Position numbers and translations under genes: made by a program. The notes below the pieces were generated by a model. It had not been told where the DNA came from, made no database searches, and worked only from the letters and a program-made list of their open reading frames with translations. A stretch of DNA of 16,656 nucleotides. Origin: Okeania hirsuta. Lineage in GTDB: Bacteria; Cyanobacteriota; Cyanobacteriia; Cyanobacteriales; Microcoleaceae. This document shows, piece after piece, positions 1-16,656 of the stretch; position 1 is the first letter of the stretch, and each line of letters opens with the position of its first letter. The stretch lies in assembly GCF_003838225.1 (NCBI RefSeq), contig NZ_RCBZ01000114.1. The stretch is one strand, 5' to 3'.

Positions 1-49
1 GCAAACCCTAATTAGTATTAGAAGGTAGAGAGTTGAAGCGTCATAAAAT

Positions 50-994
50 TCAGATATCTTGTCTATTTCTGGCATCTAAAAATTTTAATTGTTGATACAA
101 CATCCCAATTTTATCTAGCTGAATACCTGCTGCACCTGCCATTCGTAAAGGGTTGCCAATAATACTTTCTATTTCTAAAGGTTGTCGTCGCTCATAATCA
201 ATTTTCATGCTAGTTAAATAAGGGTTTAACTTGTAAGTATGGTCTAACATATTTTGAATATAACTATTTGGAATTTCGCACTTACAACTTTTTGCACCCT
301 CCAATACTTCTTGCATTATTTCTGTGATTAAGTTTCTAGTATTAGTATCTCCCATCATTTCATCAGTTCGAGCATCTAGAATTACTGACAAGCTGTTATA
401 AGGAATATTCCAAACTAATTTTTTCCATCTTTCTTGGAATAAATCTTCACTCAAATTAACTTGTATTCCAGCACTTTCAAAATCTTGGGAAATTTCACGC
501 ATTTTATTAGTAATACCAGCAGGTTGATAATTTGTGGTATATTTTCCGATTCTAATCAAACCATAATCTACATGGCGAATATGACCATAACCTATTTTAT
601 TAGAAGCAATATTAGATACTCCTCCAATTACTCTTTCCTCACCAACAATTTTGGCTATTTCAGGTTCTGCACCCAATCCATTTTGTAAGAGTAAGACAAC
701 GTTATTTTCTTGGCACAAAGGTGGGAGTAATTCTGGTAATAAATAGTTTTGCGTTGTTTTTAATGCTACGAGAATTACATCACATTTTGGCATTTTATTA
801 GTATTGTTATAGGCGTTAATTTGAGGGAGGGTAAAGTCGCCATTTTTGGATTCTATGATTAAGCCATTTTTGAGAACGTGCTGATAATCACTACGCAGTA
901 AAAAATGAACTTCTAATCCTGCTTTTTGTAGTTTTGCACCGTAAAAACCTCCTAGTGCGCCACTGCCAATAATCGCGTAAGTATTTTTTGACAT
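50..994 (-). CDS. panE: 2-dehydropantoate 2-reductase (ketopantoate reductase, ApbA/PanE family)
   Basis: 314 aa ORF with an ATG start at 994. The N-terminal Rossmann motif IIGSGALGGFYGAKL and the overall length and composition are typical of the KPR/ApbA family. Confidence 0.85.
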   Translation of the reverse strand: MSKNTYAIIGSGALGGFYGAKLQKAGLEVHFLLRSDYQHVLKNGLIIESKNGDFTLPQINAYNNTNKMPKCDVILVALKTTQNYLLPELLPPLCQENNVVLLLQNGLGAEPEIAKIVGEERVIGGVSNIASNKIGYGHIRHVDYGLIRIGKYTTNYQPAGITNKMREISQDFESAGIQVNLSEDLFQERWKKLVWNIPYNSLSVILDARTDEMMGDTNTRNLITEIMQEVLEGAKSCKCEIPNSYIQNMLDHTYKLNPYLTSMKIDYERRQPLEIESIIGNPLRMAGAAGIQLDKIGMLYQQLKFLDARNRQDI

Positions 995-1669
995 TTTATT
1001 GAACTTAAATTCGACTCTGTTTCTATTTTATTGTAAGCATTTCCTACGGAATGCTGCGCAAACAGCTATTAGCTGTCAGCTCTCAACAACAAGACTCTCT
1101 CATATAGGACAGTGTTTAAATTAATATAGACTTTAAGGGCAAGGGAGCTAACTTTTGCAGTAAGACAATTAATAAAGCTTTTATGGTAAACTAAAAGCAA
1201 TAGCTAATAGTTATGACTGACCGTTGAATGCTTCAATAAAAGTTTTATTTAAACTCTATTATTAAGGGCGAAGTCTTAATTTTTTTTACTTCATATACTT
1301 GCATTTTGCTGTATTAAACTCAACTCTATCATTATTTTATCTGTTCAAATTTTTCAACTTTAATTTTGCTACATGAATAGTCTTTCCATTATCCAGTTTA
1401 AAATTTTTCCTAAAGCAAATCCTCCTGCCAATGCTAAGAAAATATAATACAGTAGATTCCACTTTAATCAGATACACCCGTCGCTGGCAAGATGCCCGCA
1501 CTAGAAACATTTAATTGTTAATCTCTGTACTTCTTATGGGAGGAATCTGCTGTAATTTATATTTATAACTCCAGCTTAAGTTTCTAGAATGTTCTAAATA
1601 AAGAAAGATAGAAAAAAATAGCAGGCAAAAACAGTACTAAAACTAAAGTTATAGTGTTTATAAAAGTTA

Positions 1670-1756
1670 TAGCAGTCGAAGGAAAGGTTAGGAGAAATAA
1701 AAAACTTAAAACTCAGACAAAGGAATATTTTTCCTTCTTCCCTCTTCCTTCTGCTA
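1670..1756. mobile_element. MITE-like element, copy A (~85 bp). Imperfect terminal inverted repeats GCAGTCGAAGGAAAGG / CCTTCTTCC..CTGC, a CT-rich interior and TA on both flanks.
   Basis: The left end TA|GCAGTCGAAGG matches the reverse complement of the right end CCTTCTGC|TA. A second copy at 15743-15852 shares the blocks GCAGTCGAAGGAAAGG, CTTAAAACTCAGACAA and TTCTGCTATA. The two copies differ in an internal variable segment and in CT-tract length. Confidence 0.5.
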
Positions 1757-1781
1757 TATACCAATTCCTAAAAATAATGCT

Positions 1782-2222
1782 CTACTTATATTCATTGTTA
1801 ATTTTTGAATAACTAGGAAAACTCAATAACCATTTCCTCATTTCATCAGATAATTTTTGCCTACTTCTACTTTGAGGATGAATACAAACGTGCTTCGTAA
1901 TAGCTCTTGCCCCCCACTTATCCTCTGTTTCTTTTAAAAAGACTTGATAGGAAATTTCAAACTCATCGTCTCTCCAACTTTTAGGAATTAATTCAATAGT
2001 TAACTCATCCCCACAAAACATCGGGCGACGAAAATCAACATTAGCATGAATAATTGGAATAGCTATTTCTTGATTACTAAAAAAAACTTTCAGATTAATA
2101 CCAAATTCTACTAAAGATGCTTCATAAGCTTCATGGCACATTGCTAAAACATTAGCAAAATAAACTACTCCAGCAGCATCGGTATCTTGAAAATGAACTA
2201 TTCTTGTATAGTAAAAAGACAT
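1782..2222 (-). CDS. 1,4-dihydroxy-2-naphthoyl-CoA thioesterase (hot-dog/4HBT fold; phylloquinone pathway)
   Basis: 146 aa. The N-terminus YTRIVHFQDTDAAGVVYFANVLAMCHEAYEASL and the VDFRRPMFCGDEL motif closely match the cyanobacterial Slr0204-type DHNA-CoA hydrolase as recalled from memory. Confidence 0.85.
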   Translation of the reverse strand: MSFYYTRIVHFQDTDAAGVVYFANVLAMCHEAYEASLVEFGINLKVFFSNQEIAIPIIHANVDFRRPMFCGDELTIELIPKSWRDDEFEISYQVFLKETEDKWGARAITKHVCIHPQSRSRQKLSDEMRKWLLSFPSYSKINNEYK

Positions 2223-2270
2223 TTATAGATATAGGTTTAATAATAATACCATTTCTTCCTTCTTCCTTTT

Positions 2271-2323
2271 CTGAACAATGAACAATCACTACAATAAAAT
2301 TGAGTATTGTTCATTGAACATTC
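2271..2323. promoter_or_regulatory. Candidate operator in the thioesterase promoter region: direct TGAACA-A-TGAACA (2272-2284) plus a perfect 6-N-6 palindrome TGTTCA-T-TGAACA (2310-2322)
   Basis: Four hexamer half-sites fall within 52 bp, immediately upstream of the minus-strand start at 2222. Confidence 0.3.
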
Positions 2324-2347
2324 ATCAGGACTAATTTTGTAATTAAA

Positions 2348-2794
2348 TTAACCCTTATTTTTAATCATTATTACATCAATAATCTTAGTCGCTACTGCTT
2401 CGGAAATTTCCAAAGCATTATATAACTCATTCAAAAGTTGTTCCTCCTCTTCAGCAAGGTCTCCATCTACTAAAACCAAGTCTGTACTAACAGCAAAAAC
2501 TGTTTCCCTTAACTCCTTTGGAAGTTTAGCAACTGCAGCATCAAACAAAGGCTTAATTTCTTGATTTTTAATCATATCGAGAAGACGGTCTTGCATTTCT
2601 GTTTTACGTTCTTTTGGATAATCACTAAACAGTTGCATACGAGAGAAAATATTATTAATACCTTGAGATTCACTCTTAGTAATAACACCATCAGCAGCAA
2701 CAGCAATTAAAGCGATCGCTGCAAAAGCTTCTGCCGGTTCTAATTGAATATCAGTAGCTTGTATTGTTGTTGTTCCTTGATCGAAAAGACCCAT
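2348..2794 (-). CDS. TerB-like (tellurite-resistance TerB domain) protein
   Basis: 148 aa acidic helical protein. The stretch EAFAAIALIAVAADGVITKSESQGINNIF and the C-terminal DGDLAEEEEQLLNELYNAL resemble the TerB-fold. ATG start at 2794. Confidence 0.55.
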   Translation of the reverse strand: MGLFDQGTTTIQATDIQLEPAEAFAAIALIAVAADGVITKSESQGINNIFSRMQLFSDYPKERKTEMQDRLLDMIKNQEIKPLFDAAVAKLPKELRETVFAVSTDLVLVDGDLAEEEEQLLNELYNALEISEAVATKIIDVIMIKNKG

Positions 2795-2908
2795 TTTAGT
2801 ACCTCATTAATGATTTTTTTACCATCTCTATTTTGGAAAAATATTAGGTGTTATTAAATAAGTTTTAGATTGAATCTACAACCTAAAATTTACCACCTAC
2901 TACCTTCT

Positions 2909-4264
2909 TCAATACTTCTCAAAAACTGTTAAATTAGCTTTGAGAAAATCAATAAATTGTCGTGCCGTTCGCCCAGAGCGACCATTATATTTCGTAGCCC
3001 ATTGTAAAGCTTGATAGTCTAAATCTTCAGGATTTAGATTAATTTTTGCCTGTTTTGCCAGATGTCTAACAATTGTTAAATAAGTATCCTGGTTAGCAGG
3101 TTCAAAAGTTAAAGTTAAGCCAAAGCGATCGCTAAAAGAAAGCTTTTCTTGAACTGTATCCCAATTATGAACCTCATCACTATCTTTTGGGCGAGGGCGA
3201 TCGTTAAAAAATTCTCTAATTAAATGCCTTCTATTTGATGTAGCATAGACTACCACATTTGTTGGTCTAGCAGTTAAATTACCCTCTAAAACAACTTTAA
3301 GAGCTTTAAAAGTATCATCATCTTCTTCAAAGGAAAGGTCATCGACAAAGATAATAAATTTTTGTGGAATATCGCGTAATTTTTCTACAATTAATGGTAA
3401 ATCTTTTAGGTTTGATTTAGCCACTTCGACTAAACGAAGATTGCGTTGACTATACTCATTTAATAAGGCTTTTATTAAAGAGGATTTGCCAGAACCGCGA
3501 CTACCATAAAGTAATATATTAAGGGCTGAATATCCTGCTAGGAGAAATTCTGTATTTTTGATTAAGGCATCTTTTTGAAATTCATATCCGACCAATTCTT
3601 TTAATTCAACTGGGTCAGGGTAAGTAATAGTAAGTAGTTGACCGTTACGCCATTCAAAGGCAATTGATTCAGCAAATAAACCAGTGCCATTATGATGATA
3701 ATGAGTGGCTAAGGTCTCAATGGCATCTGCCCAATTTTCTAATTTTTTTAACTCGTCGTAGATAGCTTCTTTTTGTTGTGATTGTATTTCCCACGCAATA
3801 GGGGGATTCTCTAATTTAGCTATTGTTTTTACCCACTGACTAATTGTTTTACCACTGCACTGATAAAGATTTTGTAAAATTTGTAAATCATGTTTTGCAG
3901 CTGCAATTAAATTTGGAGATAGGCTGGTAATATTTATTTTTTGAACTTGTTGACTAAAGGGATTATCATCTTGAATAATCTGAGCAATTAGATATTCTTG
4001 CCAGGAAATATTTTGACTAGCAATATTTATAAACCAGTTACCATAAGCTTGAAGGCATTCTATAGCAACTCCATCATTTTTAGACAAAGATTCTAATAAT
4101 TGGATAAAAGCTTCACCCACTGTTTTTTTTAGAACAGACTGATATAACAATAGAGATGCTATTTGCTGTTGTAAGTTTTGAATTTTGGCTAACACTTGGG
4201 AACCTAAACAAGACATAATTAATGATATGATTGCCTTATTAAATAAAGGATCAGCACTTAGCAC
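2909..4264 (-). CDS. DUF815-family P-loop (AAA+-like) ATPase with an ~200 aa N-terminal extension
   Basis: 451 aa. Walker A is LLYGSRGSGKSSLIKAL, Walker B is IIFVDDLSF, and the C-terminal YNGRSGRTARQF motif is present. The tracked start at 4264 is GTG; an in-frame ATG (MSCLGSQ...) lies 48 nt downstream, so the true start is uncertain. Confidence 0.65.
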   Translation of the reverse strand: MLSADPLFNKAIISLIMSCLGSQVLAKIQNLQQQIASLLLYQSVLKKTVGEAFIQLLESLSKNDGVAIECLQAYGNWFINIASQNISWQEYLIAQIIQDDNPFSQQVQKINITSLSPNLIAAAKHDLQILQNLYQCSGKTISQWVKTIAKLENPPIAWEIQSQQKEAIYDELKKLENWADAIETLATHYHHNGTGLFAESIAFEWRNGQLLTITYPDPVELKELVGYEFQKDALIKNTEFLLAGYSALNILLYGSRGSGKSSLIKALLNEYSQRNLRLVEVAKSNLKDLPLIVEKLRDIPQKFIIFVDDLSFEEDDDTFKALKVVLEGNLTARPTNVVVYATSNRRHLIREFFNDRPRPKDSDEVHNWDTVQEKLSFSDRFGLTLTFEPANQDTYLTIVRHLAKQAKINLNPEDLDYQALQWATKYNGRSGRTARQFIDFLKANLTVFEKY

Positions 4265-4679
4265 TCAGCAATTAGTAGGAGCATTTTTTTTAGGTTTATA
4301 AGGGGATTTCAACTCCTACTAAACTATCTGAAACAATATTTGTTAGAGATTTTAACCCAAACTCAAAAAACTTTATAATAGCTGATAGCTTACCACTGGA
4401 TACTTACCTATTTCTTTGGCGTAATGTAAATCTATGTAATTCTATAATAAATTTTACTCTTTGTAGTTATAAACCACTATTTTTTTACATTTACTTAAGA
4501 TGCAATTTAAGATCGAGAAATATTTCAAAAAATGTTATTGAATAGTTGAAAATTTCATTTTTAATCATAGTTTAATAATTATTGAATCTTGATTAAGCAA
4601 TATTAAGTTTTGATAAATTGGCTAGCTATTGCCACAAATAAGCTGTATAAGTTAGTTTTAGTTTTAGGAGTTAATAATA

Positions 4680-5018
4680 ATGACTATAAATATCGCCATA
4701 ATAGCAGCGATCGCCTATGGTATATTAGCCATTGTTGGGGGCATTATTGGATATACGAAAGTAGGCAGCAAAATATCTTTAATATCTGGTAGTATCAGTG
4801 GTTTACTACTAATTGTTAGTGGAATTATTCAACTAATGGGCATGAATTGGGGTCTAATATTTTCTACCCTCATTACAACTATTCTAGTAATTACATTCAT
4901 TATTCGTTTAGCAAAAACTCGTAAAATGATGCCTGCGGGATTAATGATTTTAACTGGAGTTGCTGCTGTAGCAGTTATGGTTTATGAAATTACCATAAAC
5001 AATTCAGCCACAATTTAA
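4680..5018 (+). CDS. TMEM14/UPF0136-family small integral membrane protein
   Basis: 112 aa with four predicted TM helices. The GGIIGYTKVGSKISLISG and PAGLMILTG glycine-zipper motifs match the family. A good RBS (AGGAG) sits 9 nt upstream of the ATG. Confidence 0.7.
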   Translation: MTINIAIIAAIAYGILAIVGGIIGYTKVGSKISLISGSISGLLLIVSGIIQLMGMNWGLIFSTLITTILVITFIIRLAKTRKMMPAGLMILTGVAAVAVMVYEITINNSATI

Positions 5019-5280
5019 AAAGAAACGTAAGTATTTAGCCGTCAGCTTTCAGCTCCATTAGAACTAATGACTATAGCCTTTAAAGCAGAAGTTACCATTG
5101 ACAGATTTTATCTAATTAAAAATATGAATTAAAAGTTTCCCTAGTAACTTCTAAAGTCTTAAAAAATGCTTACTTCATTTATTAATCAAGATGAGAGCTG
5201 ACCACTAATCACTGTTTGTGGAGCATTCAGGCACGGAAATCCTTATACCAATTTCATAAACTTGAGCTACTTAGGTTTGG

Positions 5281-5310
5281 AGTAGTCAGTAGTCAGTAGT
5301 CAGTAGTCAG
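5281..5310. repeat. Heptanucleotide tandem repeat (AGTAGTC)x4, STRR-like
   Basis: Directly visible: agtagtcagtagtcagtagtcagtagtcag. Confidence 0.9.
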
Positions 5311-5462
5311 GAGGTAAGGTGAGTAGCCTTACTTTTTGAATTTGGTATTACAAAGAAACAAAGAATATGGAAGAGATAAAAAAGTAGAAACTTGCTCAAT
5401 AGACATATAGATATCTCCAGAAAAGAGATAACAGGTAACAGGAAGAAATAATAGAAATCATC

Positions 5463-5520
5463 AATTATTTCTCCCTACTCCCCTACTCCCCTACTCCCTG
5501 CTCCCTACTCCCTACTCCCT
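5463..5520. repeat. Hepta/octanucleotide tandem repeat (CCCTACT/CCCCTACT) x~7, STRR-like. The same unit recurs at 10901-10917 and 11062-11080.
   Basis: Directly visible: ctccctactcccctactcccctactccctgctccctactccctactccct. The reverse complement shares the AGTAG core with the 5281-5310 array, so the two arrays are imperfect inverted repeats. Confidence 0.9.
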
Positions 5521-5630
5521 AAATTGGGATTAATCAACCCATTAGCCGTACCAAAAAGATTAATTGGACTCTTACCATCAGTAATTAAAACACTCTGAAG
5601 ACCAAGCCCCTACAACAACCTCGCCTGCAT

Positions 5631-7267
5631 TTATGGGCCAGCTTGAGCGATCGCCCGAATTGTCTCAGCCCCCAAAGCCTCCACTTTTTGCTGAAACTCA
5701 GTAGCAGTAATTTCAGCCATTTGCCTTGCCTTCTCAATCTCTAAATTATTCAGTGTCTGCTGATGGGCTAACTCAGTCTCCTGACGCGCCCTCAACTGAG
5801 CCATCTCAGCCTCATGGCGAATCCGTGCTGCTTCTACTTCCTGCTGCGCCAAATTCACCGCCAACTGGCCTTGAAAAGGAGATAACATATAAGCTTGAGG
5901 TCCATTGACTAATTTTAGTTCCCCACTTTGAACATCCCGTACATATATACCTTCATTTTTGTCTAGGGGAATAGCCTGAAGTTTTTCTAATACTTCTAAT
6001 TCCACTGGGGGAATATAATCTCTTGGCCCAGTAATCATCCATAAATCTCCTGGTTGCCGAGTAATAACGTTTGCTCCTGTTCCCTCGGTGAAAGTTTCCT
6101 CAACTCTGATTAGGAGTGCTTCTTGTTCACCAAGAATATAGACCTTTTTAATTCCTGTTTCTAAATCTTCTCCTGGGTGCAAAAAGAAAGATGTTCTGCC
6201 CTGACGCACTTCTTTCATACCCCACTGCGGTTTACCATCTGCATCTATGGGATTAGTTACTATGCACCATTCGCGATCGCTTAAAGTAGTGATTTTGACT
6301 TCTCCCACTACTTCTTCATAAACGTCGGGAATATGAATTTCAGCATCTGCAAAAGTAACTAACTATTCATATCCCGCTTTGCGTTGCTGACCAAAAATAT
6401 CAGTAAAAGTCCGTTTTGCTTTTAGATGTAGTGCTTGACGTTCGGTTAATACATAGGCATCAATAGTATCGACAATTTCTTCATCTACTCCAGGCAAATA
6501 AGCACCTTCTTCCCTGACCAACCATTATTCCCCAGTTCTACGTCTGTTACCTTGACGATCTATACAATTTTGTCGTGCCAGCAGTCGTAAGGCTTGGTTA
6601 GGTTTAATTATTTTAGCTATAACTGTGACTACCACTTCAACTTCTACCCTGGGAGTGTAAGTTCCTGGCCCCTCAAATAACCATTCATCCCCTGTCGTAC
6701 GAGTGACAGTTTGAGACTCTCCTGCAACGATAACTGTATCAGTAAAATCTCGTATTGCTTTGAGACGTAGAGTTTGGTTTGTGTCAATTACTTGTAGTTG
6801 AGTTACATCTTCTTCGAGTATTTCTCCTGGATATAGTGGGAAAGGGTCTTGAGCAAAGCGAATTTCCAGATCGCCATATTTGAGTCTAATTTAACCATAC
6901 TCATCGGCCACAAGTTGATCTGAACTATAGCAATGTGCGCTGGCATATTTACACATTATTTTTTGTACACCTTTTCTAAAATGCACTTTGAACTGGGCCT
7001 TGTAAATACCTGAGCGCTCATTGCTATATTTCTTAGTACAGGGTTAGCTGCTACACAATAATGGCGAGGTGGAACTACAATTGTCAGTTGTGGTTGTCAG
7101 ACTAACCTTTCTGCATCTCCAAGGGTAATGGTTTGAGGGCCTATTTCTAGTCTGATAACACCAGTGTTATTGTCAAGAACATGAATATACTGTTGTGGCT
7201 TCAGGAGAATTATACCATTGTTCTCTATTGTAATTGGATATTCTGTGGTACTTTTTATTTTACTCAT
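5631..7267 (-). pseudogene. Major vault protein (MVP)-like gene, decayed: four in-frame stops, one frame-breaking insertion, an internal deletion and a C-terminal truncation
   Basis: My manual minus-strand translation from the ATG at 7267 gives MSKIKSTTEYPITIENNGIILLKPQQYIHVLDNNTGVIRLEIGPQTITLGDAERLV*QPQLTIVVPPRHYCVAANPV... After the insertion it continues ...[88 protein letters not shown]...RRTGE*WLVREEGAYLPGVDEEIVDTIDAYVLTERQALHLKAKRTFTDIFGQQRKAGYE*LVTFADAEIHIPDVYEEVV and runs in frame into the tracked ORF 5631-6308 (...AIPLDKNEGIYVRDVQSGELKLVNGPQAYML...). These stretches align colinearly with human MVP repeats 1-7 as recalled from memory ([27 protein letters not shown]; [17 protein letters not shown]; [21 protein letters not shown]; TGEEWLV; AIPLDENEGIYVQDV) and with the extreme cap-helix end (IGPSTIRDLAVAGPE vs LGAETIRAIAQAGP). 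The stops are TGA at 7099-7097, TAA at 6893-6891, TAA at 6527-6525 and TAG at 6365-6363. Confidence 0.8.
6928..7026. mobile_element. MITE-like ~95 bp insertion inside the MVP-like pseudogene, with terminal inverted repeats GCAATGTGCGCTGG / CTGAGCGCTCATTGC and TA flanks
   Basis: The MVP frame is frame 0 upstream and shifts by 2 downstream. The intervening ~95 bp (length ≡2 mod 3) has no MVP counterpart and is bounded by 15/17-matching inverted repeats. Its ends (TATAGCAATG) resemble those of the 1670/15743 element (TATAGCAGTCG). Confidence 0.55.
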
Positions 7268-7330
7268 AGTTTAATAGTTTTGTAACTAGAAATCTTAAGT
7301 TATTCATTATCCATTATTAATTATCTCTTA

Positions 7331-9709
7331 CTATCGTCGCCAAATTTTAATAGTTCTGTCTTTACTACCACTAGCAATACTATTACCATCAGGACTAAAA
7401 GTAACTGTATAAATCTCATCTTTATGCCCGGTCAAAGTACTAACTAATTCTCCTGTTTCTAAATCCCATATCTTAATATTATTATCCTTACTGCCACTAG
7501 CAATATATCGACCATCTTCGCTAATATCAACAGATACAACTTCAGCAGTATGACCAAGAATAGTTTTGATTAATTCTCCTGTTTTTAAGCTCCAAATTTT
7601 AATAGTATTATCGTAACTCCCACTCACTATTTTTTCCCCATCTGGACTAATATCAACAGACCTAATTACTCCTTCATGTCCAGTCAATGTATTAATTAAT
7701 TCTCCAGTATATAAATCTTCAATTTTTATAGTTTGATCTGCACTACCACTAACCAATATTCTGCCGTCAGGACTAATAGCAATAGAATAAACTACATCTG
7801 AGTGATCGGGGAAATTAAAAATTAAGAAACCTGTTTCTAAATCCCAAACTTTAACTGTTTTATCTCCACTAGCACTAGCAATTGTTTGATTATCAGAACT
7901 CATAGCAACTGACCAAACAGGTGCCCAATGTTCAAATACTCGAAATAATTCTCCTGTTTCCAAATTCCAGATCATTACTCTCCAATCATAAGTACCTACC
8001 ACTAATTTAGTACCATTATTATTCAAAGCAACTGACCAAATTGGAGAATCATCTGCAGCTAATGTGTTGATAATTTTTCCTGTAGGAACTTCTAAAATTT
8101 TTACTGTTGTATCTCTACTTCCAGTAACTAAATTTTCGCCATTATCACTAAATGCAAGAGCGCCTATAGAAGCATTAAACCTAGACAAATCTTCAACTTG
8201 ATAATTCTGCCAATTTAGACCTTGTTGACAATTTTGTAAAAGAGATTGAGCTTCAGCAAAAATGCTAGATTTTTCACTAATTAAAGTTCCTTGATTGATA
8301 CATTCTTCATAGTTGCGCTCTATGTATAAGTTTTTTACAAAATTAAATTTTGCCGATTCTTGTTCTTGCTGTTGTAATACTTGTTGTTGACGTAATTGTA
8401 AATAATTTTGGAATTTAAGATATCTATATATAGCAAAGATTATTACAATTAAGGTAGCGATAAATCCTAAAATCAACTGCCAGTTAAAAGATGATTGTTT
8501 GTTATTATTGCTAAATATTTTTTTAAATTTAGTAAGTAGAGATTTTGGTAAAACTCTGTTTTCTATTAATTCTATATCTTCTTGAGTTAGTCCTAAAATT
8601 TGCTGTAGACGCTCTAACTCCTGGCGAGTTTCTTGACTAAAAGGATATTCTTCCTGAATCGCAGCTTTTAATGTTTCTTCATATCTTTCTCCTTTCATCC
8701 GATATTTACGGTAAGGATTTAATACTTCATCCTCAATTATTTCCGTTTCTTCCCGGGAGAGTTCTAAACTTTCTCTAAGTTCATCTAAAATTCTTCTCCC
8801 GACAATAGAAATATCTCCTCTATCGCTAGCTCGACGAATAACCTCTTCCCGATAAATTTCTTTATTATCTGTAGCGAAACTTGGAAACTCATTAATTTTT
8901 TTTAAATCTGCTATAACTTCTGCTGCTGACTGGTAACGTTCGTGAAAGTTATAGCGCACCATTTTATCTAAAATATCTGCTAGAGAAGTAGAACAATTTG
9001 TTAGGTATCGCCAAAAAATCTCTTTTTTTTCACCATTTTCATTATCCTTTAGTTTCGATAATTCGCTGCTAGGCAATCCCGTAATTGCCTGAATGCCAAT
9101 CATTCCTAAAGCATAAATATCACTATTTAATTGGGGATTATATTCAAATTGTTCAATTGGCATATATTCCATTGTGCCAATCCTAGCTGTAGGATTTTGC
9201 TGACCAATATTAATTTCTTTAACAGCTCCAAAATCAATTAATACTAATTGATTATCCGATTTTCTTCTAATTAAATTAGCAGGCTTAATATCTCGATGAA
9301 TAACACTATTTTCATGCACAAATACTAAAATTTCTAATACTTCATTGATAATTAAAATTACTTGTTTTTCAGATAGGGGTTTACCAGGTAATATTTCATT
9401 GTCTAAAGATTGACCAGGAATAAAAGATTGAACTAGAAAAAACTCTCGATCTTCTTCAAAATATGCAAGTAGTTTAGGAATTCGATCATGTTGAGAAAGC
9501 TTTTCTAGCATCTGTGCTTCTTTTTGAAATCGATCGCGAACGATATTAATTAATCTTCGATCATAAATACTTGGTTGTAGATGCTTAATAAAACATTGTG
9601 CTTCTCCAGGACGACGAATGTCTAAGGCCAGATAAGCATGGCCAATTTCCCCTGATTCAATAATTTTAATAATTTGATAGCGTCCATCTAAAATATTACC
9701 AATCATCAT
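7331..9709 (-). CDS. Serine/threonine protein kinase with a central helical/coiled region, one TM helix and a C-terminal seven-blade WD40 domain
   Basis: 792 aa. Kinase motifs are HRDIKPANL, IDFGAVKE and GTMEYMPIEQ. The TM segment is LILGFIATLIVIIFAIYRYL. Seven WD40 repeats follow (…GHxxxVxSVxISPDG…SGSxDxTIKIW). ATG-ATG start at 9709. Confidence 0.9.
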   Translation of the reverse strand: MMIGNILDGRYQIIKIIESGEIGHAYLALDIRRPGEAQCFIKHLQPSIYDRRLINIVRDRFQKEAQMLEKLSQHDRIPKLLAYFEEDREFFLVQSFIPGQSLDNEILPGKPLSEKQVILIINEVLEILVFVHENSVIHRDIKPANLIRRKSDNQLVLIDFGAVKEINIGQQNPTARIGTMEYMPIEQFEYNPQLNSDIYALGMIGIQAITGLPSSELSKLKDNENGEKKEIFWRYLTNCSTSLADILDKMVRYNFHERYQSAAEVIADLKKINEFPSFATDNKEIYREEVIRRASDRGDISIVGRRILDELRESLELSREETEIIEDEVLNPYRKYRMKGERYEETLKAAIQEEYPFSQETRQELERLQQILGLTQEDIELIENRVLPKSLLTKFKKIFSNNNKQSSFNWQLILGFIATLIVIIFAIYRYLKFQNYLQLRQQQVLQQQEQESAKFNFVKNLYIERNYEECINQGTLISEKSSIFAEAQSLLQNCQQGLNWQNYQVEDLSRFNASIGALAFSDNGENLVTGSRDTTVKILEVPTGKIINTLAADDSPIWSVALNNNGTKLVVGTYDWRVMIWNLETGELFRVFEHWAPVWSVAMSSDNQTIASASGDKTVKVWDLETGFLIFNFPDHSDVVYSIAISPDGRILVSGSADQTIKIEDLYTGELINTLTGHEGVIRSVDISPDGEKIVSGSYDNTIKIWSLKTGELIKTILGHTAEVVSVDISEDGRYIASGSKDNNIKIWDLETGELVSTLTGHKDEIYTVTFSPDGNSIASGSKDRTIKIWRR

Positions 9710-10021
9710 TATTGTGGTAGAGCCTTTTTTAGTTGATTATGGCATGAAACAATTTACTCATTTTGACATCTACAATTATAAAAAAAATAGTTTTAATTAA
9801 GAATATTTTCCTGATTCCAAAACTGAAAATTAGAAGTTTAATTGTAACCCTTAATCATTAATTGATAGAGATATGTTACTCCAGAACACAAATTAATTCT
9901 GATAAAAAGTGTAATATAGAAACCAAAATAATAATTTTGGCCACTCAAAACAAAAGCACAATTTTAACAGTGCTATCATAGACAGAAGCAAAGCTAAAAT
10001 CAGGTATAGGGAGTTAAGTGG

Positions 10022-10471
10022 ATGAGCCATGAAATAATAGCAATTAGGAGACCTGTTAGACCAAAACAGCCTATTGAGCCAAATTCTCCAAAGGAGGCGC
10101 TTCACGAACAAATTGAGTCAAAAGTAGAAAAACCAAATTCAATAAAAAATAGCCCCTCATCAAGAACAGAAGGTACGAATGAAAGGCAATTAGGAAAACC
10201 AATAAGTAAATCAGAAAGACCCAAAAAACCAGGAAAACCAAAGCTAAAAGAATCTATCCAACAAGTCACCAATGCTAACGGAAAAGTTTTTAGTTCGGGG
10301 GATAAGATTTTAGTATCAGCACCCTGGAGTAGTATTGTAGAAGCTGAAATTACGGGTTTTTATAAAAGTCCTGGAGGTTCAATCTGGGCAATTTTTCTTC
10401 CCCAAGAATCTCTACCTAAGTGGAAGTGGGAAAAAGGTTGCATCCGAGCTGAATTATTAAAACAAGCATAA
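10022..10471 (+). CDS. Hypothetical protein: Lys/Pro-rich low-complexity N-terminal half and a small Trp-containing C-terminal domain
   Basis: 149 aa ORF with ATG at 10022 and AGGGAG 13 nt upstream. No recognisable family. The antisense 72 aa ORF is hydrophobic junk. Confidence 0.45.
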   Translation: MSHEIIAIRRPVRPKQPIEPNSPKEALHEQIESKVEKPNSIKNSPSSRTEGTNERQLGKPISKSERPKKPGKPKLKESIQQVTNANGKVFSSGDKILVSAPWSSIVEAEITGFYKSPGGSIWAIFLPQESLPKWKWEKGCIRAELLKQA

Positions 10472-10600
10472 TTAAGGCAAAAAAAATCTTAAATTCAGGA
10501 TAATTTAGCATCTAAAAAAAATCCTAAAAAATATAACAGGATGATTTGGGTTGTGTAGAAAATATCCTGAATCAAATTAAGAGGAAACAGGGAAAAAATA
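10470..10600. promoter_or_regulatory. Repeated motif TATCCTGAAT: one inverted copy (aaattcaggataattt, ~10485) and two direct copies (~10563 and ~10601), plus an ATCCT..N14..AGGAT dyad at ~10519-10543
   Basis: Directly visible repeats in an intergenic A-rich region just 3' of the hypothetical gene. Confidence 0.3.
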
Positions 10601-10916
10601 TCCTGAATAAAGGGAGGGGGGAGAGGATATATTTTAAACTTTTCTCCTGTTCCATAAATATTTAATCAAACTTGATATAACTGATACTAAATCTGATTTA
10701 GATAGGTTACTTGTTAAGGTAGTAAATATTTATCCAAATGGTTAAATTCAAACAAATCAATTTCTTAAAGTGCTGAAAGTGTTAGTTTTTCAGGAGTTAA
10801 TTCTTGAGCAAATTGGAAAACAAAATTTTCTTGCTGTTTAGTTTCTATTGTGTATTGAAGAGTTTCTCTGACCTTAGCGATCGCCTCACTATCAGTTCCG
10901 GTGCTCCCTACTCCCT

Positions 10917-11062
10917 CTCTTGGTGAGCGTTCCTTGCCTTGGTCGATTGGATATGGCGTTAGCGCAACGGATCTGCCAGAGCGGGTTTCCTCGCCATTTC
11001 ACCCTACGGGAAGCTCCAAAGATCGACCGCTTGCGTCTGTCGCACCCCGCGGGGTCGCACCG
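10917..11062. other. GC-rich, palindrome-dense ~145 bp segment bracketed by direct copies of the STRR-like unit (C)TGCTCCCTACTCCCT. Candidate structured RNA or mobile-element remnant.
   Basis: It stands out against the AT-rich background. Long-range complementarity exists between GGTCGATTGG (10941-10950) and CCAAAGATCGACC (11017-11029). A perfect 12-nt palindrome ACCCCGCGGGGT lies at 11044-11055. GCGTTAGCGCAAC has near-palindromic relatives at 11213-11232 and 11292-11304. The flanking direct repeats are 10899-10917 and 11056-11080. Confidence 0.3.
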
Positions 11063-11430
11063 CTGCTCCCTACTCCCTAAATTTTTGATTGTGGTTATTC
11101 AAACAGACATGATATAATAGTAAAAATCCTTAAAAAAAATTTAGAGACGCGATCGCCCACATCTCTAAAATTACTATTCGACTATTTCAGCCAGAATTGA
11201 TATCCTCTCGACGTTGCGCTTAGGCGACAACGTGGGATTCCTAACCATCACTGATTAGGTTTTTCTGTTCCCTCTTGCCTCCTCCGGAGGAGCTGCGCTA
11301 ACAGAGGATCTGCCTCCGAGGTCTTTCCCTCTTTTTGGTCTTAAGGTCGCTCCACAGTACGTCACCAATCCGATGGCTCCCCTAGACACTGCTAGCCCAG
11401 CAGCCTCAATTTAAGTATTATAGCACATGG

Positions 11431-11462
11431 TTTGAAAAAAAAACCAATCAATATTGGTTTTC
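11431..11462 (-). terminator. Possible weak, bidirectional intrinsic terminator 3' of the helicase gene
   Basis: A9 run, then the hairpin AACCAAT-caat-ATTGGTT, then a T4 run. On the minus strand the hairpin is followed by a U9 run. The stem is AT-rich with only 2 GC pairs. Confidence 0.35.
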
Positions 11463-11523
11463 CCATAGGATTATCCCGCACTCTCCTGAGGGCGGGTCTT
11501 CAACCAACGTTGAAATAAGTAAC

Positions 11524-13008
11524 TTAATTATTGCGTGACACAGAAGCCTCTTCTACAAAATTGTCACCATCTCTCCTCTGATTTTTAGGAGAAGGTTTTT
11601 GATGACGAATCTTCGGTGAGCGTGGCTTTGGCTTTGGCTTCGGAGTTTCATAGACAGGGATTTCTTCCTCCTGAGCATAATCAGGCCCCATCCAAGCAGG
11701 ACGAGTTTCATCATAAGCTATCTGTAAAGCTGCTGCAGCGATCGCATGGGGGTCATACTCTTCACCCAACTGAGCAATCAATGGTAAGAAAGAAGCCATT
11801 CGTTCCCCACTCAGAGCATCTCGTACCTTATTCTGTAACTTCTGCAACTGTCGGGCTTCAATTTGAGACCGCTTAGGAATCGAGCGAGTATCCAAACGTT
11901 GACGTAGATGACGTTCTATCAACCGTAACTTCCGCTTATCTAAAGGATTAATTAACGAAATCGCTGTACCTTCACGACCTGCACGACCTGTACGACCAAT
12001 ACGGTGAACATAATTTTCCACACTATCAGGTAAATCGTAGTTAATCACATGAGTTAAGTGGTCCACATCTAAACCACGAGCTGCAATATCAGTTGCCACT
12101 ACCCAACGTACTTGTTGATTACGAAAGCGACTTAGCAACCGTTCTCGTTGGGATTGATTCAAGTTACCATGATATTCATCAACACTATGACCTGCTGACT
12201 GTAATTGGTTTGTTAGTTCAGCCGCTGCTTGCCTTGTCCGCACAAATATCAAAGCTGCTTCTGGGTCTTCGAGTTCTAGAACTGGCTGTAAGGCTTTAGC
12301 TTTCGGCCAACCACGAGGCACCATGTAAGCAATCTGAGAAATTCGCTTCGGAGTTGTCTTTTGTTGAGCAACTTTGACTGTTACTGGCGATCGCAAATAT
12401 TTATTCACCAGTTTCTTGATTGAGTAGTCCATGGTAGCAGAGAAGAAAGCTGTTTGATGTTCAGTGGGTGCTGCATCCAAAATTCTTTCTACATCCTGAA
12501 TAAAACCCATACTCAACATTTCGTCAGCTTCGTCTAAAACCATCATTTTCAAACTATCTAGTTTTAAACTATTGCGACTCAGCATATCCAGAATCCGTCC
12601 TGGCGTTCCAACTACGATATGAACACCTCTTTGAAGGCGCTGAATCTGACGTTCAATAGATTGACCGCCATAAACAGTTAAGACCTGTAATCGATGTTTC
12701 GTTGGACTCTTGTTATCCAAACCAGCAATTTGACGAATCGCTTCTGTAACTTGCAGCGCTAACTCACGAGTGGGAGTCAAAATCAAAGCTTGAACTGCCT
12801 TTGTCTCCAGCTCAATTCTCTCCAATATGGGTAACGAAAACGCTGCGGTTTTACCTGTTCCTGTTTGGGCTTGACCTACAATATCGGTTCCTGCCAGCAA
12901 ATGAGGTATTGCTTGGACTTGAATCGGAGTAGGTTCAGTAAAACCAATTGTTTCCAGATGATTTACACGCTCTTGTGAAATTCCTAAATTTGCAAACGAT
13001 AAATCCAT
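11524..13008 (-). CDS. DEAD-box ATP-dependent RNA helicase (CrhR/CrhC-like) with a basic Pro/Lys-rich C-terminal tail
   Basis: 494 aa. Q-motif (FTEPTPIQ), motif I AQTGTGKT, Ia PTRELA, II VLDEADEML, III SAT (FSATM) and VI HRIGRTGRAG. A strong RBS (TAGGAG) precedes the ATG at 13008. Confidence 0.9.
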   Translation of the reverse strand: MDLSFANLGISQERVNHLETIGFTEPTPIQVQAIPHLLAGTDIVGQAQTGTGKTAAFSLPILERIELETKAVQALILTPTRELALQVTEAIRQIAGLDNKSPTKHRLQVLTVYGGQSIERQIQRLQRGVHIVVGTPGRILDMLSRNSLKLDSLKMMVLDEADEMLSMGFIQDVERILDAAPTEHQTAFFSATMDYSIKKLVNKYLRSPVTVKVAQQKTTPKRISQIAYMVPRGWPKAKALQPVLELEDPEAALIFVRTRQAAAELTNQLQSAGHSVDEYHGNLNQSQRERLLSRFRNQQVRWVVATDIAARGLDVDHLTHVINYDLPDSVENYVHRIGRTGRAGREGTAISLINPLDKRKLRLIERHLRQRLDTRSIPKRSQIEARQLQKLQNKVRDALSGERMASFLPLIAQLGEEYDPHAIAAAALQIAYDETRPAWMGPDYAQEEEIPVYETPKPKPKPRSPKIRHQKPSPKNQRRDGDNFVEEASVSRNN

Positions 13009-13500
13009 TCATTCTCCTAAGTAAATTATTTTACATCTGGTTTTGTTACCCAACTTGGAGGCAGATTTATGCTCAACTATAGCTGCTTATCAGCCCTTGC
13101 TCACGATAAACCTGTAGTTATTTGGTAGGGCAGTATGCCTTTGCCAATCACAGTTTCTACTAAATCTACTAAACTGATAGCTAACATTTTAGTAGTGTCT
13201 GTATGTTCTCAACGGCTAGGTTTTAACCTGAAGATCGACGACAGAATTAAAGGCAAAATGCCTGTTCCTTTTCTCTCTAGTTGGGTATAGTGAAGTACCT
13301 GCTCTATAAAACTGATACAAAGCGTCACATAAAGTGACAAATTGACGTTTACTTCTTGCTTCAACTGAGGCCGTCGGCGGTTACTCATCCACAAGCATTT
13401 ACGGTCGAGCCGACCGCATATCTCAAATTTATACTGGCGTTTAAATCTCCTCAAAAGGAGAATCAGCGCAGCCACCCTGCTTCTCAAGGCGGATAAATTC
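13009..13500 (-). promoter_or_regulatory. Putative long 5' leader/promoter region of the DEAD-box helicase gene, with several stable hairpins
   Basis: Local GC-rich hairpins on the minus strand include GTCACTTTATGTGAC (~13320-13334), GGTCGGCTCGACC (~13404-13416) and CTCCTTTTGAGGAG (~13449-13462). The only ORF here (92 aa) is Arg-rich and implausible. Confidence 0.3.
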
Positions 13501-14334
13501 TGATTTTTTTTGTAGAGGCTTTCCGATTTTACAGGCAGACAAACATGAACATTATTAAGTTATGTAGTTTGTCTGATTACCTGAACTACCGCTAGTAGAT
13601 ATAATAGAAAATTTATATTGTTTCTACGACCTTTTAAGTAAGTCAGGTAGGTTATCAACCACTACAATATAAAGATATAGAAATTACTACTGTCTCACAC
13701 ATATCAATCTCAGGAATTTTAAGCCCCTGCGATTAAGTTTCCTTTCGTCTCACTCCTAAACCTACGGCCATAGAGAGGAATTTCCTAGAGGGTCTGTTGA
13801 GAAAGGTTAGAGCCAATATTTGGCTATCGTTAAGCTGTTGTATATATCAAGTTTCCGTTGGACAAAGGAAGAAAAAATGACCTTAATTTTGAGGTTTTCC
13901 ATGTCCCAGCGTATCTACCTACATTACCGTAGGTATTTTATGATACTTAACAGCTCCCTTTGGGTAGCTCGTCTTTATCTTCATAATGATTAACATAATA
14001 ACAAATGACTTAACATTTGCCACATTTATTACATATTTTCCTGGAATTAACTTAATTTTTTAGATTTTGTACATTGATGTAGAGGTTTTGGGACATTACA
14101 CACTTTTTACAGAAGTTACTTAAAAGTGATACAGGCGTTACATGTAAAGTCTGTAAAGCAATCAAAGTTAAGAAGAATTTCTGATGTATATATTGTAATG
14201 TGTTAAGATTTTAAGTTGCGCAAGAAGCCCAGTATAGTTTATATCTTCATAAGTATCATTTAGTTGCAAGACTTTATGTGTCTAATGATGCTTTGGCAAT
14301 CCCTAAAAATGTACCCTACACTTCAACTGAATGA

Positions 14335-15666
14335 CTAATTGCTTGATTTACTCAAATCTACATAACCATACAAATCGTAAACATCTGCATCTGTAATCAT
14401 CACTGGCACAATTGAACCCAAACGAGCTTTACCTTGGAGATAAACAAGTCCATCCACTTCTGGAGAAAACCGTGGTGACCTACCAATCAACTCTCCTGTC
14501 TGAGGATTTTCCTGTTCAATCAGTACATCAACTACTTGTCCCACTGATTTTTGATTCTGTTTTCCAGATATGGGCTGCTGGACTTGCATAATTTTTTCTC
14601 TACGGGTGTCCATCACTGCTTTGGGCAACTGATTAGGCAAACTATAGGCGGGGGTTCCTTCTTCTGGAGAGAAAGTAAATACCCCAACATGATCGAACTC
14701 GTGACGCTTGACAAATTTCACTAAATGTGCATGATGATCTTCCGTTTCACCAGGGAAGCCCACTATAAAGGTTGTCCGCAACACGGCATTGGGCATAGCT
14801 GCTTTTATTTTTTCGATTATATCATCATTAACCCGACCTTGCCAAGGTCTATTCATGGCCCGCAATATTTGGGGATGAGAATGTTGTAAAGGCAAGTCTA
14901 GATAGGGTAAAATATTGGGAGTTTCTTGAATAGCAGCTATTACTTTGGGAGTCAAACCTGTAGGATAGGCATAGTGCATTCTAATCCAGGGTATATCAAC
15001 TTTTCCTAGGGCGCGGAGAAGTTCGGCGAGTTTGGGTTCGCCATAAATATCGATTCCATAGTTAGTGGTTATTTGGGAGATGAGGATGATTTCTTTTACC
15101 CCTTGGTCTGCTAGTTGTTGAGCTTCAGTGACAATAGATTCTATGGTGCGCGATCGCTGATTTCCTCGTAGATGAGGAATAATACAAAAAGCACAACGAT
15201 AATCACAACCTTCAGCTATTCGCACATAAGCAACTCCTTCGGATGTGGTGCGGTAACGTGGGGTTGTTTCATCGGCAATATAGGTGGGTTGAGGGGAGAC
15301 TTCTGTGACGCGATCGCCTTTTTCTACCCGTTGCATCACATCAACTATTTTATGATAATCACCAGTCCCCACAAGTGCTACTGCTTCTGGTAACTCTGCA
15401 AGTAATTCTTCTTGGAAGTGTTGCGCCATACAACCTGCGATGACTATTTTTTTGTTAGCTTCTGCTAATTCTACCAAAGTACGAACAGATTCTTCTCTGG
15501 CAGTTTGAATAAAACTACAGGTGTTAACGACTACATAATCTGCTAATTCTTCGTTAGCATCTACTTGATAACCCGCTTGTGCTAGTAAACCTATGATATG
15601 TTCGGTATCGATACGATTTTTTTCGCACCCTAAGTGAGAGAATGAAATGGTAGGTTTTGTAGACAT
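14335..15666 (-). CDS. rimO: Ribosomal protein S12 methylthiotransferase RimO (radical-SAM MTTase with TRAM domain)
   Basis: 443 aa. The N-terminal MTTase domain (FSHLGCEKN…NTCSF) is followed by the radical-SAM CDYRCAFC motif and a C-terminal TRAM domain. ATG at 15666. Confidence 0.9.
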
Positions 15667-15742
15667 TTAGAGTTCTGAGTTATTAATTTTGATCGGGAAT
15701 AGTCTTTATAATATAGCATATTACCTATGGCCAAATAAGGTA

Positions 15743-15852
15743 TGGCAGTCGAAGGAAAGGGTGCGAACAGATCGAGAGCTTAAAACTCAGACAACACAAT
15801 ATTTTTTCTTTTTCCTTCTTCCTTCTTTACTTCTTCCTTCTTCTTTCTGCTA
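15743..15852. mobile_element. MITE-like element, copy B (~106 bp). Left end TG|GCAGTCGAAGGAAAGG, right end CTTCTTTCTGC|TA.
   Basis: It shares ~16-bp identical blocks with copy A (1670-1756) and has a longer CT-rich tract. It lies between the rimO start and the ompA-like gene end. Confidence 0.5.
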
Positions 15853-15970
15853 TAAAGCAAGTCAAAGGTCTTAAACAGACAAAAACTGGCATTAAATCCT
15901 AGAATTTGGCATCTGCCAGTCGAAAAATAAGAGTTAAAAATTAATATTGATTTTGTGAAGAAGTTCAAAG

Positions 15971-16656
15971 TTAATTAGCGGGTGTCAAAATAATTACTGT
16001 TCGCTGATTGACATCAGCAGCAGGATCGCTACCAGGGAGTGGTTGAGAAAATCCCATTCCTTTGCCAACAACCTGATATGGTAAATTCTGCTGTTTCAAA
16101 TATTCGACTACTGCATTTGCTCGGTCTTGAGATATTTCTTGGTTTAACTGAGCACCACCGACCTGAGATGTATGACCTTCAACTCTAATCGTAACTTTAT
16201 TAGGATCGTATTCTTTAATTTCTGAGATGAGACTATTTATAGTTTGCTCTGCTTGGGGAGATAATTCAAATTCATCAAATCCAAATTTTACTTGACCTAA
16301 AGTTTTGGCTTTACTCAAATTCTTGCCTTGTGGTTGAGATGTTGTAGATGTGTTAGTAGAGGTAGCAGCAGAAGTTTCGATTTCTGGCGATGATGTAGCA
16401 GTTGGTTGTGCAGTTCCAGATCCAGAGGTAGTAGTAATATTAGTAGTAGGTGATACGGTCGCAGATGGAGAAGTAGATACTGAGCTAGTAGTTGTTTCAG
16501 TGTCTGTGGTTTCTGTAGTTGTAGTTATAGACTCTGCTTCAGTGGTTGTTGTATCAGTTGTAATAGGAGTGGGAGACTCTGCTGTAGTAGTTGTTTCGGT
16601 TTCTGTGGTTTCTGTAGTTGTAGTTATAGACTCTGCTTCAGTGGTTGTTGTATCAG
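15971..16656 (-). CDS. OmpA-family (peptidoglycan-binding OmpA_C domain) protein, 5'-partial. A Thr/Ser/Glu-rich tandem-repeat linker precedes the OmpA_C domain.
   Basis: The C-terminal 115 aa (…TIRVEGHTSQVGGAQLNQEISQDRANAVVEYL…) is an OmpA_C-like fold. The open frame continues upstream without a stop to the window edge (…TTTTEAESITTTTETTETETTTT…). Confidence 0.75.
   Translation of the reverse strand, partial: DTTTTEAESITTTTETTETETTTTAESPTPITTDTTTTEAESITTTTETTDTETTTSSVSTSPSATVSPTTNITTTSGSGTAQPTATSSPEIETSAATSTNTSTTSQPQGKNLSKAKTLGQVKFGFDEFELSPQAEQTINSLISEIKEYDPNKVTIRVEGHTSQVGGAQLNQEISQDRANAVVEYLKQQNLPYQVVGKGMGFSQPLPGSDPAADVNQRTVIILTPAN
16494..16656. repeat. 99-bp (33-codon) tandem repeat, ≥1.6 copies, inside the OmpA-family gene
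   Basis: gtttctgtagttgtagttatagactctgcttcagtggttgttgtatcag occurs at 16509-16557 and again at 16608-16656. The repeat is truncated by the window edge. Confidence 0.7.

Follow-up and report, generated by a model that had tools for sequence, protein, structure and literature searches.

MITEs derived from IS630/Tc1-mariner elements, such as Correia of Neisseria and Stowaway of plants, are non-coding units of about 100-150 nt that occur in high copy number in intergenic DNA. Their ends are inverted repeats, and the TA found on either side results from duplication of a TA target. Duplication of TA is a hallmark of the IS630/Tc1-mariner transposases. In the cyanobacteria Anabaena and Nostoc, a MITE named Nezha was reportedly described by Zhou et al. 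in 2008, with ISNpu3-like elements as its reported partner. Mazel et al. are said to have described heptamer tandem repeats (STRR) of cyanobacteria in 1990, and Elhai reportedly described small dispersed repeats nested in cyanobacterial heptamer repeats in 2008.

Here we analyze a 16,656-nt stretch of the Okeania hirsuta genome (contig NZ_RCBZ01000114.1 of assembly GCF_003838225.1), hereafter called the window, in which one short repeat is found twice. The repeat belongs to an Okeania family that is like Correia and Stowaway in its size, its lack of a gene, its abundance in intergenic DNA, its inverted ends and its TA flanks. The Correia inverted repeat likewise starts with TATAG, a likeness that holds at the level of description only. 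Unlike both, the Okeania family has an internal heptamer microsatellite, looks confined to one Okeania sub-clade and has no IS630-type partner or DDE_3 motif in the DNA sampled. Nezha, also compared by description only, is similar in lifestyle, as it is cyanobacterial, with inverted ends, direct repeats, A+T-rich insertion and a hairpin fold, but differs in its heterocystous Nostocales hosts and its reported partner. STRRs share the period-7 tandem tract, though with the internal tract of the Okeania element and not with the whole. In Okeania the tract is only part of a larger unit, which has inverted repeats and TA at its limits, and CCTTCTT is not a classical STRR unit. A 17-20-nt unit (TAGATAACTAAACGCC) nested in the Okeania tracts is reminiscent of the small dispersed repeats of Nostoc.

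Two further systems share some of these traits. A MITE of Porphyromonas gingivalis is also a bacterial MITE with an internal tandem repeat, but it is from another phylum, has another sequence, and its repeat is a minisatellite rather than a 7-nt microsatellite (PMC4596501). REPs and REPINs with their RAYT transposases (PMC3116915) are likewise short, intergenic, high-copy and hairpin-forming and are homogenized within genomes. REPs are 20-40-nt palindromes in inverted pairs with no TA duplication, compared to a single unit of about 90-110 nt with terminal inverted repeats in Okeania. In a survey of prokaryotes, Okeania KiyG1 and O. hirsuta had the highest MITE diversity of all (PMC11602168). 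The motifs of the element described here were not found in print in the literature searched, and we file the family as new to a kind, the MITE, that is already known.

Results

The window has two complete copies of the repeat, both on the + strand, on which coordinates are given unless stated otherwise. Copy A is at 1670-1756 (TAGCAG...CTGCTA, 87 nt) and copy B at 15743-15852 (TGGCAG...CTGCTA, 110 nt). Both were found by alignment and are matched by nhmmer with E=3.4e-17 and E=5.2e-19, respectively. A repeat search of the window recovers the pair independently (repeat families D5 and D10). The block GCAGTCGAAGGAAAGG is present at 1672-1687 and 15745-15760 and the block CTTAAAACTCAGACAA at 1705-1720 and 15779-15794. 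These are the sole two window matches to each at up to three mismatches, with 0.07 and 0.45 expected by chance. In the pairwise alignment the copies also share AATATTTTT, a CT-rich heptamer tract and the end CTGCTATA. The CT-rich tract is 22 nt longer in copy B than in copy A.

The ends of both copies are inverted repeats, TATAGCAG and CTGCTATA. Three of the four occurrences of TATAGCAG in the window (0.6 expected) are element ends. The left inverted repeat of copy A (TAGCAGTCGAAGGAAAGG, 1670-1687) pairs with 1739-1756 in folds. Copy A is flanked by a TA on the left (1668-1669), a putative target-site duplication, and by a TA on the right (1757-1758), both seen in the sequence and in the family-wide flank logo. 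The sequence also has a TA on each side of copy B (15741-15742 and 15853-15854), in which the first base pair of the element is mutated, giving TG for TA just before GCAG. The conserved core of copy A (CTTAAAACTCAGACAA, 1705-1720) is 90-99% conserved in the family consensus, with part of this block demanded by the seeding pattern. The heptamer tract of copy A (CCTTCTT CCCTCTT CCTTCT, 1733-1752) overlaps the right inverted repeat, and that of copy B is a microsatellite of about six CTTCTTC units at 15804-15848, for which Tandem Repeats Finder gives a period of 7 and 5.7 copies. Beyond the TATA...TATA limits, the sequences around copies A and B are unrelated to each other, and so the copies are not part of a segmental duplication.

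The stop of a thioesterase gene (1782-2222, minus strand) is followed 25 nt further on by copy A. Copy B has the stop of an OmpA-like gene on one side and the start of rimO (14335-15666, minus strand) on the other. Neither copy has an ORF of its own among the window ORFs. A sequence-only reading of the window had reported one repeat at these two places, with inverted-repeat ends, TA flanks (TG at the left of copy B) and these gene neighbors. Our coordinates, aligned blocks and gene positions agree with it throughout.

A vestige of a third copy, with the heptamer-tract end only (CTTCCTTCTTCCTTTTCTG), is at 2255-2273. The orthologous site in Okeania sp. SIO2C9 (locus L122, 567-636) holds a near-complete copy, after which comes a 1.3-kb array of tandem repeats, each about 135 nt long. 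The RimO protein of the window is identical to one encoded on contig JAAHGC010000034.1 of GCA_010672625.1. Just upstream of rimO, about 60 nt (window 15667-15740; AATATGCTATATT..AAAGACTGTTGC..ATAACT) are conserved from Okeania to Trichodesmium, and further upstream all sequence turns over. This block is probably the rimO promoter or leader, and copy B is about 15 nt upstream of it. At about the same place before rimO, Dapis has a long (AAGAAGG)n tract without the 5' module of the element (L129, 9577-9661), which is either what is left of a copy or a heptamer array in its own right.

We scanned a collection of species-representative genomes with the gapped pattern GCAGTCGAAGG-N15-45-AAAACTCAGAC, for whose 22 fixed bases about two chance matches are expected. 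At least 118 loci carry this strict pattern. Among the matches listed, at least 116 are true copies in eight Okeania-type genomes, and the other two are chance matches in high-GC bacteria. Among those listed, Okeania sp. SIO2C9 has at least 25 pattern loci, SIO1I7 at least 21, SIO2B3 at least 18, O. hirsuta at least 15, KiyG1 and SIO3B5 at least 11 each, a "Cyanobacteriota" MAG from a tar biofilm at least 10 and a Microcoleaceae MAG at least 5. The pattern fixes 11 bases at either of its ends, and conservation there is partly by construction. With a profile of the 5' module, 164 copies were found in 0.95 Mb of retrieved loci, about 41 of them beyond the seeded ones. The profile also found two copies per 21 kb in the loci that were retrieved via the RimO protein, independently of the pattern. 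By rough extrapolation, the copy number would be on the order of 100 to 1,000 per genome.

Even at E<=10, the loci from Trichodesmium erythraeum (21 kb), Okeania sp. SIO3I5 (26 kb) and Dapis (26 kb) yielded no copy. Viral contigs gave no pattern match, and the three matches in metagenome contigs all fall in high-GC DNA and are due to chance. In the limited sample covered here, the family looks restricted to a single sub-clade of Okeania. The flanks of non-orthologous copies are unrelated, and the copies are thus dispersed over unrelated sites. The sequence-only reading had proposed a family of non-autonomous, TA-flanked elements and had named as the case against it a lone pair of copies inside a segmental duplication. 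The number of copies and the unrelated flanks of copies A and B bear out the former.

The consensus starts with TA followed by TAGCAGTCGAAGGAAAGG, a variable patch of 5-7 nt and the core GACAKATCAAAAGCTTAAAACTCAGACAAC, also written AAAAGCTTAAAACTCAGACAAC. The 3' part consists of a second variable patch, ATTTTT, (CCTTCTT)n and CCTTCTGCTA, followed by TA. Full copies (n=82) are 72-297 nt long with a median of 97. Most are flanked as TATA/GCAG...CTGC/TATA, the four left flank positions being T in 77, A in 82, T in 79 and A in 72 of the 82. The terminal inverted repeats are imperfect. The ends are conserved across the family and pair with each other in single-strand folds, TATAGCAG-TC-GAAGGAA with TTCCTTC-CTGCTATA. 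The right half of the element is built of period-7 units in tandem, of which copy B has 5.7 and L031 has 10.1. Longer copies hold nested foreign inserts, mostly within the heptamer tract, for example six tandem repeats of a 20-nt unit (CTCCTAGATAACTAAACGCC) in the L056 copy (5620-5830). Related families have the TATAGCAG end in common with this one but have other heptamers or other interiors.

The 17-20-nt unit (CTCCTAGATAACTAAACGCC) is also nested in the heptamer tracts of copies in L011, L027, L036, L042, L069, L084 and L117, and its 16-nt core has 26 matches in 1.07 Mb. The window itself has other dispersed repeat families, at 1049-1085 and 5192-5228 (inverted), at 5408 and at about 11098. 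In the retrieved loci GAATGCTGCGCAAACAGC has 47 matches, TAGACATCTCCAAAA 54 and ATATCATGTCCGGTTGAA 63. In T. erythraeum, TAGACATCTCCAAAA forms the end of an IS5/DDE_Tnp_4-type remnant (L130, 4390-5537). The window also has tracts of another heptamer repeat (CTCCCTA / TCCCTAC), at 5495-5520, 10898-10916 and 11060-11078, and this repeat expands upstream of rimO in SIO1I7, SIO2B3, SIO2C9 and KiyG1. At 16442-16639, in the upstream part of the OmpA-like gene, two tandem 99-nt units that are 78% identical encode a Thr/Glu-rich repeat region.

Only one of the 111 copies that could be placed is inside a long ORF. Where the neighboring genes are co-directional, 37 copies are oriented with them and 32 against, and a further 27 lie between convergent and 14 between divergent genes. 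The two window copies do share one orientation relative to the minus-strand genes, as the sequence-only reading had pointed out, but given the family-wide counts this is a coincidence. Weaker profile matches are copies that have decayed, been truncated or become chimeric, and their mutations affect every position. Intergenic spread, the lack of a strand bias and decayed or nested copies are traits of a transposable-element family and not of a strand-specific RNA or a regulatory site.

Copy A has orthologues in KiyG1, SIO2C9 and SIO1I7, with flanks that are 94-97% identical. Copy B has orthologues in SIO2B3, SIO1I7, SIO2C9 and KiyG1, where other repeats are inserted inside and beside it. SIO2C2 is without copy B, the whole spacer being different, and has an extra copy at L128 21046; at both places the DNA around the site is rearranged. 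Every pair of sites compared across species is occupied in both, which follows from the way the loci were collected. The lengths of orthologous copies differ by whole heptamers (21, 14 and 21 nt), as explained by replication slippage.

In 26 orthologous pairs, divergence is 6% in the flanks and lower in the core columns outside the seeding pattern. It is higher in two patches, columns 20-26 and 56-61 of the 5' module (in copy A, window 1687-1693 and about 1721-1727), where 15-31% of the pairs differ per column, 3-5 times above the flanking DNA. In orthologous copies these patches switch between the two major alleles of the family, TTAGG and GCGCGG. The alignments suggest that ectopic gene conversion among copies may be behind the swapping of alleles. 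Mutagenesis of the DGR type was also considered for the variable patch and dropped, as the changes are not adenine-specific and are swaps between common alleles.

We searched for empty sites by joining the flanks of 75-88 full copies and comparing them by blast with all retrieved loci. Only orthologous occupied sites and one paralogous empty site were recovered. The latter is in L082, where the element at 2951 is missing from a 91%-identical paralogous segment (4073-4148). The limits of the indel fall at the element ends, and the most plausible remainder is a single TA, with 2 nt made ambiguous by a nearby indel. No clean orthologous empty site was found in the thioesterase and rimO neighborhoods of SIO2C9, SIO1I7, KiyG1, SIO2C2, Dapis, SIO3I5 and T. 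erythraeum. These neighborhoods either hold a copy or have intergenic DNA that is too heavily rearranged for alignment. The check for empty sites in relatives that the sequence-only reading had called for yielded a paralogous site, at which about a TA remains, and no orthologous one.

A second, likewise indirect view of the target came from a sister element in a coding sequence. The window at 5631-7267 (minus strand) has a pseudogene for a homologue of eukaryotic major vault protein (MVP), in which at least four stop codons lie in frame besides a MITE insertion. The region is mostly replaced in SIO2C9 and SIO2C2. The sister MITE, TA-TAGCAATG...CATTGCTA-TA, is at 6926-7028 on the minus strand and was recovered by repeat search (I4). 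It is 99 nt long and has the same TATAGCA termini as copies A and B. Further copies are in L047, L107, L038 and L092, the one in L038 being nested in a repeat with the ends AGGACTTACGC. When the sister MITE is removed and exactly 2 nt (TA) are left, both the frame and a 14-residue spacing are restored relative to rat MVP in an ungapped alignment (E=7e-138). With four bases left, the frame would be broken. A single TA target was therefore duplicated by the sister insertion, or at the least flanks it. The sequence-only reading had taken the MVP-gene insertion and the two window copies for one family. The TATAGCA ends are indeed common to them, and the MVP-gene insertion behaves as a TA-duplicating one, but the sister is otherwise a different family, with the termini alone in common. 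As the terminal bases are the same in both families, the enzymes that moved them very likely belong to one class.

In about 1.1 Mb of Okeania DNA we looked for end pairs that face inward at a distance of 400-4000 nt, for TATAGCAG ends that stand alone and for ORFs between candidate ends, and we found no autonomous element whose ends match. The candidate end pairs enclosed ordinary genes only (a short-chain dehydrogenase and a RadC-like gene) and were set aside. The IS630 DDE_3 motif P-E-x-N-P-I-E..W is absent from six-frame translations of the Okeania loci (about 1.1 Mb), its sole match being a remnant in T. erythraeum L130. When ORFs of at least 150 aa were clustered, genes of the TnpB/IS605 type were the only multi-copy transposase-like genes in the sample. 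They were rejected as a partner, as their element ends are unrelated and have no TATAGCAG. The IS5-type remnant of T. erythraeum was also rejected, its ends (TAGACATCTCC) being different. The family may be extinct, or the partner may be rare.

Discussion

We conclude, with a probability of roughly 85%, that the repeat is a MITE that inserts at TA. Such an element would be a short non-coding unit without a gene, moved in trans by a transposase that recognizes its inverted ends (TAGCAGTCGAAGG... / ...CCTTCTGCTA). It would insert at a TA dinucleotide and duplicate it, giving TA-element-TA. From the TA flanks and the sister insertion we infer that the mover was a DDE transposase of the TA-duplicating (IS630/Tc1-mariner-like) kind. 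The family would have multiplied in the ancestor of an Okeania sub-clade, and many copies are now old, being common to orthologous sites across species. They decay via point mutation, truncation and the nested insertion of other small repeats. Growth and shrinkage of the heptamer microsatellite (CCTTCTT)n in the right half by replication slippage would account for most length differences between copies.

The repeat might instead be a structured small RNA or a 3'-UTR/terminator module, conserved for a transcript hairpin that acts on the neighboring genes, an option that the sequence-only reading had kept. Both strands of copy A fold better than their shuffled controls (z = -3.9 and -2.5), both window copies are downstream of minus-strand genes, and the core is less diverged than the flanks between orthologues. 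However, copy B folds no better than its shuffles (z = -1.1 and +1.25), the family has no strand preference relative to genes, and RNAalifold on 36 copies gives -2.2 kcal/mol with 0 compensatory pairs. A search of Rfam found no match at the gathering threshold or at E<=1, and motif scans found neither a T-run terminator nor a promoter-like site in either copy. The hairpin itself is nothing more than the paired terminal inverted repeats. With random orientation and no covariation, a role as an RNA is disfavored and appears highly improbable to us. No more credible is a derivative of IS200/IS605 (PATE), mobilized as single-stranded DNA by the Y1 transposase TnpA and inserted 3' of TATA or TA without duplication, the second TA being the element's own. 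A duplicated TA and a TA target next to a TA-ended element are indistinguishable by sequence alone, and the TnpB/IS605 type is the only kind of multi-copy transposon gene in the sampled DNA. The ends of IS200/IS605 elements such as IS608 and ISDra2 are separate subterminal hairpins and not inverted repeats of each other. The termini of the Okeania element, by contrast, are inverted repeats that pair with each other. The sampled TnpB elements lack TATAGCAG ends, and the sole copy adjoining a tnpB is truncated by it and on the opposite strand.

Spread by recombination or gene conversion, as in REP- or STRR-like repeats, or by a tyrosine (RAYT-type) enzyme, would need no transposase. In line with this, a transposase partner was not found in about 1.1 Mb of sampled Okeania DNA. 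The switching of patch alleles and a core more uniform than its flanks point to exchange between copies, and heptamer tandem repeats are a classical cyanobacterial repeat type. Gene conversion, however, requires a pre-existing copy at each site and cannot make new TA-bounded sites. The sharp TA limits, the inverted ends and the TA-duplicating sister insertion in a coding sequence are signatures of cut-and-paste movement. The unit, at about 90-110 nt with terminal inverted repeats, is also not a 20-40-nt REP palindrome. We therefore regard spread without a transposase as quite unlikely and retain the TA-inserting MITE. A CRISPR-like or attC-like origin was dropped, as there is no array or matching structure in the element.

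There is a slim chance that the family is more than decaying junk. Frequent ectopic gene conversion could keep hundreds of copies in concert. The element could have been co-opted, with a core that might bind a protein or serve as an RNA module. By forming a triplex, the homopurine mirror-repeat tract (AAGAAGG)n might be a hotspot that drives the extreme turnover of intergenic DNA in Okeania.

As copies of an ordinary mobile element, the look-alike intergenic stretches of the window are explained and can be removed from the candidates for regulatory RNA. The sister insertion dates part of the decay of a rare bacterial vault-protein gene. The consensus and search pattern are now at hand for one abundant repeat family of Okeania, which is useful for repeat masking and for strain typing by the length of the heptamer tract. 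The family is also useful for studying how nested repeats, slippage and possibly gene conversion reshape the intergenic DNA of cyanobacteria.

Follow-up and report, generated by a model that had tools for sequence, protein, structure and literature searches.

An MVP remnant between conserved cyanobacterial neighbours

The window, by which we mean the whole 16,656-nucleotide stretch of DNA analysed here, very probably carries on its minus strand a unitary pseudogene. It would be what is left, at the orthologous position, of the presumably single cyanobacterial gene for the major vault protein (MVP) in Okeania, and to judge from its sequence would now do nothing. This reading covers the one locus. 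At the same syntenic position, between a Ser/Thr protein kinase-WD40 gene and a Tmemb_14 gene, an intact orthologue is found in Okeania sp. SIO3I5 (L001, 926 aa) and in L157/L158 (865 aa). A further intact copy (L152, 924 aa) has a different upstream context without the WD40 kinase gene, and outside the Okeania-Dapis-Trichodesmium clade the kinase-WD40 neighbour is not conserved. The positions of the remnant, its two end segments and its flanking genes are as follows.

5505-7267, minus strand: complete MVP pseudogene; ancestral ATG at 7267-7265, ancestral stop TAG at 5507-5505
7029-7267, minus strand: N-terminal segment comprising repeat 1 and the beginning of repeat 2 (codons 1 to ~79)
5527-5875, minus strand: retained C-terminal part, equivalent to rat cap-helix residues 735-802 plus the cap-ring (803-850); 83.3 bits, E=1.3e-22
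4680-5018, plus strand: Tmemb_14 gene, flanking, synteny anchor
7331-9709, minus strand: Ser/Thr protein kinase-WD40 gene, flanking, synteny anchor

The host is an Okeania (Oscillatoriales, Microcoleaceae) of the O. hirsuta type: a neighbouring ATPase matches an Okeania protein at 100% identity and window positions 2255-14216 are 100% identical to Okeania assembly GCA_010672745.1. The comparison with Nostocales genomes that a sequence-only reading of this DNA had proposed is therefore not applicable. Okeania sp. SIO3I5 and Dapis sp. BLCC-M229 both align colinearly to window positions 1312-10888, with 78-95% nucleotide identity. The same reading had placed a non-functional MVP copy in a cyanobacterial chromosome between the Tmemb_14 and kinase-WD40 genes, as a long-resident gene and not contamination, and had named an unrelated intact gene at this locus in close relatives as a finding that would speak against it. 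Its placement holds; the relatives carry intact MVP instead, at exactly the syntenic position.

We compared the translation of the minus strand from 7267 to 5631 with the PDB using phmmer and obtained a colinear match to rat MVP (7pkz) at E=2.1e-158, in which MVP residues 5-410 pair with query residues 17-429 (53% identity over 405 residues) and MVP residues 735-850 with query residues 430-545 (46% over 116 residues). The homology to MVP that had been claimed is thus borne out, and all of the motifs quoted in its support are found in the minus-strand translation. The remnant scores 201.9 bits against Pfam Vault (cut-off 27) in four stretches, 116.2 bits against Vault_2 (cut-off 23.6) and 33.7 bits against Vault_4, which is above the cut-off but covers only profile positions 1-30 of 63; Vault_3 and MVP_shoulder (PF11978) are absent from the Pfam scan of the remnant. 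In the SIO3I5 orthologue (P0002), Vault_4 lies at 453-512, Vault_3 at 536-596 and the shoulder at 597-714 (180.9 bits).

With domain limits taken from PMC3595041, the N-terminal Vault repeats 1-7 are present in the remnant by both profile and rat alignment, whereas repeats 8-9 are not complete (Vault_4 partial, Vault_3 absent). The shoulder (PF11978; rat 520-646) is missing and falls within a 948-bp deletion, and all that is left of the cap-helix coiled coil (rat 647-802) is the equivalent of rat 735-802. The sequence-only reading had counted repeats 8-9, the shoulder and the cap-ring as lost. Repeat 9, the shoulder and most of repeat 8 are gone, but the cap-ring is in fact retained (rat 803-850, at 5670-5527) and broken by two stops; the first 88 cap-helix residues (rat 647-734) have gone too. 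Over its length the pseudogene is colinear with the intact SIO3I5 gene (L001:10001-12781) at 84-94% nucleotide identity, and its C-terminal part is 94-97% identical to L001, L041 and L044. Six nonsense codons, the loss of 316 codons and a frameshift of +101 bp leave no single open frame of about 860-930 aa.

Public gene calls place four small ORFs (56, 36, 52 and 225 aa) where one MVP gene would stand. That public assemblies call pieces of a pseudogene as four separate small 'genes' is an annotation problem.

Two HIP1 sites lie inside the remnant, as had been noted, although they start at 5647 and 6273 and not at 5646 and 6282.

5647-5654, no strand assigned: HIP1 site GCGATCGC, shared with L001, L041 and L044, where it is conserved
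6273-6280, no strand assigned: HIP1 site GCGATCGC, present in L042; L001 has GCGATCGG

Near 6873 the window has lost a third ancestral site. As evidence of long residence the HIP1 sites are weak compared with synteny. A scan of the whole window against Rfam gave no match.

Stops, deletion and order of lesions

Each of the six nonsense codons is a single-base change relative to intact orthologues. Most of the lesions are shared with Okeania sp. SIO2G4, which is 99.2% identical.

7097-7099, minus strand: nonsense TGA at codon 57; TTA in all relatives including SIO2G4
6891-6893, minus strand: nonsense TAA; CAA in relatives; common to SIO2G4
6525-6527, minus strand: nonsense TAA in the TGE-E-WLV motif; GAA or AAA in relatives; common to SIO2G4
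6363-6365, minus strand: nonsense TAG; TGG in relatives; common to SIO2G4
5631-5633, minus strand: nonsense TAA; GAA in all relatives including SIO2G4
5610-5612, minus strand: nonsense TAG; GAG in relatives; common to SIO2G4
5875-5876, minus strand: junction of the in-frame 948-bp deletion, ambiguous by at most 1-2 bases (T/TT); common to SIO2G4

The four internal stops first described between 5631 and 7267 and the frame-breaking insertion (net +101 bp) are all there. The total of four becomes six when 5631-5633 and the TAG at 5612-5610 are counted, and the end of the remnant moves accordingly: the TAA at 5631, taken earlier as its end, is itself one of the nonsense codons, and homology runs on to 5507-5505. 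In L001 the deleted stretch is CDS positions 1457-2404, codons 486-802, the counterpart of rat MVP 411-734; lost with it are repeat 9, the shoulder, most of repeat 8 and the cap-helix up to its 88th residue. Over the remnant two independent assemblies do not differ at all, and two further assemblies have the deletion and four of the stops; because independent assemblies agree, the lesions are not sequencing errors.

The alignments show that the ancestral gene stood between the kinase-WD40 and Tmemb_14 genes and encoded a protein of ~870 aa with nine Vault repeats, shoulder, cap-helix and cap-ring. The common ancestor of the window and SIO2G4 would already have carried the in-frame deletion and four nonsense substitutions, and the window's lineage would later have gained two nonsense substitutions and a 99-bp TA-targeting MITE. 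This order is read from which lesions SIO2G4 shares. The stops at 7097-7099 and 5631-5633 are not in SIO2G4 and are therefore recent. From homology with eukaryotic MVP, in which cap-helix and shoulder drive lateral assembly of the shell, we infer that even a read-through product would be unable to assemble.

A MITE inside the remnant

The frameshift is caused by an inserted element, owing to which the N-terminal segment (7029-7267) is in another frame than the rest of the remnant.

6926-7028, no strand assigned: MITE of 99 bp (6928-7026) with a duplicated TA at 6926-6927 and 7027-7028

Its net effect is +101 bp. The ends are imperfect terminal inverted repeats (TIRs) of roughly 28 nt, TAGCAATG...CATTGCTA, within inverted arms of 32 nt that are 81% complementary, and the site is a single, empty TA in L001, L041, L042 and SIO2G4, so that the insertion is polymorphic between genomes 99.2% identical. 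The TIR pattern is present in 106 metagenome contigs, among which we found 36 full-length copies of ~103-104 bp (range 99-114) at different loci with different flanks; these are 85-97% identical and nearly all end in TATAGCAATG...CATTGCTATA. The window has no second copy and neither do the 45 genome loci; copies were found in metagenomes only. The element is thus short and non-coding, with TIRs, a target-site duplication and many dispersed copies, as is typical of a MITE, and it may resemble the IS630/Tc1-mariner-type MITEs of bacteria. It shares with TA-targeting bacterial MITEs its length of about 99 bp, lack of coding capacity, TIRs, TA duplication and dispersed copies; its family has no name.

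Decay of the locus among relatives

The relatives of the window differ widely in the state of this locus. SIO2G4 has the deletion and four stops in common with the window and lacks the MITE and the other two stops, which means that decay is ongoing. In Dapis sp. BLCC-M229 the start codon is changed from ATG to ATC and the gene has a 1442-bp deletion and a 4-bp insertion; in Okeania SIO2F4 (L044) codon 9 has become TAA, one base is deleted and a reverse-transcriptase/TnpB-like element is present; in Okeania SIO2C9 only ~90 C-terminal codons remain; and at the syntenic locus of Trichodesmium-type contigs no trace of MVP was found. Because the locus is intact, independently wrecked or empty among relatives, MVP is dispensable in the Okeania-Dapis-Trichodesmium clade and is repeatedly being lost there. 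One syntenic locus thereby offers a series of gene death, running from intact through deletion with four stops, then two more stops with the MITE, and a relic of ~90 codons, to nothing. The series also provides natural strains that are close relatives, some having MVP and others not, which could serve to test the function of bacterial vault proteins.

A first tblastn summary had suggested that SIO2F4 and Dapis share the window's deletion. The alignments reject this: L044 keeps the region of the shoulder and the cap-helix, and the 1442-bp deletion in Dapis is a different one.

Between the window and SIO3I5, dN/dS is 0.16 (dS 0.38), compared with 0.19 between intact MVP genes and 0.22-0.38 for flanking genes. 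A value this low, like that of intact pairs, indicates that most of the divergence predates inactivation and that inactivation is recent relative to species divergence. On the window's own branch dN/dS is 0.14-0.22 and not raised, which alone would also fit a gene under constraint. After its separation from SIO2G4 the window's copy has gained 7 missense, 1 synonymous and 2 nonsense changes; the numbers are small, but they fit neutrality and look unconstrained. Lineage-specific changes number roughly 34 missense and 35 synonymous, from which simple neutral decay would be expected to yield about 1-2 nonsense codons, compared with the six found; tests of this excess are suggestive only, with P between about 0.003 and 0.2 according to the assumptions made.

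Alternative explanations

It is improbable, though the least so of the alternatives, that inactivation of MVP was favoured in the Okeania-Dapis-Trichodesmium clade and not merely tolerated. The particle might be costly through the burden of assembly, or be exploited by phage, and null alleles would perhaps recombine while restored alleles are purged, such that lesions outpace neutral decay. Such adaptive loss would fit a single syntenic locus at which MVP was independently inactivated or lost at least four times, nonsense codons at about three to five times expectation with a missense/synonymous ratio that still looks constrained, and two stops and the MITE added within about 0.4% divergence. 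The nonsense excess is post hoc, however, as the locus was flagged for its stops, and it falls to P of about 0.2 if all missense changes are taken as neutral and the mutational spectrum as rich in G:C>T:A. Further stops bring no gain after the first null mutation, three relatives still have intact copies, and a dispensable gene in a clade with abundant non-coding DNA (PMC4143802) equally predicts parallel loss. Were loss adaptive, bacterial vault-like particles would bear a conditional cost, and natural pairs of knock-out and wild type would be on offer for finding the function of the particle.

We consider it very unlikely that a split or truncated gene still works, for example through the 225-aa ORF at 5631-6308 (repeats 5-7 and a piece of coiled coil). 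The low dN/dS of the remnant and the fact that public assemblies annotate its fragments as genes, which have Pfam Vault matches, would be consistent with retained function, but recent inactivation accounts for the former, and the 7 missense changes against 1 synonymous with 2 new stops since the SIO2G4 split speak against constraint. Moreover, the ORF ends are set by random nonsense mutations and vary between sister strains (225 compared with 232 aa), domains required for assembly are deleted, and relatives wreck MVP in quite different ways. Contamination with eukaryotic DNA, or its very recent transfer into the assembly, has next to no chance of being correct. For a bacterial protein compared with a eukaryotic one, an identity of 53% (to rat MVP) is unusually high, but this explanation is refuted by the conserved cyanobacterial synteny around the remnant, with flanks 82-91% identical in other genomes. 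The closest proteins are cyanobacterial (70-78% identity), the HIP1 sites are in common with orthologues, a cyanobacterial MITE sits inside the remnant and the same locus is seen in at least four independent assemblies.

Relation to the known MVP family

Bacterial MVP homologues had been called rare in the sequence-only reading, a premise that we correct: MVP is no oddity here but is widespread in filamentous cyanobacteria, and it is the Okeania copy that is dead. Each of the best 120 database matches is a full-length protein (860-932 aa) in which the five MVP Pfam domains all occur, and nearly all those named among them are from filamentous cyanobacteria, usually labelled 'colicin uptake protein', the name that PGAP gives to this family. 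A contig scan of genomes other than the window's own gave 45 species-level genomes that carry an MVP homologue. Discussion of cyanobacterial homologues goes back to 2013 (Daly et al. 2013, PMC3762200; Sokolskyi 2019, bioRxiv 10.1101/872010); examples are those of Moorena producens 3L (Lyngbya majuscula; F4Y3B4), Oscillatoria acuminata (K9TKX8) and Allocoleopsis franciscana PCC 7113 (K9WB38). The remnant is a decayed member of this known and widespread family. It has the same domain order and 68-78% amino-acid identity over the retained parts, and its direct orthologue is SIO3I5 P0002 at the same syntenic position; unlike the remnant, the described members are intact, with 860-930 aa and five Pfam domains. 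In the papers searched, the Okeania MVP pseudogene locus is not mentioned and bacterial vault particles are not reported from experiment.

With eukaryotic MVP (rat and human; PDB 4V60, 4HL8, 7PKZ) the remnant is colinear over the repeat 1-8 region and the C-terminal cap-helix and cap-ring, but it lacks the shoulder and half of the cap-helix, and no vault particle and no TEP1, vPARP or vault RNA partner is known for it, nor is any such partner encoded near it. A search for partner genes (TEP1-, vPARP- or WD40-like) around the 45 bacterial MVP loci found no neighbour family at more than 10 of them, the commonest being a response regulator.

In Trichodesmium erythraeum IMS101, which belongs to the same clade, coding sequence makes up only about 60% of the genome and there is a load of pseudogenes and repeats (Pfreundt et al. 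2014, PMC4143802). Whereas that work concerns Trichodesmium as a whole, a similar picture is seen on a small scale in the window, the ORF-free stretches of which are filled with dispersed repeats.

Identity and host of the remnant

Translation of window positions 5400-7330 yielded a protein resembling major vault protein (MVP), spread over two minus-strand frames:

7267 (ATG) to about 7030, minus strand, remnant frame 1
6926 to 5507-5505 (TAG), minus strand, remnant frame 2

The two pieces were joined into a 552-aa conceptual protein, which we used as the query for Pfam and PDB searches. It matched Vault at 201.9 bits (cut-off 27), Vault_2 at 116.2 bits and Vault_4 at 33.7 bits, the last over profile positions 1-30 of 63 only, and Pfam gave no match to MVP_shoulder or Vault_3. 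Among PDB sequences it matched rat MVP (7pkz) at E=2.1e-158, with conceptual residues 17-429 aligned to MVP 5-410 (53% identity over 405 positions) and residues 430-545 to MVP 735-850 (46% over 116), a similarity far above chance level. The MVP motifs quoted in an earlier sequence-only reading were all found in the translation, and its proposal of a decayed MVP homologue is borne out: the remnant is a genuine MVP pseudogene in Okeania.

Window positions 1312-10888 align colinearly, at 78-95% nucleotide identity, with both Okeania sp. SIO3I5 and Dapis sp. BLCC-M229, in the common order thioesterase, TerB, DUF815 ATPase, Tmemb_14, MVP, kinase-WD40 and a 149-aa ORF; both genera belong to Oscillatoriales, family Microcoleaceae. 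The window ATPase shares 100% identity with a protein named 'MULTISPECIES: Okeania' by NCBI and assigned to O. hirsuta by UniRef, and positions 2255-14216 are 100% identical to GCA_010672745.1. On these three grounds the host is Okeania and not, as first supposed, a member of Nostocales. The intact orthologue anticipated at the same locus in relatives was found, both in the colinear SIO3I5 and, with the same synteny, in the relative represented by contigs L157/L158. Three near-identical assemblies (L153, L154 and L155) have some 727 bp of non-coding DNA, between the genes for TerB and the thioesterase, that the window lacks at 2255/2256; either this strain has lost it or the assemblies differ. 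A search against Rfam found no RNA families in the window.

Lesions of the remnant

Lesions were scored against the intact orthologue P0002 of Okeania sp. SIO3I5 (L001:10001-12781, 926 aa). Six in-frame stops, rather than the four originally counted, interrupt the remnant, each one base away from a sense codon retained by relatives:

7099-7097, minus strand, stop TGA (TTA in relatives)
6893-6891, minus strand, stop TAA (CAA in relatives)
6527-6525, minus strand, stop TAA (GAA in relatives)
6365-6363, minus strand, stop TAG (TGG in relatives)
5633-5631, minus strand, stop TAA (GAA in relatives)
5612-5610, minus strand, stop TAG (GAG in relatives)

The frame is changed by a net +101-bp insertion at 6926-7028, in agreement with the frame-breaking insertion inferred earlier. 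Position 5631, formerly taken as the end of the gene, is a nonsense mutation; the ancestral stop lies at 5507-5505, making the remnant 126 bp longer. An in-frame 948-bp deletion (junction 5876|5875) removed orthologue codons 486-802, equivalent to rat MVP residues 411-734, and with them the second half of Vault_4, Vault_3 (536-596) and MVP_shoulder (597-714), along with the beginning of the P0002 coiled coil. Rat MVP comprises repeats (1-519), shoulder (520-646), cap-helix (647-802) and then cap-ring (PMC3595041). By this numbering the deletion took the bulk of repeat 8 together with repeat 9, the shoulder and the cap-helix up to its 88th residue, and what survives is the rest of the cap-helix (68 residues) and the cap-ring; the sequence-only reading was thus right about repeats 8-9 and the shoulder and wrong in listing the cap-ring as missing.

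A 165-bp stretch (CDS 1006-1170) present in SIO3I5 is not in the window. It is not a window deletion, because the 865-aa orthologue of L157/L158 also lacks it, and is instead a lineage-specific partial duplication in SIO3I5, GCA_029976225.1 (L152) and SIO2F4. This 55-codon insert in the repeat region (L001:11006-11170; L042 ~1215-1300) begins as a partial tandem duplication (QWGTKEVRQGRTSFF / QSGTKEVRQGKTSFF). Sequencing error is excluded as the cause of the lesions, since the remnant is identical in two assemblies (L153, L154) and most lesions are common to two others (L155, L156). In public gene calls the remnant appears as four ORFs (56, 36, 52 and 225 aa), all but the first with Vault Pfam matches. 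Heptanucleotide tandem arrays resembling cyanobacterial STRR-type repeats lie on either side of the pseudogene, at 5471-5521 ((CTCCCTA)x7, which overlaps the remnant's final codons), 5281-5310 ((AGTAGTC)x4.3) and 7300-7325 ((TTATCCA)x3.7).

The remnant is a relic that no longer works. Judged by homology alone, an intact member of the family would be a shell protein that self-assembles as eukaryotic MVP does. Assembly of the eukaryotic protein is dominated by cap-helix interactions (literature summarised in PMC3595041), and the assembly-driving cap-helix parts are what the 948-bp deletion took out.

Loss of MVP across relatives

The locus is of modest interest, for a well-resolved, repeated loss of MVP in the clade and a weak hint that null mutations build up faster than expected.

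State of MVP in the window and its relatives
SIO3I5: intact, 926 aa
GCA_029976225.1: intact, 924 aa
L157/L158 (ATPase labelled Trichodesmium sp. MO_231.B1 by NCBI): intact, 865 aa, same synteny
Okeania sp. SIO2G4 (99.2% identical to window): early decay; 948-bp deletion, stops 6893, 6527, 6365 and 5612
Window: later decay; all SIO2G4 lesions, two further stops and the insertion
Dapis M229: independent wreck; ATG->ATC start, 1442-bp frameshifting deletion (codons 220-701), 4-bp insertion
Okeania SIO2F4: independent wreck; TAA at codon 9, 1-bp deletion, reverse-transcriptase plus TnpB-like element replacing CDS ~1066-1918
Okeania SIO2C9: relic; ~90 C-terminal codons only, frames broken
Tara Oceans contigs (ATPase clustering with Trichodesmium-named proteins): absent; kinase-WD40 adjoins Tmemb_14

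In SIO2G4 the insertion site is empty and the codons at 7099-7097 and 5633-5631 are still TTA and GAA. No trace of MVP was found between kinase-WD40 and Tmemb_14 in those Tara Oceans contigs even at E=10. The SIO2F4 element (L042:1257-2557, L044:1-64; the contigs overlap where it ends) encodes a reverse transcriptase (RVT_1) and a TnpB/Cas12f-like TNB domain. ApbA/PanE (ketopantoate reductase), intact in the window (50-994, 314 aa), is called in two pieces (95 and 159 aa) in the relative with the intact 865-aa MVP (L157:14599-15570, L158:12151-13122); decay strikes different genes in different lineages.

Against SIO3I5, the window gave dN 0.062 and dS 0.38 (Nei-Gojobori), a ratio of 0.16, compared with 0.19 between two intact MVP copies and 0.22-0.38 for flanking genes; three-taxon estimates for the window branch were 0.14-0.22. 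These low ratios indicate that most divergence built up while MVP was functional. Inactivation is therefore recent relative to species divergence, though it came before the 0.8% split from SIO2G4. The ten changes polarised after that split (seven missense, one synonymous, two nonsense) would fit a lack of constraint, small as their number is; five of them are G:C>T:A transversions, which is unusual for sites evolving neutrally. Lineage-specific changes in the remnant include six nonsense against only ~34 missense and ~35 synonymous, where ~1-2 nonsense would be expected given that 4.6-7% of random changes yield stops. The probability of this excess is about 0.003 when the assumptions are realistic and rises to about 0.2 when they are as generous as possible; since the locus was picked for its stops, we regard the excess over the missense load as no more than suggestive.

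Distribution of the family

Cyanobacterial homologues of MVP, carrying the annotation 'colicin uptake protein', were described by Daly et al. 2013 (PMC3762200) and also appear in Sokolskyi 2019 (bioRxiv 10.1101/872010) and a 2023 preprint; these papers debate which way the gene passed between eukaryotes and cyanobacteria. No mention of pseudogenes was found in this literature (PMC3762200; 2023 preprint). The best 120 MVP matches listed were all full-length with five MVP domains, and MVP was present in 45 species-level genomes, so that its supposed rarity in bacteria is untenable. The remnant is a dead copy from a family already known and common in filamentous cyanobacteria. Most carriers are Oscillatoriales-type filaments; the few others are Candidatus Parabeggiatoa, a Thiomargarita MAG and an Anaerolineae MAG, with full-length homologues (L036, L037, L039) at 64-66% identity, which suggests transfer between cyanobacteria and large filamentous bacteria of other groups. 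No conserved partner gene was found near bacterial MVP, no neighbour family occurring in more than 10 of the 45 loci.

Mobile elements and other repeats

The insertion at 6926-7028 is a MITE. The element is non-coding and 99 bp long, its imperfect terminal inverted repeats have 32-nt arms that are 81% complementary, and it lies between the two copies of a duplicated TA, where the empty site of relatives has a single TA. The same pattern of termini was found in 106 contigs from metagenomes. The 36 full-length copies (~103-104 bp, range 99-114) are 85-97% identical, have unrelated flanks and nearly all end TATAGCAATG...CATTGCTATA. This unnamed family of ~99 bp with TA duplication is present in more than 100 copies across contigs from marine metagenomes (JAAUX*/JAAUY* series, Ga0316189; L046-L151). 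It has been active recently, because the site is filled in the window and empty in the 99.2%-identical SIO2G4.

Three window stretches of 0.8-1.3 kb are ORF-poor (994-1782, 10471-11524 and 13008-14335) and hold several short sequences also seen in unrelated contigs. They fit the low coding density reported for the clade, with Trichodesmium erythraeum IMS101 given as ~60% coding (PMC4143802). A second short dispersed repeat, at 13299-13419, is 91% identical to L138:216-336 and also matches L087; it lies within a stretch (13289-13942) that metagenome contig L120, colinear elsewhere, does not have, and is probably another small mobile element.

Follow-up and report, generated by a model that had tools for sequence, protein, structure and literature searches.

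Organization of the locus and identity of the gene

The window analysed here is a stretch of 16,656 nucleotides of the Okeania hirsuta contig NZ_RCBZ01000114.1. It carries on the minus strand a gene for a major vault protein (MVP) homologue, which is interrupted at several sites (Table 1). The gene follows a kinase-WD40 gene and is itself followed by genes for Tmemb_14, DUF815, TerB and thioesterase proteins, the same gene order as in locus L002 of Okeania SIO3I5. All neighbouring genes are intact. The MVP gene itself does not present an uninterrupted open reading frame (ORF) of about 870-930 codons, since it contains six in-frame stop codons and a frameshifting insertion of 101 nt. For all analyses of the coding sequence the frame was read on the minus strand from the ATG at position 7267, with the inserted 99-bp element and one copy of the adjoining TA (101 nt in total) removed.

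Table 1. Features of the MVP locus in the window. L001 and L002 (intact genes), L044, L053 and Dapis are loci used for comparison.
Feature	Position	Strand	Description
Putative MVP ('colicin uptake protein') pseudogene	5505..7267	-	ATG at 7267 to original stop TAG at 5507-5505
Heptamer array	5471..5521	-	TAGGGAG x7; the gene's final codons and its stop codon come from this array
Stop 1	7097..7099	-	TGA from TTA (Leu; Phe in rat), T>G at 7098; window lineage only, TTA in L053
Stop 2	6891..6893	-	TAA from CAA (Gln); common to L053
Stop 3	6525..6527	-	TAA from GAA (Glu); common to L053; GAA in L001, L002 and L044, AAA in Dapis
Stop 4	6363..6365	-	TAG from TGG (Trp); common to L053
Stop 5	5631..5633	-	TAA from GAA (Glu); window lineage only, GAA in L053
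Stop 6	5610..5612	-	TAG from GAG (Glu); common to L053
MITE, 99 bp	6928..7026	-	Terminal inverted repeats of ~26 nt; duplicated TA at 7028-7027 and 6927-6926
Length difference of 165 nt	6150..6169 (about 6162/6161)	-	In frame, 55 codons
Junction of the 948-nt deletion	5875..5876	-	In frame, 316 codons, relative to L002; hybrid TTT codon left; common to L053
Spacer between kinase-WD40 stop and MVP ATG	7268..7330	-	Only 63 bp; 845-1146 bp in relatives

A search of rat MVP with the conceptual translation gave an E value of 2e-159 and a collinear alignment, with 53.5% identity over 402 aligned residues (repeats R1-R8) and 45.7% identity in a C-terminal segment of 116 residues. A preliminary description of this DNA had given ~50-60% identity to metazoan MVP. 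Pfam models matching the conceptual translation are PF01505 (Vault; 1e-60, in four stretches), PF17794 (Vault_2; 1.7e-34) and, partially, PF17796 (Vault_4; positions 1-30 of 63), while PF11978 (MVP_shoulder) and PF17795 (Vault_3) were absent from the same search. A database search yielded 2585 homologues at E <= 1e-20. The best 120 of these 2585 are full-length proteins of 860-932 aa with Vault, Vault_2, Vault_3, Vault_4 and MVP_shoulder domains, PF11978 and PF17795 being present in 120/120. Where a source is named it is nearly always a filamentous cyanobacterium, and the label of these proteins is 'colicin uptake protein' or 'major vault protein'. Closest among these best 120 are two intact proteins, P0001 (924 aa, 88% amino acid identity over aligned columns) and P0002 of Okeania sp. 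SIO3I5 (926 aa, 85%). The nucleotide identity to the intact Okeania orthologues is ~88%. Judged by this homology, and by a gene order which is the same as in L002 and thus makes the window copy the positional (syntenic) orthologue of the intact Okeania MVP genes, the interrupted gene is to be regarded as an MVP homologue orthologous to intact Okeania genes for proteins of 924-926 aa. The heptamer array at its end is also seen, as the same tail, in the intact gene of L001.

From cyanobacteria, homologues sharing more than 50% of their residues with the MVP of eukaryotes have already been described (PMC3762200; bioRxiv 10.1101/872010). The window copy is orthologous to such MVPs of Oscillatoriales, e.g. 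of Okeania sp. SIO3I5 and Moorena producens 3L (Daly et al. 2013, PMC3762200; Sokolskyi 2019, 10.1101/872010), and has the same Vault repeats and C-terminal tail. In contrast to the intact cyanobacterial genes, it shows six stop codons, a frameshift caused by the inserted element, a deletion of 316 codons and the lack of the upstream region. With eukaryotic MVP (rat/human; PDB 4V60, 7PKZ) it is collinear, but it has no counterpart of rat residues about 411-734 and its frame is not open.

Lesions of the gene and their order

Four of the six stop codons (stops 1 to 4) had been reported in the preliminary description, and all four are found exactly at the positions given there when the MVP frame is followed. 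Okeania and Dapis relatives have TTA, CAA, GAA and TGG as ancestral codons at these sites. In the alignment with rat MVP the sites correspond to the F of ERVLF, the Q of GQVRL, the second E of TGEEW and the W of GEEWLV, which confirms the residues named previously. The count of four, correct for each of its members, was incomplete, as two further stop codons downstream in this frame (stops 5 and 6) had been missed. The most upstream of all is stop 1, at codon 57.

Several GenBank assemblies inform on the reproducibility of these lesions. They were reached by exact-protein look-up of the neighbouring DEAD helicase and TerB; the same look-up with the neighbouring kinase-WD40 ORF gave no match. 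The DEAD-box helicase of the window is identical to an Okeania protein whose records include O. hirsuta. In three other assemblies (L048, L051, L052) the 1851-bp region 7300-5450 is 100% identical to the window. A fourth one (L053) shows 14 differences over about 2 kb (99.3% identity). It has the 948-nt deletion and the stops at 6893, 6527, 6365 and 5612, and it has neither the inserted element nor the stops at 7099-7097 and 5633-5631. Records of a 225-aa fragment of the gene, named 'hypothetical protein' of Okeania, exist for 6 contigs; owing to the GAA at 5633-5631 the corresponding fragment of L053 has 232 aa. Loci found via helicase variants of Okeania SIO1I7 and KiyG1 were not syntenic and contained no MVP gene.

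The preliminary description had considered an assembly or synthetic origin of the stop codons, i.e. that they are errors in a gene which is really intact apart from the insertion. We regard this as hardly conceivable. Three further GenBank assemblies have the same sequence, four of the six stops recur together with the deletion in L053, which shows 14 differences in about 2000 positions, and the neighbouring genes are all intact.

Since L053 has some of the lesions and not others, they arose stepwise. The ancestor shared with L053 already carried the 948-nt in-frame deletion, the deletion upstream of the gene and four nonsense substitutions. After the split from L053, the window lineage acquired two more nonsense substitutions and the element targeting TA. 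This order follows from the comparison of the assemblies; the identity of the very first lesion, as well as the lack of a gene product, we infer.

The inserted element adds 101 nt and moves the frame by +2 after codon 80; removal of the 99 bp together with one TA copy brings the frame back. Its arms are 81% complementary over 32 nt, flanks counted, and the predicted hairpin has -32.6 kcal/mol. It contains no ORF and is non-coding. L053 and L044 have the empty site, with a single TA and no element. Among the cyanobacterial loci fetched for comparison no other copy was found; further copies came only from a metagenome scan, which returned 108 stretches with the terminal repeat, including 35 full-length copies at 31 distinct flanks, 34 of the 35 being flanked by TA on both sides. 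Elements of the Tc1/mariner-IS630 type typically duplicate a TA target. Like other TA-duplicating miniature inverted-repeat transposable elements (MITEs), the element is short and devoid of an ORF, has terminal inverted repeats of ~26 nt and a TA duplication, occurs in many copies and has an empty site in a sister genome. By these features the 99-bp insertion qualifies as a genuine MITE, as which it had been addressed from the outset.

Concerning length differences, the window copy was aligned to the intact coding sequence of L002 by a reference-anchored global alignment; a whole-gene nucleotide alignment by MAFFT misplaced segments around the deletions. Three ungapped blocks were obtained (positions 0-1005, 1170-1456 and 2404-2753 of the L002 coding sequence), and no small indels were found in the 1640 aligned nt. 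The 948-nt deletion takes out the equivalent of rat residues about 411-734, which by the published rat domain boundaries we take to comprise the shoulder in full, with the last repeats before it and the beginning of the cap-helix after it. The conceptual translation has neither PF17795 nor PF11978 because this deletion removed them. The gene is not merely short, its shoulder and part of its cap-helix having been deleted. The earlier proposal that it would be an intact though short MVP gene if the four stops proved to be sense codons does not hold, as the gene would not be intact even so. The 165-nt segment is present in L001, L002 and L044, where it represents a partial internal duplication of 55 codons with direct repeats on its flanks; it is missing from the window, from L053 and from more distant cyanobacteria. 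Its absence from the window lineage may be ancestral or may result from a deletion. Upstream of the gene, only about 25 bp adjoining the ATG can still be aligned to relatives and about 0.8-1.1 kb of DNA were lost. This deletion, which has left an equally short spacer in L053, probably removed the native promoter. The previous statement that no indel besides the insertion at 6928-7026 breaks the frame is right in so far as small indels are lacking, but it overlooked the in-frame deletion of 948 nt, the 165-nt difference and the loss of upstream DNA.

Selection history, parallel losses and the nominal excess of stop codons

A comparison of dN/dS with the nearest intact gene had been proposed as a check in the preliminary description. 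Calculated according to Nei-Gojobori with stop codons left out, dN/dS of the window MVP is 0.16 against L002 (dS 0.38) and 0.14 against L001, no higher than the 0.20 found between the intact genes of L001 and L002; five intact flanking genes give 0.22-0.38 between the window and L002. The low values against intact orthologues mean that nearly all of the divergence was built up under constraint. Between the window and L053, both putative pseudogenes, dN/dS is about 1.2. This value fits neutral evolution and derives from only 12 changes (8 non-synonymous, 2 synonymous, 2 nonsense). Inactivation of the gene, one of the explanations offered before, accordingly looks recent in these comparisons, and the sequence would be well preserved because of this recency and not because of continuing function.

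Continuing function would require that the stops are overcome by read-through or recoding, or that fragments of the gene, e.g. the one of 225 aa, are translated separately. Such a view could point to the high amino acid conservation around the stops, to the large length differences being in frame and to the fragments of 56, 36, 52 and 225 aa predicted by gene callers. The conservation is, however, explained by recency. All three types of stop codon occur, the MITE shifts the frame, and the shoulder as well as much of the cap-helix are missing. Recoded stops are expected to be conserved in position across lineages, with purifying selection acting downstream, whereas two of the six stops are not present in L053 and dN/dS between the window and L053 is about 1.2. 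Furthermore, no tRNA gene and no Rfam match were detected in the 16.6-kb window. The adjoining kinase-WD40 gene ends in TAG, and the ORFs of the window are long and intact under the standard code, by which a change of the genetic code is ruled out as well. Altogether, we hold residual function of the gene to be very improbable.

Loss of MVP is not confined to the lineage of the window. In the MVP gene of Okeania SIO2F4 a stop of separate origin interrupts codon 9, 1 nt is deleted, and inserted DNA codes for a reverse transcriptase (RVT_1, 8.6e-29) as well as for a TnpB-like protein (Cas12f1-like_TNB, 4.7e-23); there is 1 stop in 15 non-synonymous changes. In Dapis BLCC M229 the start codon is changed (ATG>ATC), a different stretch of about 1.4 kb is deleted and 4 nt are inserted; none of its 11 non-synonymous changes is a stop. 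An intact MVP gene is kept in Okeania SIO3I5 (L002) and in the L001 assembly. A scan of a genome collection, which depended on exact peptide words, returned no Trichodesmium locus, and it did not return the genome of the window either. Judging from the repeated independent losses, MVP is evidently dispensable in the Okeania/Dapis clade.

The prominence of stop codons among the lesions was analysed on the substitutions found in the window lineage alone, with four relatives used for polarisation. There are about 75 of them, 38 synonymous, 31 missense and 6 nonsense, distributed over the three codon positions as 22:18:34. The six nonsense changes comprise five by strict count and, in addition, the stop at 6527 (AAA in Dapis). 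Stops thus make up 8% of the substitutions. When the inferred ancestor is mutated at random, the expected fraction is 4.5% if the spectrum is uniform, 5.3-5.7% if it is that of the lineage and 8.3% if it is that of the terminal pseudogene branches. As the protein contains much Gln and Glu, the classes most prone to produce stops are C>T (13.5%) and G>T (16.3%). Six stops in about 75 substitutions are therefore not abnormal if all changes were neutral; most of them, however, arose while the gene was still constrained. A two-phase Poisson model, which uses the missense to synonymous ratio of the intact lineages (33:46), assigns about 32-36 substitutions to the neutral phase and expects 2.0-2.7 stops as compared to the 6 observed. 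For this lineage alone the likelihood-ratio test for an excess of stops over missense changes gives p 0.0046-0.0185, in line with the high nonsense to missense ratio noted previously. If the three decaying lineages are pooled (7 stops in 63 non-synonymous changes), no excess is apparent (p 0.18-0.55). Moreover, the finding was selected for its stops. The enrichment in nonsense changes is thus nominal and is adequately explained by a short neutral phase, by composition, by the mutation spectrum and by ascertainment.

Regarding the spectrum, G:C>T:A transversions account for 14 of 75 substitutions in the window lineage, compared with 3 of 79 for the intact ones (Fisher p 0.004); three of those in the window lineage turn a conserved Arg into Leu. 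GTCACC is changed to GTTATC twice, which methylation of the GTCACC motif, if it occurs, would account for. Part of this excess may consist of transversions which selection purges from intact genes. Five of the six stops are G/C>A/T changes, largely because of the genetic code, in which C>T and G>T are the likeliest makers of stops. Strand-biased mutation, another of the explanations put forward, is not supported: on the coding strand G>T and C>A stand at 10:4 over the whole branch and at 2:3 in the two terminal branches, so that no consistent bias emerges. A changed mutational spectrum was rejected as full explanation of the stops, since even with 8.3% stops the test on this lineage alone gives p 0.0185.

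An excess of stops over neutral missense changes could also arise by adaptive silencing. If the loss of MVP were advantageous, or the loss of an assembly-incompetent protein left behind by the in-frame deletion, several null alleles would be favoured, and recombination or successive upstream truncation would bring them together. In that case MVP would be an active disadvantage, and not just dispensable, in these marine filamentous cyanobacteria. The nominal excess in the window lineage (p 0.005-0.02), the inactivation of this gene on three separate occasions within Okeania and Dapis and the position of the most recent stop (codon 57), which is also the most upstream one, agree with this idea; the 948-nt deletion, being in frame, could at first have given a truncated protein. 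On the other hand, the second recent stop (5633) lies downstream of all else and hence cannot have been selected. The other decaying lineages show stops in 1/15 and 0/11 changes, the pooled data are without excess, and the case had been chosen for its stops. Simple relaxed selection predicts parallel loss just as well. We therefore consider adaptive silencing unlikely.

Interpretation and biological meaning

Taken together, the region is with high probability an ordinary, recently inactivated and neutrally decaying pseudogene of the cyanobacterial MVP gene in the O. hirsuta group. Purifying selection would have acted on the gene during nearly the whole of its divergence from the intact orthologues; the gene would then have lost its function and collected lesions step by step. 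The stops would be ordinary single-base substitutions. Three circumstances could make them prominent: a neutral phase so short (about 30-36 substitutions) that little missense and indel decay has accumulated, a protein with much Glu and Gln, the codons for which lie a single step from a stop, and the frequency in the pseudogene of G/C>A/T changes, G:C>T:A transversions included.

Some observations count against the pseudogene reading, namely the nominal excess of nonsense changes, the lack of small indels in 1640 nt and the fact that both large length differences are in frame. They are compatible with a short neutral phase, chance and ascertainment, which do not positively explain them.

In several respects the locus resembles the young pseudogenes of bacterial genomes that contain many repeats and mobile elements: a syntenic intact homologue exists, several independent lesions have occurred, a mobile element has inserted, and dN/dS against the closest interrupted copy is ~1.2, from 12 changes. 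Trichodesmium is a relative rich in pseudogenes. Unlike typical young bacterial pseudogenes, the window copy has lesions skewed to nonsense changes and so far no small indels.

Taken alone, one more young bacterial pseudogene carries little weight. The relative order of its lesions, in which the deletion and four stops preceded the other two stops and the MITE (these within about 0.7% divergence), nevertheless offers a clean small case of early gene decay, and the locus also reveals an active family of TA-targeting MITEs. Beyond this, the eukaryote-like MVP of filamentous cyanobacteria has been lost repeatedly and independently in Okeania and Dapis. Sister strains with intact and with broken genes thereby provide natural comparisons on what a bacterial MVP does.

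Paired base changes in the MVP pseudogene

The pseudogene of the major vault protein homologue (MVP) carries GTTATC on the minus strand at 7159-7154 and at 6734-6729 in the lineage of the window, where the sister-lineage copy (locus L053) reads GTCACC at both positions. Both GTCACC copies, the only two on the minus strand of the locus common to the window and L053, have undergone an identical double C>T change, and the two hexamers account for four of the roughly nine changes that are specific to the window as compared to L053. Elsewhere, one GTCACC (14479) and three GGTGAC sites are unaltered. The twin change could be the product of motif-directed deamination at a methylated site, or it could be a coincidence.

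Partial duplication and relatives of MVP

Three Okeania MVP copies, those of the intact loci L001 and L002 and the decaying copy of Okeania sp. SIO2F4 (L044), share a partial duplication of 55 codons (…KEVRQGKTSFF…), which is bordered by the direct repeats TTT(A)GAAACAG(R)AATT. It is absent from the window, from L053 and from more distant cyanobacteria. In the SIO2F4 copy, the gene is broken 3' of the Okeania-specific insert. The interrupting element codes for a reverse transcriptase (RVT_1) and for a TnpB-like protein (Cas12f1-like_TNB), and may represent a group II intron that carries an IS605-type element or lies next to one.

Outside the cyanobacteria, MVP homologues with 65-67% identity to the Okeania protein were found in Candidatus Parabeggiatoa, Thiomargarita and an Anaerolineae metagenome-assembled genome (loci L038, L040 and L041), and one with 70% identity (protein P0078) in a metagenome-assembled genome labelled Actinomycetota. 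Either the gene has moved between large filamentous bacteria of different phyla, or binning errors account for these homologues.

Other features of the locus

The open reading frame of 149 amino acids lies in a stretch of strong AT skew (0.30); the related Okeania loci L048-L051 and L053 have a gene call at the matching position. A non-coding block of 726 bp lies between the genes for TerB and the thioesterase in L051, L052 and L053, assemblies that are near-identical otherwise; tandem repeats of about 170-190 bp were recognised in this block by eye.

Coordinates of features in the window and in related loci
Feature	Location	Strand or reading	Remark
RT/TnpB-like element in SIO2F4 MVP	L044 about 1320-2557 and L046 1-60		contig break inside element
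55-codon partial duplication site	window 6150-6169; L002 CDS nt 1005-1170		
149-aa ORF	window 10022-10471	+	no Pfam match
726-bp block	L051 10541-11266; corresponding window point 2255/2256		absent from window
Heptamer tandem array CTCCCTA x7	window 5471-5521	plus-strand reading	
Heptamer tandem array AGTAGTC x4.3	window 5281-5310	plus-strand reading	

Base composition and C-terminal end of MVP

MVP (window 5505-7267) has a GC content of 0.415 and its intact orthologues 0.44, as compared to approximately 0.32-0.34 for the neighbouring genes and the locus; the MVP portion deleted from the window reaches 0.47 in L002, higher than the rest. Since the DEAD-box helicase gene, at 0.43, is close to MVP, GC richness alone is no evidence for a foreign origin of MVP.

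The last codons of MVP (…LGSRE) and its stop codon are supplied by the CTCCCTA array, both in the window and in the intact gene of L001. The tail of the Okeania SIO3I5 protein is unlike this array-derived end, and therefore a short repeat array replaced the C-terminal end of MVP in part of the genus.

Follow-up and report, generated by a model that had tools for sequence, protein, structure and literature searches.

A 99-bp IS630/Tc1-mariner-type miniature inverted-repeat transposable element in a decayed major vault protein-like gene of Okeania hirsuta

The stretch of DNA analyzed here (the window) comprises 16,656 nucleotides of contig NZ_RCBZ01000114.1 of Okeania hirsuta, a marine cyanobacterium of filamentous form. 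It contains a homolog of the major vault protein (MVP) gene on the minus strand, running from position 7267 down to 5505. A TGA at codon 57 apart, the frame is open as far as a 99-bp element at 6928–7026, beyond which it resumes shifted by 2. The part upstream of the insertion (7028–7267, minus strand; codons 1–80) has 84% DNA identity to positions 7993–8235 of a contig from Okeania sp. SIO3I5 (L124), and the downstream, frame-shifted part (5505–6927, minus strand) was delimited by alignment to L124 and its MVP protein, P0002, and by Pfam. The longest ORF (5631–6308) matches Pfam Vault, Vault_2, and Vault_4, and its 225-aa product is annotated as 'MULTISPECIES: hypothetical protein [Okeania]'. 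The closest full-length relatives are cyanobacterial proteins of 870–926 aa that have an MVP shoulder domain and carry the source annotation 'colicin uptake protein' or 'major vault protein'. P0002, an intact 926-aa MVP, is the positional ortholog of the window gene, and both lie in a common gene order that consists of a Ser/Thr kinase-WD40 gene, MVP, Tmemb_14, a DUF815 ATPase, TerB, and a thioesterase.

The MVP homolog in the window is a pseudogene with several lesions. Six in-frame stops occur at codons 57, 92, 214, 268, 512, and 519 (positions 7099–7097, the TGA, then 6893–6891, 6527–6525, 6365–6363, 5633–5631, and 5612–5610). The inferred changes, in codon order, are TTA to TGA, CAA to TAA, GAA to TAA, TGG to TAG, GAA to TAA, and GAG to TAG. 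The shoulder domain has been lost through an in-frame deletion of 948 bp (junction at 5876/5875). The gene has 112 lineage-specific substitutions over 1650 nt, and 44 lineage-specific changes are non-synonymous. A reading made earlier from the letters of the window, without database searches (the sequence-only reading), had described a miniature inverted-repeat transposable element (MITE) that disrupts the MVP-like gene. The frame is indeed broken by the insertion, but the claim needs to be qualified, as the six nonsense codons and the 948-bp deletion are also present. Judged by these comparisons, the gene has several lesions besides the MITE and could have been inactivated by another of them.

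The element itself lies between two TA dinucleotides (6926–6927 and 7027–7028) and reads, on the plus strand, TA, TAGCAATGTGCGCTGGCATATTTACA, the interior, TGTAAATACCTGAGCGCTCATTGCTA, and TA, or in short form TAGCAATG...TATTTACA for its ends. Each strand of the window carries the end motif ATAGCAATGWGCGCTSRG once, which makes two occurrences where 0.04 are expected by chance, and two matches were obtained in 0 of 200 shuffles. Repeat finding in the window identified inverted arms at 6922–6953 and 7001–7032 (32 nt, 81% complementary). Comparison across the family sets the terminal inverted repeat at 26 nt (TAGCAATGNGCGCTNNNNTATTTACA). The left repeat, TAGCAATGTGCGCTGGCATATTTACA, occupies 6928–6953 on the plus strand, and the right repeat, which was located by repeat finding and motif count and reads TAGCAATGAGCGCTCAGGTATTTACA on the minus strand, occupies 7001–7026. 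The two ends of the window copy match each other at 21/26 positions. Both are identical to the family consensus, and all eight differences between this copy and the consensus fall in the 47-bp interior (6954–7000), which has a G+C content of 34% (the window as a whole has 36%, and the pseudogene around the element 42%). Only chance ORFs of 26–47 aa overlap the element, which has no coding capacity. The predicted fold of a 126-nt region has a free energy of −38.4 kcal/mol, with z = −5.8 on the minus strand, the sense strand of the gene, and −3.9 on the plus strand.

Several details of the sequence-only reading could be compared with this anatomy. The TA dinucleotides that it had placed at both junctions are there, as are the inverted repeats, but the repeats match at 14/17 positions ungapped, or 15/18 with one gap, and not at 15/17. 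The segment of about 95 bp without an MVP counterpart is likewise real, but it amounts to 101 bp, made up of the 99-bp element and one TA. As 101 mod 3 is 2, the frame shift by 2 was correctly called. The element is not an assembly artifact, since the sequence is identical in three assemblies (L001, L126, and L127). Two of these (L126 and L127) have 100% identity to window positions 4601–9800, and the third (L001) carries a copy of the element identical at 99/99 positions inside a 99.9% identical alignment. Contig JAAHGC010000034 of GCA_010672625.1 has 99.9% identity to window positions 2255–16656.

Alignment to the intact gene revealed an empty orthologous site. Two blocks of DNA align, window 7275–7033 with L124 7993–8235 and window 6919–6150 with L124 8248–9016, and the interval between them is 113 bp long in the window and 12 bp long in L124, so that the window has 101 bp more. 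Aligned by eye, the empty site reads ...AAAGGATA/GTGATAATCAAC and has one TA (...GGATA/GTGAT...), and the window at the same junction reads ...AAGAAATA, the element, and TAGTTCAGATCAAC. The sequence-only reading had left room for native TA flanks. With a single TA in L124, this holds for one of them, and the other is a target-site duplication. In-silico deletion of 6926–7026 restores one frame over 550 codons, and the resulting NPVLRN/SSDQLVADEYG aligns without gaps to NPVLKD/SDNQLLVDEYG in P0002. The same 101 bp are absent from a JGI metagenome contig (L128) with a syntenic MVP pseudogene, which has 11 bp where the window has 112 bp. The L128 gene is interrupted by mobile DNA of another kind, an IS605-type TnpB, and neither L124 nor L128 has a lesion in common with the window pseudogene. 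An orthologous empty site, the comparison that had been suggested from the window, is therefore present in both an intact gene and a pseudogene. A contig position was also sought for the MVP fragment of Okeania sp. SIO2F4 (P0125) but was not found. At the level of nucleotide alignment, these comparisons demonstrate an insertion, a duplication of its target site, and an empty orthologous site.

We searched genomes and metagenomes for further copies. When one genome per species was scanned for exact matches to TAGCAATGNGCGCTNNNNTATTTA, at least 120 loci were obtained, and the taxa among the matches listed are Okeania, Dapis, Trichodesmium (including T. erythraeum IMS101), and related MAGs. The complete 99–100 bp unit is present at 15 or more genome loci among these listed matches, with 88%–95% identity, and 33 further contigs were identified in metagenomes by means of the conserved core. 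Deduplicated over genomes and metagenomes, there are at least 38 further distinct sites with 80%–97% identity and mutually unrelated flanks, spread over at least eight genomes or MAGs plus metagenome contigs. Counted in this way, in other genomes and in metagenomes, the element is not single-copy, a possibility that had been left open when the window was first read. TA is found on both sides at 37 of the 38 sites. The exception has GA/TA and is orthologous to a locus with TA. The reconstructed target has an invariant TA with A/T at −3 and +3. Invariance of bases across copies is in part an ascertainment bias, because the search patterns required those bases. At three separate sites (L137, L138, and L153), the copies do not differ from one another and are 97% identical to the window copy, which suggests recent activity of the family. 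The longest open stretch across an excised junction at the other sites is 133 codons, which places the copies essentially outside coding sequence. The element was unmatched in a plasmid collection (blastn, distant mode), and neither the end pattern nor the core pattern matched viral contigs, which gives no link to phage. A second and much more abundant family, 105–230 bp in length, has the same left end as the 99-bp MITE and an internal array of TGTTGCC heptamers that varies in number.

About 100 of the 120 loci listed have only the first 26–31 nt in common with the element, and some of these are the ends of longer elements. One is a 1366-bp insertion sequence (IS) in Okeania sp. SIO3B5 (L044 4372–5737), which is flanked by TA and has the ends TAGCAATGTGCCCTGGCCTATTTACA and TAGCAATGAGCGCTGGTCTATTTACA. 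These match the 26-nt left terminal repeat of the MITE at 24/26 and 23/26 positions. The IS has an orfA (123 aa, HTH) that overlaps an orfB (164 aa, DDE) at a run of nine A residues (A9; 4924–4932), and a −1 shift at this run joins the two into a 296-aa transposase. The fusion matches NCBIfam NF033545 (transpos_IS630) with 188 bits against a cutoff of 100, and Pfam DDE_3 and HTH_Tnp_IS630 with 128 and 43.7 bits. The DDE_3 match spans profile positions 2–144 of 146, and this near full-length match suggests that the catalytic acidic triad (DDE/DDD) is intact. A 291-aa protein, P0135, is annotated by NCBI as 'IS630 family transposase [unclassified Okeania]', and the fusion is colinear with it at 87% identity and 99% coverage. 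In L162, the P0135 gene shares the A9 run and the arrangement in two frames, and simply translating an ORF does not yield the deposited protein, so the A9 run is likely a conserved frameshift site. The transposase would then be made by a programmed −1 ribosomal frameshift at this run. Degraded copies of the IS were found in L037, L058 (1399 bp, with fragmented ORFs), L064, and L117 (934 bp), as was a 226-bp shortened copy with the same ends (L036). Similarity to the IS was sought in the 47-bp interior of the MITE and none was detectable; the 26-nt ends alone are in common. Because the interior has no such counterpart and one unit recurs at many sites, we rejected a simple origin of the element by internal deletion from any of the IS copies found. 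The full-length IS with matching ends that the sequence-only reading had envisaged was thus identified, and since it encodes an IS630-family transposase, the link to IS630/Tc1-mariner-type transposition drawn from the TA flanks is supported. With the multi-copy family and the empty orthologous sites, the reading of the segment as a MITE has also stood up.

The sequence comparisons demonstrate a multi-copy family whose ends are common to an IS630-family IS. We consider it very probable (roughly 0.93) that positions 6928–7026 are a 99-bp non-coding MITE that was moved in trans by an IS630-family transposase into a TA of the MVP-like gene. Mobilization in trans is the part of this reading that we infer. 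Transposases of the IS630/Tc1-mariner type bind the terminal repeats through HTH domains, and the element is excised and inserted at a TA that is duplicated on repair. The 26-nt terminal inverted repeats would be the putative binding and cleavage sites of such a Tc1/mariner-type DDE transposase, supplied in trans by a full-length IS of the same lineage. The element would have been cut and pasted into the TA at codon 80–81 of the minus-strand MVP-like gene with duplication of that TA, which would have added 101 bp, shifted the frame by 2, and placed a strong hairpin inside the gene. The anatomy of the element fits every expectation of IS630/Tc1-mariner transposition that can be read from sequence.

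Two other origins for the segment were weighed against a MITE moved in trans. A full IS630-family IS could have inserted here and then collapsed in place to its two ends, leaving a local remnant, and degraded or shortened IS copies with the same ends are known (L058, L117, and L036). A 99–100 bp unit with the same 47-bp interior at 38 or more other unrelated TA sites speaks against this, since independent deletions would not yield one product every time, as does an interior unlike that of the IS, and we regard such a collapse as very improbable. The hairpin could instead be a functional RNA or DNA structure, such as a regulatory stem-loop, a terminator, a small RNA, or a REP-like repeat, and not a transposon. 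Its strong predicted stability on the gene sense strand (−38.4 kcal/mol, z = −5.8) and the dispersal of copies, mostly outside long ORFs, are what would be expected of such a structure. However, RNAalifold analysis of 39 copies found pairing of the terminal repeats only, with 0 compensatory pairs and a covariation term of 0.03 kcal/mol, and this led us to reject an RNA-structure function as the primary explanation. Rfam gave no match at E ≤ 1 over 6700–7300, and a promoter and terminator scan placed no site in the element, with counts at the level of shuffled sequence. Strict TA/TA flanks and ends in common with a transposase-encoding IS are hallmarks of a transposon, and a structural element in place of one is equally improbable. 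Some copies could still have a secondary role.

The order in which the MITE and the other lesions arose is less clear-cut. We favor, with some caution, a landing of the element in an MVP-like gene that was already inactive, which would agree with its pristine ends and intact TA duplications in a gene with 112 substitutions, and with the location of other family members in non-coding DNA. Since the contigs with the pseudogene allele (L001, L126, and L127) are all identical across it, that the gene was already dead is something we infer. The reverse order, in which the MITE was the primary inactivation of a functional gene and the six stops and the deletion came later, appears rather unlikely. 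It would be consistent with the insertion as the sole frame-shifting lesion, all others being in frame, and with an intact gene in Okeania sp. SIO3I5, which indicates that the loss is recent within the genus. The IS605-type TnpB in the L128 gene also indicates that mobile DNA does strike the MVP gene. Against this, the TGA at codon 57 precedes the insertion at codon 80, and neither the ends, which equal the consensus, nor the TA duplications show damage in a gene that has 112 substitutions over 1650 nt. Neither of these is decisive, because 99 bp holds few mutations.

The element itself is of little weight. It is a textbook MITE insertion in a genus that is already reported to be the most MITE-diverse among prokaryotes (PMC11602168). 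The defined ends, target, and partner transposase may help to annotate genomes of Okeania, Dapis, and Trichodesmium, the assemblies of which break at such repeats, and Okeania lineages can be told apart by whether they have the element. The MVP homolog has been inactivated independently at least twice in Okeania, and the window documents one of these cases, which bears on the dispensability of bacterial vault-like proteins. As a tentative proposal, one that we hold at a little under even odds, a single IS630-family transposase lineage with a conserved A9 −1 frameshift may service at least two unrelated non-autonomous families in Okeania, Dapis, and Trichodesmium (the 99-bp MITE and the 105–230 bp TGTTGCC-array family). 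Such elements together would then account for a material part of the unusually large share of non-coding DNA in these genomes and would contribute to the bacterial vault-protein gene having decayed repeatedly and independently.

MITEs of the IS630/Tc1-mariner type that duplicate TA include Correia in Neisseria, Nezha in Anabaena/Nostoc, and Stowaway in plants. Compared with these by general description and not by sequence, the Okeania element is alike in its length of about 100 bp, its lack of coding sequence, its terminal inverted repeats of about 26 nt, and the duplication of TA, as well as in being multi-copy, mostly intergenic, and equipped with ends common to an IS630-family IS. It differs in that its interior is unrelated to the partner IS, and its sequence is not known to be related to that of a named family. 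A literature search for the end sequence as a string found it in no paper, and we therefore regard the element as new to this well-known class, or at the least as a member without a name.

ISY100 of Synechocystis PCC 6803 is reported to be a member of the Tc1/mariner/IS630 family with a transposase that uses two HTH motifs to bind the terminal inverted repeats (PMC2170065). By description only, the partner IS (L044) resembles ISY100 in its TA flanks and in a transposase of about 290 aa with an N-terminal HTH followed by DDE_3, but differs in that its coding sequence is split over two frames that overlap at a conserved A9 run, which implies a −1 frameshift. Cyanobacterial MVP homologs have already been described (bioRxiv 10.1101/872010; PMC3762200). 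The window gene is the positional ortholog of such 870–926 aa proteins and has Vault repeats like theirs, and is set apart by the MITE insertion, six nonsense codons, and the deleted shoulder domain. The MITE survey (NAR 2024, PMC11602168) attributes the most diverse MITE content of all prokaryotes to Okeania sp. KiyG1 (225 different conserved MITEs) and O. hirsuta (221), and in our genome scan these were also genomes with copies of the 99-bp family or of a sister family that has the same ends.

The MVP homologue of the window (5505-7267, minus strand) is a pseudogene, interrupted by six nonsense codons and shortened by a single in-frame deletion of 948 bp. No small frameshifting indels were found in it over ~1650 aligned nucleotides. 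Lineage-specific substitutions number 112, comprising 62 synonymous, 44 non-synonymous, and six nonsense changes, and on the coding strand G>A changes (29) in the window lineage greatly outnumber C>T changes (12). Lacking small indels, the gene looks, by inspection, mildly unusual among pseudogenes. Only ~63 bp (7268-7330) separate the MVP start from the neighboring kinase-WD40 gene, compared with a spacer of ~0.9-1.1 kb in relatives: 6880-7992 in the syntenic contig of Okeania sp. SIO3I5 (L124) and 2711-3641 in a syntenic metagenome contig (L128). The spacers of both relatives contain heptamer repeats. Either the window lineage lost DNA 5' of MVP by deletion, possibly including the MVP promoter, or L124 and L128 gained insertions there.

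The MITE within this pseudogene shares its left end with a second non-autonomous family, which is far more common than the 99-bp element among the genome loci matching the MITE end pattern and accounts for ~100 of the 120 genome matches listed. Copies of this family are 105-230 bp long. Flanked by TA on each side, they consist of TAGCAATG.GCGCTGG.ATATTTACAAATT and ~60 bp, followed by TTTATTCCCCC, TGTTGCC heptamers in varying number, and TGCGCACAGCGCTA; some copies contain nested modules other than TGTTGCC. Examples are found in L008 (position 1612, minus strand), L016 (position 430, plus strand), and L096 (T. erythraeum IMS101).

Other dispersed repeats also occur in the window. Two copies of a ~95-117 bp repeat (1667-1762 and 15740-15855) are 77-92% identical, have the ends TAGCAGTCGAAGGAAAGG...CCTTCTTCCTTCTGCTA, and are flanked by TA. 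A blastn search of ~1 Mb of related loci returned 42 matches, and the repeat looks like a second MITE family within the window. A 46-56 bp repeat (GAATGCTGCGCAAACAGC...) is present as an inverted pair (1049-1085 and 5192-5228; 84% identity over 37 nt), with 56 matches among related loci. This repeat forms tandem arrays with a period of 91 in locus L085 and is nested inside some copies of the heptamer-bearing family. Tandem CTCCCTA heptamers are located at 5495-5520, 10898-10916, and 11060-11078. They are also found 3' of MVP in L128 and in L125, another locus with an MVP orthologue, and their reverse complement adjoins some of the shared-end elements (L053 and L111).

A contig of GCA_010672625.1 (L001) is otherwise 99.9% identical to the window, and comparison of window 1-2254 with L001 16338-17068 revealed that colinearity ends beyond window position 2255. 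This break, which adjoins the thioesterase gene, is a strain-level rearrangement or insertion/deletion.

Synteny around MVP is as in the window in an Okeania-like lineage represented by L128 (JGI 3300019849, contig Ga0205459_104961; MVP locus at 3642-6894). MVP in this lineage was inactivated independently of the window lineage. The gene has a stop at codon 9, and in place of its middle part lies an element of the IS605 type, whose TnpB product (OrfB_IS605) is 399 aa long. None of the lesions of the window MVP were found in this gene. Intact Okeania MVP orthologues, P0002 (L124 8001-10781) and P0001 (L125), have an insert of ~55 aa that is a partial duplication (...GTKEVRQGKTSFF...), which is extra relative both to the window gene and to typical cyanobacterial MVPs of 870-890 aa.
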